Assembly: GCA_016287875.1 (NCBI GenBank) | Contig: JAEEXQ010000005.1 | Span: 5,909 to 69,908, forward strand | From: Bacteroidales bacterium | GTDB lineage: Bacteria > Bacteroidota > Bacteroidia > Bacteroidales > UBA932 | Direction: 5' to 3' | Length of the DNA stretch: 64,000 nt | Part shown: positions 1 to 64,000 of the stretch, piece by piece | Position numbering within the stretch: the first letter of the stretch is position 1 | Layout: each line of letters starts with the position of its first letter | Program-made: the position numbers and the translations under genes | Notes under the pieces: generated by a model | What the model was told of the DNA's origin: nothing | What the model saw: the letters and a program-made list of their open reading frames with translations, nothing else | Databases searched by the model: none

Positions 1-132
1 CCCCTTCTGAGGAGGGTATCCCCCCTGAAACAGTCTCGCTTCGCTCGACCCCTCCCAGCGGAGCTGGGCCCCTCCCTCTTACATTGCCGAGGGTGGCATG
101 TGTTTCAGGGGGGATACCCTCCTCAGAAGGGG
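1..132. repeat. Palindromic MITE/REP-like element with perfect 31-bp terminal inverted repeats, inside carA
   Basis: Bases 1-31 (CCCCTTCTGAGGAGGGTATCCCCCCTGAAAC) are the exact reverse complement of 102-132. Internal hairpins at 54-59/63-68 and 85-88/95-98. The left end coincides with the window edge, so the true extent is unknown. Confidence 0.85.
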
Positions 133-553
133 TTATGCTGGCTGAAAGAGTGCCGTTGTCGCGCAGAAGCTGGGTGAGATGGCGGGTGTCGATGCCGCAG
201 ATTGCAGGAATCTTCTCTTCGCGAAGCCACTGCCCCAGACTCTTCACGGCATCGTAATGACTGAACTTCCCGCTATAATCGGAAATAACCAGACCCCTGA
301 CGTGAATCTTCTCGGACTCGAAACCCAGGCACACCCCCCACTCGTCCTTGGTCATCGCGGGAATACCGTAATTGCCCACGATAGGATAGCTGACGCACAG
401 TATCTGCCCCTCGTACGAAGGGTCCGTCAGGCTCTCGGGATAACCCACCATCGCGGTCGAGAACACAAGCTCGCCGCTGCAGGGCCCGTCGTAGCCGAAA
501 CTCATACCCTCCAGGCAGAGTCCGTTTTCCAATTTAAGTACCGCCTTATTCAT
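1..553 (-). CDS. carA: Carbamoyl-phosphate synthase small subunit, N-terminal part (runs off the window edge; absent from the ORF track)
   Basis: Manual translation from ATG at 553 gives MNKAVLKLENGLCLEGMSFGY...GELVFSTAMVGYPESLTDPSYEGQIL...YPIVGNYG...GIDTRHLTQLLRDNG, the CarA N-terminal signature. No stop before base 1. The start overlaps the argH stop. Confidence 0.93.
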   Translation of the reverse strand, partial: MNKAVLKLENGLCLEGMSFGYDGPCSGELVFSTAMVGYPESLTDPSYEGQILCVSYPIVGNYGIPAMTKDEWGVCLGFESEKIHVRGLVISDYSGKFSHYDAVKSLGQWLREEKIPAICGIDTRHLTQLLRDNGTLSASITPSEEGIPPETHATLGNVRGRGPAPLGGVERSETVSGGIPSSEG

Positions 554-1844
554 TGTCCATCAGTTCAGCTATCTTGTCATTGCAGAGATTGCCCAGGCTG
601 CCTATGTGGCTGTGCCCCAGGTCGGAGGCCTTCAGACCCTTGGTATCATAGTGGAAACGGCCTTCGTTGACTTCCAGGCCTACCTGCTTGTAGGCATCCC
701 TGAAGGGCGTGCCGGCCAAGGTGCGGCGGTTGACTTCCTCTACCGTGAAAATCTGCTCGTAGAGGGGATTGTCGAGTATGTGGGTGTTCACCTCCACCTG
801 CTCCAGCATGTACTTCGCCATACGCAGGCAGTCGTGGCTCATTTCCAGCACGGGGAAGAGTATGTCCTTGAGTATCTGGTAGTCCCTGTGGTAACCGTGG
901 GCCATATTGCTGCAGAGCAGGGAAATCTCGTTCTCGCAGGCCATTATGCGGTTGCAGCGGGCCCTCACCAGCTCCCAAACGTCGGGGTTCTTCTTGTGGG
1001 GCATTATGCTGGAACCGGTGGTCAGATTGTCGGGGAAGTGTATGAAGCCGAAGTTGGGGCTCATATACATACAGCAGTCGGAGGCGAGCTTGTTGAGGGT
1101 GAGCGCTATGTTCCCCAGGGCGGACGCCACGCATTTCTCGCTCTTGCCGCGGCCCATCTGGGCGGCGACGCTGTTGTAGACGGGGGAGTCGAAGCCCAGC
1201 AAGCGTGTGGTCATTTCCCTGTCGAGGGGGAAGGAATTGCCGTAACCGGCCGCCGAACCCAGGGGGTTGCGGTTGATCAGCTTGCGGGCGGCGTTCAGCA
1301 TCGTGAGGTCGTCCACCAGGGCCTCGGCATATGCGCCGAACCACAGTCCGAAGGACGAGGGCATGGCCAGCTGGGCGTGGGTGTAGCCCGGCAACAGTAC
1401 TTCCTTATGCTTTTCGCTGAGTTCCTGGAGGATGGCGAAGAGGGCCTTGACTTCGCTGCGGACGGCATCCAGCTCGTCCCTCAGGAAGAGGCGCAGGTCC
1501 AGCAGTATCTGGTCGTTGCGGGAACGCCCCGAATGGATCTTCTTGCCAATCTCCCCGAGTTCCCTGGTAAGCAGCAGCTCCACCTGGGAGTGTATGTCTT
1601 CCACGTCGTCTTCGAGCTTGAAGGACCCGGATTCTATGCTTGCGAGTATGCCTTCGAGGGCGGAGCTTAGTTTCGCCAGTTCGTCGGAAGAGAGCAGCCC
1701 TATGCTTTCCAGCATCTTGATATGCGCGAGCGAGCCCTGCACGTCGTAGCGTGCCAGACGCAGATCCAGTATCCTGTCGTTCCCGACGGTGAATGCATCT
1801 ACCGCGGATGTAGCGGATGTGCCTTTATTCCAGAGTGTTGCCAT
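546..1844 (-). CDS. argH: Argininosuccinate lyase
   Basis: GKKIHSGRSRNDQ and TTGSSIMPHKKNPDVWE fumarase/lyase-family motifs; arg operon context. Confidence 0.96.
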   Translation of the reverse strand: MATLWNKGTSATSAVDAFTVGNDRILDLRLARYDVQGSLAHIKMLESIGLLSSDELAKLSSALEGILASIESGSFKLEDDVEDIHSQVELLLTRELGEIGKKIHSGRSRNDQILLDLRLFLRDELDAVRSEVKALFAILQELSEKHKEVLLPGYTHAQLAMPSSFGLWFGAYAEALVDDLTMLNAARKLINRNPLGSAAGYGNSFPLDREMTTRLLGFDSPVYNSVAAQMGRGKSEKCVASALGNIALTLNKLASDCCMYMSPNFGFIHFPDNLTTGSSIMPHKKNPDVWELVRARCNRIMACENEISLLCSNMAHGYHRDYQILKDILFPVLEMSHDCLRMAKYMLEQVEVNTHILDNPLYEQIFTVEEVNRRTLAGTPFRDAYKQVGLEVNEGRFHYDTKGLKASDLGHSHIGSLGNLCNDKIAELMDNE

Positions 1845-2913
1845 AGAGAGTGCCGATAAAGTCGATGTATTTTTCCACGGCCCCTTCCAGCTCGCTGCGC
1901 AGCAGGTATTCGTCGGCTCTGTGGGAGCGCTCCGAATCGCCCGGGCCCATCTTCAGGGCATCGCAGCCTATTACCATCCAGTTGGAAGTGGTGGGAGATG
2001 TGAATGTAGGGATACCCAGGGCCTCCGCGGTTTTCATCAGTGGAGAGTCGTCGCGGGTGGCCGAGGATTTGTGTGAGAGGTTGCGGGCGCTGAGCTTGCT
2101 TTTGCACAGGGCCTGCAGTTCGTCGAGTATCTCTTCGCAGCCGTACTGCTCGGTAGGGCGTATGTCCACCACGAAGGAACAGCGGTCGGGGATAACATTG
2201 TGGGCGGATCCGGCCTGGATCTGCGTTACGTTCAGATGGACTTCTCCCATCTTGGGGGAGATGCGTCCGAATTTGTGGGCGCGCAGGGCGGAAATGTCGT
2301 CCAGGGCCTTGTAGAGGGCGTTTTCGCCGCCTCCGCGGGCAGCGTGGGCGCTGACTCCTTCGGCCAGGCCGTCCAGCACCAGGAGGCCTCTTTCGCTCGT
2401 GGCCGCGCACATCTTGGTGGGCTCTCCCACTATCACCCAGCTGGGCATCACGAAGTCGCCGCCTTTTGCAAAGGGACCTGAAGGAGAGTAGAGCCAGTCG
2501 GCTCCGTCGGGGCCTGAGGTCTCTTCTTCCGCTGTCAGCACCAGCATTATGTTTATGGGCATGATCTTGTCGTAGAAGTGCTTGAATGCCGCTATCATAC
2601 TTACCACGGAGCCGCCGTCGTCGTTGGAACCCAGGCCGTAGATGACATCCGGGTCTGTGCCGGAGTCATAGGGATTGCGGGTGTAGCCGTTGTTGGGGGC
2701 CACGGTATCTATGTGCGCATCCAGCGCAAGGGTGGGCTTGCTCTTGTCGAAAGCGAGATTCACGGCCACTATGTTGTTGCGCAGACGGGCGAAACTGATG
2801 CCCAGGCAGTGCAGGGCGTCGCCTATCAGCGTGGCAACCTCGGCCTCGTTCCCGGACTGGGAGGGGATGGCCACCATCTTGCGGAGCAGATCTACATAAA
2901 AGTCACAGTTCAT
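1825..2913 (-). CDS. argE: M20 family deacylase (acetylornithine deacetylase-like)
   Basis: LDAHIDTV, GLGSNDDGGSV, AEEE, IVGEPT, GVSAHAA and SHRADEY M20 motifs; arg operon context. Confidence 0.85.
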   Translation of the reverse strand: MNCDFYVDLLRKMVAIPSQSGNEAEVATLIGDALHCLGISFARLRNNIVAVNLAFDKSKPTLALDAHIDTVAPNNGYTRNPYDSGTDPDVIYGLGSNDDGGSVVSMIAAFKHFYDKIMPINIMLVLTAEEETSGPDGADWLYSPSGPFAKGGDFVMPSWVIVGEPTKMCAATSERGLLVLDGLAEGVSAHAARGGGENALYKALDDISALRAHKFGRISPKMGEVHLNVTQIQAGSAHNVIPDRCSFVVDIRPTEQYGCEEILDELQALCKSKLSARNLSHKSSATRDDSPLMKTAEALGIPTFTSPTTSNWMVIGCDALKMGPGDSERSHRADEYLLRSELEGAVEKYIDFIGTLYGNTLE

Positions 2914-3650
2914 ATCTTCAGAATAGTTTTTCCAATATTTACAGAAGATGCACCCAGTTCCAGGGCCTTGAAGCCATTCTCCAGTTTGGGAATCATGCCT
3001 CCGGAGATGGTCCCGGCGGCCTGCAGGGCCTTGAATTCGGAGTAGCTGAGCTCGTTCACAAGGCTTTCAGGGTCGTTCTGGTCGAGCAATACGCCGGCGT
3101 GCTCGAAGACGCAGTCCAGCCCTGCTCCCATTGCAGCAGCGACGCTGGATGCCACCGTGTCGGCATTGGTGTTGAGTAGCTGCCCGTTGCCGTCGTGCAC
3201 TATGGAGCAGAGCACGGGCACAAGACCTGCCGAAAGAAGGGTTTCCAGCACTTCGGTATTCACGCAGCCGGGAGTGACATCCCCCACGAATCCGTAGTCT
3301 ATACCGTTCAGGGGAGCCCTTTTCCCCGCCTTGATTATGGATGCATCGCAGCCCGCAAGGCCAATGGCGTTGCAGCCGTACTTGCGCAGGGTGGCCACGA
3401 TGTTCTTGTTGCACCATCCGGCATAGGCCATCACCGTAATCCTGAGGGTCTCTGCGTCGGTGACGCGGCGCCCGTCTATCATATTCGGGACCATACCGAA
3501 CTTCTTCTGGATTTCGCTGGCGAGCACGCCGCCTCCGTGGACCAGTATCTTGGGGGAGGGGGATGCGGCGAACTGCTTGCAGAAAGCATCCAGCTTTTCG
3601 GGGGATTCGGCTATGTTGCCGCCTATCTTGCTAACTGTAAGTGCTTTCAT
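2910..3650 (-). CDS. argB: Acetylglutamate kinase (start reassigned to MKALTVSKIGG at 3650)
   Basis: KIGGN, LVHGGG, GRRVTD, NTNADTVA and GGMIPKL motifs; ATGA overlap with the argD stop. Confidence 0.93.
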   Translation of the reverse strand: MKALTVSKIGGNIAESPEKLDAFCKQFAASPSPKILVHGGGVLASEIQKKFGMVPNMIDGRRVTDAETLRITVMAYAGWCNKNIVATLRKYGCNAIGLAGCDASIIKAGKRAPLNGIDYGFVGDVTPGCVNTEVLETLLSAGLVPVLCSIVHDGNGQLLNTNADTVASSVAAAMGAGLDCVFEHAGVLLDQNDPESLVNELSYSEFKALQAAGTISGGMIPKLENGFKALELGASSVNIGKTILKI

Positions 3651-4771
3651 GCCAGCACCTCCTTGAAAGCGCTGATGAAAGTGCCGGCCTCTTTCTTGCT
3701 CAGGCAGAGGGGAGGCAGCAGCCTTATCATATTCTTGCCGGCGACGCCGGTGAAGATGTGCTTGTCGAAGAGCAGGCTCTTGCGTATGGAGGCTATCTCC
3801 ACGTTGAAATCGAGGCCTATCATCAGGCCGCGCCCACGGACTTCCTTGATCCTGGGATCGGAGGGTATGTTCTTCATTATGTACTCTCCCACTTCGGCGG
3901 CGTTCTGCACTAGCTTTTCGCTGCTGATGACTTCCAGCACCGCCAGGGCGGCAGCCATTGCCAGATAATTGCCTCCGAAAGTGGTTCCCAGCATTCCCTT
4001 GACTGCCTTGAAGGCGGGGGAAATGAGTATGCCTCCGCAGGGGAAACCGTTGGCTATGCCCTTGCCCATCGTTATGATGTCGGGCCTGATTCCCGCCCAC
4101 TGGTGGGCGAAGAACTTGCCGGTACGGCCATATCCGCTCTGAACCTCGTCGAGAATCAGCACCGCGCCGTACTTGTGGCAGAGCTCGGAAAGACCCTTGA
4201 AGAAGCTCTCGGAAGGCAGGTGTATGCCTCCGCAGCCCTGTATGCCTTCGATTATGACCGCTGCCACGTCACCCTCTGACAGTTCTTTCTCGACGCCCGC
4301 CAGGTCTCCCAGGTCGCAGAAAGTGACCTTGTGATGCGAGTTGAAGGGAGATACTATCGCGGGGTTGTCAGTGAGGGCCACCGCACCGGAAGTACGGCCG
4401 TGGAAGCTCCTGTGGAAAGCAATCACCCTGTCCTTGCCCGTGTGGAAGGAAGCCAGCTTCACCGCGTTCTCGTTGGATTCGGCTCCGCTGTTGTCAAGGA
4501 AAAGGAAGTAATCTTCATAGCCCGACACTTCCCCCAGTTTGTGGGAAAGCTCCTGCTGGAGGGGATTCACCACGCTGTTGGAATAGAATCCTATCTTGTT
4601 CACCTGGTCGGTCAGCGCCTTGATATAGGTCGGATGAGAATGACCTATGGAGATGACGGCGTGGCCACCGTAGAGGTCAAGGTACCCGGTACCTTTGTCA
4701 TCCCAGATCCTGCAGCCGGATGCCGTGGTGGGGATGACGTCGAAAAGGGAATAAACATCGAATAGTTCCAT
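3647..4771 (-). CDS. argD: Acetylornithine/succinylornithine aminotransferase (class III PLP)
   Basis: YLDLYGGHAV, NSGAESNE, SFHGRT, LILDEVQSGYGRTG, MGKGIANG and TTFGGN motifs. Confidence 0.93.
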   Translation of the reverse strand: MELFDVYSLFDVIPTTASGCRIWDDKGTGYLDLYGGHAVISIGHSHPTYIKALTDQVNKIGFYSNSVVNPLQQELSHKLGEVSGYEDYFLFLDNSGAESNENAVKLASFHTGKDRVIAFHRSFHGRTSGAVALTDNPAIVSPFNSHHKVTFCDLGDLAGVEKELSEGDVAAVIIEGIQGCGGIHLPSESFFKGLSELCHKYGAVLILDEVQSGYGRTGKFFAHQWAGIRPDIITMGKGIANGFPCGGILISPAFKAVKGMLGTTFGGNYLAMAAALAVLEVISSEKLVQNAAEVGEYIMKNIPSDPRIKEVRGRGLMIGLDFNVEIASIRKSLLFDKHIFTGVAGKNMIRLLPPLCLSKKEAGTFISAFKEVLA

Positions 4772-4774
4772 GGG

Positions 4775-5737
4775 TCAGAATGCTGATGCCTTCAGCTTCA
4801 GGCCGGTTTTCTCCGGGATACCGAAAATAAGATTCATGTTCTGCACCGCCTGCCCCGATGCTCCTTTGAGCAGATTGTCGATAACGGAACTCACTACTAA
4901 CTTTTCTCCGTGTTTTTCGAGGGCGATGATGCATTTGTTGGTGTTGACGACCTGCTTGAGGTCGATGGGGGAGTCGCTGACGAAGGTAAAGGCCGCATCT
5001 GCATAGTATTCCTTATACAGGGCGACGGCTTCTTCCGCGTCGAGCTTGCAGTCCAGGGTGATGCTTGCAAAGATTCCTCTTGCGAAATCGCCGCGCATAG
5101 GCACGAAATTCAGCGAAGCCTCGCAGCCGGGCTGCAGCAGGCCTATGTTCCTGTTGATTTCGATGAGGTGCTGGTGAGTGAATACTTTGTATGAGGACAG
5201 ATTGTTGTTCCTCCAGCTGAAATGGGTGGTCGCGCCGGGCTTGACACCCGCGCCGGTGGAACCCGTGATGGCGGTGATGTTGACATCCCCCTCAAGCAGG
5301 CCGGCGGCTGCCATAGGAAGCAGGCCGAGCTGTATCGCGGTGGCGAAACATCCGGGATTGGCGACCTTGGAGGCCCCTTGGATCTTGTCCCGCTGCCATT
5401 CGGGTAGGCCGTACACATAGCCATTGCTCTCATCCCTGTAATCCTGTGCCAGATCCACCACCTTGAGCCCTTCGGGGCAGGGGTGGGCGGCCCAGAATTC
5501 TCCGCTCTTGCCGTGCGCCGAGCAGAGGAAGAGTACGTTGATGCCGGAAAGGTCGACTGTGTCGGTGAAGCACTTGTCGGTGTCTCCGAACAGGCCCTCG
5601 TGCACCTCGTAAAGGTGCTTGCCGGCGCTGCTTTCGGAATGCACGAAGCTCAGTTCCACTTCCGGGTGGTTGACCAGGATGCGGATGAGCTCTCCGGCCG
5701 TGTATCCGGCGCCGCCTATGATGCCTGCCTTAATCAT
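4775..5737 (-). CDS. argC: N-acetyl-gamma-glutamyl-phosphate reductase
   Basis: GIIGGAGYTAGELIRIL, ANPGCFATA, GSTGAG and IDNLLKGASGQAVQNMN motifs. Confidence 0.96.
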   Translation of the reverse strand: MIKAGIIGGAGYTAGELIRILVNHPEVELSFVHSESSAGKHLYEVHEGLFGDTDKCFTDTVDLSGINVLFLCSAHGKSGEFWAAHPCPEGLKVVDLAQDYRDESNGYVYGLPEWQRDKIQGASKVANPGCFATAIQLGLLPMAAAGLLEGDVNITAITGSTGAGVKPGATTHFSWRNNNLSSYKVFTHQHLIEINRNIGLLQPGCEASLNFVPMRGDFARGIFASITLDCKLDAEEAVALYKEYYADAAFTFVSDSPIDLKQVVNTNKCIIALEKHGEKLVVSSVIDNLLKGASGQAVQNMNLIFGIPEKTGLKLKASAF

Positions 5738-6932
5738 TGCCGAATTCCTCCTGATGCGCGCCGTAATATACCCTCAGAGGGGTGGAGAGCAGCTTTATGA
5801 AGCCCTTGGCTTCTTCTGCGGTCCAGCCCTTCTGGCTCTCGCCGTATTCTCCAAGCTTGGATGCCACCAGGTCGTCGGGGGAATCGACGCCTACGGTGGA
5901 GAAGGACCAGGGCCTGAGTTCCAGGCTGACGGTGCCGTTGACGTTGCGCTGGCTGCTTTCGAGCATAGCCTCGATATCCCTCATTACGGGTTCGAGATAC
6001 TGGCTCTCGTGCAGGAACATCCCGTACCAGTTGGCAACCTGGTCTTTCCAGTACTGCTGCCATTTGCTGAGGGTGAACTTCTCCAGGAACTTGTGGGCTC
6101 CGATGATAAGCATTGGAGCCGCAGCCTCGAATCCGACACGGCCTTTGATGCCGATGATGGTATCTCCGACGTGCATGTCGCGGCCTATGCCGTAGGCGGC
6201 GCCTATCTTTTCGACGGCGTTGATGGCCTCTATCTTGTCAGCGTACTTCTTGCCGTTCACGCTGCAGAGTTCTCCCTTTTCGAATCCCAGGGTGAGAATC
6301 TCGCTGCCCTTCTTGGAAATCTGCTTGAGGTATGCGCTCTCGGGCAGGCCCTGCTTGGAATCGAGAATCTCTCCTCCGCAGATGGAGGTGCCCCAGATAC
6401 CCACGTTGTAGGAGTATTTCAACTTGGCGAAATCGGCCGGGAAGCCGTGGGCGTTGAGGTAGTCGATCTCTTCCTTGCGGGAGATGTTGCCGTCGCGGGT
6501 GAGGGTGATTATCTCCATCCCGGGGCACATCACCAGGAAGGTCATATCGAAACGGACCTGGTCGTTGCCTGCGCCGGTGGAACCGTGGGCGATGGCGTCG
6601 GCGCCTATCTCCTTGGCATACTTGGCAATCGCCATACCCTGGAAGATGCGCTCCGACGACACCGATATGGGATAGGTGCCGTTACGCAGCACGTTGCCAT
6701 AGACCATATATTTGAGACTCTTCTCATAGTACTCCTTGGTGACGTCCAGGGTGACGTAAGCCTTCGCGCCTAGCTTGTAGGCGTTCTCTTCGTTCTGCTT
6801 GAGCTGCGCTGCGGAAAAACCGCCCGTGTTGGCGCAGGCCGCATAAACTTCGTATCCCTTTTCCTTGGCGAGATACATTACCGTATAGGAGGTGTCGAGC
6901 CCTCCGCTATATGCTACTACTACCTTTTTCAT
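5730..6932 (-). CDS. argG: Argininosuccinate synthase (start reassigned to MKKVVVAYSGGLDTS at 6932)
   Basis: AYSGGLDTS, AHGSTGAGNDQVRFD and IKGRVGFEA motifs; TAATG overlap with the upstream GNAT. Confidence 0.96.
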   Translation of the reverse strand: MKKVVVAYSGGLDTSYTVMYLAKEKGYEVYAACANTGGFSAAQLKQNEENAYKLGAKAYVTLDVTKEYYEKSLKYMVYGNVLRNGTYPISVSSERIFQGMAIAKYAKEIGADAIAHGSTGAGNDQVRFDMTFLVMCPGMEIITLTRDGNISRKEEIDYLNAHGFPADFAKLKYSYNVGIWGTSICGGEILDSKQGLPESAYLKQISKKGSEILTLGFEKGELCSVNGKKYADKIEAINAVEKIGAAYGIGRDMHVGDTIIGIKGRVGFEAAAPMLIIGAHKFLEKFTLSKWQQYWKDQVANWYGMFLHESQYLEPVMRDIEAMLESSQRNVNGTVSLELRPWSFSTVGVDSPDDLVASKLGEYGESQKGWTAEEAKGFIKLLSTPLRVYYGAHQEEFGND

Positions 6933-7492
6933 TATTCTCCGGGATGATGGATTTCCAAATGCTCCTTGGGGTCGAACAGCAGGCCGGTGCAGAGGCAGAG
7001 CCTGTATTCGTTGCGTGTGAGTATGTCGAAGTTGCGGCAGCCCTGGCAACCTTTCCAGAATTCGGGATCGTCGGTCAGTTCGGCGAAGGGAACCGGACGG
7101 AATCCGAATTCATAGTTCATCTTCATGACCGCTGCGCCCGTGGTGATCGAAAAGATCTTGGCATCGGGGAAAAGGGTGCGGGAGAGGATGAAGGTCTGCT
7201 CTTTGATGCGTTTGGCAAGGCCCAGCCCGCGGAATTTGTGGGCTACGATGAGGCCGGAATTGGCGACGAAGGATTTGCCGCCCCAGCTTTCGATGTAGGA
7301 AAAGCCTGCGAATTCGCCGTTTTCGGCGACGGCTATCACCGCTTTGCCTGCGAGCATTTTCTCCTGGATGTACTCCGGAGAACGTTTGGCGATACCGGTC
7401 TTGCGTTCAAGTGATGAAAGGTAAATCTCGTTGCAGATGTCTTCTGCGAAACCAACGTGGCTTTCATTAGCCACCACTACTTCTATTTCCAT
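6932..7492 (-). CDS. GNAT family N-acetyltransferase heading the arg operon (probable ArgA-role N-acyl-glutamate synthase)
   Basis: GNAT motif A (VAHKFRGLGLAKRIK); resembles the GNAT that precedes argG in Bacteroidales arg operons. The ArgA role is inferred. Confidence 0.75.
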   Translation of the reverse strand: MEIEVVVANESHVGFAEDICNEIYLSSLERKTGIAKRSPEYIQEKMLAGKAVIAVAENGEFAGFSYIESWGGKSFVANSGLIVAHKFRGLGLAKRIKEQTFILSRTLFPDAKIFSITTGAAVMKMNYEFGFRPVPFAELTDDPEFWKGCQGCRNFDILTRNEYRLCLCTGLLFDPKEHLEIHHPGE

Positions 7493-7581
7493 TTATTATT
7501 TATCTGGCGTCGGTTGTCGGGCCGGATACGTAATATCCCTAATGGCAAGACAAACCGAGATTGTCAATTGCAATTATTAGG

Positions 7582-7652
7582 CGGAAATTCCGAGGAAAAA
7601 TATGTAGAATTTCCGAAGATATTTGGGAGGGTTCTACGCCTCCTATCTTCGG
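7582..7652 (-). promoter_or_regulatory. Mutually exclusive hairpins of a putative arg attenuator
   Basis: Perfect 9-bp stem 7652-7644/7621-7613 (inner 7643-7639/7630-7626) overlaps the last Arg codons and the stop. A second perfect 9-bp stem 7615-7607/7590-7582 shares bases 7613-7615. Confidence 0.55.
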
Positions 7653-7687
7653 GCTCGTCTGCTGTTATGAAGTGAGAATGCGGACAT
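7643..7687 (-). CDS. Putative arginine leader peptide MSAFSLHNSRRARR (14 aa)
   Basis: ATG at 7687, 8 nt after a TATATTTG box. Last codons AGA CGA GCC CGA AGA TAG. 150 nt upstream of the first arg gene. Confidence 0.7.
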   Translation of the reverse strand: MSAFSLHNSRRARR

Positions 7688-7695
7688 GTTGGATG

Positions 7696-7727
7696 CAAAT
7701 ATAGGTAGAATAATTCTTATTTGCAAA
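7696..7727 (-). promoter_or_regulatory. Bacteroidetes sigma70-type promoter of the arg leader/operon
   Basis: TTTG (7727-7724), 20-nt spacer, TATATTTG (7703-7696); matches the -33 TTTG / -7 TAnnTTTG consensus. Confidence 0.75.
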
Positions 7728-9171
7728 CTTTTCGGTGCCAGCAGAAGAACAGCGCAAGCGCGGCCAGGAAGGTTCCGAAGCCCAGAGACAAGTTGATGGA
7801 AGCGGGCAGATGGAAGCCTGTCTTGTCGATGCAGATGAATGTCAGGCACACCGCCGACATAAAGGCGGCGGGCAGCAGCGTAAGAAGATACCAGGACCCC
7901 TTCTTGTTCTTGACCAGATACACGGTGGCCGTCCAGAGGGCGAATGTCGCCAGCGTCTGGTTGGCCCAGCCGAAGTAACGCCAGATAATGTTGAAACCGT
8001 CGGCGTTGGCTACATTGAACCAAAGCAGGGCGGAGGCGGCGACGAACAGGGGAATCCCCACCATAAGACGGTTGTGCACAGGCTTCTGGTCCACTTTCAC
8101 GAAGTCGGCGATGATGAGCCTGGCGCTGCGGAAGGCGGTATCTCCGCTGGTGATGGGCGCAGCGACTACCCCCAGCACAGCGAGTATGCCTCCCAGAATT
8201 CCCAGCCAGCTCTGGGATACCTTGGTGACCACAGTCGGAGCGGCAGCGCCGAGGTCGGACCCCACTTCGGCGGCTCCTCCGTCGAAGAAGAAATAGGATG
8301 ATACCGCCGCCCATATCAGGGCCACCAGTCCTTCGGTAATCATCGATCCGTAGAATACCGGCCGGCCTAGTTTCTCGTTCTTAAGGCAACGTGCCATCAG
8401 CGGGCTCTGGGTAGCGTGGAATCCGCTTATGGCCCCGCAGGCGATGGTAATGAAGAGGCAGGGGAATATGGGCTGCCCTTTCAGGCCAATGGAAGGCCCG
8501 CGGTTCTGTAGTCCGTCCCATATTTCGGGAAGGCTGGGCCATTTTATGAAGAGGCAGACCATCAGGGCGGCCGCCATGAACAGCAGGGCGATGGCGAATA
8601 CCGGATATATCTTGCCTATTATCTTGTCGATGGGAAGCAGGGTGGCGACTATGTAATAGATGAAGATGATGCCCACCCAGAGCATTATGGCCGCACGGGA
8701 GCCGTCGCCTGCCATATCGCCGAGTATCAGGGCGGGGCTATAGACGAATACCGTACCCACAAGAAGAAGGAGCACTACCGAGAATACCAGCATCACCTTC
8801 CTGGTGCCGTTTCCCAGATAGCTGCCTACCAGTTCCGGAAGCCCTGCTCCGCCGTGGCGCAGCGAGAGCATACCCACGAAATAATCGTGCACGGCACCCG
8901 CGAATATGCATCCCAGCACTATCCAGAGGTAGGATGCAGGGCCGAACTTGGCTCCCATTATAGCACCGAATATGGGCCCCGTTCCTGCTATGTTAAGGAA
9001 CTGTATCATAAACACCTTCCAGGTGGGAAGGGGGATGAAATCCACTCCGTCGGTCTTGCTGATGGCGGGGGTGACGCGATTGGGATCCGGGGAGAAAACC
9101 CTGTCCACAAATGCTCCGTAGAGGGCATAGCCCAGTATCAGGGCCACGATACAAAGTAGGAACGATAGCAT
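7717..9171 (-). CDS. cstA: Carbon starvation protein A family (peptide/pyruvate transporter)
   Basis: Multi-pass membrane protein with NIAGTGPIFG, GAVHDY, ACGAISGFHATQSP and APITSGDTAFRS motifs. Confidence 0.92.
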   Translation of the reverse strand: MLSFLLCIVALILGYALYGAFVDRVFSPDPNRVTPAISKTDGVDFIPLPTWKVFMIQFLNIAGTGPIFGAIMGAKFGPASYLWIVLGCIFAGAVHDYFVGMLSLRHGGAGLPELVGSYLGNGTRKVMLVFSVVLLLLVGTVFVYSPALILGDMAGDGSRAAIMLWVGIIFIYYIVATLLPIDKIIGKIYPVFAIALLFMAAALMVCLFIKWPSLPEIWDGLQNRGPSIGLKGQPIFPCLFITIACGAISGFHATQSPLMARCLKNEKLGRPVFYGSMITEGLVALIWAAVSSYFFFDGGAAEVGSDLGAAAPTVVTKVSQSWLGILGGILAVLGVVAAPITSGDTAFRSARLIIADFVKVDQKPVHNRLMVGIPLFVAASALLWFNVANADGFNIIWRYFGWANQTLATFALWTATVYLVKNKKGSWYLLTLLPAAFMSAVCLTFICIDKTGFHLPASINLSLGFGTFLAALALFFCWHRKVCK

Positions 9172-9192
9172 GGTGCAGTGTTATTGGCTATA

Positions 9193-9221
9193 CAAAAATA
9201 GCAAAAAAAACACTACCTTTG
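9193..9221. promoter_or_regulatory. Divergent -7 promoter boxes for cstA and the hdr-like operon
   Basis: TATTTTTG on minus (9200-9193) and TACCTTTG on plus (9214-9221). Confidence 0.6.
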
Positions 9222-9238
9222 ACTGATATACGTGTACT

Positions 9239-9949
9239 ATGGGTAAACTATACGACGAACTTAAGGAGGATTACCGCTTCAAGGAAGGGCTGAAGACCTG
9301 CATCAACTGCGGGACTTGCACGGCCATCTGCCCTGCGGCGGAATTCTATAAATATGACCCGCGCAAAATCGTGGACACCGTGCAGCGCAAGGATGAGGAG
9401 GGGATACTGGAACTGCTCAAGAGCGAGACAATCTGGTATTGCGGCGAGTGTATGTCCTGCGTCACCCGCTGCCCCCGCGGCAACGGCCCCGGTCTGGTGG
9501 TGATGGCCCTGCGCAATCTCTCCACCAAGCTCGGCTACTTTACGGAGTCCGAAAAGGGCCGCCAGCTATATCCGCTTACCAAAGCTCTCACCGGCAATAT
9601 CCTGAACCTGGGCTATTGCGTGCATCCCGATACATTCGTTTTCCGGGACCATCCCGAGTCCGGACCCGTATTCGAATGGGTGCTGGAGCACAAGCAAGAT
9701 GTTTACAATCGTATGGGCGCCGCATACGGGCGCCAGGGCGAAGGTGCTCTGCGCATCATCCCCCAGGAGGATCTGGATGAGCTGAAAGCCATATTCGATG
9801 AAACCGGAGGCACCGAACGCATTGAGTTGGTGGAAAAGTACTCCGAAAAGAAGGCGGCCGAGATGGGGATGACTATGGAAGAATACAGGAAATATACCTT
9901 CGAGCACTGCTCCAGAGGGCATTTCAACAACGAGGAGGCTGGAATATGA
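9239..9949 (+). CDS. HdrC-like 4Fe-4S dicluster protein
   Basis: CINCGTCTAICP and CGECMSCVTRCP ferredoxin motifs. Confidence 0.85.
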   Translation: MGKLYDELKEDYRFKEGLKTCINCGTCTAICPAAEFYKYDPRKIVDTVQRKDEEGILELLKSETIWYCGECMSCVTRCPRGNGPGLVVMALRNLSTKLGYFTESEKGRQLYPLTKALTGNILNLGYCVHPDTFVFRDHPESGPVFEWVLEHKQDVYNRMGAAYGRQGEGALRIIPQEDLDELKAIFDETGGTERIELVEKYSEKKAAEMGMTMEEYRKYTFEHCSRGHFNNEEAGI

Positions 9950-11016
9950 TATATCAAGGCAAACAGAAGATTTGGTCGGATTATCAGAAGGAAATCCCGG
10001 ACGACCACTGGTTCTACGTGCGCAGTTGCATACGCCAGAGTTTCTTCCCCGCGTCGGAATATTATTTCCTGAAGATTTGCCGGGATATGCTGGGCCGCGA
10101 CATCTATGAATCCGCGCACCATACCACCTGTGCCGGCATAGCCTACCACTGCGATACCATCCCCCAGGAGACTGCGATGACCGTGGTCGCCCGGCAGTTC
10201 GCGCTGATGACCGAGGCCGGATACAAGAATCTCGTGACTTCCTGCATCACTTCGTTCGGCAATTATTGCGAGATACTTGAAACCTGGCGGGAATTCCCTG
10301 AACTGGAGGCTCGCATACGCGAAAAGCTGTGGAAAGCCTGTCGCCGCGAGTTCGAAAAACCGGAGTACATCGCCCACGCCAGCGACCTGGTGTACAAGCT
10401 CCGCGATGAAATCGCCGCCCGTGCGAAATACCGTCTGGTCGATGCCGCAAGCGGCGAGCCTCTGAGGGTGGTGGAGCACATAGGCTGCCACTATTCCAAG
10501 ATGTTCCCCCACAAGGGCGTCGGCGGGGCCGAGTACCCCTGCGTGCTGAGCGGAATGGCTGAAGCCTGGGGAGGAAAGGTCATAGACTATCCCGAGCGCC
10601 GTCATTGCTGCGGATTCGGTTTCCGTCAGTACTTCGTGAAAGCCAACCGCGGATACTCCGTTTCCAACACCCACAAGAAGTTCGAATCGATGGAGCCTTA
10701 CCATCCTGATGTGATAATCACCAACTGCCCCGGATGCCCTTATTTCCTGGACCGTTGGCAGTACGTCATCGCGGAGCAGGAGGGCAAGACCTACGGCGAG
10801 GGAGGCCGGGGGATCCCGGTCCTGACCTATGAGGAACTCGCCGGCATAGTGCTGGGCGTGGATCCATGGGACCTCGGCCTTCAGATGCATCAGGTAAGCC
10901 CCGAGCCTCTTCTTGACAAGATGGGCGTGGAATACGACCCTTCCAGGAAGTATCTCGGCCTCGACGAGAAGGACATACTCAAACCCGGACTTCCCACGGT
11001 CCTGAAATGCTGCTAA
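9946..11016 (+). CDS. HdrB-like CCG-domain protein
   Basis: HTTCAG, SCITS..NYC, HIGCHY, RRHCCGFG and TNCPGCP motifs. Confidence 0.85.
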   Translation: MIYQGKQKIWSDYQKEIPDDHWFYVRSCIRQSFFPASEYYFLKICRDMLGRDIYESAHHTTCAGIAYHCDTIPQETAMTVVARQFALMTEAGYKNLVTSCITSFGNYCEILETWREFPELEARIREKLWKACRREFEKPEYIAHASDLVYKLRDEIAARAKYRLVDAASGEPLRVVEHIGCHYSKMFPHKGVGGAEYPCVLSGMAEAWGGKVIDYPERRHCCGFGFRQYFVKANRGYSVSNTHKKFESMEPYHPDVIITNCPGCPYFLDRWQYVIAEQEGKTYGEGGRGIPVLTYEELAGIVLGVDPWDLGLQMHQVSPEPLLDKMGVEYDPSRKYLGLDEKDILKPGLPTVLKCC

Positions 11017-11017
11017 G

Positions 11018-12040
11018 ATGAAGTCTAACAACGATATACTGATAGTAGGCGGCGGAATAGCCGGTATGGAGACCGCCCGCCAGCTCAAGGCACTTGGCCT
11101 GAGTCCCGTGATAGTGGAGAAGAGCTCTTCGCTAGGGGGCCACGTCGCCAATTGGAACTGCCTGTTCCCGGATATGACCCCCACCCGCAAACTGCTGGCC
11201 CAGTACGAGGAGGAACTCAAGGATGTGCTGGTTTATACGGATACTGAAATCGTATCGATCAACAGGCTTCAGAAAGGCTATTCCATAGTTTTGAGCAATG
11301 GAACGGTACACCCTTGCAAGTCCGTGGTTTTCGCCACCGGCTTCAAGCTTTTCGAAGCGGAAAAGAAAGAGGAATACGGCTACGGGATTTATGACCACGT
11401 CATAACTAACGCCGACCTGGAAGCCTGGTTCGAAACCGGGAGCGACGAGAGGGTCCCCGAAAAGCCTGCCGCGATAGGATTCGTGCACTGCGTCGGATCC
11501 CGCGACATCAAGGCCGGCAATACCCAGTGCTCCAAGGTCTGCTGCATAACGGCCATCAAGCAGGCCATCGAGATGAAGGAAAAGTTCCCGAATGCCGAGA
11601 TATATTGCTTCTATATGGATCTGAGGCTGTTCGGGAAGAAATACGAGGACTTCTACATCAACGCCCAGCGCGACTTCGGCATACATTTCATCCGCGGCCG
11701 TGTCTCTGAGGTTTCCGAAACCATAGATGGGCGTGTGATGGTGAAGGCGGAAGATACCCTTGCCGGCAAACCGGTCAAAGTCCGCCTCGACCTTCTGGTG
11801 CTGATGGCCGGAATAGTCTGCAACAAGGAGAACCACGCCCTGGCATCCGCTGTCCAGATGCCTGTGGATGACGACGGATTCTTCCGTAGCCGGGACAATA
11901 TCGCCGCCATAACCGAATCCGACAAGGACGGCATCTTCTTCGCCGGCACCTGTACCGGCCCCAAGACCATCCCCGAAACCTTGGCCGAGGCCCGCAGTGC
12001 GGCACTGAACGTGTATAACTACCTGAAAAAGAGCAAGTAA
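11018..12040 (+). CDS. Short HdrA-like FAD/Fe-S subunit
   Basis: IVGGGIAG Rossmann motif, HCVGSRD...CSKVCC, FYMDLR and GIFFAGTCTGPKTIPET. Confidence 0.85.
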   Translation: MKSNNDILIVGGGIAGMETARQLKALGLSPVIVEKSSSLGGHVANWNCLFPDMTPTRKLLAQYEEELKDVLVYTDTEIVSINRLQKGYSIVLSNGTVHPCKSVVFATGFKLFEAEKKEEYGYGIYDHVITNADLEAWFETGSDERVPEKPAAIGFVHCVGSRDIKAGNTQCSKVCCITAIKQAIEMKEKFPNAEIYCFYMDLRLFGKKYEDFYINAQRDFGIHFIRGRVSEVSETIDGRVMVKAEDTLAGKPVKVRLDLLVLMAGIVCNKENHALASAVQMPVDDDGFFRSRDNIAAITESDKDGIFFAGTCTGPKTIPETLAEARSAALNVYNYLKKSK

Positions 12041-12378
12041 TGGATTTTGGCTTCGGATTGACACCCAGCTCTGCCATTGAGCTCGACAAAGTGGATCTGT
12101 CCTTGTACGGAAAACTGTGCAGGATAGAGCCCGGTGCGCGCACCTGCATTGCCTGCGGCAGCTGCAGCGCCACCTGCTCCGCCTCCGCTTATTCGGGTAT
12201 GAGCGTCCGCAAGCTGCTGCTGGACCTGCAGCGCGGCAGGATGCAGGAAGTGGAACAGATGCTCTCGCATTGTATGCTCTGCGGCAAATGCACCATGGTA
12301 TGCCCCAGGGGAATCAATACCCGCCGGGTGATACTCACCGTCTGCCGTCTTTACGATAACGTGGAGGGCCAGCTATGA
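12040..12378 (+). CDS. Small 4Fe-4S dicluster protein
   Basis: CIACGSCSATCS and CMLCGKCTMVCP. Confidence 0.8.
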   Translation: MDFGFGLTPSSAIELDKVDLSLYGKLCRIEPGARTCIACGSCSATCSASAYSGMSVRKLLLDLQRGRMQEVEQMLSHCMLCGKCTMVCPRGINTRRVILTVCRLYDNVEGQL

Positions 12379-14180
12379 TAGACCGCATCTCATCCGGATT
12401 CCATCCTTTCGTGCTGCCTTTCGTGGTGGGAATGGTGTTCGTGCTGGCTTACTGCCTCTACGGCTTCATACGCATAATGATACAGCTTCCCGGTGAAGAC
12501 AGGCGCAAGGTGCTTGTCTCGCTGGTTACCCCCAGGACTGCGTGGAAGAACATCAAGGACATCTTCCTTAACTGCCTGCTGCACGTGAAGCTATGGAAGC
12601 GCAACAAGGTGCTGGGCTATATGCACTCCAGCATAGCTTTCGGATGGTTCATGATCATAGTGCTGGGACATATAGAAGTGATGCTCTTCATCCCGCAACG
12701 CATACATTTCTTCTATTATCCCATCTTCTTCAACTTCTTTGTCGCGGAAGGGGAGAATACCATCCAGGGAGCGGTGCTGTTTTTCCTGATGGACTTCTTC
12801 CTGCTGATGATACTGAGCGGAATAACCCTTGCCATCATCAAGCGAGTGAGGTCCCGTATCTTCGGGATGCGCCGTACTACGAGGCTAAGCCTCCTGGACA
12901 GCGTAGGCCTCTATTCCCTATGGGCCATCTTCCCTCTGCGCCTGCTCAGCGAGAGTTTCACCGCGCATATCAGCGGGGGAAGCTTCCTGACCATACCTAT
13001 GAACTGGATTTTCCGCCAGTTCCTCGGGAACGACCTTAACTATATGCCAACCTGGTGGGCATATTCGATAGCTCTGGGCATTTTTATGAGCGTGCTGCCA
13101 TTCACCAGGTATATGCATATCCCGGCGGAAATGCTACTGATACCCCTACGTAATGCGGGTCTCAAGATACTCCATCCCCGCAAGGGCTATGCCCGGGTGC
13201 AGTTCTATTCTTGCCCCGCCTGCGGCGTGTGCATAGATGCGTGCCCTATGAGCGTGCGCAAGGAGAATCTCCGGGATTGCACGGTCTATCTCAACCGCCA
13301 GCTGCGCCGCGGCAACGAGAAGCGCATAGAGGAAATCAGCGACAAGTGTCTTATGTGCGGCAAGTGCTCGGTGGTGTGCCAGGTCCAGGTGGACGGGCCC
13401 CAGATGCGCCTCGCCCAGCGTGCAATGCGTTCCTACGGCATCAACCAGCATTATTCCAGGATATCTGCCGAAGAGCATATCAACCGCATAGGTAACGGGA
13501 AGGTGCTTTATTTCGCCGGATGTATGACACATCTGACTCCTTCGATCATCAAATCCACCACGGCCCTTCTGGACAAGGCCGGGGTATCCTGGACGATGAT
13601 GGATCCGGAAGGAGGCCTGTGCTGTGGCCGTCCTATGCTGCTGGCAGGCCGGCGCGAGCAGGCCCGCGAGATGGTGCGTATCAACAGGGAGATAATCAAG
13701 GCCTCCGGCTGCGACATACTGCTGCTCAGCTGCCCTATCTGCTATAAGATATTCAAGGAGAAATATAAGCTCTCAGGCATCTACGTGGTGCATCACAGCG
13801 TTTTCTTCGACGAACTGATACATTCCCAGAGGCTGCACGTCAGCAAGGACGAGTCCCTGAAACTTGCCTACCACGACCCTTGCGAACTAGGGCGCGGCTG
13901 CGGCATATACGATGCTCCAAGGTCGGCCGTTTCTGCCGTAGGAAAGCTAGTGGAAGCCGGGAAGAACCGCGAGGAAAGCATATGCTGCGGTGGCTCGCTG
14001 GGGAGCATCTCGCTCAGTTACGAAAAGCGCAAGGACATTACTCTGAATTCCTTGCGCAATATGACAGTCGCCGGTCCGGATACCATCGTGACCGCGTGCC
14101 CTCTGTGCCAGAGCACATTCGGCAAGTATTCCGATGTGCCGGTTAAAGATATCTCCCAGGTTATAGACGAGGCTAGCTGA
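12375..14180 (+). CDS. Membrane-anchored Fe-S oxidoreductase (NarI-like TM region + 2x[4Fe-4S] + two CCG domains; HdrE/HdrD-like fusion)
   Basis: Several hydrophobic helices in the N-terminal half, then CPACGVCIDACP, CLMCGKCSVVCQ, LCCG, YHDPCELGR, ICCGG and TACPLC. Confidence 0.82.
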   Translation: MIDRISSGFHPFVLPFVVGMVFVLAYCLYGFIRIMIQLPGEDRRKVLVSLVTPRTAWKNIKDIFLNCLLHVKLWKRNKVLGYMHSSIAFGWFMIIVLGHIEVMLFIPQRIHFFYYPIFFNFFVAEGENTIQGAVLFFLMDFFLLMILSGITLAIIKRVRSRIFGMRRTTRLSLLDSVGLYSLWAIFPLRLLSESFTAHISGGSFLTIPMNWIFRQFLGNDLNYMPTWWAYSIALGIFMSVLPFTRYMHIPAEMLLIPLRNAGLKILHPRKGYARVQFYSCPACGVCIDACPMSVRKENLRDCTVYLNRQLRRGNEKRIEEISDKCLMCGKCSVVCQVQVDGPQMRLAQRAMRSYGINQHYSRISAEEHINRIGNGKVLYFAGCMTHLTPSIIKSTTALLDKAGVSWTMMDPEGGLCCGRPMLLAGRREQAREMVRINREIIKASGCDILLLSCPICYKIFKEKYKLSGIYVVHHSVFFDELIHSQRLHVSKDESLKLAYHDPCELGRGCGIYDAPRSAVSAVGKLVEAGKNREESICCGGSLGSISLSYEKRKDITLNSLRNMTVAGPDTIVTACPLCQSTFGKYSDVPVKDISQVIDEAS

Positions 14181-16164
14181 GTAAGGAGTTGATGGCCTTC
14201 TCTCCCAGTTCGGTCTTGCTCTTGATGTGGTCGAGCACCGAACGCACGAAGTCGTTGCTCTCGAAATCCCCGCGCACCTGTTCGAAGTCGCTTTCTTTCT
14301 GTTCCTTGTCGCCATCCGCACCGAAACCGGTCTTGGCAGCGAGGTTGAACTCCTTGCGGGCATCTTCGTAAACCATCTGGTCCAGGCTCACTACGGCCTT
14401 CTTCCAGGTCTCGATGAGGCGTATGGCATCTTCCTTGGTCATCTTGGAGGGATTGATGCCGTAGATCTGCTGGATGTGCTGGAAGGCCCAGGTCCACTCG
14501 TATTTGTAGTAGTTGTCGGCCATAGTGCGGAAAGCCGCCTGCATCTCGCCCAGGCTGGTGATTTCCTCTCTCTCTATACCGTTCATCAGGGCTGCTATCT
14601 CGCTCTTGGGAGCTATCAGGCCGCTGATGTCCACCCATTCGCCGGAACCTATGGGAGTGTCCGGACGGAGCCTGGCCTGGAGCTGGGCTTCGTTAAGGGG
14701 ATTGAGGCTGCCGTCTTCCTCCTGTATGCGGGAGATGAGCGAGTTGCCCATGAACTTGTCTATGGCTATGCGGTACAGCTCGAGCCCGCGCTTGAGGGCG
14801 GAGTTGGTGATCTTCACGCTATGGAAGGAATAGACGTCCGACAGCTCTCCGCTGGCGTGCTTCAGGTTCTCGAGGGTCTGCACGCCCTTTATCATCTTCT
14901 GGATGGTGAAGGGGGAGAGGAGGTTGTAGTTGATCAGGTCGAATTTCTCCGCACCGCTGCGCCCGTCGCGCTTGGGCCATTTCTTGGCATCGCGGATGGT
15001 GCCTACGCTGCGCAGGTTGACGCCCGGGGCAAGGTAGGAGGTCTCACCCTTTTCTATCAGATAGGAGAAGGGCAGATTGGTGGTGTCGGAGTGGGTCACG
15101 TGGCGGCCCATCACAAGGGAGAATGCTCCCACGCGGGCAGGCCAGAGGATGTAGGAGTCGGAGGATGTCTTGGCTCCGCGCTCCAGGGTGCCCTGATGTA
15201 TGGGGCCCAGTTTGTACATATGGTTGCTCTGGTTCGAGCCGGACCCAGCGTTCATAAAGGAGAACATTCCTGCTATCAGCAGGGTACTCTTATGGTGGGT
15301 GACTGTGTAGGGCCCCGCGAAGATGGCGCAGGCTTCTCCGTTCTCTCCCTGACAGTTGCAGAAGAAGAGGGAATCGCTGGCGGAATAGCCGTGCCCGAAG
15401 CGGCAGGCCTGGCCAACGAAACAACGGGTGAGGCTGGCGGCCTCGGTGACGGAGCTGTTGCCGGATATGATGAAATCCTCGCAGATGACGCTCTGGCCTA
15501 TCTTGACGGGGGCATCCGCCGAACTGTTCACCGAACCGTTCACCAGCAGGGAAGCACCGTCGATTTCGGCGGCTTCACCTATGCGCACGTTTCGGATTTC
15601 GGCTGTGCCGCAGATGGATGCGTTCCTGCCGACGCTGCCGCGGGACGAACGGACGGAACGGACATAGCTGTCCACGATGGCGTTCATCTTCTCCACGAAG
15701 ACGGGACGGTGGCGGTACATAGCTATCATATAGGCCTCGTGGGAGGAGAGGGTATCGTGGATGGTGACCTCGCGGCCGCCGGTCTCGTTGAGCACGGACA
15801 CCTTCACTCCGTTGCCGAAGCTGCTCTCGCCCTCGGTGAACATCTTGCCCACGTTGTCGATGAGCACGCCATCCGCTATGTCGTAGTTGGCTATGTATTC
15901 GCGTACCGAACGGATGCAGCAGTCATCTCCCACGCTTACGTTGTGCAGGGTGGCGTCCCAGATGCCGCTGTGGCGCCGTATGCCTCCCGCAAGGGTGAAG
16001 CTCTTGTTGAAACTGCCCAGGCGTACCTCTCCGCTGAAGCAGACGCGGAAAATGTTTTCAGCGCTGAATGCGGGGCTTACCTTTATGTTGTTCCAGTCTT
16101 CCGCCGTGCAGCCGTTCTGGCTGAGGACGGATATTTCTTCTTGGGTAAGATTTCTGTATTGCAT
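14173..16164 (-). CDS. DUF4954 family protein (left-handed beta-helix-like)
   Basis: Length and motifs (VLNETGGREV, GPYTVTHHKSTLLIAG, NAGSGSNQSNHMYKLGPIHQG) resemble the conserved Bacteroidetes DUF4954 family as recalled. Confidence 0.75.
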   Translation of the reverse strand: MQYRNLTQEEISVLSQNGCTAEDWNNIKVSPAFSAENIFRVCFSGEVRLGSFNKSFTLAGGIRRHSGIWDATLHNVSVGDDCCIRSVREYIANYDIADGVLIDNVGKMFTEGESSFGNGVKVSVLNETGGREVTIHDTLSSHEAYMIAMYRHRPVFVEKMNAIVDSYVRSVRSSRGSVGRNASICGTAEIRNVRIGEAAEIDGASLLVNGSVNSSADAPVKIGQSVICEDFIISGNSSVTEAASLTRCFVGQACRFGHGYSASDSLFFCNCQGENGEACAIFAGPYTVTHHKSTLLIAGMFSFMNAGSGSNQSNHMYKLGPIHQGTLERGAKTSSDSYILWPARVGAFSLVMGRHVTHSDTTNLPFSYLIEKGETSYLAPGVNLRSVGTIRDAKKWPKRDGRSGAEKFDLINYNLLSPFTIQKMIKGVQTLENLKHASGELSDVYSFHSVKITNSALKRGLELYRIAIDKFMGNSLISRIQEEDGSLNPLNEAQLQARLRPDTPIGSGEWVDISGLIAPKSEIAALMNGIEREEITSLGEMQAAFRTMADNYYKYEWTWAFQHIQQIYGINPSKMTKEDAIRLIETWKKAVVSLDQMVYEDARKEFNLAAKTGFGADGDKEQKESDFEQVRGDFESNDFVRSVLDHIKSKTELGEKAINSLLS

Positions 16165-16170
16165 CTTTAA

Positions 16171-18021
16171 TTATTCTACGGTGACACTTTTCGCCAGGTT
16201 CCTGGGCTGGTCGACGTTGAGGCCCTTGGCGACTGCGATATGATATGCCAGCAGCTGGAGAGGTACTACGGATACCAGGGGAGAGAGGAAGTTGGCGGTA
16301 TGGGGCACTTCGATGATATGCTCGGCTATGCCTTTTACGACCGTATCCCCCTCGCTCACGATGGCAAGCACGCGGCCCTTGCGGGCGGCCACCTCCTGCA
16401 TGTTGCTGAGAATCTTCTCGTACAAATTATGATGGGTTGCGATGAACACCACGGGCATATCCTCGTCCACGAGGGCGATGGGGCCGTGCTTCATCTCGGC
16501 GGCGGGATAACCCTCCGCGTGTATGTAGCTGATTTCCTTGAGCTTGAGGGCGCCTTCGAGGGCTACGGGGTAGTTCATCCCGCGGCCCAGGTAGAGGAAG
16601 TTCTTCTTCTGGGCGTATTCCTGGGCGAGGGCCTTGATCTCGTCGTTCTTGGCGAGTATGCGCTCTATTTTCTCCGGGATGGCCTCGAGTTCGGTGATGG
16701 CGTCATTGTAGTCGGCCTCGCTGATGCTGCCTTTCTCGCGGGCGATGGCCAGGGCCAGCATCGTGAGCACGGTAGTCTGGCCGGTGAAGGCCTTAGTGCT
16801 GGCCACGCCGATTTCCGGACCTACGTGGATGTAGGTGCCGGTGTCGGTCGCGCGGGCGATGCTGCTTCCTACGGCGTTCACTATTCCGAACACCATCGCA
16901 CCTCTTTCGGAAGCCATCTGGACTGCGGAAAGGGTATCTGCGGTCTCACCGCTTTGGGATATGGCGAAGACTACGTCGCCGGGGCCGACCACGGGATCGC
17001 TGTAGCGGAATTCGCTGGCGTAGGCCACTTCCACAGGGATGCGGCAGAACTGCTCTATGAGCTGCTTGCCTATCAGGGCGGCGTGCCAGGAGGTGCCGCA
17101 GCTGACCATCAGGTAGCGCCTGGCACCTATGAGTTCTTCGCGATGCTCGGTAACGGCGCTGAGTATGATGCGGTGGTGAGCGGGGAGAAGCCTGCCCCTC
17201 ATACAGTCACGCAGCACCGCAGGCTGGTCGAATATCTCCTTGAGCATGAAGTGGGGGAATCCTCCCTTGTCGAGCATCGACACGTCCAAGTCTATCTCCT
17301 TGATGCGGAAATCCACCTTGTCGGCGTTCAGGGTGGTGATGTAAGGGGCTTCGCCGCGCTTGCAGACCACTACTTCCTCGTCGTTGAGATATATGACCTT
17401 GTTGGTGTATCCGGCGATGGGGGAGGCATCGCTCGCTATGAAGAATTCGGATTCGGCTTCGCCCAGGCCCACTGCCAGAGGGCTGCTCTTGCGGGCGGCC
17501 ACTATGGTGTCGGGCTCTTTGCGGTCGATAACCGCAATGGCGTAGGCGCCTATGACCTTTTGCAGGGCAGAGCGCACTGCGCTGGCCAGGTCGGCTCCGT
17601 GCTTTTTCTGGGTGTATTCTATGAGCTGGAGGAGAACCTCGGTGTCGGTTTCGCTGCGGAAGCTGAAGCCTTTGGCCTTGAGCTGGTCGCGCAGCGAATT
17701 GGCATTCTCGATGATGCCGTTGTGAACCATGGTAAGGTCTCCGCTCTGGGAAATGTGAGGGTGGGCGTTCACCTCGTTGGGCGCTCCGTGGGTGGCCCAT
17801 CTGGTATGGGCTATTCCTATGGTCCCGGAGCAATCGTGCCCTTTGGCCGCCTGTTCCAGGTTGGAGACTTTACCAACTGCTTTGTAGATGTTCAGTTTCC
17901 CCTCGTCGTTAAGGACCGCCACACCTGCGGAATCATATCCGCGATATTCCAGACGGTGCAGGCCCCGTATAAGTATCGGATATGCCTCGCGGCATCCGAG
18001 ATAAGCTACTATTCCACACAT
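16171..18021 (-). CDS. glmS: Glutamine-fructose-6-phosphate aminotransferase
   Basis: N-terminal MCGI, HTRWATHG, SQSGETADT, EGALKLKEISYIHAEG and C-terminal PRNLAKSVTVE. Confidence 0.98.
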   Translation of the reverse strand: MCGIVAYLGCREAYPILIRGLHRLEYRGYDSAGVAVLNDEGKLNIYKAVGKVSNLEQAAKGHDCSGTIGIAHTRWATHGAPNEVNAHPHISQSGDLTMVHNGIIENANSLRDQLKAKGFSFRSETDTEVLLQLIEYTQKKHGADLASAVRSALQKVIGAYAIAVIDRKEPDTIVAARKSSPLAVGLGEAESEFFIASDASPIAGYTNKVIYLNDEEVVVCKRGEAPYITTLNADKVDFRIKEIDLDVSMLDKGGFPHFMLKEIFDQPAVLRDCMRGRLLPAHHRIILSAVTEHREELIGARRYLMVSCGTSWHAALIGKQLIEQFCRIPVEVAYASEFRYSDPVVGPGDVVFAISQSGETADTLSAVQMASERGAMVFGIVNAVGSSIARATDTGTYIHVGPEIGVASTKAFTGQTTVLTMLALAIAREKGSISEADYNDAITELEAIPEKIERILAKNDEIKALAQEYAQKKNFLYLGRGMNYPVALEGALKLKEISYIHAEGYPAAEMKHGPIALVDEDMPVVFIATHHNLYEKILSNMQEVAARKGRVLAIVSEGDTVVKGIAEHIIEVPHTANFLSPLVSVVPLQLLAYHIAVAKGLNVDQPRNLAKSVTVE

Positions 18022-18045
18022 ATTTATTCGTTCTCAAAAAACGCA

Positions 18046-18053
18046 CAAATATA
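18046..18053 (-). promoter_or_regulatory. -7 promoter box for glmS-DUF4954
   Basis: TATATTTG 24 nt upstream of the glmS ATG. Confidence 0.55.
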
Positions 18054-18100
18054 AGGAAAAAACGCAGAGTTGCGCAATATGTGGAAAGTAAATTTTGGGG

Positions 18101-19918
18101 CTAGCTGAGCGGCGAGTCGTTGAGGATGGTATCCTGCAGGTCTTCAGGAAGGACTTTCACCAGCGAGCGAAGGTAATTCTTGGGGAATTCTTCGAGCTTG
18201 AGGAGGATGAGTCCGTCCAAAGAACAGTAGAACAGAGGATCCACGTTGAAGCAGATCAGGCGGGCGTTGTAGTTGAAGTATTTCTTCACCAGTACGGGCA
18301 GCCTGTGCTTGCCGTCGGAGATTGCGAGTATCAGCCTGTCGAGGTCGTCCACGGTCTCGATGCCGCAGAGCAGCTGGTCGGGATTGACCGCCAGGAAATC
18401 GGGCTTGAAGGCGTGGGTGGGCGTTGCTATCGCACTGACTTCGGGGCTGGAGTGCTTCTTCTTCAGGAAGTGTACCGTGAGGCTCTTGTAGAGGTCGGGA
18501 AGATCGTCGCTGATGCTGACGGGACCTAGGAAATACCTGGACTCGGGGAACTTGGCCGTGGAGGCGGACAGGCCGGTGAGCAGCAGCTTGAGCGCGAGCA
18601 CCTCCCTCTGATACTTCTGGCGTATGAAGGTGCGGCCCAGCTCTATGCACTGGGAGAGAAGCTCTTCGTTGCCGGGGGCGAAATTAAACATCGTGGAGGT
18701 GTAGAATCCGCTTATTCCCTGATGGTTCTTCACGAGTTCGGACCCTACTCCTAGCCTGTAGGCTCCCACTATTTCACCGTTGGGTATGTTCCAGAGTATC
18801 AGATGATGGTAATAGGGGTCGAATTCGTCGGTATCCAGGGCCTTGCCGGTACCTTCACCTACGGCGCGGAAGGTCTCCTCGCGCAGGCGGGCCAGTTCGG
18901 TCATCACGTGGGGGATGCCATCGACGGTGGAAAGATAGCAGCGGTAATCTCCGACTTCAAAAATGGCCCTGTCTTCGATCGCGGCCATCTCCTTGCGTAT
19001 GATTTCGTCCGGAACCTGCTCGGCGATGGGCACTGCCTTGATTTCCGGGACTGCCTTCTTGACCTTCTCGGGCAGGCATTCGGCTTCGAGGGCGTAGGTG
19101 CGGTTGCGCAGATACTGCCCGAGTTCGGGAACGTCGTACCTGCTTATCTCTTCGGGGGAGATGGGTTGGCCTATGCGCACCTTGACGTTGGTTCCCTTCT
19201 TGTTCAGGAGCTCGTGGATGAGCCTGATGGTGCGGAGGCGGGGATGTATCTTTCCGAGGAAATGGAAGAACTTGGAGTTCGTGCCTTCGAAATAGATGGG
19301 AATGACGGGGAATCCGGAGTTCTTGATGAGCTTGATTATGTTCTGGGCCCAGGGCTTGTCTTCTATGACCTTGGCGTTACCCACGGCCGTGCGCTTGTCT
19401 TTCTTCTGATAGGTTGCGACTTCGCCTGCGGGGAAGAAGCCGAGGGCGCCTCCGTCGTGAATGTGCTGGAGAGCCATACGTATCCCCTGGATGCTCTTGG
19501 CGCTGCCGCCTTTGCTGAGGTTGTCGACGGGCATGAAGCTGCTTCTCAGGCTGGGGATCAGTGCGAGAAGGAAGGTGGTGAGGATGCGGTAATCGGGCCT
19601 GATGCTACCTATTACCGAGCTGAGTATCAGCCCGTCTATGCTTCCGAAATGGTGGTTGGAAACGGTGATGAATCCGCCTTCGAGGGGGATCCTCTTGAGT
19701 TGCTCTTCTGGGATCTCGTATGTGACTCCGACTTCCTGGAGAATCTTCTCGGAGAAGGCGGGGCCGTCGTAGGCCATATACTTTTCGTGGAGCTTGTTTA
19801 TCTTGTCTATTTCCAGGAAATGGAGTATGCGTCGGGCGATAAAACGCCCAAAGGCTCCTTTGAGTCCAAGGGAGTTTTGCAGGTCGGTTTCAGATACTAC
19901 GTACTTCTGTTTTTCCAT
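18101..19918 (-). CDS. Bifunctional PlsC-like O-acyltransferase + GNAT N-acyltransferase (OlsF-like aminolipid synthase); start reassigned to MEKQKY
   Basis: N-terminal NHHFGSIDG and FPAGEV acyltransferase motifs; C-terminal RLREETFRAVGEGTG...DEFDPYYHHLILW...GAYRLG and IELGRTF OlsB-like motifs. Confidence 0.75.
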   Translation of the reverse strand: MEKQKYVVSETDLQNSLGLKGAFGRFIARRILHFLEIDKINKLHEKYMAYDGPAFSEKILQEVGVTYEIPEEQLKRIPLEGGFITVSNHHFGSIDGLILSSVIGSIRPDYRILTTFLLALIPSLRSSFMPVDNLSKGGSAKSIQGIRMALQHIHDGGALGFFPAGEVATYQKKDKRTAVGNAKVIEDKPWAQNIIKLIKNSGFPVIPIYFEGTNSKFFHFLGKIHPRLRTIRLIHELLNKKGTNVKVRIGQPISPEEISRYDVPELGQYLRNRTYALEAECLPEKVKKAVPEIKAVPIAEQVPDEIIRKEMAAIEDRAIFEVGDYRCYLSTVDGIPHVMTELARLREETFRAVGEGTGKALDTDEFDPYYHHLILWNIPNGEIVGAYRLGVGSELVKNHQGISGFYTSTMFNFAPGNEELLSQCIELGRTFIRQKYQREVLALKLLLTGLSASTAKFPESRYFLGPVSISDDLPDLYKSLTVHFLKKKHSSPEVSAIATPTHAFKPDFLAVNPDQLLCGIETVDDLDRLILAISDGKHRLPVLVKKYFNYNARLICFNVDPLFYCSLDGLILLKLEEFPKNYLRSLVKVLPEDLQDTILNDSPLS

Positions 19919-19982
19919 AAGGTATGGTAAACTACTGAACCACAAATTTAGCAAAAAATTCCCAATACCGCATATCGGAAGG

Positions 19983-20018
19983 AAAAAAGCCGGCAGGATT
20001 TAATCCTGCCGGCTTTTT
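19983..20018. terminator. Intrinsic terminator downstream of tRNA-Val (symmetric)
   Basis: AAAAAA-GCCGGCAGGATT-T-AATCCTGCCGGC-TTTTT perfect GC-rich hairpin with A/T tracts on both sides. Confidence 0.85.
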
Positions 20019-20095
20019 GGTGGGACCTAGCAGATTCGAACTGCTGACCTCTTGCGTGTGAAGCAAGCGCTCTGAACCGACTGAGCTAAGGTCCC
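20018..20095 (-). tRNA. trnV: tRNA-Val (anticodon CAC), CCA encoded
   Basis: Reverse strand GGGACCTTAGCTCAGTCGGTTCAGAGCGCTTGCTTCACACGCAAGAGGTCAGCAGTTCGAATCTGCTAGGTCCCACCA; anticodon stem CTTGC/GCAAG, TTCGAAT T-loop. Confidence 0.97.
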
Positions 20096-20179
20096 TTGTC
20101 GTTTGGGGATGCAAATATACGATAAATTTTGATTCTTCCGCAACTCCTGCCTAAAAAAAAGCACCCAAGAGCCCAGGGA

Positions 20180-21346
20180 CTAAAGCAAACCACATTCCTT
20201 GGCCCTGGAAATCAGTTCGGGAGTATTGGAAACATCGAATTTCGCAATGATTTTCTTGCGGTACCACCTTATGGTTTCGTGACTTAGATTCACAGCCTCG
20301 GCTATCTCCAACGCAGTATAACCCTTGGAAAGCAGGTCGAGTATCTCCCTCTCGCGGTCGTTGAGCACGGGAATGTCCTCCGGAGCTACGGAGGGTGCCC
20401 CGGATGCTGCGGGAACACGGTCGCGGAGATGCTTGCGAATGCGTATTATCAGCACGGTTGCGGCGGCTATGAGCAGTATGGCCAGTATTATGAATGCCGC
20501 GAACTGCTTCTTCTGCCGCGACAGCACGTCCTCGATGAATTCCAGGTTCTCGGTGCGGAATACCGGGCTCAGATCCGGGTGGCCCGCATAATAATCCTGT
20601 GCGTTCCGCAGGTATGGAAGTGCTTTACCGTTCTGCCGCCTTTCAGCATAGTAGCGCCCCAGGCCCTTCCATGCCATTACTATGTACAGCGAGTCCTTCG
20701 ACTGCCCGGCATAGTCCAGAGCCTTTTCGTAGGCTTCTTTGGCTTTCTTGTATTCTTTCAGGTCCAGCCAGGTCTCGCCGATGTTATAGTGAAGGATGGT
20801 GTTGCTTTCGTTCCAGCCGTATTTATCGAAGATCTCACCTGCCTTGGAATACCAGGCCATGGCTTGCGGGATGGAATCCATCTCATTGTAAAGATTCCCT
20901 ATGGCTCCGTAAGTTGCCGAGAGGGCGTCATCGATAGCCTTTTCGGTATCGTCCATACGCTTGATGCAGTCCAGGGCCTTGAGATAGCAGACCTTTGCGC
21001 TGTCGTGCTGACCGGCACCGTAGAAGTTCTGGCCCAGATAACGGTAGGCATCGTAACTGGCTTCTTCCCATCCCTTGGGCACGCTGATGGAAAGGGCCTT
21101 CCTGGAGTAGAAGTTGCTTTTTTCGCCGTTCAGTACGGAATACCCTCTCATCAGATCGCGGTAGGCCCTGTTCAGTTTGGCCAATTCGTCGTCGGATGCT
21201 TTGTCGATCCTGTCCGGAGTCCAGGGGGCGACGGCACGCTCGAGGGAGTCTAGTCTCTCCACCCTCTGGTCGTTGTAGGCCTGAGAGCGCGGCGCGACCG
21301 CTGCAAGCAGCAGGACAAGCGTCAGGATACGGATTCGTTTTTCCAT
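20180..21346 (-). CDS. Membrane-spanning TPR + LuxR-type HTH regulator (start reassigned to MEKRIRIL)
   Basis: Signal-like N-terminus, TPR-like repeats (YGAIGNLY, YNIGETW, AWKGLGRY), one TM helix, C-terminal LNDREREILDLLSKGYTALEIAEAVNLSHETIRWYR. Confidence 0.85.
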   Translation of the reverse strand: MEKRIRILTLVLLLAAVAPRSQAYNDQRVERLDSLERAVAPWTPDRIDKASDDELAKLNRAYRDLMRGYSVLNGEKSNFYSRKALSISVPKGWEEASYDAYRYLGQNFYGAGQHDSAKVCYLKALDCIKRMDDTEKAIDDALSATYGAIGNLYNEMDSIPQAMAWYSKAGEIFDKYGWNESNTILHYNIGETWLDLKEYKKAKEAYEKALDYAGQSKDSLYIVMAWKGLGRYYAERRQNGKALPYLRNAQDYYAGHPDLSPVFRTENLEFIEDVLSRQKKQFAAFIILAILLIAAATVLIIRIRKHLRDRVPAASGAPSVAPEDIPVLNDREREILDLLSKGYTALEIAEAVNLSHETIRWYRKKIIAKFDVSNTPELISRAKECGLL

Positions 21347-21467
21347 ATTGCAAAAATATAAAAAATAGGGAAGATAAACTCCCGCTATGCATATTTCCAC
21401 CCTTTTGAGTGGTGTTTAAGTGCTTGTGGCACACTACCTTTGCGGGTAACATAATTAACTACAAACT

Positions 21468-21677
21468 ATGCCGACCTATCCTAAAATTCAGCTTACCAAA
21501 CAGGAAATACGTATCCTGACTTTCGTCGCCGAAGGGCTTACCACACCTCTCATAGCGGCGCGTATGTGCCTAAGTCCCGAAACCATCAAATGGTACAGGA
21601 GGCGCATAATGCAGAAATTTTCCGCCAGTACATCCGCCGAAGTGGTGCGCAAGGCAATCGAAGAGAACATTATCTAA
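21468..21677 (+). CDS. Stand-alone LuxR/GerE-type HTH protein (69 aa)
   Basis: LTKQEIRILTFVAEGLTTPLIAARMCLSPETIKWYR; TACCTTTG promoter box upstream. Confidence 0.85.
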   Translation: MPTYPKIQLTKQEIRILTFVAEGLTTPLIAARMCLSPETIKWYRRRIMQKFSASTSAEVVRKAIEENII

Positions 21678-21689
21678 AACAATGATATC

Positions 21690-22979
21690 ATGAAGAGATT
21701 ATCGATCTTTGCATTGGCCCTGCTGTTTGCCTGCCATAGCGCAAACGGACAGGGGCTTCTCCGCAATCTTGGCGAAAGGGCCAAGAGCGTAGTCGAAAAC
21801 AAAGTTGCCGAAAAGGTAGAAAACGTCGTAAGCAAGACGGTCGACAAGGCCGCCAACAAGGCTGAAGAAAAACTGAAAGGTAAAAAGAAGGCCGATGCCC
21901 CTCAGCAGCCGGAGGTCCAGCAAAGCGTACAGCCGACCGAACAGAAGGCCGAAGAACCTGCAATGGAAACTAAACCGGCAAAGAAGGTCGCTTCGTCGTT
22001 CGCCAAGAGCGATTTCGTGCCCGGCGACGAGGTCTTTTTCGAAGACAATTTCGAGAATGAGAAACTCGGGGAATTCCCTTCCAGGTGGGAATTGCTGGAC
22101 GGCTATGCCGAGGCGGCATCATTCGCCGGACGCAAGGTAATAGCTTTCACCGACGACGGACTCGGTTCGGTGGGGCCTCTGATGAAAGACAGGCAGGCCT
22201 GGTTGCCGGACGTGTTCACCGTCGAATACGATATTTATGTATGCGAAATAAATCCTGATGCAGGCGAAAGCATGCTTTTCTCCATCCGTTTCGAGGCAGG
22301 AGGACACGACAGCGGAGTGGACTTCTACTTCAGGGAAGATGGCTCCAGCTGGATGCAATGGGCGATATGCACCCCGGAAGGCAGGACAAGCGGCGGACAG
22401 AAAGATCTCTCGGCAGGGGAGAACAATCCTCTGATTCCGGGAGAATGGAACCATTTCGCTTTGTCCTTCAACAAGCGCGCATTCAAGGGTTATCTGAACG
22501 GAATACGGATCATAAACGCTCCTTCCATGGCAGCCCCTGTCCGATTATACTTCAACAGTTCGGGGAAATATCCTTATAACGGCATAAGCAACGTGCGTTT
22601 GGCCAAGGGTGCAGTGCCTCTATACGACCGCTTGATGTCGGATGGAAAGATAATAACCTATGCTATCACTTTCGAAACCGGCAAGGCCGACTTGAAGCCA
22701 GAGTCCATGGTGGAGATAAACCGAATAGCCAAACTAATGAAAGAGAATCCCAACCTCTCCTTCGAGGTTCAGGGGCATTGCGATGCCACCGGTTCCGATA
22801 AGGTGAACGACCCCCTGTCCCAGAGGCGCGCAGAAGCAATTGTTTCCGCCCTGGTGGACCTGGATATCGCCGAAGCCCGTCTCAAGCCGGTAGGCAAGGG
22901 TTCGCATTCTCCCATTGCCAGCAACAGCACCGAAGAAGGGCGTGCGAAGAACCGTCGTGTAGAATTCGTAAAACAATAA
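21690..22979 (+). CDS. OmpA family protein
   Basis: Signal peptide, K/E/A-rich segment, C-terminal ITFETGKADL...EVQGHCD...LSQRRAEAI...GRAKNRRVEF OmpA domain. Confidence 0.9.
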   Translation: MKRLSIFALALLFACHSANGQGLLRNLGERAKSVVENKVAEKVENVVSKTVDKAANKAEEKLKGKKKADAPQQPEVQQSVQPTEQKAEEPAMETKPAKKVASSFAKSDFVPGDEVFFEDNFENEKLGEFPSRWELLDGYAEAASFAGRKVIAFTDDGLGSVGPLMKDRQAWLPDVFTVEYDIYVCEINPDAGESMLFSIRFEAGGHDSGVDFYFREDGSSWMQWAICTPEGRTSGGQKDLSAGENNPLIPGEWNHFALSFNKRAFKGYLNGIRIINAPSMAAPVRLYFNSSGKYPYNGISNVRLAKGAVPLYDRLMSDGKIITYAITFETGKADLKPESMVEINRIAKLMKENPNLSFEVQGHCDATGSDKVNDPLSQRRAEAIVSALVDLDIAEARLKPVGKGSHSPIASNSTEEGRAKNRRVEFVKQ

Positions 22980-22983
22980 ATAG

Positions 22984-24123
22984 ATGAAAAAGATATTTAC
23001 CATTATGGCAGCCTCGATGCTGTTTTCAGTTACGGCCTTCTCGCAGGTGCCTGCGGAAAAGATAATCTCGATGACTCCGGGACTTCCAAGCGTCACTCAA
23101 CTGCTTGACTGCTACAAGGCCGCGGAAGATCCTTCCCACAACACCGCCCTCGAGAAGGATTATGTTTCCGATTTCCTGGAAGCGTGGGATGATGCCAGAA
23201 GCAAGATCAGCGATATGCGGGAGGCGTCCAAAGGCACCGGCATTCCGTCCGACATCATGAACGCGCAGACCCAGGGGGTCAGCGTGAAGCAGGCTGCCGG
23301 CATGACCGAGGCGGACGCCCGCAAGCTGGCGCAGTCCACAATGATGGGGCGCCTGGGCAGCATGGGCCTGGACGCAGGCGACCTGGCCAAGATGCAGTCC
23401 GGCAACCTCAGTGAGGCCGAGCAGCAGGAAATGGCCAACAAGGTGATGAAGTCGATGGGCGGCATTAGTATTGAGAATATCCAGCAGATGCAGGGTATGA
23501 CGGACGAACAGCGGGCAGCGTACATGCAGTCTGTAGATCCTACGGGAGAAGCGGCAAGGAGGCTTGCTGCCAGCGAGGCAAAAAGCGCCAAGGAAAAGGA
23601 GCGTGGGGCTGCCTTGATGAATCTGGCAAATTATGACAGGAACATAATGGACGGCCTCAAAGCCGGGGAAAAAATGAAGGATGATGCCAGGGCCAAGGGA
23701 CTGGATATCTATGAGAGGAAGTACAGGGCCCGGGTGAGGGAACTCGAGAATGGAATGAAACAAGCTATCCAGGATGGGGCGTTCGAAGAACTGCCGGCCC
23801 CCGGAACCGAGGCCCGCTGCGCCGCTGCGGCCGAACGCTTCTGCCAGCTAAATTACCAGAAATTCGAGGTGCTCTGCAAATTCTATGAAGAATACATCCC
23901 TGTCTGGAGGAATGCAATCACAGGGGCGATGGAACACTTCAAGACCAAGGTGATGGACCAATCCCGGAACAGGGAAGCCTTCCGCAGTAAGATGTTCGCC
24001 CAGACCCGCAGTACCGAATATGCTGCCCCGGCATTCACCCCTGACGCGATAGCGATGGAATATTTCGAGATATCCAGGGATGTAGTAGATTATCAATTGG
24101 AACTGCCAAGCGATATGGAATAA
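22984..24123 (+). CDS. Secreted helical hypothetical protein (Met/Gln-rich centre)
   Basis: Signal peptide; 4 nt after the ompA stop; no motif recognised. Confidence 0.7.
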   Translation: MKKIFTIMAASMLFSVTAFSQVPAEKIISMTPGLPSVTQLLDCYKAAEDPSHNTALEKDYVSDFLEAWDDARSKISDMREASKGTGIPSDIMNAQTQGVSVKQAAGMTEADARKLAQSTMMGRLGSMGLDAGDLAKMQSGNLSEAEQQEMANKVMKSMGGISIENIQQMQGMTDEQRAAYMQSVDPTGEAARRLAASEAKSAKEKERGAALMNLANYDRNIMDGLKAGEKMKDDARAKGLDIYERKYRARVRELENGMKQAIQDGAFEELPAPGTEARCAAAAERFCQLNYQKFEVLCKFYEEYIPVWRNAITGAMEHFKTKVMDQSRNREAFRSKMFAQTRSTEYAAPAFTPDAIAMEYFEISRDVVDYQLELPSDME

Positions 24124-24143
24124 ATTCCTTAAATTTGGGCCCG

Positions 24144-24896
24144 ATGATCGACAGTTCAATCAAAGGGCCCTTTTTCATACGTCGCATGGATTCCGGCGGA
24201 GCCGTCAAGGCCGGCGACGGTGCACGGGAGTCTCTTCCGATGGTGGGTTTCATCTATCTCACATCGGGAGAAATACTCGTGGAGGTGGATGGACGCACCT
24301 TCCTATGCGGCCCCGGACATCTGATGCTCATCCCCGAAAACCGTCCTTTTGCCATTCTGCACTATTCCGACGCAGAGGGCTATAAGGGCGGATTCCGTTA
24401 TCTGCAGTTCCTGGGAGAACCCTTGCAGCAGGCCTTCTGGTTCGATGAGGCGGTGTTCGTAGGGGAGCTCTTCAATATGCTGGCAGTATCCTTCTCCCGC
24501 AACGACCTCGGCTTTGTCGAGAAGGGGGTGGAACTGCTGTTGACGCGGGTGAAAACCAGCGCCGAGACCCATCTGCCAGATGTCGTGTCATCGTTCCTGG
24601 ACGGGCTCTTTGCCAAGGATAAGACCATAATGTCTGCTAGCGACTATGCCGCTGAGGGGAGCGTGTCGCTCAATTATCTTAACAGGATGGTCAAGAAATC
24701 CACCGGCCGGCCGGTGAGTGCCTGGATAGATATTGCCCGCCTGAACCGGGCCAAAAGGCTGCTTGCGGAGAGTTCTGCGCCGGTCATCGACATAGCCTCG
24801 GCAGTAGGAATCCTTGACCAGGCCTATTTTGCACGCTTTTTCCGGAAACATACCGGGATGACCCCCTCTGCTTATAGGAAAACGATGCACGAATAA
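24144..24896 (+). CDS. AraC family transcriptional regulator (ATG at 24144)
   Basis: N-terminal cupin-like region; C-terminal YLNRMVKKSTG...IASAVGILDQAYFARFFRKHTGMTPSAYR. Confidence 0.92.
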   Translation: MIDSSIKGPFFIRRMDSGGAVKAGDGARESLPMVGFIYLTSGEILVEVDGRTFLCGPGHLMLIPENRPFAILHYSDAEGYKGGFRYLQFLGEPLQQAFWFDEAVFVGELFNMLAVSFSRNDLGFVEKGVELLLTRVKTSAETHLPDVVSSFLDGLFAKDKTIMSASDYAAEGSVSLNYLNRMVKKSTGRPVSAWIDIARLNRAKRLLAESSAPVIDIASAVGILDQAYFARFFRKHTGMTPSAYRKTMHE

Positions 24897-24961
24897 TCCT
24901 AATTTTGGCATCAAGCGTTATGAATTAATTGCCCATTATTGCGGATCTTTGCAGCCGCAAA

Positions 24962-27142
24962 ATGAGCACATTTCTTTTTACCATACTTATTGCCTTGGCG
25001 CAGGTGCCCGACACGCTGATCGCCCCTTCTACCGTGACGGCCCTGAAGGATCCCATAACCCTTGGGAAGGTAGCTTCGCCGGTGTCGCAACTACGTTCGG
25101 AAGCCCTTGAATCTTCTGGCATCTATCGTCCTAATATGCTGTCTTCCAGGGTCCCCGGCCTCCATATCCCGGATTACGGAGCATCCCTGACTTCTACCAT
25201 CTACCTGCGTGGCCTGGGCTCCCGTATGGAGAATCCGGTCCTGGGCCTCTATGTCGATGGATTCCCGGTCCTGGACAAGAATGCCTACGATTTTGATTGG
25301 GAGGGCATACGGAACGCCACCTTGCTCCGCGGGCCGCAGGGAACCCTCTACGGGAGGAATTCGATGGGAGGCGTGCTTTCGCTCCGCACCCTTTCCCCGT
25401 CCGACGCCGTCCGCCCGTCCGTCCGCCTGGAATACGGAACCGCAAATACACTGCGGCTGGGTTTCCTGGCTACGTCCGGCGAAAATGCATTCTCAGCCAC
25501 CTTCCGACACGGCGACGGCTTCTTCCCCAATACTTTCAAAGATGAACTCTGCGACCCCTACGACGGACTCTCGCTGCGCTGGAAATGGGAAAAACCTTCC
25601 GGAGAGGGGGACTATCTCAGCAATGTGCTCTATGCGGGACTCTCCCGGGAAGGAGGCTTTGCCTACGGCTTGTACGAAGATGGTGTCCAGCACGACGTGG
25701 CCTATAATGACGAAGGCAGCTATGCGCGCCTTTCCGTTCTGGAGGGATTCCGGCTGCGACACCGTTCGGAGAAGATAAGTACCGAGCTTTCCGCCTCGCT
25801 GCAGTGGCTGAGCGACGATATGCATATGGACCAGGACTATACTCCCAAGCCAATTTTTACCTTGAGGCAGAAGCAGGACAGCGGAGCGGGCACCCTGGAA
25901 CTCAGCTTCCGCAGGAATGACCTCAAGGCCGCCTGGCAGCCTGTGACCGGAGTTTTCGCTTTCTTCAAACTGAATCATTCTCTGGCGCCGGTGGAGTTCA
26001 GGAGGCAGGGAATAGAAAGCCTGATACTGGATAACGCCAACCGCAACATCCCCGAAGAAATAGGCTATCTGACCATAGCGGACCAGGAGATTCCCGTGCT
26101 GTCCGATTTCCTGATAGGGAACTGGAATGCCGCGGTATTCCACGAGTCCACCCTGCGTAAGGGGCGGTGGCTTTTCACCGCAGGGATACGCCTGGACTAT
26201 GAAGGCGGGCATATGGACTATGACTGCAAGACGACTCTCCACTACCGCTTTATGCCCTATATGAAGGCAGAGAAGGAATACAAGCTGCCCTACCGCGGAA
26301 GCCTGGACCATTCCCGCGTGGTAGCCCTCCCCAAGTTTTCGGTACTCTACGAAGCCGCCGAATGGCTGTTTGTCTATCTGAATGCAGCCAGGGGCTACAG
26401 GGCCGGCGGATTCAATACTCAGATATTCTCGGACATACTCCAGAACCTCACGATGAACGGTCTTATGAAGGACCTGGGAGTCTATCTGGTCAAGCCATTC
26501 AAGGGGATTGACGCCTCTGCGACCGAATATGATCCCGAATCCGCCTGGAACTATGAGGCCGGAGCCCGCATCAGGAAGGGCCGTTTCGGGCTGGAATCCT
26601 CCGTCTATTATATCGACGTGCGGAATCAGCAGCTCACCACCTTCCCTCCCGGGCAATCTATAGGAAGGATGATGACCAATGCCGGCAGGAGCCGTAGCAT
26701 AGGGGCGGAAAGCGCCCTTCAATGGAGGGGAAAGGATATGCACGGAGAGGTCTGCTGGGCCTGGTGCGATGCCCGCTTCGTGAGCTACGATGACGGCAAT
26801 GCCGATTATTCAGGCAACCATATTCCCTATGCTCCTGCGCATACCCTTTATGTGGGCGGCGGTTATACCTTCCATCTGGGAGAATATTCGCTGGTGGCGG
26901 ATGCTTCGCTCCGGGGGGCCGGTCCGTTCTGGTGGAATGAGTCGAATACCAGGAAGGAACCCCTGCAGCTTTATCTGGATGGCCGCCTGGCCCTGGCCCG
27001 CGGGAGATGGGAACTATACCTGCGCGGTACGAACCTTACGGATAACGGCGGGAGATGCTTCTACTTCAAATCCGTCGGCAACGAATTCTTCGCGAGCGTA
27101 AAACCTCGCATACTTATAACAGGATTATCCATAAAATTTTAA
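24962..27142 (+). CDS. TonB-dependent receptor
   Basis: Plug motifs (IYLRGLG, LGLYVDG, LLRGPQGTLYGRNSMGGV), ARGYRAGGFN, YDPESAWNYEAG, C-terminal Phe. Confidence 0.92.
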   Translation: MSTFLFTILIALAQVPDTLIAPSTVTALKDPITLGKVASPVSQLRSEALESSGIYRPNMLSSRVPGLHIPDYGASLTSTIYLRGLGSRMENPVLGLYVDGFPVLDKNAYDFDWEGIRNATLLRGPQGTLYGRNSMGGVLSLRTLSPSDAVRPSVRLEYGTANTLRLGFLATSGENAFSATFRHGDGFFPNTFKDELCDPYDGLSLRWKWEKPSGEGDYLSNVLYAGLSREGGFAYGLYEDGVQHDVAYNDEGSYARLSVLEGFRLRHRSEKISTELSASLQWLSDDMHMDQDYTPKPIFTLRQKQDSGAGTLELSFRRNDLKAAWQPVTGVFAFFKLNHSLAPVEFRRQGIESLILDNANRNIPEEIGYLTIADQEIPVLSDFLIGNWNAAVFHESTLRKGRWLFTAGIRLDYEGGHMDYDCKTTLHYRFMPYMKAEKEYKLPYRGSLDHSRVVALPKFSVLYEAAEWLFVYLNAARGYRAGGFNTQIFSDILQNLTMNGLMKDLGVYLVKPFKGIDASATEYDPESAWNYEAGARIRKGRFGLESSVYYIDVRNQQLTTFPPGQSIGRMMTNAGRSRSIGAESALQWRGKDMHGEVCWAWCDARFVSYDDGNADYSGNHIPYAPAHTLYVGGGYTFHLGEYSLVADASLRGAGPFWWNESNTRKEPLQLYLDGRLALARGRWELYLRGTNLTDNGGRCFYFKSVGNEFFASVKPRILITGLSIKF

Positions 27143-27145
27143 AGA

Positions 27146-27610
27146 ATGAAAACCAAGTATCTATTTATCGCACTTGCATTCGCCGCACTGGTCGGCTGCA
27201 ACAAAAACGAAACCGAAGAAAAACCTGTGGAAGCCAAAGCCGGCAATTACGTGGGGACATTCACTGCGGAGGCCAGTACGGGCACTTTAATCGAGGATGG
27301 CATAAGGGTCAATTTTACTCCCGACGAAGGTGGAAACACCTGCACCTTGATTCTCTATCAGGCCCGTTTTTCGCCCCGGATGCTTGTCCAGGTGGATGTT
27401 ACCATACCTTCCGTGAATATGGTCTGCGGAACGGACAAGATCACCCTCTCCTGCGACAACGTAGTGCCTCTGGCTCTGGGCGGTGAATTCACCAATTATA
27501 CGGTGAAAGATTTCCAGGGAGAGATCAAGGGCGGAAATTTCAGCTTCTCGACCAAATTCGGCAGCACTCCCACCACTTACAGCGGTACTTTGGAACAGCT
27601 CTCCGAATAA
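27146..27610 (+). CDS. Lipoprotein, calycin-like beta-barrel candidate partner of the TonB receptor
   Basis: Lipobox ALVGC followed by N/K/E-rich export-like signal; beta-strand-rich; 3 nt after the receptor stop. Confidence 0.65.
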   Translation: MKTKYLFIALAFAALVGCNKNETEEKPVEAKAGNYVGTFTAEASTGTLIEDGIRVNFTPDEGGNTCTLILYQARFSPRMLVQVDVTIPSVNMVCGTDKITLSCDNVVPLALGGEFTNYTVKDFQGEIKGGNFSFSTKFGSTPTTYSGTLEQLSE

Positions 27611-27723
27611 AAAGTGCAAAAAGTTGATTATTTTGGCCCGAAAATAAAAAAGATTTCTATTTTTGTGGGAAACAGGGAATTGTTATTTCGCCTGGGGAAA
27701 CAAATAAACAACTTTTTGCTAAA

Positions 27724-28500
27724 ATGAGACTTCTGCTAAGAATGGCTTTAATAGCCATTTCTTTGTCGTTTGTCGGCTGCGCCACATCTAAGGATATCCT
27801 CTATTTCCAGGATATAGATGAGGTGCAGCCTGTTTTGCTTGCCGCCAAATATGAGGCGGTAATAAAAAAGGACGACGAGCTTAAAATCATTATCAGCGGC
27901 CCTGACAAGGCAGTGACCGACCCATATAACATGACGCTTGCGGATGTCTCCGTCGGTTTCACCACCAACAACGCCCCTGAAACTCCTATGATGTCCTATC
28001 TCGTGGATGCAGACGGTAACATCAATTTTCCCATACTCGGCCGCATCCACGTAGAAGGACTGACCCGTATCCAGCTCATAGATTACCTCACGCGCGAAAT
28101 AGGCAAGGACGTCAAGGACCCCATAGTATATGTCTCCTTCAAGAATTACAAGATAACCGTCCTGGGTGAGGTGCGTTCTCCCGGCACCTATACCTACAAT
28201 TCCGAGAAGATCACGGTGCTGCAGGCCATAGGTTATGCCGGCGACCTTACCGTGACCGCGATGAGGGATGGAATCATCCTTCTCCGGGAGGAAGACGGCG
28301 TCCTCCGGCACATAAAGATAGACCTGCGCGACAGCTCCATACTGGATTCTCCTTATTACTACCTGCAGCAGAACGACGTGCTGTACGTGCCGCCAAGTTC
28401 CACCCGGCTGGTGGCGGCCAATTCTGCGACGGGCCTCTGGAGTACGATACTCTCTTCCGTATCTACGGTCATCGCAGTGATTGGTTTAATAGTCAAGTAG
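27724..28500 (+). CDS. wza: Polysaccharide export outer-membrane lipoprotein
   Basis: Lipobox FVGC, YLVDADGNINFPILG, ITVLGEVRSPG, YYLQQNDVLYV. Confidence 0.92.
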   Translation: MRLLLRMALIAISLSFVGCATSKDILYFQDIDEVQPVLLAAKYEAVIKKDDELKIIISGPDKAVTDPYNMTLADVSVGFTTNNAPETPMMSYLVDADGNINFPILGRIHVEGLTRIQLIDYLTREIGKDVKDPIVYVSFKNYKITVLGEVRSPGTYTYNSEKITVLQAIGYAGDLTVTAMRDGIILLREEDGVLRHIKIDLRDSSILDSPYYYLQQNDVLYVPPSSTRLVAANSATGLWSTILSSVSTVIAVIGLIVK

Positions 28501-28506
28501 TTCGTC

Positions 28507-30918
28507 ATGGAGTCCAAGGAAACACGTTACCAAAGCACCCCCACCTTGCAGGAAGACGGGAGCATAGCCATACGGGAACTGATAGATTATTTCTGGCGTA
28601 TGCGAGGCTGGATATTCTTTACCGTGGTCGTGTCCCTTTTCCTTGCTTTCGTCTATCTCAAGATACAGCCGCCTGTCTATTCCCGCACCACGTGGATAAA
28701 GCTCAACGGCAACGAGACCAGCATAAATGCTGAGCTGTCCCTGCTGCCCGGGCTTTCCGACCTTTCCGGCAACAAGAGGCTGGACAACGAAGTGTTCATA
28801 CTCCAGAGCCCTTCGCTGATGAATCAGGTGGTGGAAGCCCTCGGACTCAACACCCGCTACTACAAGATATGCTACGGCATCAAACGTCACGAATACTACA
28901 AGGACAGCCCGTTCTCGATGACTTGCAGCTGGGATGCCGCGCCTAGGGATTCTTCCGGCCTTTCCAGCGTGCAGATAGAATTCAGGCACAATGAAGCCGG
29001 GGGCTTCAAGCTGATCAGGCTGCTGGTGGACGGGGTCCGTGTCCCCGTGGCCGATACCCCCTATTCTTACGGAACTCCCATAGCCCTGGAGGGCGCCAGC
29101 ATAGTGATCGGAAACGACAGGCCCGGGGAAATGACTCCCGGGGCCAGGTATGTGGCAAGCTGGAGCACTCCCTATGCTACTGCCAGGAACTTCGTCGGCA
29201 AACTGAACGTCTCCGTGCAGGGCAAGGGCTCCAACCGCACCGACGTAGTGCTGGTGTCCATCACCGATTCTTCCCCAGTGCGCGCGGCGGACATACTCGA
29301 CAATCTTGTGGCCATCTCCAACCAGCAGGCCCGCAAATATAAGGCTCAGACCTCCCTGAACATAATAGAATTCATAGACAGCCGTCTCCGGGAGATATCC
29401 GACCAGCTGAACGATGCCGAGGCGGGATACAAGGATTACCAGTCTTCCAGGGCCCTGGTGAACAGCGACTCCCAGACCACCCTCGCCATCACCAGCGATA
29501 TGTCTTACCGTGACCAGCTGACCGGAATCCGCCTCCAGCTGCAGATTCTGCGGATGATTACATCCTTCATGGATGAGACTCCGGAGGGGGAATACAGGGT
29601 AGTGCCATCCAATATAGGTGTCGTGGACAGCGGCCTGAACTCTATGATAGGCAACTACAACGATAAGATAATCGAGCGCAACCGAATGGTGGCGAACTCT
29701 TCCGAGGCCAACCCGAAGGTCGTCACCGTGAATACCGAACTCGAAGTAGGCCGCAAGAGCATAGAACTGTCGCTGGCGAATCTCATCAAGGTTTATTCCC
29801 TGCGGGAGAGGGAGCTGGAGAGGATACTGAAGGACAGCCGCAGCCAGATAGAGGCCATTCCCCAGCAGCAGCTGGAGATGCAGCAGCTCTCGCGCAAGCT
29901 GGAAGTCATAGAGCCTCTGTACCTGCTGCTCCGCCAGAAGAGGGAAGAGTACCAGATAACAATGTTCGGCGAAGAAGATACCTTCCGCGTGATAGAAAAA
30001 GCCTTCGGCCCCAATGCTCCGGTAGGCCCCAACGGTATGATGGTGTATCTGCTGGCATTGATGTTCGGGGTATTCATAGGGCCCTGCGTCGAAAGGCTGA
30101 GGGCATTCATCAGGAGCAAGGTGGAGACCAAGCTGGATGTGGAGACTGCAGTGGACGCCCCCATACTGGCGGTACTGCCGGCAAGCAGGAAGAAAGATTA
30201 CAGGCTCATTCCCAGGAGCGGGCACGATTCCCTCTGCGAGTCTTTCCAGATGCTCAGGTCCACCGTCCAATCTTTCCCCGATGCCAAGGTCTTCCAGGTC
30301 ACATCCTCCGTGCTGGGCGAGGGAAAATCCTTCGTGGCGGCCAACCTGGCGCTGTCCCTTGCCTACGTTGGGAAAAAGGTAGTGCTGGTGGGAATGGACC
30401 TGCGCAAGCCGGCCCTTTCGCGCATATTCAAGTTCGAGGCGGACAAGGATAAATCCCTCTTCGCCTACCTGGACGGAAAGACCTCCTGCATCGATGACAT
30501 AATCTTCCCCTGCGCCCTCAGCGACAATCTGGACCTGATTCCGGCCGGAGCCGTGGCCCCCAATCCTAATGAACTGCTCTCCGGCGAGAGGCACGTGGAC
30601 CTGATTTCGGAACTTAAGAAGCGCTACTCTTACGTGATATTGGACAGCACCCCGTATTTCCCTGTGGCGGATGCTTCCATAATAAACAAGAGCGTGGATG
30701 CGACGCTGTTCGTAGTGCGCTGCGACTATACCACGCTCAAATTGCTAAGGGAGATAGATGCCGCCGCACATAGCAGGGTGAATCCCATCAAGAACCTGAA
30801 CATAATCATCAACTGCTTCGACAAGAATGCCAGGAAGTACCGCTATGGATATGGTGAAGGTTATGGGACGGGCACCCTCGGGTACGGCTATGGTTATGGA
30901 TATGGATATGAAAAATAA
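28507..30918 (+). CDS. wzc: Polysaccharide co-polymerase / BY-kinase
   Basis: Two TM helices, Walker A' SSVLGEGKS, DLRKP, ILDSTP and C-terminal tyrosine cluster YRYGYGEGYG...[11 protein letters not shown]. Confidence 0.92.
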   Translation: MESKETRYQSTPTLQEDGSIAIRELIDYFWRMRGWIFFTVVVSLFLAFVYLKIQPPVYSRTTWIKLNGNETSINAELSLLPGLSDLSGNKRLDNEVFILQSPSLMNQVVEALGLNTRYYKICYGIKRHEYYKDSPFSMTCSWDAAPRDSSGLSSVQIEFRHNEAGGFKLIRLLVDGVRVPVADTPYSYGTPIALEGASIVIGNDRPGEMTPGARYVASWSTPYATARNFVGKLNVSVQGKGSNRTDVVLVSITDSSPVRAADILDNLVAISNQQARKYKAQTSLNIIEFIDSRLREISDQLNDAEAGYKDYQSSRALVNSDSQTTLAITSDMSYRDQLTGIRLQLQILRMITSFMDETPEGEYRVVPSNIGVVDSGLNSMIGNYNDKIIERNRMVANSSEANPKVVTVNTELEVGRKSIELSLANLIKVYSLRERELERILKDSRSQIEAIPQQQLEMQQLSRKLEVIEPLYLLLRQKREEYQITMFGEEDTFRVIEKAFGPNAPVGPNGMMVYLLALMFGVFIGPCVERLRAFIRSKVETKLDVETAVDAPILAVLPASRKKDYRLIPRSGHDSLCESFQMLRSTVQSFPDAKVFQVTSSVLGEGKSFVAANLALSLAYVGKKVVLVGMDLRKPALSRIFKFEADKDKSLFAYLDGKTSCIDDIIFPCALSDNLDLIPAGAVAPNPNELLSGERHVDLISELKKRYSYVILDSTPYFPVADASIINKSVDATLFVVRCDYTTLKLLREIDAAAHSRVNPIKNLNIIINCFDKNARKYRYGYGEGYGTGTLGYGYGYGYGYEK

Positions 30919-33526
30919 GATATTATTTGCAGTCGCCTTCTTAGTCTTCGCCGCCTTTTCGGTATCGGCCCAGCCCCGGAAGATGACAGTCTATCTGGTG
31001 CAGCACGTCCATACGGATATAGGCTACACAAAACCGCAGACCGAAATACTCAGCGAGCATCTCCGCTATATAGACTATGCCCTGGATTATTGCGATGCCA
31101 CGGCTTCGTATCCGGATGATGCCCGTTTCCGCTGGACCTGCGAGGCTTCGTGGGCGGTGGACGAATGGCTCAGGGTGCGTCCCAAGGAGCAGGTAGAACG
31201 CTTCCTGGAATATGTAAGGCAGGGCCGTATAGAGGTTACCGCAATGTTCTTCAATATGTCCGAACTTTCGGGGGAGGGCAATTACAGAAGGTACCTGGAG
31301 CCGCTGAAGAGGTTCAAGGAGCTTGGCATACCTGTCAAGACTGCAATGCAGAACGATGTCAATGGCGTGGCCTGGTGCCTGGCGGACCTGCTTCCCGGCC
31401 TGGGGGTGAAGTATTTTTCCATCGGTTCCAATGCCACCCGTGCGGTGGTTCCTTTCGGTCTGCCTACGGTTTTTCGCTGGGAGGCGCCTTCGGGATCTTC
31501 TCTCATATCCTACCGCAGCGACCATTACCACACTGGAAACCATTGGGGAATCCACGAAGGAGATATGGAAAAGTTCGAGGGAAAGCTCAACGCCTATCTC
31601 GAAGATCTTGAAAAGAAGGGGTATTCCTACCCTTGGGTGGCGGTGCAGTATTCCGGTTTCCTGACCGACAATTCTCCGCCCAACTTTGCCGAATGCGACC
31701 TTATAAAAGAGTGGAACGCCACTCACGAATGGCCGAAACTCCGCAGCGCCACCATCAGCGAGTTCCTTAGTCTGGTGGACGAGGAATACGGGGATTCGCT
31801 TCCGGTTTACAGGGCGGCATTTCCTGATTACTGGACGGACGGATTCGGCTCCGCAGCCCGTGAGACTGCCGCTTCGCGCAAGACTCAGGCGGATGCCTCG
31901 GTGGTGGAGGGGCTGCTGTCGATGGCTCTCCTGGGAGGAGAAGCCGGGGCGGCCGGCTATGCTTCAGAATTAAGCGAGATACGGAAGGACCTCCTGTTCT
32001 ACGACGAGCACACTTTCGGCGCATCCGAAAGCATACGCGACCCTCATTGCGATAATTCCGAAGTACAGTGGGCGGAAAAGAGCGCCTATGTGTGGGAGGC
32101 TTTGAAGAATACGCAGATGATGTACGAGACTGCTTCCGGTCTGCTTCAGGGAAGGCTCTACAGGAGTTCTTGCCCGACCGTGACCTTCTTCAACACCCTG
32201 GGAGTGCCCCGCTCGACCCTGGCCACCATCTTCATCGACAAGACGCTGGCTCCCGTCGGGACACCCTTCGAGCTGGTGGACGAAAAGGGGCACGCGCTTG
32301 CCGTGCAGCAGGAATCCGTGCGCAGGGAAGGACGTTATTTCACCGTATGGGCGGAGGATATACCGGCCCTTGGCTACAAGACTTATGAAATACGCCTGGG
32401 AAGTGGCAGCGTGCACGTTGCAGAGCCCGCATCCTGGGACGGAAAGACCATTGAGAGCGAAGCTTACCGTCTGGAATTCGATTTCGCCAAGGGCGGAATC
32501 AGTTCCCTCTACGATAAGGAACTCGGGCGTGAACTCATAGACAGGGAAGCCCCCTGGAAGCTTGGCGAGTTCATCTACGAGGATCTGAAAGGGGATAGAA
32601 GGCAGATGGTCCATCTTAAGTTCGAGAATTACGAAAGGAAGGGTTTCGACAGCGTCAAGTTCTGCGGAATCACCCGGGGCGACCTCTATACCACGGTTTC
32701 ATTCGAGGGCGTGCTGGAGGGCTGCGATCCTTCGTTCGGAGTGAAGGCGGATGTGAGAATCTATCACAGCGTGAAGCGTATCGACCTTTGTTACAGGCTT
32801 AAGCGCCTTCCCGAGACCGATCCGTCCGGTATTTATGTTGCCTTCCCCTTCGGCGTCGAGGGCGGCAAGCTCGCATTCGACGTTCCCGGAGGCGTGCTGG
32901 TGGCGGGGGAGAACCAAATCCCCGGAACTACCGCCGGCTGGAATACGGTGCAGAGTTTTGTGTCCGCACGGAATAGCGATATGCAGGTGCTTCTGAGCAC
33001 CAACGAAGTGCCGCTGTTCATGATGGGAGAACTGATGGACGATCCTTTCCGTAAAGTCCATGTCCACGAAAAGACACATTTCTTCTCGTGGGTGATGAAC
33101 AACTACTGGCACACCAACTTCCGTGCTTCGCAGGAGGGAGAATTCCGCTGGAGCTATACAATAACTTCCATGCCCGGATGTTCCGAACCGGATGCATGGC
33201 AGTTCGGACAGGGCAATCGTACGCCCGTATATGCAAGGGTGCAGCCCGGCCAGCCCGGCGCTACGGGCGGCAAGGCTCGGGAACGCTCCCTGCTGTCGAT
33301 AGGCGGGGATGGCCTCCTGCTTGTGGGAACGGCCCCCGCAACCAATGGCGGCGTGCTGGTGAACGTACGCGAAACCGCCGGCCGGGAGACATCTCTGTCC
33401 CTGACCGACGGTAATGGAAAGCGCTTGTCTTTCACCCCCTCTGATGTCCTGGGCGAAGACAAGGGTGGAGCGACGGATTCGCTGAAAATACCTCCTTACG
33501 GCAATGTTTTCGTAAGGATCGATTAG
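30908..33526 (+). CDS. GH38-like glycoside hydrolase (alpha-mannosidase-like), secreted; start reassigned to MKNKILF
   Basis: Signal peptide, [13 protein letters not shown] metal-binding motif, [26 protein letters not shown]; overlaps the wzc stop by 11 nt. Confidence 0.8.
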
Positions 33527-33984
33527 ATTTGCCTGCAAAGATTGACCATCTCGATAGCAGATGTCATGGCATCGAAGCCCTTGTTTCCGGCCTTGGTGCC
33601 TGCGCGTTCTATGGCCTGCTCTATGGTGTCGGTGGTAAGTACCCCGTAGATGACGGGAATGCCGCTCTCCAGCCCCACGTGGGCGATGCCTTTGACGGAT
33701 TCGTTGGCGACCATATCGAAATGAGGGGTGCTGCCGCGGATTACGGCGCCCACGCACACGACTGCATCGTACTTCTTGGAGGCTGCCATCTTCCCGGCCA
33801 CGAGTGGAATCTCGAAAGCGCCGGGTACCCAGGCTACCGTGAGGTCTTCGGCATTGCCGCCGTGGCGGATGAATGAATCTTCCGCTCCACCGAGCAGCTT
33901 GCCCGTGATGAATTCATTGAATCGGGATGCGACGACGGCTATCTTGAGATCGGTCGCAATAAGTTTTCCTTCGATTGTTTTCAT
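33523..33984 (-). CDS. ribH: 6,7-dimethyl-8-ribityllumazine synthase
   Basis: [38 protein letters not shown]. Confidence 0.97.
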
Positions 33985-34007
33985 GATCGTATCTTTTATC
34001 GTTTGTA

Positions 34008-35228
34008 TTATCTGTCTGTTTCATCCAAATGGAGCAGATGCCCCATCTTGCTGCACTTGGTGCGCAGGTAACGGTCGTTAATGGGATTGCTCTTGATTTC
34101 TATGGCTTCGCGGCCCACAATCTCGATTCCGAACCCGTCCAGGCCGCTGATCTTCTCGGGATTGTTGGTCATCAGTATCAGTTGCTTTGCACCCAGGTCC
34201 GCCAGAATCGCGGCACCGGTGCCGTATTCGCGCAGGTCAGGAGCGAAGCCCAGGGCCACGTTGGCCTCTACCGTATCCATTCCCTGCTCCTGAAGCTGAT
34301 ATGCGCGCAACTTGTTGATAAGCCCTATCCCGCGCCCTTCCTGCCTGAGGTATAGAAGGATTCCGCGGCCGGCCTTCTCGATGCGCCGAAGGGCTACTTC
34401 CAGCTGCTCGCCGCAATCGCAGCGAAGCGAGCCGAAGGTGTCGCCGGTAAGGCATTCGGAATGCACCCTGCATAGTACCGGAGCATCGGTGCTGACATCT
34501 CCTTTTACCAGGGCGATATGGTGCTCGCCAGTTATCTTGCTCTGATAGCCGTAGGCCTTGAAATGCCCGAATTTCGTGGGCAGGTCGGCCACCGTTACGC
34601 ATTCTATGGTCTTCTCGTGACGGCGGCGGTAGCGTATCAGGTCGGCTATGGAGATTACTTTCATGCCGTGCTTCCCTGCGAAATCTATCAGCTCGGGCGT
34701 GCGCATCATAGTGCCGTCTTCCCTCATTATCTCGCAGCACAGGCCGCATTCTTCCAGCCCCGCGAGGCGCATCAGGTCAACCGTCGCCTCGGTGTGGCCG
34801 GAGCGTATCAGCACTCCGCCTTTGCGGGCTTTCAGGGGGAACATATGGCCGGGACGGCGGAAGTCCGAGGGCGTCGCGTCCGGGCTGATGCACTTCAGCG
34901 CCGTGACCGAGCGCTCCACGGCAGATATGCCCGTGGTGGTTGAAATATGGTCTATGGATACCGTGAAGGCCGTATGATGATTGTCGGTGTTGTACGAAAC
35001 CATCTGGTTCAGGTCCAGACGTGAGGTGTATTCCTCGCTCATCGGCATACAGATCAGCCCTTTGCCGTAGCTGGCCATAAAGTTTATATTGTCCGGCGTG
35101 GCGTAGCGTGCGGCGCAGATAAGGTCGCCTTCGTTCTCGCGGTCGGGGTCGTCGATGACGACTATGATGTGCCCTTGCTTAAGTTCTTCCAGGGCCTCTT
35201 CGATAGTGGATAATGTATTGTTTTCCAT
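34008..35228 (-). CDS. ribBA: Bifunctional DHBP synthase / GTP cyclohydrolase II
   Basis: [48 protein letters not shown]. Confidence 0.97.
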
Positions 35229-35229
35229 A

Positions 35230-35877
35230 TTAGAATCCGTTTTCTTTCAGCCATTCCAGGGACAGGCTGCTTTCTTTTGCTGTCTTGGCTCCTGCATCGA
35301 GCAGGCGCTCTGTATAACGTGCCAGGATATCGACTTCGACGTTGATGATGCTGCCTTCCCGGAGGTCTCCCAGGGTGGTCGCCGCGCAGGTCTGCGGGAT
35401 CAGTGATACCGCGAACGAACTCTCATCTGCCGATACCACGGTAAGGCTGACGCCGTCCAGCGTGACCGAGCCTTTTACGGCTATGTATTTGAGCAGGGAA
35501 GGATCGGTGGTGATGTTTATGCGCTTGGCGATTCCGTCCCGGACTATCGATGCAACCTGGCCGCATCCGTCCACGTGGCCGGAGACTATGTGCCCGCCCA
35601 GGCGCCCGTCAGCTTTCATCGCCCTTTCCAGATTGACTTTGGCCCCGCGGAAGAGCTTCCCCAAAGAGCTGCGCCTAAGGGTTTCGGGCATCACGTCCGC
35701 AGTGAAAATCCGTCCGGAAATGGATGTTACCGTAAGGCAGACGCCGTTCACTGCAATGCTGTCCCCGACTGCGGTGCCTTCCGTCACCTTATCTGCGGTG
35801 ATGCTCAGGGCCGCTCCGGTGCTGCCGGCGGTGATGGCACGGACGGTGCCTGTTTCTTCTATTATTCCTGTAAACAT
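35230..35877 (-). CDS. ribE: Riboflavin synthase alpha chain
   Basis: MFTGIIEE start, GDSIAVNGVCLTV, GGHIVSGHVDG. Confidence 0.97.
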   Translation of the reverse strand: MFTGIIEETGTVRAITAGSTGAALSITADKVTEGTAVGDSIAVNGVCLTVTSISGRIFTADVMPETLRRSSLGKLFRGAKVNLERAMKADGRLGGHIVSGHVDGCGQVASIVRDGIAKRINITTDPSLLKYIAVKGSVTLDGVSLTVVSADESSFAVSLIPQTCAATTLGDLREGSIINVEVDILARYTERLLDAGAKTAKESSLSLEWLKENGF

Positions 35878-35880
35878 AAG

Positions 35881-36981
35881 CTATTTGTTCTGCGGGTAGG
35901 CGTGGATAAGCAGGTCCGGACCGAACTGCTTCACCGACTCGGTCCTGAGTCCCAGGGCATCTGCCATTCTGGGGAATCCTTGGCCTCCTACGGCCGTTTT
36001 TGCATACGCCCCGCCCAGTATTTTGGGGGCAATGAAGAAGTAGTATTCATCAACCAGCCCCTGCTCGATGAAACTGGCGTTAAGCTCCCCGCCTCCTTCC
36101 AGCAGTATGGAATCGATGCGCATTGCGCCGAGCTTGTCCAGCATATCCGCCAGATCGACGTGGCCGTCGCGGGTTTTGCAGGGGAGTGTCTCTATTCCGC
36201 AGTCGCGGAGTATCCTAAGCCGGTCTTCCCCGGCGGCTTCGGTATGCGCCAGTATGGTGCGGATGCTGCCGGCGCTTCTTGCTATGCGGCTGTCCGGCGA
36301 CAGGGATGCCCTGCTGTCCGGAAGTATGCGTACGGGGTTGTCGAAGCCTTCCAGGCGGCAGTCCAGCATAGGATCGTCGGCACGGACGGTTCCTGCTCCG
36401 ACGCAGATTCCGCTATGGTATCCGCGCAGCCGGTGCACGAAAGTGCGCGCCTCCTCGGAGGTGACCCAGCGGGAATCCCCGTCGGCCGTGGCTATCTTTC
36501 CGTCCAGAGTCATAGCCACCTTCAGGCTTACCCAAGGTCGTTTTTCCGTGATGTACTTAAGGAATATACGGTTCTGTTCGCGGAGCTCATCTTCCAGCAG
36601 GCCCACTTCCACGGAGATGCCGTGGGACCGTAGGATTTCTATGCCTTTCCCGCATACAAGGGGATTCGGGTCGGTAAGCCCCACGACTACCCGGGAGATG
36701 CCTGCGGCTATTAGTGCGTCGGTGCAGGGGGGCTGCTTGCCGTGGTGGCAGCAGGGCTCGAGGGTGACGTAGGCCGTGGCTCCGGCCGTATCCTCCGTGC
36801 AGGCTGCCAAAGCATCCCGCTCCGCGTGCAGGCCGCCATAACGATGATGATATCCTTTGCTGATTATCCGTCCGTCCTTGACCAGGACGCATCCTACCAT
36901 AGGATTCGGGGCCGTGTGACCACGTCCCAATTCCGCAAGGGCCATGGCCTCTTGCATATAGAGTTTGTCGTTTTCCATCAT
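35881..36981 (-). CDS. ribD: Bifunctional diaminohydroxyphosphoribosylaminopyrimidine deaminase/reductase
   Basis: PNPMVG, HAE, TLEPCCH..KQPPC, TLDGKIA, LEGGG. Confidence 0.97.
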   Translation of the reverse strand: MMENDKLYMQEAMALAELGRGHTAPNPMVGCVLVKDGRIISKGYHHRYGGLHAERDALAACTEDTAGATAYVTLEPCCHHGKQPPCTDALIAAGISRVVVGLTDPNPLVCGKGIEILRSHGISVEVGLLEDELREQNRIFLKYITEKRPWVSLKVAMTLDGKIATADGDSRWVTSEEARTFVHRLRGYHSGICVGAGTVRADDPMLDCRLEGFDNPVRILPDSRASLSPDSRIARSAGSIRTILAHTEAAGEDRLRILRDCGIETLPCKTRDGHVDLADMLDKLGAMRIDSILLEGGGELNASFIEQGLVDEYYFFIAPKILGGAYAKTAVGGQGFPRMADALGLRTESVKQFGPDLLIHAYPQNK

Positions 36982-37100
36982 ATCCCGTCTTCCATCCGGA
37001 CTTTAACCGTTGGTACCGGAGTTTCACCGGTTCAGTCCCTGTTACGGGAGTCGCGGACTTTACCGCCAGTAGGGAATTGCACCCTGCCCTGAAGAGATAT
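36981..37100 (-). ncRNA. FMN riboswitch (RFN element)
   Basis: Reverse strand ...CTTCAGGGCAGGGTGCAATTCCCTACTGGCGGTAAAGTCCGCGA...AACCGGTGAAACTCCGGTACCAACGGTTAAAGTCCGGATGGAAGA... matches the RFN consensus; directly upstream of ribD. Confidence 0.95.
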
Positions 37101-37112
37101 TATTATTTTCTG

Positions 37113-37120
37113 CAAAGGTA
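37113..37120 (-). promoter_or_regulatory. -7 promoter box for the riboswitch-rib operon
   Basis: TACCTTTG about 12 nt upstream of the aptamer. Confidence 0.65.
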
Positions 37121-37177
37121 CCGTTTTTTTGCTGATTATAAAAAAGTAAGTTCATTTTTTTGTTTACCTTTACCGCT

Positions 37178-38311
37178 ATGGAACGCTCAAAGGTCTTCTT
37201 CACAGATTTCAGGACGACTGCATTCGGCGAGAGCATGCCCGCCAAACTTAAACGCCTCGTCCGCAAAGCAGGAATTGCCGACATAGACATGGACGGCAAG
37301 TTTGTTGCAATCAAGATGCACTTCGGGGAGCTTGGAAACGTGAGTTATCTGCGCCCCAACTACGCCAAAGCCGTAGTGGATCTGGTCAAGGAACTAGGAG
37401 GAAAACCTTTCCTCACGGATTGCAACACCATGTATCCCGGATACCGCAAGAATGCTTTGGAGCATCTTGAGTGTGCATGGGAGAACGGTTTTACGCCTTT
37501 GTCCGCAGGTTGTCCGGTAATAATAGCAGATGGCTTGAAGGGTACCGACGACATCGCGGTTCCGGTCGAAGGTGGAGAATATACGAAAGAGGCTCTGATC
37601 GGCCGTGCCGTTATGGACGCGGACGTGTTCATAAGCCTTACCCACTTCAAGGGACACGAAACGACAGGTTTCGGAGGAGCTATAAAGAATATCGGTATGG
37701 GATGCGGTTCCCGTGCCGGTAAAAAGGATCAGCATTCCGCGGGTAAGGCTATCATTGACGATTCCAAATGCCGGGGATGCCGGCGTTGTGAACGGGAATG
37801 TGCCAATGGCGGCCTGGTGTATGATTCGGCCGCGCGGAAAATGCACGTCGACACAAATCATTGCGTGGGATGCGGGCGTTGCCTGGGGGCCTGCAATTTC
37901 GATGCTATAGATTTTGCACAGGACCAGGCCGTTTCAGTGCTTAACGCCAAGATGGCCGAGTATACCAAAGCTGTAGTTGATGGCCGCGAGAGTTTCCACA
38001 TCTCGCTCATCGTGGATGTGTCTCCCTACTGCGATTGCCACGCCGAGAACGATGCTCCCATACTCCCGGACATAGGAATGTTCGCATCAAAAGACCCCGT
38101 CGCACTCGATCAGGCCTGTGCGGATGCATGCCTGGCCGCTGAACCTATGCCTAACTCTGTCCTGGGCGATCATCTTCGCGAAGAAGGTTTCCACAATCAC
38201 CACGACCATTTCAAGAACACCACCCCCGAGTCGGAATGGGAAACGCAGCTGATCCATGGCGAAAGGATAGGCCTTGGCACCCGCAGCTATGAGCTCGTGC
38301 TTGTAAAGTGA
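37178..38311 (+). CDS. DUF362 family Fe-S protein (ATG at 37178)
   Basis: VAIKMHFGE, LTHFKGH, GGAIKNIGMG, two ferredoxin motifs CRGCRRCERECA and CVGCGRCLGACN. Confidence 0.85.
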   Translation: MERSKVFFTDFRTTAFGESMPAKLKRLVRKAGIADIDMDGKFVAIKMHFGELGNVSYLRPNYAKAVVDLVKELGGKPFLTDCNTMYPGYRKNALEHLECAWENGFTPLSAGCPVIIADGLKGTDDIAVPVEGGEYTKEALIGRAVMDADVFISLTHFKGHETTGFGGAIKNIGMGCGSRAGKKDQHSAGKAIIDDSKCRGCRRCERECANGGLVYDSAARKMHVDTNHCVGCGRCLGACNFDAIDFAQDQAVSVLNAKMAEYTKAVVDGRESFHISLIVDVSPYCDCHAENDAPILPDIGMFASKDPVALDQACADACLAAEPMPNSVLGDHLREEGFHNHHDHFKNTTPESEWETQLIHGERIGLGTRSYELVLVK

Positions 38312-38312
38312 A

Positions 38313-39359
38313 TTAAATTGTTACCCTGAAGCCGTAAACCTTGCCATTCTCGAGCGGGAGCTTGGACGTTATTGTCTTCCGCATGTCGCAGCCGGGGAAC
38401 ACGGTGACCGAATTACGGCGCTCTTCTTCGTCGTCGTAATAGTTGCCGCCGAACTGTAAGCACAGTTCATATCCCTCCTCGAGGTCTTTGTCGAAGCGGA
38501 CGGGCACGAAGAAGGTCTTTTCGACCACATCCTCATCCATCAGAGTGAGGTCGCTGTTATTGCCCGAATCGAGCAGGTAATAGTCCAGAGGCCCTCTCTC
38601 AATCGTGAAAGGTTTCCCCGTATAGCTTTCGGTGGTCACATCCAGGCCGGAGAACCGGACGAAGACCGGATCACCGTTCACGCCCCACTCTTCCTCTTCT
38701 TCCGAATCGGGATCCACGCACTTGATTCGGATGGAATTGACCCTCGCCTGGTCGAAAGGAGAACCGGGAGGTGCTTCGTACGGGAAGTTCCTGAGGGTCA
38801 CCTCGATGCGGAACACGGCCAACTGGTGCTCCAGATACACGTGGGCGACATCGCCGGAGATGTGCACCTCGCCTAGCATAAGGTCGACGTCGGAGATGGA
38901 TGCAGTATCATCGTGCTGCAGGGCACCGGAAGCTGTCGAAAGGTTTCTCATATAAATGGTCGGAGACCCCTCCCTCACGCCATCGAAGATCGAATTACCT
39001 GCGTACGTGTCCACTGACGGATAAAGGCAGATGATCTTGTCTCCTTCGTTTCCGTTCCAGGTCCCGGAGAATTCAGCTTTCTTGCGGCCAGCTTCACCGG
39101 TAGAAACGAACTCGTCGACAGCCGTGATGCCGTTCTCGCCGAAAGAGACCACCGTAATGGCCTCATAAGAATCCCAGAACCCTTCCAGCGTCTTGTCGTC
39201 TGTGTAATCATAGATTGTCTTCGTGCTCTTAGGAGTGATAACGGAAGCCTGGATAGTCAACGGAACGCCGGCTTTTTTCTCGGGCATGGATTCCTTGCAG
39301 CTGCTCATCAATACGGCACCAAAAGCCGCTAGTATGAAAATTATTGCTATACGTTTCAT
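38313..39359 (-). CDS. Fimbrillin/Mfa-like lipoprotein
   Basis: Lipobox LMSSC, TKT processing-like motif followed by W..D.I.V pattern, C-terminal LENGKVYGFRVTI strand. Confidence 0.6.
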   Translation of the reverse strand: MKRIAIIFILAAFGAVLMSSCKESMPEKKAGVPLTIQASVITPKSTKTIYDYTDDKTLEGFWDSYEAITVVSFGENGITAVDEFVSTGEAGRKKAEFSGTWNGNEGDKIICLYPSVDTYAGNSIFDGVREGSPTIYMRNLSTASGALQHDDTASISDVDLMLGEVHISGDVAHVYLEHQLAVFRIEVTLRNFPYEAPPGSPFDQARVNSIRIKCVDPDSEEEEEWGVNGDPVFVRFSGLDVTTESYTGKPFTIERGPLDYYLLDSGNNSDLTLMDEDVVEKTFFVPVRFDKDLEEGYELCLQFGGNYYDDEEERRNSVTVFPGCDMRKTITSKLPLENGKVYGFRVTI

Positions 39360-39379
39360 CTTTTTGGACTGTTAATCAG

Positions 39380-39508
39380 TTAAAAATCTAGATCCCAGCC
39401 GTGGCCCATATCAGGGACCTCTCCGCTGGCGCAGAGGATACTTTCTACATTCAGCTCCAGGGCTCTGGCTACCGGAGACACATACGATAACTTATTTAGC
39501 TCTTCCAT
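39380..39508 (-). CDS. Small 42-aa peptide with Y-x-x-P...E-x-x-LC-x-S motif (absent from the ORF track)
   Basis: MEELNKLSYVSPVARALELNVESILCASGEVPDMGHGWDLDF; TACCTTTG box at 39553-39546; ends 20 nt before the fimbrillin-like gene. Confidence 0.7.
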   Translation of the reverse strand: MEELNKLSYVSPVARALELNVESILCASGEVPDMGHGWDLDF

Positions 39509-39594
39509 ATAAGGGTTCGTGAAAACGGTTTATTGTTTCCCGGCCCAAAGGTATGAAAAAAAATGTAATGTGCTACTTTCTCACCGACAATCAA

Positions 39595-39615
39595 CAAGCA
39601 AGATCTCTTTGCTTG
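39595..39615 (-). terminator. Possible terminator hairpin after the GH115 gene
   Basis: CAAGCAA/TTGCTTG 7-bp stem, followed on minus by TTGATT; weak U-tract. Confidence 0.4.
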
Positions 39616-39619
39616 GTGA

Positions 39620-42139
39620 CTATGATTTAGGGCTTTCTTCCCCGAAGAGGAAGGCGGGCTCGTATCCGCCGTAATCCACCACGATTTTCTCGAATACTAT
39701 GCCCGGATCCAGAGGGCTTATGATCAGCTCCGTCCAACCCGCTTTGGCCGGAAGGACGGATATGGTTTCGACCACCCTGCGGGCCACGGTGGGGTAGTAG
39801 GTGGTGTAGATGTTGGCGGGGTCTTCGTTAAGCGATGCATTGAAATGCTGCACCTGGGAGTGCCCGTCCAGTTCCACCCTGTAATGGTGGCCGCTTCCGT
39901 TGAAGGCCAGGGTGGATTTGGTGACCACGTGTATCCGTATGCTGTCCACGGCTTCGGGCAGTTCAATCCTGTAATGCAGGGATGCACCCCGGGCTTCTTC
40001 GGTATATGGCATCAACGCCAGTCCGCTTAGGCTGCGGCCGAGATAGGGGATTACCGTCCAGACGGTTCCGGGGGTTGCGGAAGCCTGGTAGTAATGCTCC
40101 GCTTCGATTACCGTGACTCCCTTTCCGGCAGGGAAGGAGAAGCCTCCGGCGGGCTTGTCTGCCACACGGAAGACTTCGGGCTGTATGTCGGCGGGGAAAT
40201 CGTCGTTCCAGTTGGTATAGCCTATGTGTTTCTGGGTCATCATCCCGTCCCACTTGCCAGCGGAAAGTTCCTTATTGTACTGTTCCATCAGCGCTGCGTC
40301 CCTTGCAAAGCACTTTTCAACCTTGTCTGCCCAGAGGTTCGCGGCCGGGTCTCCCTGCCGGAAGAGCTCGTGGTTCATAGCCTGGGCATAGTACATTTCA
40401 TAGAGGTTGGAAAGAGCCTGAATTGGGAAGAGTATGAGCTGGAAATAAGCGTCCTTGGCCTCCGGATCCAGGGTCAGGTACTGGCGCAGGGCTTCGGCTT
40501 CCAGCCGTACGAAATCGTCGGCCACGCTCTTGAACTCGCCGGAATGGAGATTGTAGGTGGTCCTGTCCATCATCTCCGCCGTGGTGCGCCCGCTGTATTT
40601 GCAGTACAGGTTGAGTATGCGGGCGGCCTCATCCGCCTGGTCATCCCCGAATGCTGCGGCGCAGAAAGCGCGGGTATGCCCCAGGAGATTATCTACCGTG
40701 AAGCTCTCGGGCCTCCTGGCCATCGCCAGGAACAGGTCTATGGGATACTCCATTGGTTTGAGGTCTCCCACGTTCAGCACCCAAAGTTTGTCCACGCCAT
40801 AAGAATAGGTGAGCTGGAGCTGCTCCCACATATGCTGGATGGGGGTTACGTTCAACCATTTGGAATTCCTGGGAGCCCCTACGTAATCGACGTGGTAGTA
40901 CATCCCCCAGCCTCCTTTGCGCTGACGCTCCTCGGGGCGGGGGAGTTTGCGGACATCCCCCCAGTTGTCGTCGCTGAGCAGTATCGTGACATCGTCCGGC
41001 ACTCTCAGGCCCAGATCGTAATACTGCTGGACCTCTTTGTACAGGGCCCAGACCTGGGGCCGTTCGGATGCCGGCCGGCCGGTCTCCTTGCGGATTATCT
41101 TCCTCTGGTTGGCGATTATGCTTTCCATCAGCTTGATGTATCTGGCTTCTTCGCCTTCCTTCCCCATAGCTTCGTCGCCGTCTCCCCTCATACCTATGGT
41201 GATGAGGTCTTCCGTATCCTTGGCCCGCCTTACGCCCTCGGCAAAGAAACGGTCCAGGACTTTGCGGTTGCGGGTATAGTCCCAGGGGCCGTCGGAGCCC
41301 TTCCTGCGTACCCATTCCTGATGGTTGCGGGCCATGGGCTCGTGATGGGAGGTTCCCATTATGATGCCCATTTCGTCCGCAGTGACGCTGTTCAGGGGAT
41401 CATCCGCATAAAAGGCCCAGCCCCACATCGCCGGCCAGAGGAAATTCGCCCTCAGGCGCAGCAGAAGCTCGAATACGCGGGCATAGAAGCGGTGGTCGCC
41501 ATAGGAGCTGCCGTAGGTGTTCTTCACCCACCCGGTGAGGCAGGGGGCTTCGTCGTTGAGGAAGATGCCTCTGTAGCGTACCGCGGGCGGCGCTACGGTA
41601 TAGCAGCCGGCAGCCAGGTAAAGCTCCTGCGCTTTGCGGACAGGGACATCCGCCCAGTCGTACCAGGGGGAAACCCCTATCTGTTCGGAGATTTCGTATA
41701 TGCCGTAGATGGTTCCGCGCATATCTGCGCCGGCTATTATCAGCGCGTGCTCATAGCCGGGGACATCCGCGGTCTTGAGTATGTATGTCTCGTATTGCCC
41801 TTCGAGGGGTGAAAGGTCGATCAGGCCTCCGGCCGCAAGTTTTTTGATCAGCGGGCTTCCGGCGGAGCCTGCGATAATGGAGCAGCTGCCTTCCGACGCG
41901 GCCTTCACCCCGCACACGCGCGCAAAATCCTCGCGGAGGCTTTCGGCCGCGATCTGTATGCCCTTGGCATCGGCGGGATCGGTGACTACCGCCGCAGGAT
42001 GCCCTGCAGATATCAGCGGGAAACTGGCGCTGCTACGGCCGGAGCCGCTAATTCCAGGATGGTCTATGGCTTTGACGGGGAAACAGGCCAGCATCAAAGC
42101 GGCCAATGCAATTATGATGCACCTTATTTGTTGATTCAT
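39620..42139 (-). CDS. Glycoside hydrolase family 115 (alpha-glucuronidase-like)
   Basis: RGTIYG, GVSPWYDWAD, PAVRYRGIFLNDE, NFLWPAMW, GTSHHEPM, GMRGDGD, LLSDDNWG, NVGDLKPME. Confidence 0.9.
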   Translation of the reverse strand: MNQQIRCIIIALAALMLACFPVKAIDHPGISGSGRSSASFPLISAGHPAAVVTDPADAKGIQIAAESLREDFARVCGVKAASEGSCSIIAGSAGSPLIKKLAAGGLIDLSPLEGQYETYILKTADVPGYEHALIIAGADMRGTIYGIYEISEQIGVSPWYDWADVPVRKAQELYLAAGCYTVAPPAVRYRGIFLNDEAPCLTGWVKNTYGSSYGDHRFYARVFELLLRLRANFLWPAMWGWAFYADDPLNSVTADEMGIIMGTSHHEPMARNHQEWVRRKGSDGPWDYTRNRKVLDRFFAEGVRRAKDTEDLITIGMRGDGDEAMGKEGEEARYIKLMESIIANQRKIIRKETGRPASERPQVWALYKEVQQYYDLGLRVPDDVTILLSDDNWGDVRKLPRPEERQRKGGWGMYYHVDYVGAPRNSKWLNVTPIQHMWEQLQLTYSYGVDKLWVLNVGDLKPMEYPIDLFLAMARRPESFTVDNLLGHTRAFCAAAFGDDQADEAARILNLYCKYSGRTTAEMMDRTTYNLHSGEFKSVADDFVRLEAEALRQYLTLDPEAKDAYFQLILFPIQALSNLYEMYYAQAMNHELFRQGDPAANLWADKVEKCFARDAALMEQYNKELSAGKWDGMMTQKHIGYTNWNDDFPADIQPEVFRVADKPAGGFSFPAGKGVTVIEAEHYYQASATPGTVWTVIPYLGRSLSGLALMPYTEEARGASLHYRIELPEAVDSIRIHVVTKSTLAFNGSGHHYRVELDGHSQVQHFNASLNEDPANIYTTYYPTVARRVVETISVLPAKAGWTELIISPLDPGIVFEKIVVDYGGYEPAFLFGEESPKS

Positions 42140-42198
42140 TCCCAAATATACCTATTTTTGGCAGGAAAAAAATATATTTGTAAGTTTTTAAAGAGGAT

Positions 42199-44580
42199 AT
42201 GAGAGCTGCCCGTAGAATTACACTGCTCACAGTGCTTTTCCTGCTTTCCGCGCTGGCGGTGAAGGCGGAGGGCTTTCCTCTGCCGGACTCCCTTCTTTTC
42301 CGCTATAACACTTTTTCCACCTGGTTCTCACCGGAAAAGGTGTATCTGCACTTCGACCGTTCCTGCTATAAGGCCGGGGAAACTGTCTGGTTCAAGGGCT
42401 GGGCGCAGGAGGCCTCCTCGCTGTCAGTTTTGCCACCAAGCAATTTCTTGTACGTGGAGGTCCTGGATTCCGGTGGGGACGCTCTTGCGAGGGTGAAGAT
42501 AAAGCGCTCGGACGGCGGCTTCCCGGGTTATCTGCAGCTGCCGGACAATCTGTCCACCGGGGATTACACCATACGGGCATATACCCTCTGGCAACTGAAC
42601 AACGACGACGAGTATCTATTCCACGACAAGATCAGGATAGTGGGAGATCGTACGGGAGAAAACAGGGCCGAAGAAGCCCTCCCTGCCGGAGTGGAGATTA
42701 GTTTCTGGCCGGAAGGAGGGCGCTATTTCGCCGGCCACAAGGCGGTGATCGGATTCAAGGCCGTGGATTCGCGCGGGCGAAGCGCGGATTTCAGCGGCGT
42801 GCTGGTGGGTGGCAACGGAGATGTCCCAAGGCCCGTTTCCACCACCCACGATGGAATGGGCGTCATTGAATTCCTTCCTGAGCCAGGCGTTGAATACGTC
42901 ATCCGGGATGCTTCGGGCCGCGTTTTTCCGCTGCCATCAACGGCGACGGAAGGGGCTATGCTGCATTTGTGGTCCAATGCGGGAAAGTACTATATAGGGG
43001 CGATGGGATATGGCGGTGGCACCGCCTCTCTGCTGGTGCGCGACGCTTCCAGGATCAGGCCCATAGCAGAGATAGAACTCAGCGGGGAAGAAGGGGTGAT
43101 GATCGTGGAAAGGCATTTTTTCCAGAGCGGGATAAACCACATTCTTCTTGTGAACGAGAGCGGTTCCATACTGGCGGAGAGGCTGTTTTTCGTGCGCGAC
43201 GGGGCGGAGCCTGTGTGCAGTATGGATATGTCGCAGTCCTCCGACGGCAAAGTCGCTCCGGTGAAAGGAATCATCTCCCTGAGCAATCCGGACGGAACTC
43301 CGCTGGACGGGAATTGCTCGGTTTCCGTAGTGAGGGAGGCCCTGAAGGACTGGCAGCAGAGCGACGGCATTACGTCCTACATGGCCCTGAGCAGCGAACT
43401 CAAGGGAAGCATCAACGATCCGTTCTACTACTTTGACCCGGATATCCCGGAACAGGAAAGAGATGCCGCGCTGGATATGCTGATGATGATCCAGGGCTGG
43501 CGGTACTACGATATCGACAAGATAATCGACAAGAAAAAAGGTAAATTGCAGTTCCGCTATGTGAGGGAAAGGATGCAGGAGATACGCGGATACATTGCGC
43601 GCTGGGGCTCTTCCAGGATGCCCAAGAAGTTCACGTTCACCTTTATGATCCCGAAGTTGAATGAGCTGCAGTCCAAAAGAGTCGAGCGCGGAAGGCGATT
43701 CGTCATAGACAGCCTGGATTTCCCGGAGAACACCGAGTTCCTGATCAATATAGGCACTTCGCGCCTTGGGGCGGTCTATCTTCCCAGATGGGACGGCGAC
43801 AAGGTGGCGGATCCGCACGTGTACAAGGCTGCGCCGGGGTATTCTAAGGACGGCGGATCCGTTCCTCAGGTGCTGGAAGTGCCGGCCTCGGGCGATACCC
43901 TGCAGGCCGTAGTGGTCGTTGCGGACTATCCGGATCAGGACCTGATGTTCGGAAGAAGCTACGACAAGGATTTGGAATTCTTCAAGGACCAGACTCTGGT
44001 AGAGTATCTGAGCACCAGGCAGGCGCTGTTCGAATACGACGGCGAATATATGTACAACCGTAGCCGTATGAGGTCTTCGATCTTTTCGGAAAGCGAAGAA
44101 GATCCCGCGATGGATGAGGATGAATCCAAGACCGGAAAGGTGAAGCTTATAGTGGATGACGAGGAAGCTTCGTGGTGGAGTTTCGACATGCTCCGGCTAG
44201 GCGACCTTCGCAGTTTGAGCATTTCCACGCGCCCCGATCCTGTTTACGGGGGAGAGGGCGGCGTGGTTTACATTAAAGTGAAACCCGGCGGAATGCGCCG
44301 TAGCGCGGAAAGGAATCCCTCGTTGCTTTATTTCATACCCCTTGGATATCAGCAGCCCCGATACTTTGAACCGCCCCTTGCCGACGATGGCCGGCCCACC
44401 ACCCGCAACACAATTTGGTGGAGCCCCCTCGTCGGGATCAGCGGAGGCCGCGCCGAAATCTCCTTCCCCGGCGGCGCCTCTGCCGAAGTACCATACACCG
44501 TGCGCATTGAGGGAATATCGGCCGACGGCCGTCCCTTCTCGCGCCATTGTGCAATTGTGCCTACGCGAAGGTATCTATAA
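42199..44580 (+). CDS. MG2-like domain outer-membrane/secreted protein
   Basis: EKVYLHFDRSCYKAGETVWFK, FWPEGGRYF, LDMLMMIQGWRYYD, RNTIWWSP, YTVRIEGISADG pattern common in Bacteroidetes. Confidence 0.75.
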   Translation: MRAARRITLLTVLFLLSALAVKAEGFPLPDSLLFRYNTFSTWFSPEKVYLHFDRSCYKAGETVWFKGWAQEASSLSVLPPSNFLYVEVLDSGGDALARVKIKRSDGGFPGYLQLPDNLSTGDYTIRAYTLWQLNNDDEYLFHDKIRIVGDRTGENRAEEALPAGVEISFWPEGGRYFAGHKAVIGFKAVDSRGRSADFSGVLVGGNGDVPRPVSTTHDGMGVIEFLPEPGVEYVIRDASGRVFPLPSTATEGAMLHLWSNAGKYYIGAMGYGGGTASLLVRDASRIRPIAEIELSGEEGVMIVERHFFQSGINHILLVNESGSILAERLFFVRDGAEPVCSMDMSQSSDGKVAPVKGIISLSNPDGTPLDGNCSVSVVREALKDWQQSDGITSYMALSSELKGSINDPFYYFDPDIPEQERDAALDMLMMIQGWRYYDIDKIIDKKKGKLQFRYVRERMQEIRGYIARWGSSRMPKKFTFTFMIPKLNELQSKRVERGRRFVIDSLDFPENTEFLINIGTSRLGAVYLPRWDGDKVADPHVYKAAPGYSKDGGSVPQVLEVPASGDTLQAVVVVADYPDQDLMFGRSYDKDLEFFKDQTLVEYLSTRQALFEYDGEYMYNRSRMRSSIFSESEEDPAMDEDESKTGKVKLIVDDEEASWWSFDMLRLGDLRSLSISTRPDPVYGGEGGVVYIKVKPGGMRRSAERNPSLLYFIPLGYQQPRYFEPPLADDGRPTTRNTIWWSPLVGISGGRAEISFPGGASAEVPYTVRIEGISADGRPFSRHCAIVPTRRYL

Positions 44581-44617
44581 CTATTTGATTATTAAATCAA
44601 TATTCCTACTCGTTAAA
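44572..44617. repeat. att-like site, copy A (left border of the AT-rich islet)
   Basis: TATCTATAACTATTTGATTATTAAATCAATATTCCTACTCGTTAAA; 39/46 identical to 46479-46524; last 40 nt 34/40 identical to 47979-48018; core TTGAT-N6-ATCAA. Confidence 0.75.
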
Positions 44618-45238
44618 CATAATTTCAATAACTGAATCAGAGCAGTACTTTGGGTTGGCTTTGACCAGTTTCTCAAAGAACTGGTGCATCCATTCTTCGA
44701 CATTATCCTTTCTGAGTCCACTTCCCTTGATCGTCAGGAAATCAACTTCATCGGTAAAGTCTTCCCAAATATAAAAGTCGTAGAAAGGCTCCTGGTAATC
44801 AATATCCCATGCCGCTCTGCCCAGAACTTCAAATCCGCTTCGTGCTGTCCTTTCTCCTCTAATCACTTCCTGCGCAACGCTCATTACATACGAACAATAT
44901 GCAGTTTCCTGATTAATCTCTATATCAAGTTCCTTGAGAATCGTGTCAAGGAGTTCAGCAAACTCAGAGGGATACATATCCAAATCTTCACCAGCTAACT
45001 GAATAATGCCGGGGGTCTCAATCCCTTTCTCCAACAAATCGACAGCCCAATACTTCCACTCTTTTGAAATGCTGGTGTGCCTGATATACTGATAAAGCAT
45101 CTTGCTAGTATCTGGGACCCTCTGCAAAAGTTCCTGTACCTTTTCAGAAGGCTCAGGATACTTCTTGATATACTCGTCCGGCACCACCGTCTCCTCTGGT
45201 GTTGCCTTGGAATGGAAGAGTCTTTCAAGCAATTTCAT
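44606..45238 (-). CDS. Hypothetical protein (islet module 1)
   Basis: AT-rich 210-aa ORF with own TATCTTTG box (45267-45260); its stop lies in site A. Confidence 0.7.
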   Translation of the reverse strand: MKLLERLFHSKATPEETVVPDEYIKKYPEPSEKVQELLQRVPDTSKMLYQYIRHTSISKEWKYWAVDLLEKGIETPGIIQLAGEDLDMYPSEFAELLDTILKELDIEINQETAYCSYVMSVAQEVIRGERTARSGFEVLGRAAWDIDYQEPFYDFYIWEDFTDEVDFLTIKGSGLRKDNVEEWMHQFFEKLVKANPKYCSDSVIEIMFNE

Positions 45239-45351
45239 ACAAACTGAATATTCTCCTTACAAAGATAATGGTTTTCTACAACAGCATTCTTTACTATTCC
45301 TCTTCTTTCAGGGATAGTCACAGGAAAGTTTGAGCCGCAGTATTATTTTTG

Positions 45352-46335
45352 CTAAAACTGCCAAGAATAAGAAATTCTTACCTTTGAGGGGACACTGATG
45401 CCATTGACCTTTGCCGGGACCCATCTTGGACAACTTTTCATTAACATATCTGCCAAGTGTTCACCCAATAGCTGGTCGTAGGAGTTAATGACGTTAGCTT
45501 TGGCCACCCATCCATTGGCGGAGATGATAAGTTCTATTTCTGATTCGCCATTTTCAAATCCAACCATTTCCGTGATATCCTGGATATTACTCTTAATCCA
45601 TTGATTTAGATTGACAGATTCATCTTCCAGATGAGCCTTCTCGTCAATATCTTTGTCCGAAGCAATCTGGTAATCAGGAATAACTTCACTTTGTGCCTTT
45701 TCCGGACTATCTGACCACAATTGATGGGTCATACTATTAAAATAAGAAGTACTGTATTGCCCGAAGATGACAATGCCTTCCCCTTTGACAAAATGATCAG
45801 ATGAGATATACAATCTGAGCGGAGTATAATACCGTTTCCAGTAATGACGTTCTGGCACCCATCTTGGTGATTCTCTAATGATTGCCAATATGCTTTCATC
45901 CAAAGTTTTAAGATCTTTGTCAGAATGATAGGGGGCCACATGTATATCCTTCACTTCTCCATTATTGGATAAAGTAAAATCAACGGAAAGCCTAAAGGTA
46001 TTCTTCGTCCTGTTATCAAGTAAGTATAGTATCTTTTTTCCAACCCAATTGCAGAACTCGGAAGGCCCCCCACCTTGGAATGAGGGCATTTGATGTGTTA
46101 ATGAAAACGCAATAGGTATCTCACCAACCATATAGGAAGAGTCGGCGTCGTGAACAAACTTATAATTATTTTGTTTTACGTTAAACTCTGGATAATAGTC
46201 GTTCCGGGTTGAATCTGTGGTGTATGAGAAGCCCGTCTGGTTTAACTCGACCTTAAGAGAATTATGCCAGGGTATCTGGGCATGGGTACTCATACAGATA
46301 CAAGATAAGGCTAATATAGAACACAGTATCTTCAT
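45352..46335 (-). CDS. Secreted protein with TonB C-terminal-like domains (islet module 1)
   Basis: Signal peptide; MPSFQGG, VDFTLSNNGEVKDI...IRESPRWVP and ELIISANG...WVPAKVNGISVPSKVRISYSW resemble TonB_C. Confidence 0.65.
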   Translation of the reverse strand: MKILCSILALSCICMSTHAQIPWHNSLKVELNQTGFSYTTDSTRNDYYPEFNVKQNNYKFVHDADSSYMVGEIPIAFSLTHQMPSFQGGGPSEFCNWVGKKILYLLDNRTKNTFRLSVDFTLSNNGEVKDIHVAPYHSDKDLKTLDESILAIIRESPRWVPERHYWKRYYTPLRLYISSDHFVKGEGIVIFGQYSTSYFNSMTHQLWSDSPEKAQSEVIPDYQIASDKDIDEKAHLEDESVNLNQWIKSNIQDITEMVGFENGESEIELIISANGWVAKANVINSYDQLLGEHLADMLMKSCPRWVPAKVNGISVPSKVRISYSWQF

Positions 46336-46478
46336 GAGTCAAAAGTACTTATGAAACATTATAACTAAACAAATAATGTTGCAAAACCAATACCAATTCT
46401 TATTGGTAGTATTTATTCCTCCTCATGTTCCAGGTGTCGGAAATAAACAGAATAAGCCAGAGCAATAACCTTGGCTTA

Positions 46479-46524
46479 TATCTATAACTTATTGATTAGC
46501 AAATCAATATTCTTCCTCATTAAA
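46479..46524. repeat. att-like site, copy E (internal)
   Basis: TATCTATAACTTATTGATTAGCAAATCAATATTCTTCCTCATTAAA; on the minus strand it reads TTT AAT GAG GAA GAA TAT TGA = FNEEEY*, the DUF2795 C-terminus. Confidence 0.75.
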
Positions 46525-46669
46525 TATATGGAGTATTGTCTATAATTGTTTTATTATCAAGCAGTTACAACAATGTTCAAAATCTCGGATAGTTACTGGG
46601 AAAGTCTGAGGCAGGGTAATAGTCATCAACTGACATGATGAATCCCATTTTTACTATCCCTGGAAAAAA

Positions 46670-47005
46670 CTACTCTTTTGTGAAATACAATTGACCGCAA
46701 TAAGAACACCCAAACTTTGGCTTGGGAATGTATGTTTCTTCACCATTCTCATTTACTTCTATCCAACCGGGCATGCAACCCCCTAATAATAACTTCCCAT
46801 TTTTTGCCTTTTTTAATCCAATGTCAGAAGGAAGACCATATAATATTGGAACAATCTTGTGTCCACAAATCTGACATTTTTTTGAATCCTTGTTTAGTTC
46901 GATAGGCTCTGCACTGAAATTAGGCAAACGATGAACCCATACTTCCTTGGCAGGCGCACAAGAAATAAACAATAGAAGTATCAACGAGAAATAAAAACTT
47001 TTCAT
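46670..47005 (-). CDS. Small lipoprotein with Zn-ribbon-like CxxC...C...CxxC (islet module 2)
   Basis: Lipobox FISC; CQICGHKIVPILYGLP...LLGGC...FGCSYCG. Confidence 0.7.
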   Translation of the reverse strand: MKSFYFSLILLLFISCAPAKEVWVHRLPNFSAEPIELNKDSKKCQICGHKIVPILYGLPSDIGLKKAKNGKLLLGGCMPGWIEVNENGEETYIPKPKFGCSYCGQLYFTKE

Positions 47006-47014
47006 ATGAATTGT

Positions 47015-47881
47015 CTATCCCAGCTTTTGATCATCTGGGAATGGGAGCTCTTCCGGCGATTTGATGTGGTCTATGGCCTTATCACGGGATATTACACTAT
47101 GCCCCAGGCGTTTTTCAACTTCTTTTCGGGCTGTTTTAGCAACATCAGCTCCTTCCTTAGCAACTCCTGCATTCTCTGACAAACCCTCCGGATTGCGCTG
47201 CTTGCTGAGTTCTGTCGCCGTTTCTTCCGCAAGAGCATTCAGAAGCAGCTCCATATTGGTCATGTTGTCCCGCAAGTTCTCTTTAGTCAGGCCCTTGTAT
47301 TTCTTATATTCACGTGTGGTCAAACCACTCCATGTCTTAGACATAAGGTCGGTCAGGAAGGCAAAATCCACTTCTTGTGTTACTCCACCTCTCTTCCATT
47401 CATCTGTGAGACCTTTGCGAATCTCAATAGTCTTGATTCGTTGGTTAATCCATGCCTCCGAATACCCCAGACGACGATAATCAGCTATGGCCTGGTCAAT
47501 ACTGCGTTCTGGATCTATGGCCTGATTGACCCGTTCCGCTGCAACCTGGGCCATCCATACTTTTATTGGCTCCGCCTTTTTAGAAGGAATGGATTCAATA
47601 ACACGAAACATCGTGGCCATGTCTGCCACATCCGTGAATCTTGGCTTACCATCCTCAGCAATCAATTTCAACCGGTTACATTTTGTAACCATTTCGCTTC
47701 CTTCCTTTACCAGCCTGTTTTTCAACACCTTCCAATAATTCCTTGCCCTATCATGGCTGGGCTGGTCAGTAAGGATCCTACAAACATCCACTATTGAGAA
47801 GAACCATTCCTGTTTCTCCTCATCCCAAGCCGTCCGGATCTTCTTGTTCTCAAACAACTGTATTTTTTCAATATCAGACAT
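47015..47881 (-). CDS. Bro-N domain (phage antirepressor-like) protein (islet module 2); start reassigned to MSDIEK
   Basis: IRTAWDEEKQEWFFSIVDVC, RNYWKVLKNRL, LKLIAEDGKPRFTD, IPSKKAEPIKVW, ENLRDNMT; TATATTTG box at 47906-47899. Confidence 0.85.
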   Translation of the reverse strand: MSDIEKIQLFENKKIRTAWDEEKQEWFFSIVDVCRILTDQPSHDRARNYWKVLKNRLVKEGSEMVTKCNRLKLIAEDGKPRFTDVADMATMFRVIESIPSKKAEPIKVWMAQVAAERVNQAIDPERSIDQAIADYRRLGYSEAWINQRIKTIEIRKGLTDEWKRGGVTQEVDFAFLTDLMSKTWSGLTTREYKKYKGLTKENLRDNMTNMELLLNALAEETATELSKQRNPEGLSENAGVAKEGADVAKTARKEVEKRLGHSVISRDKAIDHIKSPEELPFPDDQKLG

Positions 47882-47943
47882 AGCCTTATCGTTTTCTACA
47901 AATATAGCCAAAATGCACCGTAGAAGCAATTATTCTTAACAAT

Positions 47944-47970
47944 AAAAGCCCGTTCAAAAACGGGCTCTTT
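47944..47970 (-). terminator. Intrinsic terminator downstream of DUF2795
   Basis: GCCCGT-TCAAAA-ACGGGC stem with TTTTATT following on the minus strand. Confidence 0.7.
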
Positions 47971-47978
47971 AAAGATGG

Positions 47979-48018
47979 TAACTATTTGATATTCAAATCA
48001 GTATTCCTCTTCGTTAAA
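47979..48018. repeat. att-like site, copy B (right border; overlaps the DUF2795 stop)
   Basis: TAACTATTTGATATTCAAATCAGTATTCCTCTTCGTTAAA; core TTGAT-N6-ATCAG. Confidence 0.75.
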
Positions 48019-48219
48019 GAAAAAGTCGTCTTTGGTCGGGTAGTCCGGCCAGATATCTTCTATGGTTTCGTATATTTCACCGTCATCCTCGAGCTCCTGA
48101 AGGTTCTCGATAACTTCTTCGGGGGCGCCGGAGCGGTTTGCGTAATCGATCAGTTCGTCTTTGGTAGCGGGCCAGGGTGCGTCATCCAGGCTGCTGGCGA
48201 GTTCAAGTGTCCAAAACAT
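47998..48219 (-). CDS. DUF2795 domain protein (73 aa; start reassigned to MFWTLELAS)
   Basis: MFWTLELASSLDDAPWPATKDELIDYANRSGAP...DFFFNEEEY, the conserved Bacteroidetes small protein as recalled; TATATTTG box at 48253-48246. Confidence 0.9.
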   Translation of the reverse strand: MFWTLELASSLDDAPWPATKDELIDYANRSGAPEEVIENLQELEDDGEIYETIEDIWPDYPTKDDFFFNEEEY

Positions 48220-48361
48220 AGTAGTAGCGGTTTTCGAATTTCGCGCAAATATAGAGTTTTTTCCGGAATTCCAAAAGGGCCGTATCATCATTTGTTGTGA
48301 TGACTTGCCAAAAGCTTTTGGAATTGGCCTAAATTCGCGTCGGAAAACAAATTATGCATTT

Positions 48362-50215
48362 ATGAAAATAGTTATTTCGGCCATACTTCTGATAGTGGCC
48401 ATCATCATCGAAAAGAATACCGACCTGCAGACTTGGCAGTATCTTCTGATATATCTGGTGCCTTATCTTATCGTAGGTTGGGAAACCCTCAAGGAAGGGG
48501 CGGAGAAACTGTTGGAAGGAGAAGCCCTGGACGAGGATTTCCTGATGGGAGTCGCCACCGTGGGGGCTCTTGCGATAGGTTTCCTGCCCGGTGCGGAGAG
48601 TCAGTTCCCCGAAGCGGTGTTCGTAATGCTTTTCTTCCAGCTGGGCGAACTCTTCGAGGAAATAGCGGAGGGACGGAGCCGCCGGAGCATATCGGCGCTG
48701 ATGGACATAAGGCCCGATACTGCCAACCTCGAGACTGCCGAGGGGCTTAAAACCGTCGATCCCGGCAGTGTCAAGGTGGGGGATGTCGTAGTGGTGAAAC
48801 CGGGGGAGAAGGTGCCTATGGACGGGCTTGTGCTGGAGGGATCTTCCGCCCTCGATACCAAGGCTCTTACCGGTGAAAGCGTGCCCAGGAGCATCTCTGC
48901 GGGGGATGACATCATCTCCGGCTGCATTAATCTCTCGGGCGTCCTCCGCGTAAAGGTGGGCAAGCCCTTCGGGGAATCTACCGCCAGCAAAGTGCTGGAG
49001 CTGGTGGAAAATGCCGCGGACAACAAATCCCGCAGCGAGTCTTTCATCACCCGCTTCGCAAAGATCTATACCCCGATAGTCGTCGGAGCCGCAGTGCTTC
49101 TGGCCATCATCCCTCCTCTGGCGGGCGGTGGCAACTTCGCAACCTGGCTCTACAGGGCCCTGACCTTCCTCATCGTATCCTGCCCTTGCGCGCTGGTGAT
49201 ATCGGTGCCGCTGAGCTTTTTCGGCGGAATAGGAGGTGCTTCCCGCCGCGGAATCCTGGTAAAAGGGTCCAACTTCCTCGAATCCCTTACCCGTATGCGT
49301 ACGGTCGTGTTCGATAAGACGGGTACCCTTACCGAGGGAGTCTTCCAGGTGACGGCCGTGCATCCCGAGCTGATAGGGGAGAAGGAACTGTTGCATCTTG
49401 CCGCCCACGTCGAGAGGCATTCCACCCATCCCGTGGCAGAGGCCCTGAGAGAGGCTTATGCCGATGAGGCAGATGATTGCAAGGTGGAGGATGTCCGCGA
49501 GTTCGCCGGCAAGGGCGTGCAGGCGACAGTGAACGGCCGCAGGATCAGCGCCGGCAACGAGAAGATGATGGAAGAGGCCGGAGCGAAGATCCATTCTTGC
49601 GACAAGTGCCACGGAGAGGGAACGGTGGTGCACGTTGCTATCGACGGCGAATACGCCGGCCATATAATGATATCCGACAGGGTTAAGGCCAGTTCCGCCG
49701 AGGCCGTCGCCATGCTGAAGGATGCGGGAGTGGAAAGGACCGTGATGCTTACGGGGGACGCCCGCCCGGTTGCGGAAAGCGTCGCCAAGGAAGTCGGGCT
49801 GGACGGATTCGCCTCCGGACTTCTGCCTGCCGACAAACTCTCCGAATTGGAGAATCTAATCCTATCGGCGAATGACAAGACTACGGTCGCATTCGTCGGG
49901 GATGGAATTAACGACGCTCCCGTGCTTGCCAGGGCCGACATAGGCATAGCAATGGGCGCCCTGGGCTCGGATGCTGCCATAGAAGCAGCGGATGTGGTGC
50001 TGATGGACGATGACCCCAGGAAGATTGCCGAGGCCGTGAAAATCGCCCGCAAGACAGTTGGGATCTCCCGTCAGAATATAATCTTCGCCATAGGAATAAA
50101 GCTTGCCGTACTGTTGCTGGCGGCCTTCGGATTGGCGCCGATGTGGCTGGCTGTGTTCGCCGATGTGGGTGTGACGGTAATCGCCGTCTTGAATGCAATG
50201 AGGACGCTCGCTTGA
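48362..50215 (+). CDS. cadA: Heavy-metal (Zn/Cd-type) P1B ATPase (start reassigned to MKIVIS)
   Basis: TGES, SCPCALVIS, FDKTGTLT, HP motif, GDGINDAP, KLAV; no N-terminal metal-binding domain. Confidence 0.9.
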   Translation: MKIVISAILLIVAIIIEKNTDLQTWQYLLIYLVPYLIVGWETLKEGAEKLLEGEALDEDFLMGVATVGALAIGFLPGAESQFPEAVFVMLFFQLGELFEEIAEGRSRRSISALMDIRPDTANLETAEGLKTVDPGSVKVGDVVVVKPGEKVPMDGLVLEGSSALDTKALTGESVPRSISAGDDIISGCINLSGVLRVKVGKPFGESTASKVLELVENAADNKSRSESFITRFAKIYTPIVVGAAVLLAIIPPLAGGGNFATWLYRALTFLIVSCPCALVISVPLSFFGGIGGASRRGILVKGSNFLESLTRMRTVVFDKTGTLTEGVFQVTAVHPELIGEKELLHLAAHVERHSTHPVAEALREAYADEADDCKVEDVREFAGKGVQATVNGRRISAGNEKMMEEAGAKIHSCDKCHGEGTVVHVAIDGEYAGHIMISDRVKASSAEAVAMLKDAGVERTVMLTGDARPVAESVAKEVGLDGFASGLLPADKLSELENLILSANDKTTVAFVGDGINDAPVLARADIGIAMGALGSDAAIEAADVVLMDDDPRKIAEAVKIARKTVGISRQNIIFAIGIKLAVLLLAAFGLAPMWLAVFADVGVTVIAVLNAMRTLA

Positions 50216-50228
50216 GCGCCCTCATTTT

Positions 50229-51425
50229 TTATTCTCTGCTGAATTCCGGTTTGGGATCGGCCCGTCTCTGAAGGACGTATAGGCCGTTCCGGCCTTCTTT
50301 CTCGGCATCCAGGGCCTCCTGGCGGAGTTCGCCTATGGGGCCGGTCTGGTTCTTGTCGATGATCAGGCCCAGTCGCATATCGGGGAATTCGGTGAGCATA
50401 TTGTAGTCACCGTTGCTGTCGCCTGCTACCAGGACCGGATCGCGCCAGCCGTAGAGGGGAGCGACGTAGGACTTGATGGCCGCGGTCTTGCCCTCCTTGT
50501 AGGGCCTGATGAAGAAGGGAGTGTACTCCTGTTTCACGAGGTCCTCGGGGTTGTGCTTGAGGCGTATTGCGAATACCCTGGTGCTGTCCAGGCCAAGATA
50601 CTCGGGGTCGCAGGCCATTGCTTCCACCACGGCTTCCAGCGAGGCCGAGAAGATATATACGTCTATGCCGTTGGCTTCGAGGGCCTTGTAGAGCCGGCGC
50701 ATCTCGTCGCTGAGGGCCAGGCCGTCGGATACGGGCATGGAGACCTTGCCGGCGGCACCCATTTCGGGACTCTCCCACACAAGCTCCTGCAGACACTCCT
50801 TCGCCACCTGGTCGGCAACGGCCTGTTTGACCAGGGCGCTCATTTCCGTGGTAGTCATATTGTGGAAAAGGGCCACTATTATCATAAGGCCTTCCCGGTA
50901 ATCGAAGGTCTCGTAGGTACCCTCGTATAGGGCCATAAGCTTGGCGCGGAAGTCCTCGTATTCCGGGGTCTTCCTGGCTTCGGCGAGCTGCTCCTCGGTG
51001 ATTTCTTCCCCACATCTGACTCCTGCGGCGGCGGTGATGGCCCTGTAGTCGGACTCTATGTCCTTGATGAGCATCCTTGCAGTGATGCCTTCCGCACCGG
51101 CACCGGTGAGTACGGTGTCAAGGTCGGGAATCTGAGGGGCGAAGAGGCCCCAGACCTCTTCCGGAGTGAAGCGGAGGCGGAGATTCTCGAGCTGCCAGCC
51201 CATTACGGCCAGTTCGACATCCTGCATCACGGTGGTGTTGTCGTAGTCGAACACGGCGTAATTCATATTGTATTCTGCGCCGGCGCTTTCCTTCTTGCAA
51301 TCTTTCATCAGTTTGCACAAGGCCTTGTAGGGCGCTTCGCTCCAGTTGCCCCTGGGCATTGGAGCGCTGCAAGCGGCTGCCAGGAGAGTGGCAGCCGCAA
51401 GGAATGTCAGTGTGGTTTTTTTCAT
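50229..51425 (-). CDS. HAD-superfamily hydrolase lipoprotein
   Basis: Lipobox LAAAC; motif I FDYDNTT; motif II IFSAS; motif IV AGDSNGD. Confidence 0.8.
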   Translation of the reverse strand: MKKTTLTFLAAATLLAAACSAPMPRGNWSEAPYKALCKLMKDCKKESAGAEYNMNYAVFDYDNTTVMQDVELAVMGWQLENLRLRFTPEEVWGLFAPQIPDLDTVLTGAGAEGITARMLIKDIESDYRAITAAAGVRCGEEITEEQLAEARKTPEYEDFRAKLMALYEGTYETFDYREGLMIIVALFHNMTTTEMSALVKQAVADQVAKECLQELVWESPEMGAAGKVSMPVSDGLALSDEMRRLYKALEANGIDVYIFSASLEAVVEAMACDPEYLGLDSTRVFAIRLKHNPEDLVKQEYTPFFIRPYKEGKTAAIKSYVAPLYGWRDPVLVAGDSNGDYNMLTEFPDMRLGLIIDKNQTGPIGELRQEALDAEKEGRNGLYVLQRRADPKPEFSRE

Positions 51426-51440
51426 CTGATCAGCAATGCT

Positions 51441-53945
51441 CTACATATTCTTCGGGGAATCCATCCCGCTGCCACCGGCCGCTGTAGCCGAGCCCTTCTG
51501 GGCGTCTATGACATCGTCGTTGGTGATGGATCTCTGGGTCTTTTTGACCTGGACGTTGCCCTTTCCGAAATTGTATGTCAACTGCAAAGATAATGATTTG
51601 AGCGGAATATAGACTTTTTGATTGACTTCTACGCCGTCACCATTGGTGTATACCTCGATTTTCATGTCTTTCATCGAGAAGTTGCTGAATCCCTGGAGGG
51701 TTACGCCGAGTTTCTCTTTGAAGAAATTGCGGGATACCGAGAGCGAGGCTCCGTTGAAGCCTGACTGCCAGCCCTGAAGGTTGTAGCTGCGTCCACTCAC
51801 GAATACATTTGCACTGAGCCTGATATCGTAGGGGAGGGTCTGCTGTGCGCCGATTACGAAGTCGGGGCTCCACCCGTGATTCTCCTGCCCGAGGACCTTG
51901 CTGTTGAAGTGGTCGTAATCGAGTTCGGCGTTGGCGTAGATCCTGGTATCCTTGACAGGGTTCCAGTTGAAGAAGGCGTTGAATCCGAAGCTATGGGAAT
52001 CCACTATGTTGCCGTAGGTGGTCTGGATCACATTGACTGCAGGGTTCTCAGGGTCGGGGCCGAACTTGCGGTAGCTCTCTATTCCGCCTTCGCCATAGCG
52101 ATAGTTTAAGCCTGCGCTGACCATGAACTTGGGAGAGAAGGAGTTGTACTTCAGGGCGATGTTGTGCTTCTTCTCGGGCTCGATGTCGGAGTTACCGTAA
52201 CTGATGGAATTGTGGAAGGTCCTGTTGACGAAGGGGTTCAGATAGTTGATACCCGGACGGAAGATCCTCATATTGTAGGTAAGACCGATGTTCGAGGTGG
52301 CGCCCAGGTTGTACTGGAGGCTAAGGTCAGGCACCAGGTTGTCGTAGTTGCTGTCGTACTTGTTCCCATTGTCGAAACGTACATCCACGAAGGTGTGCTC
52401 GTAGCGGAGACCTCCCTTGAGGGAGAACATCCCGAAGCTTCCGGCATACTCCACATAGGCTGCGCCGATATGGTTGTAGTGAGTGTATTTTCCGTTGGGG
52501 GAATCGACCAGCACATATCCTGCGCCAAGGTCGTTGTATTCCTTGTTGGTGGCGTTGTTGTCGCGGAAGATGTACTTGACGCCGGTGCTGACGGTGTGGC
52601 CGGGGGCGATGGGAGTGGTGTAATCTCCCTGGAAAGTGTGCTCCTGGTTGCAGTTGTCGCTTATCACCTTGCGGTCGAAGACGGAAATGCCAACCGGATT
52701 GCTGCGTCTGTCTTCCATGTTGCTATAGAAAGGCGTGGAAGCGAAGCGGTAGGAAAGGGTGGTCATCCTTGCCTTGTTCGCTTTGAAGTTGTGCTGCCAG
52801 TCGATGCTGGCGTTAAGGCCGTTGGACTTGTTTTCTGCGTTAATATTTCCATCGTAGCTGTACACGGGTGCGCCTGCCATCGAGGCTTCGGCATCCCAGG
52901 GACCTATCTGGCGGCCGCCCCACTTGCGGAGTGCCACGTTGGCGGAAATCAGGTTGAGGGTGTCGATTTCATAGCTGGCGGTAAGGTTGCCGAAGGTATA
53001 TGAGCCCTTCTGGTCGACTCCGTCGGCGGTTTCCTTCAATAACATTCCGTCGCTGGTCTTGTATGTGCTGAACTGCCTGAGCCCTTTGATATTCGAGTTG
53101 CCGGCATAGCCGTTCACTCCTACGCTGAATTTGCCTTTCCTGGCATTGGCATACAGGCCGCCGTTCGCACCGGTGCGGGTGTCGGCTCCTGCGTAGATGG
53201 ATCCGCTGATGCCATCGGGAATGGCGCTGGCACCGTTCTCCGACCTGGCGATGATGAGGTTGAGCACGCCGCCGGTGCCTTCAGCATCATACCTGGCACC
53301 AGGGTTGGTGATGACCTCGATACCCTTCACCGCGGAAGCGGGCATAGCCTTGAAAATCTGGGAGGGATTCGAGCTGAGCATGGGGTTGGGCTTGCCGTCC
53401 ACATAGACCACGAAGCTGGAACTGCCGTTCACGGTGATGTTGTCCTGCCCGTCCACGGTGACCATGGGGACCTTGCGCAGCATATCCAGCACGGTGCTGG
53501 CCTTGGAATCCACGTCATTCTCTACATCATAGGAAATCTTGTCGGCTTCCATCTTGATGAGGGGCCTTGCAGCGGCGACAGAGGCGCTTTGCAGGGCCTG
53601 GACATCGTCCTGGAGGAGTATGGTTCCGAAATCGGTACTCTCGCCTTCGGGGACGAAGGTGCGCTCCTCGGTGATGCGCCCCATATTGATAACCTTAAGG
53701 AAATAGTCGGCTTCCGTGATGGTGCGGAGCTTGATGGAGAAACAACCCAGGGAGTCGCTGAGTGCGTAGCCAGCGAGGTTCTCGTTCTTGGCTTCACCTG
53801 CGAAAACCTGCACGACGGCGCCGGGCTCGGGCTCCTTGGTGACAGAATCGGCCACTTTGCCTTTTACTATGTGCTGCGCACTGGCAGAGATGCAAGAGAG
53901 GATCAAGGTGGCTCCAATCAACAAACTTCTAACTGATGTGTTCAT
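51441..53945 (-). CDS. Outer-membrane beta-barrel protein (TonB-receptor-like, carboxypeptidase-like N-terminus)
   Basis: Signal peptide, DMLRKVPMVTVD, IEVITNPGARYDAEGTGGVLNLI, GLRYEHT, SYGNSDIEPE, LQLTYNFG. Confidence 0.85.
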   Translation of the reverse strand: MNTSVRSLLIGATLILSCISASAQHIVKGKVADSVTKEPEPGAVVQVFAGEAKNENLAGYALSDSLGCFSIKLRTITEADYFLKVINMGRITEERTFVPEGESTDFGTILLQDDVQALQSASVAAARPLIKMEADKISYDVENDVDSKASTVLDMLRKVPMVTVDGQDNITVNGSSSFVVYVDGKPNPMLSSNPSQIFKAMPASAVKGIEVITNPGARYDAEGTGGVLNLIIARSENGASAIPDGISGSIYAGADTRTGANGGLYANARKGKFSVGVNGYAGNSNIKGLRQFSTYKTSDGMLLKETADGVDQKGSYTFGNLTASYEIDTLNLISANVALRKWGGRQIGPWDAEASMAGAPVYSYDGNINAENKSNGLNASIDWQHNFKANKARMTTLSYRFASTPFYSNMEDRRSNPVGISVFDRKVISDNCNQEHTFQGDYTTPIAPGHTVSTGVKYIFRDNNATNKEYNDLGAGYVLVDSPNGKYTHYNHIGAAYVEYAGSFGMFSLKGGLRYEHTFVDVRFDNGNKYDSNYDNLVPDLSLQYNLGATSNIGLTYNMRIFRPGINYLNPFVNRTFHNSISYGNSDIEPEKKHNIALKYNSFSPKFMVSAGLNYRYGEGGIESYRKFGPDPENPAVNVIQTTYGNIVDSHSFGFNAFFNWNPVKDTRIYANAELDYDHFNSKVLGQENHGWSPDFVIGAQQTLPYDIRLSANVFVSGRSYNLQGWQSGFNGASLSVSRNFFKEKLGVTLQGFSNFSMKDMKIEVYTNGDGVEVNQKVYIPLKSLSLQLTYNFGKGNVQVKKTQRSITNDDVIDAQKGSATAAGGSGMDSPKNM

Positions 53946-54052
53946 ATTTCGTAGTGTATTAGTTTACTATTACACCGCAAAGGTAGGCAATATTTTTAAT
54001 TCTGCAAATATTAATCCAAAAATTTTGAGTTTTTTCTAAATTTGCAGCCCGT

Positions 54053-55006
54053 ATGCTGGATAGGGAGAAAAGATTCCTGAAGAATTGGATGCTGCCGTTG
54101 GCCATGACGACCGGCGTGGCCGTGTACCTCGTCCTGCACTATGTCCCTTCGTTCGACGACACTTCATATATTAATATAGCGCGCAAGCTGCAGCCGCTGC
54201 TGGTGAGCATAATGCTTTTCCTGCAGCTGAACGTGGTCGCTCCTACCGACCTGCGTTTCCACAGATGGCACTTCCGCCTCCTTGCGGTGCAGGCCCTTTT
54301 CTTCGCCGCCGCCGCTTTTATCTCCATCAAGGTACCCGAGGGTAACGTCCGCCTGATGCTGGAGTGCGCCATGCTCTGCTTCATCTGCCCCACCGCAGCC
54401 GCCGCAGGAGTGATAACCGCCAAGATAGGGGGGAATCTCCCCGGGATAATGACCTATACGATCCTTTCCGACCTGCTGGCATCGGTGCTGATTCCTCTGA
54501 TGATCCCTCTGGTGCACCCCTCCGCCGACATCAGTTTCTTCTCGGCATTCTGGGTGATAATCAGGAAGGTTTTCTCCATCCTGGTGCTTCCGCTGCTGCT
54601 GGCGTGGTTCATACGCTATGCTCTTCCCGGAGTGCAAAAATGGCTCGCCAGGTATGTGGGATGGGCCTTTTATGTGTGGGGGATAGGATTGGCCCTGGCA
54701 CTATCTCTGGCTACCGGAGCCCTGGTCACCAGCCGCATAGCAGGGCTGGCCGCCCTGGGCATCGCGGTGGTGTCGCTGCTCTGCTGCCTCTTCCAGTTCT
54801 GGCTGGGCAGGAGGGTGGCAAGATGCTATTCCCACAGCGAATCCGTCACCGCCGGGCAGGCCCTGGGCCAGAAGAATACAGGCTTCATCATATGGCTCGG
54901 ACTCAACTATATGACCCCCGTCACTTCGGTGGCCGGCGGGCTCTATGCGGTGTGGCATAATCTCGTAAACTCTTGGGAACTTTATCGTTACCGCAAAACA
55001 AACTGA
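54053..55006 (+). CDS. Bile acid:sodium symporter (SBF)-like transporter
   Basis: About 9-10 TM helices, CPTAAAAGVIT and GQKNT motifs. Confidence 0.75.
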   Translation: MLDREKRFLKNWMLPLAMTTGVAVYLVLHYVPSFDDTSYINIARKLQPLLVSIMLFLQLNVVAPTDLRFHRWHFRLLAVQALFFAAAAFISIKVPEGNVRLMLECAMLCFICPTAAAAGVITAKIGGNLPGIMTYTILSDLLASVLIPLMIPLVHPSADISFFSAFWVIIRKVFSILVLPLLLAWFIRYALPGVQKWLARYVGWAFYVWGIGLALALSLATGALVTSRIAGLAALGIAVVSLLCCLFQFWLGRRVARCYSHSESVTAGQALGQKNTGFIIWLGLNYMTPVTSVAGGLYAVWHNLVNSWELYRYRKTN

Positions 55007-55065
55007 AATCGGGTTGTTTATTATAAGGGATTTTTATATCTTTGTGGAACTATACAGGATTGATA

Positions 55066-56136
55066 ATGAACCACAAGGCTATAATTATTACCGGAGGAGC
55101 TGGATTCATCGGCAGCCACGTCGTGCGCTTGTTCGTGAACAAGTATCCGGAATATAAGATAATCAACGTCGACAAGTTGACCTATGCAGGTAACCTTGCG
55201 AATCTCAAGGATATAGAGCAAAAGCCCAACTACCGTTTCGTTAAAGCGGACATATGCGATTTCGAGGCCATGCTGTCCCTTATGCAGGAGGAGAAGGTCG
55301 ACGGAATCATCCACCTTGCCGCCGAATCCCACGTCGACAGGAGCATCAAGGATCCTTTCACATTCGCCCGCACCAACGTTATGGGTACCCTCAGCCTTCT
55401 GCAGGCTGCCAAGGTATATTGGGAGAGCCTTCCCGAGAAATATGAGGGAAAGCGTTTCTACCATATTTCCACCGACGAGGTGTACGGGGCCCTGAAGATG
55501 GACGGCTCCCTGTTCACCGAAGAAACAAAATATCAACCGCATAGCCCGTACAGTGCCGCAAAGGCCAGTTCGGACCATTTCGTCCGTGCATTCCACGATA
55601 CCTACGGAATGCCTACGATAGTGACCAACTGCAGCAACAACTACGGGCCCTATCAATTCCCCGAAAAACTTATACCTTTATTTATCAACAATATCCGCCA
55701 TCGCAAGCCTCTTCCCGTTTACGGAAAGGGCGAGAACGTGCGGGACTGGCTGTTCGTGGAAGACCACGCACGCGCCATCGACATCATCTTCCATAAGGGG
55801 AAGACCGCCGAGACCTACAACATCGGAGGCTTCAACGAATGGAAGAACATCGATATCGTGAAGCTGCTGATTTCCACGGTGGACAGGCTTCTGGGGCGTC
55901 CCGAAGGCGCCGACGACGATCTCATCACCTATGTGACGGACCGCGCCGGGCACGACCTGCGCTATGCCATAGATTCCCGCAAGCTCCAGAGAGAACTCGG
56001 CTGGGAGCCCAGCCTTCAGTTCGAGGAGGGCATAGAGAAGACGGTCCGCTGGTACCTTGACAATCAGGAGTGGATGGACAACGTCACTTCCGGCGATTAC
56101 CAGCGGTATTATGAAGATATGTATAAAGGCAGATAA
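55066..56136 (+). CDS. rfbB: dTDP-glucose 4,6-dehydratase (ATG at 55066)
   Basis: TGGAGFIGS, DKLTYAGN, AAESHVDRSI, HISTDEVYG, YSAAKA, NNYGPYQFPEKLIP. Confidence 0.96.
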   Translation: MNHKAIIITGGAGFIGSHVVRLFVNKYPEYKIINVDKLTYAGNLANLKDIEQKPNYRFVKADICDFEAMLSLMQEEKVDGIIHLAAESHVDRSIKDPFTFARTNVMGTLSLLQAAKVYWESLPEKYEGKRFYHISTDEVYGALKMDGSLFTEETKYQPHSPYSAAKASSDHFVRAFHDTYGMPTIVTNCSNNYGPYQFPEKLIPLFINNIRHRKPLPVYGKGENVRDWLFVEDHARAIDIIFHKGKTAETYNIGGFNEWKNIDIVKLLISTVDRLLGRPEGADDDLITYVTDRAGHDLRYAIDSRKLQRELGWEPSLQFEEGIEKTVRWYLDNQEWMDNVTSGDYQRYYEDMYKGR

Positions 56137-56144
56137 CTCCCGTT

Positions 56145-58076
56145 ATGATTCCTCGTAGAGTAGCCGATAATTTCAGGAATATCGTCAACTGGTATTTCAA
56201 CAAGAGAGTAGCGCCTTTCTGGGCTTTGATCTTGCTGGATACCATACTTTTGCTGGCGACTTCCCTGGTAGTTTATGTGTCGTTCGTGGGCGTTGTGGAA
56301 ACCAAGCAGGCTTTTCCTCAGCTCATCCTTACTTTCATAGTCCTGCTGATACCTTACATCATCGCTTTCAGGGTGTTCCATACCTACAGGGCGGTGGTGC
56401 GCTATTCCTCCTTCGTGGACCTTCTGCAGATCTGTTATGCAATGGTCTCCGGAGCCGTCGTGGCCATAGGTATCCACTATGTCCTCAATGAGTACGCCGG
56501 GCGTTTCTTCGCCGAGACCCGTACCGTGCAGATACTGGTGTCATCCGCCATCTCCACGGTGCTGATGATCCTTATCAGGGTCGTGGTGAAGACTCTTTAC
56601 GACCTGATATACCAGTCTTCCGAGGCGGAACCTGCTTTCGTGTACGGCATACAGAGCGGGGGAATAGGCCTTGCCAAGAGCATACGCAACGAGAAGCCCG
56701 CGCGCTTCAGCATAAAGGGATTCATCTCCCACGACCCTTCCCTGGGTTATGCCCATCTGTTGGGAGAGAGGGTTTACGATGCCGACGAGCACCTGCCCGA
56801 CATCATACGCAAGAACGGGGTGAAGGCCGTGCTGATTTCGCCGCTTCGCCACGAAACCTTCCGCCGCAATCAGCATCTGCAGGACCTGATCATCTCGACG
56901 GGCGCCAAGATCTATATGATGCATAAGCCGGATGAGTGGTCTCCCGGCCAGGTCCCGGACCTCAAGCCCGTAAAGATCGAGGATCTCCTTCCCCGCGAGC
57001 AGATACAGGTGGATATGGATTCCATAGGTTCGATGATCAAGGGTTCCAAGGTCCTGGTAACCGGTTCCGCTGGTTCCATCGGCTGCGAGCTGGTACGCCA
57101 GCTGGCCAAGCTGGGCCCGGCCAAGATGATGCTGCTGGACCAGGCGGAGACGCCCCAGCACGACATACGCATAATGATGGCGAGGGATTATCCCGAGATC
57201 GAAGCCAGTGCCATAGTCACTTCCGTCTGCCATTCTTCGAGGATGGACGCGATATTCAACGGTTTCCGTCCCGACTACGTCTTCCACGCCGCTGCCTACA
57301 AGCACGTGCCTATGATGGAGGATAACCCGCCGGAGGCTGTGCTCAACAATATCTACGGCACCCGTGTCCTGGCCGACCTTTCCGTGAAATACGGCGCCCG
57401 CAAGTTCGTCATGGTTTCCACCGACAAGGCCGTGAACCCCACCAACGTGATGGGCTGCTCCAAGCGCATCTGCGAAATCTATGTGCAGGCGCTCCAGGAG
57501 GCCGAGAATTCCGGCAAGGTCAAAGGTAACACCCAGTTCGTGACCACACGTTTCGGAAACGTGCTCGGCTCCAATGGTTCGGTGATTCCTCTCTTCGAGG
57601 AGCAGATACGCCACGGCGGCCCCGTGACCGTCACCGACCCTGACATAGTGCGTTACTTCATGCTTATCCCCGAAGCCTGCAAACTCGTCCTCGAGGCAGG
57701 AGCCCACGGGGAAGGAGGAGAGATACTTGTATTCGATATGGGAGAACCCGTGAAGATTGCCGACCTCGCCAAGAGGATGATAAGGCTTTCCGGAGCGGAA
57801 GGTGTGGAAATCGTATATACAGGGCTGCGTAACGGTGAAAAGCTGTATGAAGAGGTGCTCAGCGACAAGGAGAACACTCTTCCTTCTTTCCACGACAAGA
57901 TACGCGTCGCCCAGGTCCGCAAGTACGATTATGAAGTGGCGGCCCAGCAGCTCGACGAGCTCTTCACCATCGCCAAGACCTATGAACCTATGTCCACGGT
58001 TGCCAAGATGAAGGAAATCGTTCCCGAATTCATCAGTAACAATTCCGTGTACACGAAACTGGATAAGAAACAATAA
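56145..58076 (+). CDS. capD: CapD/WbpM/PglF-type nucleoside-diphosphate sugar 4,6-dehydratase
   Basis: Four N-terminal TMs, IEDLLPRE, TGSAGSIG, HAAAYKHVP, STDKAVNP, RFGNVLGS. Confidence 0.92.
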   Translation: MIPRRVADNFRNIVNWYFNKRVAPFWALILLDTILLLATSLVVYVSFVGVVETKQAFPQLILTFIVLLIPYIIAFRVFHTYRAVVRYSSFVDLLQICYAMVSGAVVAIGIHYVLNEYAGRFFAETRTVQILVSSAISTVLMILIRVVVKTLYDLIYQSSEAEPAFVYGIQSGGIGLAKSIRNEKPARFSIKGFISHDPSLGYAHLLGERVYDADEHLPDIIRKNGVKAVLISPLRHETFRRNQHLQDLIISTGAKIYMMHKPDEWSPGQVPDLKPVKIEDLLPREQIQVDMDSIGSMIKGSKVLVTGSAGSIGCELVRQLAKLGPAKMMLLDQAETPQHDIRIMMARDYPEIEASAIVTSVCHSSRMDAIFNGFRPDYVFHAAAYKHVPMMEDNPPEAVLNNIYGTRVLADLSVKYGARKFVMVSTDKAVNPTNVMGCSKRICEIYVQALQEAENSGKVKGNTQFVTTRFGNVLGSNGSVIPLFEEQIRHGGPVTVTDPDIVRYFMLIPEACKLVLEAGAHGEGGEILVFDMGEPVKIADLAKRMIRLSGAEGVEIVYTGLRNGEKLYEEVLSDKENTLPSFHDKIRVAQVRKYDYEVAAQQLDELFTIAKTYEPMSTVAKMKEIVPEFISNNSVYTKLDKKQ

Positions 58077-58080
58077 CTCG

Positions 58081-59643
58081 ATGACTTCTAAAGAATATGA
58101 TGTCATTATAGTGGGGGGAGGAATTACCGGCGCCGCTACGGCGCGTGACTGCGCTTTGCGCGGCCTGTCCACCCTGCTGATAGAAAGAGGAGACATTTGT
58201 GACGGAGCTTCGGGCCGTAACCACGGCCTTCTCCATAGCGGCGCCCGCTATGCCGTCACCGACCGCGAAGGCGCCGAAGAGTGCATACGCGAGAACCGTA
58301 TCCTCCGCCGTATAGCTTCCAACTGCGTAGAACCCACCGAAGGGCTTTTCATCTCCCTTCCCGAGGACGGTCTGGATTACCAGGCCAACTTCATCGCGAA
58401 ATGCCGCGAGGCGGGCATCGATGCCCAGGCTATCGATCCGGCCGAGGCCCTGCGTCTGGAACCTGCCATCAATCCCCGCATAATAGGCGCCGTCAAGGTG
58501 CCCGATGCCTCCGTGGATCCCTTCCGTCTGGTCGATGCCCACATCCTGGACGCTCAGCGTCACGGGGCTGATATAAAGAAGTTTACGGCCGTTGCCTGTC
58601 TGGTGAAGGAAAACGGCAGGGTAGTCGGAGTGAAGACCGCGGCCGGCGAGGTCATCCGTTCCCGCGAGGTAGTGCTTGCCGCTGGCATCTGGACCGCAGG
58701 CCTTGCCCGCGAAGCCGGCGTCAACATAGGAATGATGCCCAGCAAGGGCGCTCTGGTGATATTCGGGCACAGGATTGCGAATATGGTCATCAACCGTTGC
58801 CGCAAGCCTGCCAATGCCGACATCCTTGTCCCCGGCGACGTGGTCAGCGTGCTCGGGACCACCTCGGACAAAGTGCCTATAGAAAGCTGCGATGATATGC
58901 GGGCCACTCCGGCCGAAGTGGATCTGCTGCTGCGCGAAGGCGAGCAGCTGGTTCCATCCCTCGCACAAACCCGTATCATACGTGCCTACGCCGGTGTCCG
59001 GCCGCTGGTAGTCGCCGATCCCGCAGGGGACGGACGCAATGTCAGCCGCGGAATCGTGCTTCTCGACCACGAGGAGCGTGACGGCGTGCCCGGTCTGATA
59101 ACCATAACGGGCGGCAAGCTCACCACCTCCAGGCTTATGGCGGAGATGGCTACCGACCTGGTTTGCAAGAAAGTGGGCTCGTCTGCCGTATGCCGCACTG
59201 CGGAGCTGCCCCTGCCCGGCTCGGAGGGCCGCAAGCCCAGTTTCGAGGACCCGTTCGTGGAGAGGGCCGCAATAGGCAGACACGGCACCGAAGTGTCCAG
59301 GATGGACTTCGGAAAGGGCGGAGAGATTCTCTGCGAATGTGAACACGTCACCCGTGCCGAGATCGCCTATGCGGTCGAGCATTTCGGGGTACGCAATATT
59401 TCCGATCTCCGCAGGCATACCCGCATTGGAATGGGTACCTGCCAGGGATCCTTCTGCATACGCAGCGTGGCGGGCGCTCTGGCCGAAATCCTCGCGCCGG
59501 ACCCTGAAAGCGCCGCCCGTCTTGCAGATGAATTCGTCAGCCAGTACCGCCAGGAGCGCTGGAAGGGGATTACCCCCGTGTTGTGGGGAGATACCCTCAG
59601 GGAAGCTGAGTATATGCAAAAAGTGAATGGCAATGAGATTTGA
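58081..59643 (+). CDS. glpA: Anaerobic glycerol-3-phosphate dehydrogenase subunit A
   Basis: GGGITG, GRNHGLLHSGARYAV, AYAGVRPL, GGKLTT, CECE, RIGMGTCQG.FC. Confidence 0.93.
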   Translation: MTSKEYDVIIVGGGITGAATARDCALRGLSTLLIERGDICDGASGRNHGLLHSGARYAVTDREGAEECIRENRILRRIASNCVEPTEGLFISLPEDGLDYQANFIAKCREAGIDAQAIDPAEALRLEPAINPRIIGAVKVPDASVDPFRLVDAHILDAQRHGADIKKFTAVACLVKENGRVVGVKTAAGEVIRSREVVLAAGIWTAGLAREAGVNIGMMPSKGALVIFGHRIANMVINRCRKPANADILVPGDVVSVLGTTSDKVPIESCDDMRATPAEVDLLLREGEQLVPSLAQTRIIRAYAGVRPLVVADPAGDGRNVSRGIVLLDHEERDGVPGLITITGGKLTTSRLMAEMATDLVCKKVGSSAVCRTAELPLPGSEGRKPSFEDPFVERAAIGRHGTEVSRMDFGKGGEILCECEHVTRAEIAYAVEHFGVRNISDLRRHTRIGMGTCQGSFCIRSVAGALAEILAPDPESAARLADEFVSQYRQERWKGITPVLWGDTLREAEYMQKVNGNEI

Positions 59644-60211
59644 CGCTGTTATAATAGGAGGCGGATATGCCGGTTGCACCGCCGCCGGAATCCTTTCGGA
59701 TGCCGGAATGAAGGTCTGCGTCGTGTCCGAGGGCCTGTCGCTTTCGGTCAGCGGATCAAAGACACCTTACGCCGCCCAATCTGCCCTGCAGAAACGCGGA
59801 GTCACCATCCTGCGTGGCGACCGTGCAGTGGGTGCCAAGGTGGAAGACGGCCGCGTGCTCGGCATAACGACCCGTAACCTGGGCCCCGGAACAATGCTGG
59901 AGGCCCCGTTCTACATACTTGCCACCGGAAAGTTCTTCTCCCGCGGGCTTCTTTCCGACAAAGAACATATCTGGGAACCCGTGTTCGGGGCCGACGTCGA
60001 GTATGGCGCCGACCGTACCAGCTGGTTCGACGAGGATTTCTCGGCGCCCCAGCCCTTCATGGGCTTCGGTGTCAAGACGGATTCCTCGGCCCGCGTCTAT
60101 GTGGGAGGGAAGGCTCTGGAGAATCTCTTTGCCACGGGAGATATAGTCGCCAAGGGATGCAAGGAGGCCAATGTCACTAAACTGATCGAAGATTATGCTG
60201 GAAGGGAATAA
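59633..60211 (+). CDS. glpB: Short GlpB-like FAD-binding subunit (192 aa)
   Basis: FDAVIIGGGYAG, LATGKFFSRGL, EPVFGADV, PFMGFGV.TD, NLFATG; between glpA and glpC; lacks the central region of canonical GlpB. Confidence 0.75.
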   Translation: MRFDAVIIGGGYAGCTAAGILSDAGMKVCVVSEGLSLSVSGSKTPYAAQSALQKRGVTILRGDRAVGAKVEDGRVLGITTRNLGPGTMLEAPFYILATGKFFSRGLLSDKEHIWEPVFGADVEYGADRTSWFDEDFSAPQPFMGFGVKTDSSARVYVGGKALENLFATGDIVAKGCKEANVTKLIEDYAGRE

Positions 60212-61412
60212 CAATCTTGAACAATGCCTCAAGTGCAACCTCTGCACCCTGGTATGCCCGATGATGGAGGTTAATCCGGATTATCCCGGGCCCAAGAAAG
60301 CCGGCCCCGACGGAGAGCGTTACCGCCTGAAGGACCCCGCCTTCTTCGATTATGCACTGAAATACTGCCTTAATTGCAAGCGCTGCGAGGTGGCCTGCCC
60401 CTCCGACGTCCACATAGGCGATATGATACAGACCGCACGCATCCTCTACGGATCCCAGGCCAAGAGGAAGGGCCTGCGCGGCCTGAGGGACTGGACCCTG
60501 GCTTCCACCGACCTGGTGGGAAGCCTTGCTTCGCCCTTTGCTCCCATAGTGAACGGAACGCTCAAGCTGAAGCCGGTCAAGTCCGTGATGGACAGTGTGT
60601 TGGCCGTAGATAAGCACCGTACCTTCCCCAAGTATTCCGCCAAGAAATTCGTGAATTGGTTCCGCCGCCAGGACCAGTCTTCATTCAGCAAGTTCGTCTC
60701 ATATTTCCACGGCTGCTATGTGAACTATAACTATCCCGCCCTGGGCCAGGCCTTCGTAAAGGTGATGAACTCTGCCGGCTACGGGGTGCATCTTCTCGAA
60801 AAGGAAAAATGCTGCGGTGTGGCTCTGATGAGCAATGGATTCGCCGACAAGGCCCGCCGCCAGGGAGAAGTGAACCTGGCCTCGATCCGCAAGGCCGTGG
60901 CGGCAGGGGAGGTAGTGCTGACCACCTCTTCCACCTGTACCTTCACCATGAGGGACGAGTACCCCGACGTGCTCGGCCTGACCAACGGCGACGTGCGCGA
61001 TTCTCTGATGCTCAGCACCAAGTGGCTCTACGAAAAGATATCTGCAGGAGAACTTAAGCTGAAATTCCGCAAGAACTTCAGTAAGAAGGTGATATATCAT
61101 ACCGCCTGCCATATGCAGAAGATGGGTTGGCAGGTCTATTCCATAGCTTTGCTGAACCTGATTCCGGGTGTGGAACTGACCGTGCTCGACCAGAACTGCT
61201 GCGGTATAGCCGGCACCTTCGGATTCAAGAAAGAGAACTATCCTTTCTCCCAGCAGATAGGATCCAAACTTTTCGAGGACATACGCAGGTCCGCCACTCC
61301 CGATGCCGTGGTCTCCACCGACTGCGAGACCTGCAAGTGGCAAATAGAAATGAGCACCGGTATGAAGGTGCTCAATCCTATAGAAATTATTGCGGAGGCG
61401 CTCGACCGTTAG
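60195..61412 (+). CDS. glpC: Anaerobic glycerol-3-phosphate dehydrogenase subunit C
   Basis: CLKCNLCTLVCP, CLNCKRCEVACP, YFHGC, KCCG, YHTACH, CCGIAGTFG, TDCETC. Confidence 0.93.
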   Translation: MLEGNNNLEQCLKCNLCTLVCPMMEVNPDYPGPKKAGPDGERYRLKDPAFFDYALKYCLNCKRCEVACPSDVHIGDMIQTARILYGSQAKRKGLRGLRDWTLASTDLVGSLASPFAPIVNGTLKLKPVKSVMDSVLAVDKHRTFPKYSAKKFVNWFRRQDQSSFSKFVSYFHGCYVNYNYPALGQAFVKVMNSAGYGVHLLEKEKCCGVALMSNGFADKARRQGEVNLASIRKAVAAGEVVLTTSSTCTFTMRDEYPDVLGLTNGDVRDSLMLSTKWLYEKISAGELKLKFRKNFSKKVIYHTACHMQKMGWQVYSIALLNLIPGVELTVLDQNCCGIAGTFGFKKENYPFSQQIGSKLFEDIRRSATPDAVVSTDCETCKWQIEMSTGMKVLNPIEIIAEALDR

Positions 61413-62146
61413 GCGAACTCTATCCTTTCGATGAAACACACCAGGTCGCCGGCTTTTCCGGTGACGTACCAGACATCGCCTTCCTGCGCAAGCTCGAAGG
61501 CGACTTCTTCTCCATAATGTACTTCGCGCTGATAGTTCACCTGGACGTCCTTCACCAGATGGCTCTTCACATAATCCACGGGGATGAGGTCCAGGACCCA
61601 CTGGGTGTAGGCGCAGTTGTTTGCGTGCCCGTTGGTGTCGATGTCGGACCACACCACCTTGTGCGTCCCGGCTTCTGTCCGGGGCAGGTCGCGGGGGATG
61701 ATAAGTTTGGAGCAGAAGGGGAGGGTGTCTTCGCTGTAATGGAAGGATGCGTCGAATCCAAGTTCACCCCTGAAGAGACTGCGCTCGCCGGCATCCACGA
61801 CGGTCCAGGCGGATGTCCCCAGCATTATAGGCACGTCGGGGGCGGACTCGCGCACCATACGGAAATTACGGTGCCAAAGAGGCCCGACCTGCCCGCGGGA
61901 CCAGGTCTGGAGAATGACTTCATCTCCCCAGGAAGGGCAGTCCAGAATGCTGAAGTGGATGCGGTTCAGCGCCCAGAAAAGATTTCTGGAACGCATTACG
62001 TCCGGGCCGCATTGGCAGAAGTCAGAGCCTTTATAGGCGATTTCCTGAAGCAGATGCTGCAGGCTGACCGTCTTGAGCCTGGCGTTCTGGTCGGCTTCGT
62101 AGCTGTTGATTTCCAGCTTGCGTGAAACTATAGGGGCTTTATCCAT
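61409..62146 (-). CDS. Acyl-ACP thioesterase (FatA/FatB-like)
   Basis: Tandem hot-dog folds; WSDIDTNGHANN, NYQREV. Confidence 0.88.
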   Translation of the reverse strand: MDKAPIVSRKLEINSYEADQNARLKTVSLQHLLQEIAYKGSDFCQCGPDVMRSRNLFWALNRIHFSILDCPSWGDEVILQTWSRGQVGPLWHRNFRMVRESAPDVPIMLGTSAWTVVDAGERSLFRGELGFDASFHYSEDTLPFCSKLIIPRDLPRTEAGTHKVVWSDIDTNGHANNCAYTQWVLDLIPVDYVKSHLVKDVQVNYQREVHYGEEVAFELAQEGDVWYVTGKAGDLVCFIERIEFA

Positions 62147-62148
62147 TA

Positions 62149-62589
62149 CTACTTGATTCCTTTCAGATTCGCTTTGGGCACGAGGAAGAATTTGAGCGTG
62201 CCCTTGGTGCAGAGTTTACCGTTGACTTTGGCGGTGGCTTCCACTACGACGAGCGGGGGACGCAGGTCCACAAGCTTGGCGCTGGTGCAGACGGTGTCGC
62301 CGGGGAAGGCCGAATTCTTGAATTTGACATCATCCAGGCCCGCGTACATCGCAGTGTTGTCCTTGAGCATTTCGCTGGGAATCAGGAGCACGCTGCCCTG
62401 GGCCATTATCTCGCACATCACGACGCCGGGCACTACCGGATATCCGGGGAAATGGCCCTGTACGAACCAGGCATCCTGGGGGATAGTGTATTGGGATTCT
62501 ACGTGTCCGTCCTCGAATAAGGAGCTTTCGTCGACCAGAAGCATCGGTGCTCTGTGGGGGATGATGGTTTGAATTTCTTCTCTGTTCAT
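62149..62589 (-). CDS. fabZ: 3-hydroxyacyl-ACP dehydratase FabZ-like
   Basis: IPHRAPMLLVD, GHFPGYPVVPGVVMCE, FKNSAFPGD. Confidence 0.85.
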   Translation of the reverse strand: MNREEIQTIIPHRAPMLLVDESSLFEDGHVESQYTIPQDAWFVQGHFPGYPVVPGVVMCEIMAQGSVLLIPSEMLKDNTAMYAGLDDVKFKNSAFPGDTVCTSAKLVDLRPPLVVVEATAKVNGKLCTKGTLKFFLVPKANLKGIK

Positions 62590-62653
62590 TGATTTAGGTT
62601 TTTAGTAAATGTGTGCAAAAATAACTAAATTTGCTTGATTTAAAACATTTCGT

Positions 62654-64000
62654 ATGCAAACCATGGACCAAAAGGACTTCGGTTTTATCCGGGTTGCGGC
62701 AGTCACGCCTCGGGTTTATCTCGCAGATACACGGAAGAACGCAGCAGAGATTATCCGTCTCGCAGCTGAGGCGGCAGACGGTGGAGCGTCAGTCGTGGTT
62801 TTCCCGGAATTATGCACTACGGGCTACAGCTGCGCCGATCTTTTCTCCCAGACAAAGCTTCTGGAAGGGGCCGAGAAGGCCGTGGAGGAGATAGCCTCCG
62901 CCGCCATCCATTCCGGCGTCCTGGTTTTGGTAGGCGCCCCTGTGCGCTGCGCTGGAAGGCTCTACAACTGCGCCGTGGCCATCAAGGGCGGAAAGATACT
63001 GGGAATAGTTCCCAAGACCTACCTGCCCAATGCGGCCGAGTTCTATGAGGCCCGCTGGTTCGAAAGCGGTGCAGCCGTGGACAGGCAGATCGGCTATGCC
63101 GGCCAGTCCGCCAGGCTATGTGCCAGGCAGCTTTTCAGCGTTGGCAAGGCCGTCGTGGGCGTGGAGATATGCCAGGACCTCTGGGTCCCCGTTCCCCCCA
63201 GCAGCTACGCCGCCGTCGCGGGAGCCAACATCATCGCGAATCTCTCCGCATCCAACGAATCCATACTCAAACACGAATACAGGAAGATGCTGGTATCTTC
63301 CACCTCCGCCAGGCTGAATGCCGGCTATATCTACGCCAGCTGCGGCTATGGGGAGTCCACTTCCGACCTGGTTTGGGCCGGATCCTCGCTCATCTACGAA
63401 AACGGGTCCCTGCAGGCCGAGAACGAGCGTTTCTCCCGCGAATCCTCCATTATCTATGCGGACATAGACGTGGAGAGGCTGGATACCGTCCGCGCCAAGA
63501 ACCCTAATTTCCGCGATGCCCTCGGCGAACGCAGCTTCACCGTGCAGGATGGGGGAGAGGCCTTCCCTACGGACTTCGGAAAGAAGCTTTACAAGGCCGT
63601 GGATGCCCATCCCTTCGTGCCTTCCGGCGATGAACTGGGAGAGCGTTGCCGGGAGATACTTTCAATCCAGGTCACCGGCCTATGTAACCGCCTGGAGCAT
63701 ATAGGATGTAAGAAAGCCGTCGTGGGAATCTCGGGAGGCCTTGATTCGACCCTGGCCCTTCTGGTCACCGCCCTGGCCTTCGACCGCCTGGGACTGGACC
63801 GCAAGGGGATCATCGGCATCACCATGCCGGGATTCGGCACCAGCTCCCGCACCAAGAGCAATGCGGACGTGCTTATGGAAAAACTTGGCGTAGAGTCCCG
63901 CGAGGTGTCCATAGTGCCCTCCGTGACCCGTCATCTCGAAGATATAGGCCATCCCCTGGATCAGCTTGATACCACCTACGAAAATGCGCAGGCCCGCGAG
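62654..64000 (+). CDS. nadE: Glutamine-dependent NAD+ synthetase (partial, runs off the window; absent from the ORF track)
   Basis: Manual translation: FIRVAAVTP, VVFPELCTTGYSCADLF, PKTYLPN..EFYEARWF, EICQDLW nitrilase domain, then in-frame VVGISGGLDSTLAL and TMPGFGTS. Confidence 0.95.
   Translation, partial: MQTMDQKDFGFIRVAAVTPRVYLADTRKNAAEIIRLAAEAADGGASVVVFPELCTTGYSCADLFSQTKLLEGAEKAVEEIASAAIHSGVLVLVGAPVRCAGRLYNCAVAIKGGKILGIVPKTYLPNAAEFYEARWFESGAAVDRQIGYAGQSARLCARQLFSVGKAVVGVEICQDLWVPVPPSSYAAVAGANIIANLSASNESILKHEYRKMLVSSTSARLNAGYIYASCGYGESTSDLVWAGSSLIYENGSLQAENERFSRESSIIYADIDVERLDTVRAKNPNFRDALGERSFTVQDGGEAFPTDFGKKLYKAVDAHPFVPSGDELGERCREILSIQVTGLCNRLEHIGCKKAVVGISGGLDSTLALLVTALAFDRLGLDRKGIIGITMPGFGTSSRTKSNADVLMEKLGVESREVSIVPSVTRHLEDIGHPLDQLDTTYENAQARE

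Follow-up and report, generated by a model that had tools for sequence, protein, structure and literature searches.

Palindromic repeats that settle in frame within housekeeping genes have been regarded as peculiar to Rickettsia. The Rickettsia palindromic elements (RPEs) are palindromes of about 150 bp with many in-frame insertions in unrelated metabolic genes (Ogata et al. 2000, as summarised in PMC10969869). Elsewhere, some MITEs (ERIC, Correia and cyanobacterial MITEs) occasionally fuse in frame with ORFs (PMC3184786, PMC10969869; PMC3733652). Two further systems bear on repeats of this kind. Recoding intragenic invertons have been described in Bacteroides by Chanin, West et al., with both orientations mixed within clonal cultures (bioRxiv 10.1101/2023.03.11.532203), and, under a published model of replication template switching, a single event can bring about several compensatory changes, an extended stem and a wholly inverted loop (PMC8794818).

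Here we analyse a 64,000-nt stretch of a Bacteroidales genome (the window), which opens with a palindrome translated as part of carA. We consider it likely that this element is a copy of a genus-specific, non-autonomous, GC-rich palindromic family that is RPE-like and has been reshaped by template switching; full-text literature searches found no published description of the family. It works like an RPE and is not one of the RPEs, a distinction drawn by lineage rather than by direct comparison with the RPE-1 to RPE-10 consensi. In the scheme that we favour, a copy would persist, and presumably be translated, when it has inserted in frame into a loop or linker where a housekeeping protein tolerates it, and the settled palindrome would act as a hot spot for replication template switching. 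Such switching could lengthen the stem by adding, on one side, an inverted copy of about 10 nt of the host flank on the other; keep the arms complementary by letting one overwrite the other; invert the core, giving two unrelated peptides at the same locus; and swap or delete internal modules.

A palindrome in the interdomain linker of CarA

The first 132 nt of the window form a perfect palindrome in the carA linker, in which 68 nt are enclosed by two 32-nt arms (positions 1-32 and 101-132) that are 100% complementary (Table 1). The earlier note on this DNA had described a perfect terminal inverted repeat of 31 bp; the perfection stands, and the length needs to be corrected by one base. Its reading of the 132 nt as 44 codons in the carA frame without a stop is reproduced: the minus-strand frame is open and gives the quoted peptide TPSEEGIPPETHATLGNVRGRGPAPLGGVERSETVSGGIPSSEG, which makes up 44 residues of CarA (approximately 141-184). 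The outermost paired base is window base 1 (G000:C105:5909), and the next bases outward (C and T) are unpaired. Since the palindrome ends exactly at this base, the window edge hides only the remainder of carA and nothing of the element, so that of the two things thought to lie beyond the edge, the rest of the gene is there and the left boundary of the element is not. Past the edge, carA stays open through its glutaminase domain, giving a complete 383-aa protein, and is followed by carB.

Table 1. Coordinates of the palindromic element, its host gene and the Y1_Tnp genes. Positions are those of the window unless a contig is given; a dot marks features without strand.
Feature	Position	Strand	Basis
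carA 5' part (N-terminal CPSase small-chain domain)	133..553	-	ORF list, Pfam, PDB CarA/CPS1 alignments; start codon 551-553
Rest of carA (GATase domain)	G000:C105:5310-5908, left of window	-	ORF list, Pfam
Whole palindromic element	1..132	-	Perfect inverted repeat; open carA frame; covariance-model match C105:5907-6039, 141 bits; absent from orthologues
Outer left arm, copy-specific, outside conserved unit	1..11	.	Pairs with 122-132; nhmmer family profile spans only window 12-118
Inner left arm, conserved; family consensus ~GGGTAYNCCCYCTGAAAC	12..32	.	Copy alignments; compensatory changes with right arm
68-nt conserved core, segment seen inverted between strains	33..100	.	Copy alignments; P0003 core comparison
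Hairpin a GTCTCGCTTCGCTCGAC	33-49	.	Compensatory variants
Hairpin b CCCAGCGGAGCTGGG	54-68	.	Compensatory variants
Hairpin c CATTGCCGAGGGTGGCATG	82-100	.	Its loop GAGGG complementary to CCCTC at 75-79
Inner right arm, conserved	101..121	.	Complement of 12-32
Outer right arm, copy-specific	122..132	.	Pairs with 1-11
Y1_Tnp genes, G000	C89:63731-64630, C77:51457-52383, C77:13043-14077, C44:2815-3810

The insert was proposed to lie in the linker between the N-terminal and glutaminase domains of CarA, and two lines of evidence place it there. Pfam assigns residues 6-140 to the CPSase_sm_chain domain (PF00988) and residues 207-381 to the GATase domain (PF00117), and human CPS1 (5dot) aligns with CarA in two blocks, 5-140 and 185-382; thus, the insert occupies the gap between the two domains. 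In an AlphaFold2 model built from a shallow alignment (mean pLDDT 63.5), residues 146-184 have the lowest pLDDT of the protein (25-29) and no secondary structure; the model is mediocre and is used here only to say that the insert has no confident structure. Judged from this model, the 44 residues probably form a disordered interdomain loop.

CarA orthologues from the same genus and from the same order do not have the insert and carry a linker of 17-19 aa at this site. The expected indel among orthologues is therefore real, but on balance it lengthens CarA by about 27 aa rather than 44, because the stem partly re-used or copied the host linker. Peptides at the junctions and in the core of the insert include, for example, GPAPLGGVER and SETVSGGIPSSEGGNLAAVVSCK. 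Among 22 close carA alleles from public assemblies, which are 77-96% identical elsewhere in the gene, 21 carry an insert at this position, with wildly different peptides. That the palindrome is a chimera created during library preparation or assembly, or a product of binning, is so improbable that it can be set aside. Palindromes can arise as artefacts, and one copy in this genome coincides with a contig break (end of C73, start of C105); however, the carA locus is filled in independent assemblies from ENA, NCBI, JGI and Logan, and there are hundreds of copies in about 80 species from different studies, with frames preserved.

The sole insert-free close allele, P0018 (L043), has an AT-rich 29-nt filler in the linker, ATGGCAATCCTGTATCCAACAATCCAAGC (NGNPVSNNPS), that resembles neither the element nor the ancestral linker. 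It was considered as an ancestral empty site and rejected: P0018 is nested within the insert-bearing clade of the CarA tree, and the loss of its insert is thus secondary. The CarA protein of G008 (L038), a member of the same genus that is 46% identical to the CarA studied here, does not have the element and has a separate insertion of about 17 aa, AEPAQDVENINGSKAATTE, just before the first GATase strand. At the other end of the gene, the argH stop overlaps the carA start by 8 nt (window 546-553; argH spans 546-1844, and both genes are on the minus strand). This overlap means that carA and carB are probably co-transcribed with the upstream arg genes, which would put a hairpin of about -95 kcal/mol in the middle of a polycistronic mRNA.

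A multi-copy family of one genus

The genome that carries the window, G000, is a 2.18-Mb MAG that is 97% complete. It contains about 25 copies of the element, 19 of them found by iterated nhmmer searches and about six more divergent ones by a covariance model; the latter form a sister subfamily with the same architecture. Because the element is multi-copy in this genome, the palindrome in carA is far beyond chance. All 25 copies lie within long ORFs (25/25, compared with 85% of random windows), a count that exceeds the prediction for a purely deleterious or neutral repeat and tells against one. The host genes include carA, folP, a dsbD-like gene, rnr, the linker of an E2 acyltransferase, rluD, fmt and the linker of dnaX, as well as gltD, the BCCP linker, atpG, uvrA (two copies), an addB-like nuclease gene, a comEA-like gene and a GH95 gene. 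Copies are found in both orientations relative to transcription. The main set of 19 copies uses essentially one frame per orientation, with a few copies changing frame inside the core, and this gives two recurrent peptides, ..PPETHATLGNVRG(RGPAPL/GTVSEAN)GGVERSETV.. and ..TVSLRSTPPSGAGPLPLTLPRVA... The idea that the element is designed to be free of stops was rejected: the average of 3.29 open frames out of six is only slightly above that of dinucleotide shuffles (2.91) or of random genomic windows (3.02). Its translatability is thus attributed to GC-richness and to selection among insertions.

The sister-subfamily copies (C20:4579-4712, C77:27688-27822, C36:11580-11710, C77:12527-12662, C64:13662-13838 and C8:37614-37758) have a long outer stem, three TTCG-type hairpins and a ..CCGCGGGTG.. 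centre; their core sequence is different, and all six are in frame within long ORFs. In the GH95 gene, a single copy of the element holds both the end of contig C73 (32047-32174) and the start of contig C105 (1-129, immediately left of the window). The arms of these two versions are identical and their internal modules differ, one having the standard hairpin b and the other a variant of about 50 nt (..DTPKIGRFSGTPLLASRK..), and the contig break was probably caused by polymorphism of the element within the sample. The family is a likely source of contig breaks, and of apparent hypervariable linkers, in protein catalogues derived from MAGs.

Beyond this genome, 79 of the 100 species sampled from the genus match the covariance model, often at 10-30 places per species, and the 120 other genera of the order that were sampled gave no match. 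The host genus is probably Ca. Cryptobacteroides. A motif scan of named GTDB genomes returned almost only Bacteroidales MAGs from the rumen or gut of herbivores (goat, yak, buffalo, sheep, deer and horse), Ca. Cryptobacteroides among them; the few scattered matches in other phyla are consistent with chance. Elsewhere in the genus, long ORFs contain 35 of 68 copies, against an 80% share for random windows, and the copies make use of all six frames. On the one hand, then, the colonisation of coding sequence that the earlier note inferred is complete in G000; on the other hand, it fails genus-wide, and we rejected the notion that the family is coding-specific. Depletion in genes across the genus fits a selfish repeat, of which G000 is an extreme case, and we infer that the element is selfish or neutral DNA rather than a device of the host.

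With these results, the earlier reading of the locus holds, namely a MITE/REP-like family that colonises coding sequence and creates new low-complexity loops, with RPEs as the precedent: carA is open, the element is multi-copy and in frame, and orthologues lack the insert. The two systems have in common several related families of palindromes, each repeat being about 100-150 bp long (here, 132 nt with 32-nt arms and about 25 copies per genome), repeated in-frame insertion into unrelated housekeeping genes at fold-compatible sites with a family-typical peptide, and the lack of a known transposase or a clear target duplication. Rickettsia, however, are obligate intracellular alphaproteobacteria, whereas the present family belongs to one genus of free-living rumen Bacteroidales. 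Colonisation of this type thus extends to abundant free-living bacteria, to dozens of their species and to many essential genes, and the family offers a natural experiment, many times repeated, in which proteins tolerate new loops and gain them.

A DNA-level palindrome with a conserved unit

Alignment of copies defines a conserved unit of about 107 nt, in which inner inverted repeats of about 20 nt surround three small hairpins; a copy-specific stem of about 10 nt brackets it. Across copies, the core (about 70 nt) retains the invariant sequence GCCGAGGGTGGC. Hairpins a and b vary in a compensatory manner (GTCCCG/CGGGAC versus GTCTCG/CGAGAC; CCCAGC/GCTGGG, CCGT/ACGG and CCGC/GCGG). In 17 copies, 91.6% of helix cells are paired, in comparison with 77% after column shuffles and 39-56% with slid partners. 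In the outer stem, 18 of 19 pairs are changed on both sides, and none of 500 shuffles reached the observed covariation. One-sided, G.U-type states are rare (6 cells, versus 85 double changes), and G.U-type mismatches are about as numerous as A.C-type ones, which leaves no strand bias. The balance of these mismatches, the rarity of one-sided states and the presence of copies in both orientations point to a palindrome at the level of DNA rather than to an RNA read from one strand.

This bears on the suggestion that the element is a structured RNA (cis-regulatory, ribozyme or intron-like) that acts in the mRNA or is removed from it, the open frame being incidental. The strong covariation of the outer stem and of hairpins a and b, the very stable predicted fold (about -95 kcal/mol) and a possible CCCTC/GAGGG pseudoknot in the invariant core are all what such an RNA might show. 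Yet neither strand is favoured by the mismatches, the element lies in either direction with respect to transcription and flips in place, and 25 of 25 copies in G000 are free of stops in the host frame though a copy has only about three of its six frames open, which is what translation of the element would predict. Searches of Rfam returned only generic long-hairpin miRNA models (25-39 bits, compared with gathering scores of 66-200). Taken together, we regard an RNA function as highly improbable.

The same anatomy can be compared with that of other small dispersed repeats. It resembles MITEs, REPs and the BIME-RAYT systems in being small, non-autonomous, hairpin-forming and dispersed, in genomes that contain Y1/HUH genes. 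MITEs share their terminal inverted repeats between copies; here, the inner ~20 nt are conserved with compensatory drift, whereas the outermost ~10 nt are copy-specific (30% identity). REPs are 20-40 bp long and extragenic, whereas the present unit measures about 107-132 nt, has three internal hairpins and is intragenic in G000.

The outer stem as a copy of host sequence at three loci

Over 33 full copies drawn from many species, the 9-11 nt that flank the conserved unit on its two sides show 70-80% complementarity within a copy and 30% identity from one copy to the next; beyond about 12 nt, complementarity is no higher than background. Three loci (uvrA twice, and folP) show where these bases originate, as each has an outer stem that is an inverted copy of one host flank; the assignment comes from outgroup alleles and one conserved motif at these loci, and carA itself is not among them.

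At the first uvrA site, the insert is 108 nt long. Host sequence GTGGCAGCAGG is retained on the left, as in the insert-free allele P0141, and its reverse complement, ACCTGCTGYC, has been added on the right: P0141 reads GTGGCAGCAGGC and then, at the site, CTAGTC, and G000 reads GTGGCAGCAGGT, the unit from ATACCCTCAC through the core to GTGAGGGTAT, then ACCTGCTGTC and AAGGTG. At the second uvrA site, where the insert is 132 nt long, P0123 reads CTTAAAA followed by CTGCCTCCGGCTTT, the host sequence is the one on the right, and the left side in G000 is AAAGCCGGAGACAG, a reverse complement at 13 of 14 positions; AAA microhomology is present at the junction. In folP, the perfect 30-nt right arm CCCCCGTTTTCTAT extends into codons for FSIDT, a stretch that falls on the conserved ISVDT motif when aligned with solved DHPS structures.

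Two other explanations of these junctions were tried. A target that was palindromic before insertion was rejected, as no palindrome is present at the site in insert-free uvrA alleles. P0122 uvrA was rejected as an ancestral empty site, as a deletion between GTAT microrepeats has removed all of the element but the duplicated arm. The resolved junctions (carA, both uvrA sites and folP) show no direct repeat; in particular, the TTA at positions 133-135, once suggested as part of a target duplication, has no matching TTA on the other side of the element. In this the family differs from MITEs, with an inverted copy of one flank in place of a direct target-site duplication. The template-switching process that we favour for the core accounts for the inverted flank copy as well. 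The sharp drop in complementarity about 10-12 nt outside the unit could mean instead that the inverted duplication was made by an enzyme at insertion and not gradually.

Among UvrA homologues P0122-P0146, other strains have different recurrent in-frame peptides (PETGAFAGEPSSGETVKDAGAG, CAGVTRCLAEKMLANERTGLRPQDSTDEEAAIP and SSASRPPRNDS) in these two loops, at G000 residues ~250 and ~612, and some of the peptides are found at both sites. These sequences suggest that there may be more, unrelated families of in-frame repeats in the genus.

Inversion of the core between strains

In the carA alleles P0005 and P0009, the 75-nt cores are exact reverse complements of each other between identical 18-nt arms, while the flanks are identical at 441/451 and 618/626 positions. 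Likewise, the G000 core agrees with that of P0003 (65/68) only after reverse-complementing one of the two. The P0003 insert peptide corresponds to the translation of frame 3 on the plus strand of the window, which is an open frame; thus, a flip of the G000 copy would keep carA intact. Near-identical strains therefore have, at the same locus, one of two unrelated predicted peptides, ETHATLGNVRGRGPAPLGGVERSET or ETVSLRSTPPSGAGPLPLTLPRVAC. With the insert left out of the CarA tree, its well-supported branches require a minimum of 5-6 changes of orientation, and orientation is scattered as in shuffled labels.

The arms change along with the core. P0001 (A) and P0002 (B) have CarA proteins that are identical outside the insert and DNA flanks that match at 368/372 and 594/597 positions. 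The core of P0002 is inverted with respect to that of P0001, and its left arm is the exact complement of its right arm, whereas P0001 keeps a left arm of the G000 type. Among carA alleles, G000 is thus palindromic for the left-type arm, P0002 and P0003 are palindromic for the right-type arm, and P0001 is a hybrid. The flip from P0005 to P0009 was accompanied by correction of two arm mismatches. The direction of change in each pair of carA alleles is inferred by parsimony, and P0001 could have arisen by recombination between alleles instead. Had the arms recombined reciprocally, their outer differences would have stayed in place, whereas inverted copying of the core together with one arm would remove them; flips in which one arm is overwritten by the other thus favour replication template switching over an invertase.

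Can the flips nevertheless be programmed? An intragenic inverton, with a site-specific recombinase acting on the conserved inner arms and reversibly flipping the core within a population, would produce two loop isoforms and phase variation by recoding. Both core orientations do occur at the same locus among near-identical alleles, with the repeated flips counted above, both are free of stops in the host frame, the inner arms are conserved across copies, and there is the Bacteroides precedent (bioRxiv 10.1101/2023.03.11.532203), in which, as in our case, a stretch between inverted repeats lies entirely within a Bacteroidales gene, occurs in either orientation with the frame open, and encodes two protein variants. 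However, overwriting of an arm is not a product of reciprocal recombination. The hosts are cytoplasmic housekeeping enzymes to which loop switching offers no obvious gain, other species have many intergenic copies, and a survey of G000 for serine recombinases and invertases (PF00239) gave no match. The described invertons occupy single loci and are presumed to be invertase-driven, whereas the present family is dispersed and mobile, has a stem that is partly host-derived and flips in a way that looks replicative. The family is probably not a member of the recoding intragenic invertons, and we think it quite improbable that a dedicated recombinase drives its flips. If flipping within populations is true, it would link mobile repeats to these newly described intragenic invertons.

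Template switching, as described for hairpin mutations by Monttinen and Loytynoja 2022 (PMC8794818), explains the perfect stems, the multi-base compensation, the stem extension and the inverted loops seen here. It was described, as a mutational process that we group with quasi-palindrome correction, for rRNA and microRNA stems over a few to tens of bp, whereas here it would act on a mobile palindrome of 130 nt within coding sequence and recode a protein. The family would thus be a concrete case of replication template switching rewriting coding sequence.

Alignments and allele comparisons directly support membership in the family, the in-frame reading frames, host-derived outer arms at three loci, exact core inversions and overwriting of arms with flips. 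The last three add behaviours to those of a palindromic insertion: the palindrome appears to grow from host codons, its arms to be kept perfect by overwriting, and its centre to flip until orientation is random on a tree of near-identical alleles. A host-copied inverted outer stem, repeated core flips and genus-wide use of six frames also set the family apart from RPEs, for which we know of no description of any of the three.

Candidate routes of mobilisation

A transposase with ends matching the element, which the earlier note proposed to look for, was not found in G000, nor was a parent IS with the same ends of the kind known for MITEs. Half-elements split by a gene, as an autonomous parent would leave, are likewise absent from G000, a 97%-complete MAG of a type in which repeats are often unassembled. 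Searches of G000 for IS630 DDE_3, TnpB/Cas12f-like and serine recombinase (PF00239) proteins gave no matches. The genome does contain four Y1_Tnp genes (PF01797; Table 1) that encode proteins of about 300 aa with HUH and Y..NNP motifs, and two of them lie 0.6-1.5 kb from copies of the element. A related Y1 family is present in 50 of 100 genus genomes. Each Y1 gene in G000 is bracketed by simple hairpins of its own that are unrelated in sequence to the element; the C89 gene, for example, has TGCTTGCTA(A/C)GTCCC..GGGAC.CAGCAAGCA on both sides. From their sequences, these genes look like IS200/RAYT-like units with a long C-terminal extension. They were considered as RAYT-style neighbours of the element and rejected on account of these hairpins.

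Across 99 genomes of the genus, the Y1 protein (the family of about 310 aa) was found in 3 of 20 genomes with no copies of the element (15%), 27 of 55 with one to nine copies (49%) and 20 of 24 with ten or more (83%), an association that ignores phylogeny. Four high-copy genomes have no Y1 protein, among them a 98%-complete assembly in eight contigs.

The element could accordingly be an intragenic relative of REP/RAYT systems, copied through single-stranded hairpins by the Y1 (HUH) transposase, with the inverted flank as a by-product of insertion. This reading concerns the mobilisation step and is compatible with the explanation that we prefer; we regard it as possible, if doubtful. The four PF01797 genes, two of them near copies, the more frequent presence of the protein in genomes with more copies and the fairly defined length of the copy-specific stem (about 10 nt) speak for it. 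The unrelated hairpins around the Y1 genes, which unlike in REP/BIME-RAYT systems leave statistical co-occurrence as the only tie, the high-copy genomes that have no Y1 protein and the phylogeny-blind association speak against it. To our knowledge, moreover, inverted flank duplication is no part of IS200/IS605 or RAYT chemistry. The Y1 protein as mobiliser, which co-varies weakly with copy number, is thus a lead and not a finding. A transposase-free route, in which insertion is templated from another copy at microhomology, is equally open.

A bolder version would be a transposable recoding switch, in which a mobile palindrome and its inverted flank copy are made by the Y1/HUH enzyme of about 310 aa and fast core flips, by enzyme or at the replication fork, mix isoforms within single-strain populations. 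We think this unlikely, somewhat more so than Y1-driven copying by itself. If true, it would be the first intragenic REP/RAYT-like system and would supply two isoforms of CarA, UvrA, DnaX, FolP and other hosts, so that the element would be a general and portable generator of loop heterogeneity and not inert selfish DNA.

About 1 kb downstream of one Y1 gene, at C77:15100-15191 (L189 5600-5691), there is a further GC-rich palindrome (CCGCCGCGGCCAGGGGTGCTGTGCGC..) with 26-nt arms that are 92% complementary; its sequence is unrelated to the element.

Follow-up and report, generated by a model that had tools for sequence, protein, structure and literature searches.

An Arg-codon leader ORF and a near-invariant hairpin precede an arginine biosynthesis operon in an ArgR-less Candidatus Cryptobacteroides genome

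Arginine synthesis is the textbook case of control by the ArgR repressor, and attenuation by leader peptides has been described for the trp, his, leu, thr, phe and ilv operons. Leader peptides have been reported in Proteobacteria, Actinobacteria and Firmicutes (PMC2965389). For the arginine biosynthesis genes, the literature searched yielded no leader peptide, attenuator or riboswitch, and as of 2017 validation of an arginine riboswitch in nature was still lacking.

The leader described here belongs to an arginine operon of the Bacteroidota. It has in common with the classical attenuators (trpL, hisL, leuL, thrL, pheL, ilvL) a short leader ORF that is enriched in cognate codons and overlaps conserved hairpins. 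It differs from them in the amino acid and the phylum concerned, in an ORF that is probably almost leaderless, and in the presence of an extra invariant hairpin, called P3 below. Furthermore, its hairpins are not mutually exclusive and no U-tract terminator follows them, whereas a complete terminator/antiterminator set is found in L172, a leader from another member of the family. Because both exclusive hairpins and an intrinsic terminator are missing, it is not a plain classical attenuator.

The closest published case of Arg-codon sensing is orf34 of Salmonella speF (speFL in E. coli), where ribosomes that pause at Arg codons when arginine is low bring about an alternative mRNA structure, and where the output relies on Rho and an RNase, with no intrinsic terminator (PMC6386406). 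The likeness lies in pausing at Arg codons of a leader ORF, which at the present locus is inferred. The speF system differs in that it controls ornithine decarboxylase and has two Arg codons within a conserved peptide of 34 codons; it has no sequence similarity to the present leader and no P3-like hairpin. The leaderless polycysteine short ORFs of mycobacteria (bioRxiv 10.1101/834739) are likewise leaderless or nearly so, rich in cognate codons and attenuate a downstream operon, but they concern cysteine, occur in another phylum and have no conserved RNA module. Repression by ArgR at ARG boxes, which is the common form of control in Bacteroides and is also found in many genomes of the window's own genus, acts on the same operon with the same presumed signal. 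It differs in that a protein repressor acts on DNA, as opposed to a cis-acting RNA and ORF.

The leader and its predicted structure

The window, which is the whole stretch of DNA that was analysed (64,000 nucleotides), comes from a Candidatus Cryptobacteroides genome (family UBA932) of 2.18 Mb, 97.5% complete and with 56% G+C. The leader is the cis-regulatory region of a GNAT-argGCDB-(argE-like)-argH-carA operon. The initial annotation had remarked on the lack of an adjacent argR, and a search of this 97.5%-complete genome found neither the N-terminal nor the C-terminal domain of ArgR. The leader contains no ARG box, and the locus does not have the features of an ArgR/ARG-box operator. A gene for Rho is present; the gene for CsrA is absent. 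The features are as follows, all on the minus strand and in window coordinates.

7696-7727, minus strand: Bacteroidota-type promoter (-33 TTTG at 7727-7724, 20 nt, -7 box TATATTTG at 7703-7696)
7643-7687, minus strand: leader ORF of 14 codons plus stop, MSAFSLHNSRRARR, read from the sequence, with its ATG at 7687 and Arg codons AGA 7660-7658, CGA 7657-7655, CGA 7651-7649 and AGA 7648-7646
7613-7652, minus strand: hairpin P1ext+P1, which includes the two final Arg codons and the stop, with compensatory variants in relatives
7582-7615, minus strand: hairpin P2, 7615-7607 with 7590-7582, of which CGG (7615-7613) is common with P1ext
7537-7581, minus strand: extended P3 (P3ext), in which CCUAAU (7581-7576) pairs with AUUAGG (7543-7538)
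7545-7571, minus strand: hairpin P3, near-invariant in relatives and missed by the initial annotation, made of GCAA 7571-7568, a UU bulge 7567-7566, GACAA 7565-7561, the loop UCUCGGU 7560-7554, UUGUC 7553-7549 and UUGC 7548-7545
7537-7544, minus strand: conserved 3' box of P3ext, CAUUAGGG (7544-7537)
7524-7538, minus strand: small hairpin GGAUA/UAUCC, found in the window's subclass only, where it replaces the U-rich tail of most relatives
6932-7492, minus strand: GNAT-family N-acetyltransferase of 186 aa, the first structural gene, its family name taken from an NCBI cluster member

The GNAT gene is followed on the same strand, in one long operon, by argG, argC, argD, argB, an M20 deacylase gene, argH and carA. 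The promoter is as the initial annotation had described it, with TTTG, N20 and TATATTTG on the minus strand and the ATG 8 nt later. Transcription usually starts a few bases downstream of the -7 box; if it does so here, the leader mRNA is almost leaderless. The -33 TTTG overlaps the last codons of the upstream gene for a CstA-like transporter (stop 7719-7717), and read-through from this gene into the leader is possible since no terminator lies between them.

The 14-codon Arg-rich ORF was likewise recovered at the positions first proposed for it. Its end reads AGA CGA GCC CGA AGA TAG (stop 7645-7643), so Arg accounts for four of the last five sense codons, an enrichment in cognate codons of the kind seen in leader peptides. 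No Arg codons are rarer in the host genome than CGA (5.9%) and AGA (5.8%).

Two perfect 9-bp stems had been proposed downstream of the Arg codons, and both exist on the minus strand. In the first, P1ext, CCGAAGAUA (7652-7644) pairs with UAUCUUCGG (7621-7613). In the second, P2, CGGAAAUUC (7615-7607) pairs with GAAUUUCCG (7590-7582). The two minor pairings suggested alongside them are also complementary. What had been missed is that P1ext continues inwards into the P1 core GGAGG/CCUCC (7643-7639 with 7630-7626), so that a 14-bp hairpin results, with the stop codon at its base. In one of the minor pairings, GUAGAA of the P1 loop can pair with UUCUAC, with which the P2 loop begins (7604-7609 with 7632-7637); the P1 loop sequence CGUAGAA(C/A) is conserved in the window's class of leaders (class R, below), while its partner in the P2 loop is not.

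The 155-nt leader folds with a z-score of -2.65, and three of 200 shuffled sequences fold equally well. Relatives of the window's class support the stems. For P1ext, the mean duplex energy is -8.2 kcal/mol against -2.3 in shuffled sequences, with 35 of 47 leaders clearly above their shuffles; for P2 it is -9.7 against -4.5 kcal/mol (26 of 47). In an alignment of 39 sequences, 97.5% of cells are paired, compared with 38-59% when the partners are slid. Six pairs are changed on both sides, a number matched in none of 500 shuffles, and P2 has such changes at four of its eight aligned pairs. Compensatory variants of P1ext/P1 include CCGAAGGUA/UACCUUCGG in leader L157 and GAGUGU/ACACUC in leader L116. 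P1ext, P1 and P2 are conserved in relatives with compensatory changes.

The proposal that the two stems compete is not supported, any competition being marginal. They overlap by only 3 nt (CGG), and both are present in the minimum-energy fold, where P1ext (less two pairs), P1, P2 and extended P3 all coexist. When a ribosome footprint is masked over the Arg codons, the predicted fold opens P1ext/P1 and completes P2, but leaves P3ext unchanged. In the window no antiterminator overlaps a terminator, and P2 and P3ext do not overlap. The classical 1:2 / 2:3 / 3:4 logic is therefore not demonstrated here, because neither stem overlaps a terminator. The minimum-energy fold of the window also suggested that the P2 region masks the GNAT start by pairing with it; this was rejected, since none of 47 leaders beat their shuffles.

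The leader ORF and ArgR across the family

Comparison of the regions upstream of GNAT in relatives brought P3 to light, and a search for the P3 element gave 119 distinct loci among the matches listed. The short Arg ORF, whose conservation had been in question, is kept in 106 of these 119 leaders (among the matches listed), where it ends in C-CGA-NNN-stop. The C-CGA is in frame in all 106, two codons 5' of the stop; one CGA is part of the definition of the class. The ORF stops at the 5' edge of the GGAGG hairpin or nine bases later, inside the hairpin loop. From the end of a perfect TAnnTTTG box to the in-frame ATG the distance is 6-11 nt, most often 8, in 94 of the 106 leaders. The frame is maintained despite changes in length, and the spacing from promoter to ATG is fixed.

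The leaders fall into three classes. Class S has an ORF of 11 codons (in a few cases up to 30), MxxxGxIFVRL-stop, with only one Arg codon and with the hairpin 36 nt 3' of the stop. Class R, to which the window belongs, ends in SRRARR-stop or SRRDRR-stop and has P2 inserted. Class L has an ORF of about 30 codons with an internal VRR and the C-terminus LVR(L/I)-stop. Arg codons are kept in relatives, but the run RRxRR is confined to one subclass, and the universal feature is the single in-frame C-CGA. A single switching logic for all three classes was considered and rejected, since P1 competes with P3ext in class S and not in class R.

Codon use in the ORFs is skewed. Arg makes up 15.1% of leader codons, compared with about 5% genome-wide. 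CGA provides 62% of the leader Arg codons and AGA 20%, together 82% against 11.7% genome-wide; when the one CGA per leader that belongs to the class definition is excluded, CGA provides 37% and AGA 33%. Other positions vary synonymously: Leu at -4 is encoded by CUA, CUC, UUA or CUU, Phe by UUU or UUC, and the second Arg codon also changes synonymously among leaders. The variation at Leu and Phe has the apparent signature of a translated frame.

The codon 5' of CGA follows another pattern: it always begins with G and ends with C, but its middle base varies, so that the residue is V, A, D or G. The fixed G-N-C before CGA shows an extra RNA-level constraint outside the stalling model set out below. 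As a separate observation, in the box G-N-C-C-G-A (window 7652-7660, and positions -9 to -4 from the stop in all related leaders) only position 2 varies, which alters the amino acid. A C always precedes CGA throughout the family, and neither coding nor any one helix accounts for this constraint.

In 13 of the 119 leaders (among the matches listed), P3 is retained and the Arg ORF is absent. In L005, L053 and L059, the hairpin begins about 15 nt past the -7 box, and a different ORF of 11 codons, MQLTISVCLAL-stop, runs across P3. In L010, L094 and L143, P1 and a downstream hairpin persist and CGA has been lost.

The distribution of ArgR was examined in one draw of 401 genomes of the family, the same draw that was searched for P3. 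GNAT is present in 290 of these, ArgR in 48 and the P3 hairpin in 23, once in each genome; a reversed control of the P3 element gave 0 matches. Within the window's own genus (56 genomes), 18 carry the P3 element but no ArgR, 24 carry ArgR but no element, none has both and 14 have neither; no p-value is attached to these counts, since genomes that are related do not count as independent observations. In this genus the leader element and ArgR exclude and replace each other. In the relatives that possess ArgR, argR lies immediately upstream of GNAT or divergent from it.

A further 40 regions upstream of GNAT were taken from ten other genera, all of them ArgR-negative. In 29 of the 40, covering nine of the ten genera, a TAnnTTTG box is followed after a short gap by a mini-ORF with at least two Arg codons. 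It typically ends in (H)V-R-R-stop or VRRCA-stop, with C-CGA again present and a following Arg codon whose third base varies synonymously. The occurrence of the mini-ORF in nine other genera indicates that it is family-wide and probably ancestral. The P3 hairpin was found in none of these 29 leaders and is a lineage-specific addition.

Some of these leaders carry terminators. L172 (G420:C68:5650-6150) and L176 (G344:C42:27850-28345) encode MFTGNHNNRRCLSF and MEQTTNNCRRWLAL, respectively, and each ORF is followed by a canonical terminator made of a hairpin and a run of seven T; both belong to another genus of the family and have no ArgR. In the predicted fold of L172, a CUUGCC...GGGCAAG hairpin forms ahead of seven U when the leader is free of ribosomes or when a ribosome sits at the stop codon; only a ribosome holding CGA in its A site allows an antiterminator to capture the 5' arm of the terminator. 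As modelled, L172 is a textbook terminator/antiterminator Arg attenuator. In L203 and L204, the stop codon lies within the 5' arm of a hairpin that is followed by six U.

Other arrangements also occur. In L167-L171, L175 and L205 (genera g19 and g40), an ArgR-negative GNAT-arg operon has neither a leader ORF nor a hairpin, and the GNAT ATG comes almost directly after the promoter. The genome G170 (genus g36) has two GNAT copies, L026 (C62:1-1115) and L188 (C60:46859-47350), one with the invariant-hairpin leader and the other with a g36-type leader (MKTIGSIFSSQSRIRR), possibly owing to duplication, transfer or bin contamination (3%).

The P3 hairpin and the output step

By comparison of the related leaders, P3 is the most conserved part of the leader. 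The near-invariant element (window 7571-7537) reads GCAA-UU-GACAA-UCUCGGU-UUGUC-UUGC and continues with C(A/G)UUAGGG. The host genome has a single copy, the element is present in at least 119 GTDB species, and the GNAT-arg operon lies 8-180 nt 3' of it in 118 of 119 distinct loci (among the matches listed).

A metagenome scan in which the loop was left free returned at least 119 hits, with 105 distinct contexts among the matches listed. In those 105 contexts the loop is always UCN(C/A)GGU: U, C, G, G and U occupy positions 1, 2, 5, 6 and 7 without exception, position 3 varies freely, and position 4 (position 15 of P3) is C or A only. The triplet that begins there is therefore always CGG or AGG, both of which are Arg codons. 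A metagenome scan for any variant with a base other than U at the first bulge position found none, while the second bulge base may be U, C or G. Ten of the 12 stem pairs never vary, and there is almost no covariation. As in a riboswitch, bases in the loop and bulge are invariant, while the flanks and downstream parts differ among classes. Searches of Rfam gave no match in the leader, even at E values up to 10. The flanks of P3 show compensations in some relatives (GUCCC/GGGAC, CGAGG/CCUCG, GCCC/GGGC and CCUCA/UGAGG). P3ext as a universal helix was rejected: its mean energy is -5.9 kcal/mol against -4.4 in shuffled sequences, and only nine of 99 leaders are clearly above their shuffles.

The bulge of HIV TAR and the ASM3 of 7SK share a secondary structure, the 'arginine sandwich motif' (PMC6189040). 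P3 of the window has the same local structure, namely an A-U pair (A7568-U7548), a 2-nt bulge led by U (U7567 U7566), a G-C pair (G7565-C7549) and an A-U pair (A7564-U7550). In both TAR and P3, the second bulge base is the sole variable position on the stem side. P3 differs in being bacterial, and its loop, lower stem and 3' box have no counterpart in TAR. The likeness is at most a structural lead.

Several other readings of P3 were tried and rejected. A kissing interaction between the loop (UCGG) and the CCGA box shows no covariation, and variants with an AGG loop keep CCGA. A T-box-like reading does not match the UGGN signature, and in a K-turn reading the G.A pairs are missing from the opposite strand. 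Binding of CsrA to two GGA motifs was dismissed because the CsrA gene is absent. There is no conserved neighbouring regulator gene either, since the upstream genes vary among loci.

The sequences that follow P3ext differ among the leaders. Classes L and R have a U-rich tail 3' of P3ext (for example UUUAUUGU; 5-7 U out of 9), which class S and the window's subclass lack. The window has GAUAUUACG (3 U out of 9) and the GGAUA/UAUCC hairpin instead, and no hairpin with a U-tract terminator exists in its leader, in agreement with the first reading of the sequence. The 57 nt between P1 and P3 contain 28% C and 9% G in the window, where they are largely base-paired in the predicted fold, and 30% C and 11% G across classes L and R. 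Termination at P3ext and its U-rich tail is the probable output in most relatives. Since this tail is missing in the window, its output may be Rho-dependent termination or may depend on a factor that recognises and acts on P3.

Mechanism and alternatives

The interpretation we favour, with a probability of about 0.7, is that the mini-ORF senses charged tRNA-Arg through ribosome stalling at rare Arg codons, which favours expression of the operon. Transcription would begin a few nucleotides 5' of the 14-codon ORF, and the ORF would be translated, with CGA decoded by an I34 tRNA-Arg via I:A wobble and AGA by a minor UCU tRNA. When charged tRNA-Arg is scarce, the ribosome would stall on the Arg codons and occupy the 5' arm of P1ext/P1, giving a leader conformation that permits continued transcription or expression. 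When arginine is ample, the ribosome would terminate and depart, P1ext/P1 would refold and the operon would be attenuated. Stalling would probably report arginine shortage, given that the usual ArgR repressor is absent.

This interpretation builds on the ORF, its codon bias and conservation, the helices and the exclusion of ArgR, all of which are observed; from them we infer that ribosomes stall, in which direction the operon responds and how the output arises. Arginyl-tRNA-sensing attenuation, as the initial annotation had it, is in part supported, by the conservation of the ORF and its codons and by the ArgR pattern, but exclusive hairpins and an intrinsic terminator are missing in the window. 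Its sensor half, the Arg-codon ORF, is well supported by the comparison of relatives. Its switch half, the competing stems, is weak. Further points against it are the single Arg codon of class S, the fixed G and C of the codon before CGA, and the 13 leaders in which P3 persists and the ORF does not.

It is unlikely that P3 is instead the primary sensor, binding a trans factor for termination or stability, with the ORF as an inherited accessory input. Candidate ligands are free arginine, which would bind at the TAR-like bulge, and tRNA-Arg, which would recognise the CGG/AGG triplet of the loop, besides an RNA-binding protein and the Arg-rich leader peptide. Such a role would agree with the strong conservation of the hairpin and its single copy per genome, with five of seven loop bases and the first bulge base remaining constant even in searches that left them free, and with its persistence where the ORF is missing (13 leaders). 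It is also, in classes L and R, the upper part of the hairpin that precedes the U-rich tail. However, nine other genera control the same operon with an Arg ORF and no P3, which makes P3 an add-on. The invariance of 10 of its 12 stem pairs leaves almost no covariation, no candidate binding protein is encoded nearby, and CsrA is absent. An arginine-specific form of this idea, with P3 as a TAR-like aptamer or as a dock for tRNA-Arg through CGG or AGG, in tandem with the ORF, is by analogy conceivable and we consider it quite improbable. The bulge A-[U,N]-G-A / U-C-U has the form of the arginine sandwich motif, and the restriction of loop position 15 to C or A keeps an Arg codon in the loop; on the other hand, the resemblance to TAR is local, the UGGN signature of T-boxes is unmatched, and the binding of free arginine to TAR is weak (millimolar), which counts against P3 as an arginine sensor. 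If it were true, the operon would respond to free arginine as well as to charged tRNA-Arg, with no protein regulator involved.

Two explanations dispense with arginine sensing by the RNA. In one, the leader is a conserved 5' UTR that exerts no control specific to arginine and serves, for instance, to stabilise the mRNA or, through its short ORF, to boost downstream translation, in which case the Arg codons would be a by-product of an RNA-level constraint (CCGA pairing with UCGG). The G-N-C-CGA box is indeed conserved as nucleotides rather than amino acids, CCGA pairs with UCGG within P1ext, and the window has no terminator. This is nevertheless very unlikely in view of the exclusion of ArgR, the strict linkage to the arg operon, the additional Arg codons with synonymous third positions that lie outside the box over ten genera, and the textbook Arg attenuator predicted in L172. 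Least plausible of all is that the inverted repeat TTGACAA-N7-TTGTCTT is the DNA operator of a repressor that has replaced ArgR. The repeat is palindromic, near-invariant, single-copy and operon-linked, and one symmetric change (GCAA/TTGC to GTAA/TTAC) has been found. Yet it always lies 100-200 nt 3' of the promoter, on one strand and past the ORF, its 'spacer' is conserved as strongly as its half-sites, its flanks covary like an RNA helix, and no linked regulator gene was found.

P3 offers a sharply defined object of 27 nt that is directly testable for the binding of arginine, tRNA or protein. The either/or pattern of ArgR and the leader element inside one genus is a natural experiment in the replacement of one regulatory system by another. 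An entire family of abundant rumen and gut Bacteroidales appears to have exchanged ArgR for a ribosome-sensing mini-ORF, and this exchange falls in a phylum without Shine-Dalgarno initiation and on a transcript that is probably almost leaderless.

Follow-up and report, generated by a model that had tools for sequence, protein, structure and literature searches.

How does an array of unrelated genes come to stand at the end of a conserved chromosomal gene when no recombinase gene lies beside it? The question is raised by an AT-rich island in the 64,000-nucleotide stretch of Bacteroidales DNA analysed here (the window). Three direct repeats of about 46 nt, A (44572-44621), E (46479-46528) and B (47973-48022), border and divide the island, which has a GC content of 0.35-0.47 vs 0.55-0.62 in the flanks. 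Measured against A over 50 nt, identity is 84% for E and 72% for B. A 40-nt degenerate consensus, allowed up to 3 mismatches, matched exactly these three copies within the 64-kb window and was matched in none of 100 dinucleotide-preserving shuffles. The extended motif occurs three times in the whole 2.18-Mb assembly, in each case at this island. The three-copy repeat family proposed in an initial annotation of this DNA is thus real; it has no further copies in the genome and greatly exceeds what chance would produce. Each repeat consists of the last codons of a DUF2795 gene (FNEEEY-stop) followed by a palindrome. The four genes of the island, encoding proteins of 210, 327 (TonB_C), 111 and 288 (Bro-N) amino acids, all lie on the minus strand, in agreement with the single orientation noted earlier, and the reported lack of an integrase is confirmed by the failure of PF00589 to find a match on the window's contig. 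An Rfam scan of the island matched nothing.

The DUF2795 gene, which serves as the target, is present as one copy in 39 of 41 relatives. Its open reading frame begins at ATG 48291, and the start that is kept in relatives is ATG 48219, giving a protein of 73 amino acids. The C-terminus, FFFNEEEY, is conserved, and the last codons, F-N-E-E-E-Y, constitute the recombination core. The layout of the array is given in Table 1.

Table 1. Positions in the window of the target gene, the cassettes and their junctions.
Feature	Position	Strand	Description
DUF2795 gene (target)	47998..48291	-	Pfam PF11387, E 9e-20
Core of junction B	48002..48018	-	Minus-strand TTTAACGAAGAGGAATA; breakpoints of shared blocks cluster here across loci
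Cassette 1 left end	47940..48001	-	Third base of Tyr codon, TGA stop, palindrome ATTTGAATATCAAAT, AGTTA, terminator hairpin GAGCCCGTTTTTGAACGGGCT
Cassette 1 (1494 nt)	46508..48001	-	Bro-N/DinD-like gene 47015-47881 and 111-aa lipoprotein gene 46670-47005
P arm (cassette-end element) of cassette 1 (~135 nt)	46525..46662	-	Consensus from 70 unique copies
Junction E	46485..46524	-	Core 46508-46524 (TTTAATGAGGAAGAATA) and left end of cassette 2 (TTGATTTGCTAATCAATAAGTTA)
Cassette 2	45295..46507	-	Gene 45352-46335 for a 327-aa secreted TonB_C-domain (Pfam) protein; own terminator 46436-46484
Decayed junction of cassettes 2 and 3	45295..45334	-	P-arm remnant CTCAAACTTTCCTGTGACTATCC joined to GAAGAGGAATA
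Cassette 3	44601..45294	-	210-aa gene 44606-45238, no family match
Junction A (distal array end)	44572..44617	-	Decayed core 44601-44617 (TTTAACGAGTAGGAATA) and displaced DUF2795 3' flank (TTGATTTAATAATCAAATAGTTATAGATA)
MG2-domain gene (convergent chromosomal flank)	42199..44580	+	Pfam MG2; 96.8% identity in locus L055

At junction B the native body of DUF2795 meets cassette 1 in an attL-like arrangement. The left end found here precedes the Bro-N gene in identical form in five contexts, namely the window and the loci L073, L069, L082 and L067. Cassette 1 as a whole recurs in the last three at 88-92% identity and L073 has the Bro-N gene alone; this gene matches Bro-N in Pfam, and its NCBIfam match to DinD is weak. 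The P arm of cassette 1 contains a GATAAT-loop hairpin and ACTATCC-type repeats, two direct and one inverted, and occurs once in the genome. A stretch at 46541-46567, read earlier as an inverted partial copy of the repeat, actually belongs to this element. Junction E is the sole intact internal site, and its core still encodes FNEEEY. Cassette 2 is 82% identical to the first cassette after DUF2795 in locus L080. Between cassettes 2 and 3, deletions have removed about 75 nt of P arm and the entire left end of cassette 3; at the matching position, L077 has about 85 nt of palindrome and terminator. Since this decayed fourth junction separates the 327-aa and 210-aa genes, the left "module" is in fact two fused cassettes, so that the two clean modules of the initial annotation become three cassettes with two decayed junctions. 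Cassette 3 is found at 90-92% identity in L052, L054 and L077, where an intact P arm follows the gene. In the window this P arm has been deleted, and as a result the 210-aa reading frame enters the core and ends at a TAG within it. An intact counterpart of junction A adjoins the same MG2 gene in a close relative (L055), and the stop codon of the MG2 gene sits within the displaced DUF2795 3' flank. With only junction E intact and deletions at two others, the array in the window is largely a fossil of three cassettes.

To place these observations in context, about 95 related loci were compared, comprising 34 genome loci, 10 same-genus regions and 51 metagenome contigs. The same pattern of sites is present in all 34 genome loci, which are from rumen Bacteroidales. 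In these, "native" copies of the site come after the DUF2795 body, and "displaced" copies have the conserved element ahead of them instead. The arrays contain from one to three or more cassettes of 0.65-1.9 kb each, with a GC content of 0.34-0.45 vs 0.55-0.62 in the flanks. Empty sites were found at five loci (L057, L066, L068, L070 and L076). Of these, L057 aligns to both flanks of the array in L069 (at 91% and 98.8% identity) and lacks 4.2 kb, the gap in the alignment running precisely from the core to the 3' flank. The empty allele that the initial annotation had suggested looking for therefore does exist, although elsewhere; none was found for the exact locus of the window and it is inferred instead, because the synteny of MG2 and DUF2795 is not conserved in the genus. 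Alleles that differ in the number or content of their cassettes were likewise found across the related loci, and the scan for sites showed the motif to be confined to insertion boundaries. For example, a close relative (L072 and L055, with flanks 91-97% identical to those of the window) has a different first cassette. Copies of the window's cassettes occur in other loci at different positions and beside different neighbours; their nucleotide identity is 82-92%, as against about 70% for the adjacent core genes. These alignments establish the sites, the boundaries of the cassettes, the occurrence of empty and occupied alleles and the sharing of cassettes between species.

Inspection of the junctions shows where exchange has taken place. 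Breakpoints cluster within a core of 17-18 nt, TTTAACGAGGARGAATA(T), which consists of the final DUF2795 codons, and alignments of junctions from eight cassette families also place the switch at the core. When blocks shared between loci (HSPs of at least 94% identity) were counted, 13 of 65 right ends fell at 0 to +4 from the end of GAATA and 29 of 77 left ends at -25 to -11, with just one left end lying on the other side of the junction. These data resolve the position of the crossover to the 17-18-nt core and no finer. A given P-arm variant keeps to the upstream gene and a given left-end variant to the downstream gene, and the stop codon, TAA or TGA, moves with the downstream unit. In the direction of the genes, a cassette thus consists of a left end, its own promoter, usually one gene, a P arm of about 135 nt and the core. 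The left end opens with the final base of the Tyr codon and the stop, followed by a palindrome of the TTGATAATCAA type, AGTTA and a terminator hairpin. The orientation of the P arm is uniform across all copies in the 51 metagenome contigs. These results do not agree with the earlier proposal that TTGAT-N6-ATCA is the crossover site and contains a heterologous coupling sequence. Exchange occurs upstream of this motif, in the core, and the variable 6-mers are simply the start of the next cassette and travel with it. Because the P arm precedes the core and the stop, palindrome and terminator follow it, a junction has the look of an attP site. In it the shared core adjoins a conserved 135-nt arm with three ACTATCC-type repeats, which could be arm-type motifs of the kind present in the attP of a lambda-type (heterobivalent) integrase. 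On sequence grounds, a P arm of this length and richness in motifs would best fit a tyrosine integrase with arm-type binding sites. RNAalifold predicted 0 pairs and no consensus structure for 14 junctions, and folding with DNA parameters gave a mean z of about -0.9 and just two local hairpins.

We propose that the island is a tandem series of small, self-contained mobile cassettes, which in all probability entered by conservative site-specific recombination into the core. Circularization of a cassette would bring together its P arm, core and left end as an attP-like site. Recombination of this site with the end of the gene would rebuild an intact DUF2795 reading frame, and the 3' flank that originally belonged to the gene would be moved to the distal end of the array. 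Further cassettes could then enter at any junction that retains a core, and it is for this reason that internal junctions would be complete attP-like sites; the order of insertion suggested by the array is likewise conjectural. The recombinase, perhaps of the kind discussed above, would be encoded elsewhere and act in trans. The central idea of the initial annotation, a chromosomal hotspot at the 3' end of DUF2795 that is loaded serially with cassettes by a recombinase acting in trans, appears to hold.

Within the genus, 301 species were sampled, of which 35 carry the site or the element. When 401 genomes were drawn evenly from the order, only the genome under study gave a match to the full element. 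None of the roughly 95 loci contains a tyrosine recombinase reading frame, and a recurrent platform with no adjoining recombinase gene amounts to an integron-like gene-capture site whose enzyme would be located elsewhere. Near-complete genomes with arrays possess XerC, XerD and at most some unrelated integrases besides. The "extra" recombinases of array-rich genomes are only 25-37% identical among themselves and were dropped as a candidate for a shared enzyme. No junction elements were found in the vicinity of the 15 tyrosine recombinase genes examined in six genomes. Serine recombinases and IS110-type transposases are missing from several carriers of arrays. The genome holds four RAYT-like HUH proteins, which might have pointed to an IS200-type single-strand mechanism, but the duplication of a 17-40-nt core opposes this. 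A C10-type integrase family is present in 20 of the 35 site-positive species vs 77 of the 266 others, figures that are uncorrected for relatedness; it was never seen on a contig with an array, and the copy in this genome adjoins a tRNA-like att fragment. Circular cassette contigs were not seen among the metagenome contigs, and the attP-like site had no carrier in phage, plasmid and IMG/VR collections, where the single viral match was a coincidence within coding sequence.

Could the Xer proteins with which the host resolves chromosome dimers move these cassettes, in the way that they move IMEX and the dif modules on plasmids of Acinetobacter? No tyrosine recombinases other than XerC and XerD are common to all the array-bearing genomes examined, and they are the sole ones in G435, a 98%-complete genome in eight contigs. 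The array of this genome is without P arms, however, and so it is no argument for current activity. The P arm might then be an accessory sequence like those of plasmid cer and psi, which extend over about 180 bp beside the Xer core. We nevertheless regard a role for Xer as unlikely. The dif site of the genus, ACACAA-TTTATA-TTATGTTAAGT, is present in 20 of 24 same-genus genomes, mostly in single copy. Compared with the cassette site and P arm, it agrees at no more than 15 of 28 positions, a score reached by 77% of shuffles. An early reading of the crossover as a XerC cut was dropped, since the breakpoints allow it to lie anywhere in the core. A quite different possibility is that no site-specific enzyme is needed and that RecA-dependent homologous recombination exchanges the cassettes once DNA has been taken up, in the manner of the "minimal mobile elements" of Neisseria. 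The DUF2795 gene and the 175-nt junction elements would then be portable homology. Similarity between copies is 75-95% for the junction elements (over about 175 nt) and 80-90% for DUF2795 (over 220 nt). Moreover, the downstream flank of the array shows 99% identity between genomes that share only 74-91% in the upstream flank, which indicates that larger homologous exchanges do occur at the locus. As an account of the cassettes themselves this is improbable, given that breakpoints gather at the 17-nt core and are not spread across the homologous stretches, and that P-arm and left-end variants are tied to the upstream and downstream genes, respectively. A first insertion at an empty site would have as homology only the core and a weak palindrome, and there would be no need under homologous recombination for each cassette to retain the core, as all of them do.

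The array might also consist of strict CIMEs, the stumps of a larger ICE, IME or prophage that targeted the end of DUF2795, lost its int and transfer genes and then accreted. The published scheme of accretion (PMC5704250) includes direct repeats at the end of a protein gene, tandem units and the absence of an integrase, and the higher frequency of the C10-type integrase in site-positive species would agree with it. We think there is little chance that this is correct. The complete units, of which there are more than 35, measure just 0.65-1.9 kb, mostly hold one unrelated gene and have a single uniform end architecture; none contains remnants of integrase or transfer genes. No integrase-bearing element occupies the DUF2795 site in the roughly 95 loci, and C10-type integrases lie on other contigs. 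A search of the loci and of phage, plasmid and viral collections found neither a parent ICE or IME nor int or transfer remnants, although MAGs may miss such elements. Finally, the array could be a known platform that has lost its integrase, either a classical integron (CALIN) or a Bacteroidales rAID-1 array, with which it shares co-oriented short AT-rich genes and repeated intergenic sequences; some cassettes match the immunity-type families Imm11, DUF4279 and MORN. This can be given hardly any weight. None of the loci has an adjoining recombinase, an attC-type hairpin is absent, the crossover lies away from the GTTA box and the cassettes bring their own promoters and terminators, and the element was not found in 400 genomes sampled from throughout an order in which rAID-1 is common. 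Membership in the rAID or integron families is not supported.

Setting these alternatives aside, we return to trans-acting, site-specific capture of cassettes and compare it with the described systems. As in integrons, small and mostly single-gene cassettes form a one-way, variable array behind a fixed entry site in the chromosome, each has a recombination site at its 3' end, cassettes are shuffled between species and the inserts are AT-rich. The differences are that neither an IntI-type gene nor attC was found, that entry is at the coding end of a housekeeping-type gene with no integrase beside it, that the site is conserved in primary sequence over about 175 nt and has no long imperfect hairpin, that crossover takes place not at a G/TT box or AGTTA but in the core upstream of the palindrome, and that each cassette brings its own terminator and promoter. 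IMEX and the Acinetobacter dif modules are similarly mobile without a recombinase gene of their own and have a short chromosomal-type site. They mimic host dif (a XerC arm, a 6-8-nt centre and a XerD arm), whereas the DUF2795 site resembles the dif of the genus at chance level and all its copies are in direct orientation. CIMEs and tandem accretion at protein-gene 3' ends are exemplified by ICESt1 and ICESt3 at fda in Streptococcus thermophilus (PMC5704250). The DUF2795 array falls within the published definition of a CIME (PMC5704250) and is like CIMEs in that the gene is restored, the arrays are tandem and the recombinase would be supplied in trans; it differs in having tiny, uniform and very numerous units with no trace of decayed integration or transfer genes, and no parent element with an integrase was found in the loci and collections searched. 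rAID-1, described as integron-like (10.1101/471110), is defined by a XerD-like recombinase on the 5' side, sharing at least 44% identity with BF9343_RS08045 and lying directly upstream of at least two co-oriented genes with a GC content of no more than 41% and repeated intergenic motifs (10.1101/471110). It occurs in the same order and likewise comprises co-oriented short AT-rich genes, intergenic motifs and immunity-like genes (10.1101/471110; PMC12247911). The co-oriented low-GC genes and motifs are present here (at the GC values given above), but DUF2795, and not a XerD-like gene, heads every array and the element was not found in the order-wide sample.

We rate the DUF2795 array as gene capture of an integron-, CIME- or rAID-like kind in a new form. 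It is possible, and we suggest this tentatively, that it belongs to a previously undescribed class of platform, in which cassettes bear an attP-like site that is long and conserved in sequence, and enter a conserved gene at its coding end. The enzyme would then be no neighbouring integrase but either a housekeeping function of the host or a recombinase of an unrecognised family with its gene elsewhere. The stockpiling and swapping of adaptive genes by bacteria is explained by platforms such as integrons and rAID. To our knowledge, the gene-capture platforms described so far have all been recognised via a recombinase gene, and the present one shows recurrent capture with no such gene at the site in a large genus of rumen Bacteroidales. 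If it does represent a new class, standard finders of integrons and rAIDs would be blind to it. The array also shows that the cassette systems of gut and rumen bacteria are underestimated by searches keyed to recombinases. The defined attB-like and attP-like sequences could be used to fish for the enzyme. As for what is captured, the cassettes encode secreted proteins, lipoproteins, immunity-like proteins and a RelE toxin, and they include genes of anti-phage type, namely FRG, DUF4238, a PLD nuclease and a CAP12/Pycsar TIR protein.

The AT-rich island at 44572-48018 (GC 0.35-0.47, against 0.55-0.62 in both flanks) is bounded and split by three copies of a direct repeat, A, E and B (see the table). 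A repeat finder placed these copies in a single family, and when up to 3 mismatches were tolerated, a degenerate consensus of 40 nt matched only these three places in the window and nothing in 100 shuffles. An extended form of the motif occurs three times in the 2.18-Mb assembly, each time within the island. The cassette-like repeat island proposed in the initial annotation is therefore confirmed. Read on the minus strand, each copy consists of the last six codons of DUF2795 and a stop codon, followed by a palindrome and then by AGTTA. At B, which is the real end of the gene, the codons are TTT AAC GAA GAG GAA TAC TGA; at E they are TTT AAT GAG GAA GAA TAT TGA and at A, TTT AAC GAG TAG GAA TAT TGA. 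All four ORFs of the island lie on the minus strand.

Features of the island, with related features elsewhere in the window's own genome (G000) and in genome G435
Feature	Position	Strand	Remark
MG2-domain gene	42199-44580		convergent; flank of island
DUF2795 gene	47998-48291	minus	other flank of island
Repeat copy A	44572-44621		reference for identities
Repeat copy E	46479-46528		84% identical to A
Repeat copy B	47973-48022		72% identical to A
210-aa ORF		minus	no family
327-aa ORF		minus	TonB_C
111-aa ORF		minus	lipoprotein, no family
288-aa ORF		minus	Bro-N, weakly DinD-like
Cassette 1	46508-48001		Bro-N + 111-aa gene
Cassette 2	45295-46507		327-aa gene
Cassette 3	44601-45294		210-aa gene
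PF00589 gene	other contig		XerD-type
PF00589 gene	other contig		XerC-type
PF00589 gene	G000:C10:17075-19261 (L098 8100-10262)		444-464-aa Bacteroidetes-type integrase; contig end, AT-rich DNA
Candidate chromosome dif site ACACAATTTATATTATGTTAAGT	G000:C102:15411-15433		outside window; in 20/24 same-genus genomes
5-kb unit	L118 (G435:C4) 1292-5911		FRG, DUF4238, PLD-like nuclease, CAP12/Pycsar TIR protein; between two core copies

A scan of prokaryotes with GARTAYTGATTTNNNNATCAAWNAGTTA as the query, using one genome per species, returned 34 loci, all but one in MAGs titled Bacteroidales or Bacteroidia, the exception being a contig in an Oscillospiraceae-labelled MAG. Wherever a host was named it was a ruminant, and the comparison genomes are all MAGs or metagenome contigs. 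Native copies of the site lie directly behind the body of DUF2795, and displaced copies are without the gene body and have a conserved non-coding element upstream. A profile search separated three kinds of locus: empty sites, in which the gene's own terminator is followed by GC-rich core DNA (loci L057, L066, L068, L070 and L076), loci with one cassette, and arrays of two, three or more cassettes (L065, L069, L080, L081, L084, L056, L073 and L077), with an array GC of 0.34-0.45. L065, L080, L084 and genome G564 are examples in which the array is fully intact. Ten more same-genus regions and 51 metagenome contigs agree with this pattern, and the orientation is identical in every copy. The approximately 35 complete cassettes that were mapped are 0.65-1.9 kb long and mostly carry a single gene, which usually, though not invariably, has the orientation of DUF2795. 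At 8 of 20 same-genus loci the contig breaks off 56-540 nt past the DUF2795 stop codon, as would be expected if the locus varied within populations. As a whole, these data define a real, recurrent and lineage-restricted cassette platform. In one same-genus species the site does not match the strict pattern, yet the gene immediately behind DUF2795 (L046, G010:C89, 860-1648) encodes a Bro-N protein that shares 49% identity with that of the window, and the platform may therefore exceed the 35 of 301 species counted.

Each unit of the window recurs in other genomes, at a different position or with different neighbours. The Bro-N + 111-aa unit is 92% identical in L069, where it stands third in the array behind other cassettes, and is present also in L067 and L082, and in L073 Bro-N is found alone, first behind DUF2795. 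L080 has the 327-aa unit at 82% identity, again first behind DUF2795, and L052, L054 and L077 have the 210-aa unit at 90-92%. In the genomes that share these cassettes, identity to the window falls to about 70% in the adjacent core genes. In a close relative of the window organism, with flanks 91% (L072) and 97% (L055) identical to the window, the first cassette differs; its contigs break inside the array. L057 serves as an empty allele of the L069 array: the two loci are 91% identical in the upstream flank and 98.8% identical in the downstream flank, and the 4.2 kb that L057 lacks is precisely the stretch that separates the core from the gene's own 3' flank in L069. Together with the varied contents and positions of cassettes among relatives, this allele supports the earlier suggestion of a capture hotspot, and we infer from these comparisons that the cassettes are mobile.

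Core DNA immediately past the array (L057 5940-8000, compared with L063, L069/L114 and L070) is 98-99% identical among these loci, and their upstream flanks, comprising an ATPase gene and DUF2795, are only 74-91% identical. L069 and L063 carry additional segments of 314 and 636 nt, respectively, directly after the distal terminator. The region adjoining the array seems to have been exchanged as well.

Where does the exchange take place? Five contexts share one variant left end of the Bro-N cassette, (TA)C TGA TTTGAATATCAAATAGTTACC; in two of them the cassette follows the native gene, and in the other three it follows different cassettes. At the other end, cassettes are conserved up to ...TTTAAYGAGGARGAATA and diverge beyond it. 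Since the stop codon (TGA or TAA) moves with the downstream unit, the crossover must lie upstream of its second base. We also surveyed the breakpoints of every between-locus HSP with an identity of 94% or more. Among right ends, 13 of 65 fell at 0 to +4 from GAATA|, and among left ends 29 of 77 fell at -25 to -11, which marks the left border of the universally conserved core; one left end only was found across the junction. This clustering, together with the travelling ends, places the exchange inside the core of 17-18 nt, TTTAACGAGGARGAATA(T), which is also the limit of resolution of the breakpoints. The TTGAT-N6-ATCA motif, read initially as a recombination core with a heterologous spacer, is outside this region, and its variable 6-mer is simply the start of the next cassette.

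In the direction of the gene, a cassette comprises a left end, a promoter-like TAnnTTTG box with its gene, a conserved element of about 135 nt and the core. The left end consists of the last base of the Tyr codon, the stop codon, a TTGATAATCAA-type palindrome, AGTTA and a GC-rich terminator hairpin. In the same-genus loci L031-L050, those of cassette-free species included, a terminator hairpin in the 3' flank of DUF2795 is preceded by a short TGA...TCA-type palindrome, which might act as a landing pad for a recombinase or as an RNA feature. The consensus of 70 unique copies of the element reads gGGatAGTaa-N11-TGTCA...AGCCTGCCTCAGACTTCCCCTGTGACTATCC.aGTTTTTGAA.AC..TGTAACT...TGATAATAA......TAcA....CCATAT.TTTAACGAGGA.GAATA. 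Inspection of the alignments by eye revealed an ACTATCC-type motif in two direct copies and one inverted copy, as well as a hairpin with a conserved GATAAT loop and a short stem that covaries between copies (AGCTGAT/ATCAGCT, TGCT/AGCA, CTGAT/ATCAG and TATCT/AGATA, for example). The junction as a whole does not fold: RNAalifold returned 0 pairs and the DNA-parameter MFE z averaged about -0.9, and the island had no match in Rfam.

A circularised cassette would bring arm, core and left end together in the layout of an attP site, and the internal junctions of an array are complete attP-like sites. The first junction (gene body, core and left end) is attL-like, and the last (arm, core and the displaced original flank of the gene) attR-like. 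This pattern of junctions is the one expected of serial conservative site-specific integration, presumably by way of a circular intermediate.

With these boundaries the array in the window comprises three cassettes rather than the two modules initially described, and it represents a partly decayed form of the platform. Only junction E is intact, with arm, core and left end at 46485-46662. Of the junction that separates cassettes 2 and 3 (45295-45334), just CTCAAACTTTCCTGTGACTATCC is left, fused to GAAGAGGAATA; the palindrome and terminator that follow in L077 are lost. At junction A the entire arm is lost; in L052 and L054 an intact arm follows the 210-aa gene, and in the window this ORF runs on into the core, where a newly arisen TAG terminates it. 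Combining the core of B with the flank of A predicts an ancestral empty site ...GACGACTTTTTCTTTAACGAAGAGGAATA|TTGATTTAATAATCAAATAGTTATAGATACC..., joined at 48002|44600 (also written ...TTTAACGAAGAGGAATA|TTGATTTAATAATCAAATAGTTATAGATACC), with two convergent stop codons 16 nt apart. This prediction differs from the empty allele proposed earlier.

What enzyme might act at this site? No tyrosine recombinase ORF was found in the approximately 95 related loci, and none of the three PF00589 genes of the window genome is on the contig of the window. The integrase on G000:C10 adjoins its own GGGATATCTTT repeats; it is preceded by a tRNA-like 3' fragment, GCGGTGGGGACGAGATTCGAAT, and three GGGATAT(C/T)TT repeats, and probably belongs to an element integrated in a tRNA gene. 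Homologues of this integrase (E <=1e-40; the closest 55-63% identical) occur in 97 of the 301 sampled species of the genus. This C10-type integrase family is present in 20 of 35 site-positive species and in 77 of 266 others (odds ratio 3.3, Fisher p = 0.002, with counts not corrected for relatedness or completeness), and 0 of its members are on array contigs. We regard this association as a lead only. The array-rich genomes have only XerC and XerD in common. The extra recombinases that they carry share 25-37% identity among themselves, and no junction elements were found near these. One genome, G435 (8 contigs, 98% complete), has XerC and XerD only, and its array is without intact arms. No attP-like site was found on phage, plasmid or viral contigs. 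Serine recombinases and IS110-type enzymes were rejected as candidates, being missing from several array carriers.

As to Xer itself, the dif site of the genus, ACACAA-TTTATA-TTATGTTAAGT, was recognized in 20 of 24 same-genus genomes, most of which have one copy only; reversed-pattern controls gave no match. A likeness of the junction to dif was discarded, as the match of 15 of 28 positions was reached by 77% of shuffles. Three same-genus genomes, G002 (C51, C65), G007 (C57, C60) and G015 (C24, C73), have two dif-like sites with differing central 6-mers, such as TTTATA and TTTACG or TCCATA and TTCCGA, which may mark Xer-dependent elements inserted at dif. The window genome also encodes four paralogous HUH-motif proteins of about 300 aa with weak Y1 (IS200-like) transposase matches (G000:C89:64346, C77:52006, C77:13271 and C44:3007); the one examined with NCBIfam weakly matched a REP-associated tyrosine transposase. 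A long arm rich in motifs, as found at these junctions, would meet the needs of a heterobivalent tyrosine integrase. We rank a mobile-element integrase acting in trans ahead of Xer, and an HUH-type enzyme as least likely, because a duplicated core of 17-40 nt is unlike the products of single-strand transposition.

By its sequence organization, the platform appears to work like an integron or a CIME accretion site. It differs from integrons and CALINs in having neither IntI nor an attC hairpin, and its crossover is not at GTT. The rAID-1 arrays are defined by an adjacent XerD-like recombinase (10.1101/471110; PMC12247911), which is absent beside the platform, and in contrast to IMEX or dif modules its site does not resemble dif. 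The bare definition of a CIME, an att-flanked region without integration genes (PMC5704250), does describe the platform, although nothing seen in the loci or in phage, plasmid and viral collections points to an origin from a larger element. The junction element was not found in 400 genomes sampled evenly across the order, and full-text searches of the literature on DUF2795 and on integron-like Bacteroidales cassettes yielded no description of the platform.

Most cassette proteins lack a family match, and many have signal peptides or lipoprotein boxes. The matches obtained were to TonB_C (twice), Bro-N, KilA-N, Imm11, DUF4279, MORN repeats, DUF2147, an OMP beta-barrel, a RelE toxin and AAA_14/DUF4143; the cargo as a whole resembles a mixture of accessory, immunity and defence genes. 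The genes of the 5-kb unit of L118 resemble a set for anti-phage defence that was brought to the same site.
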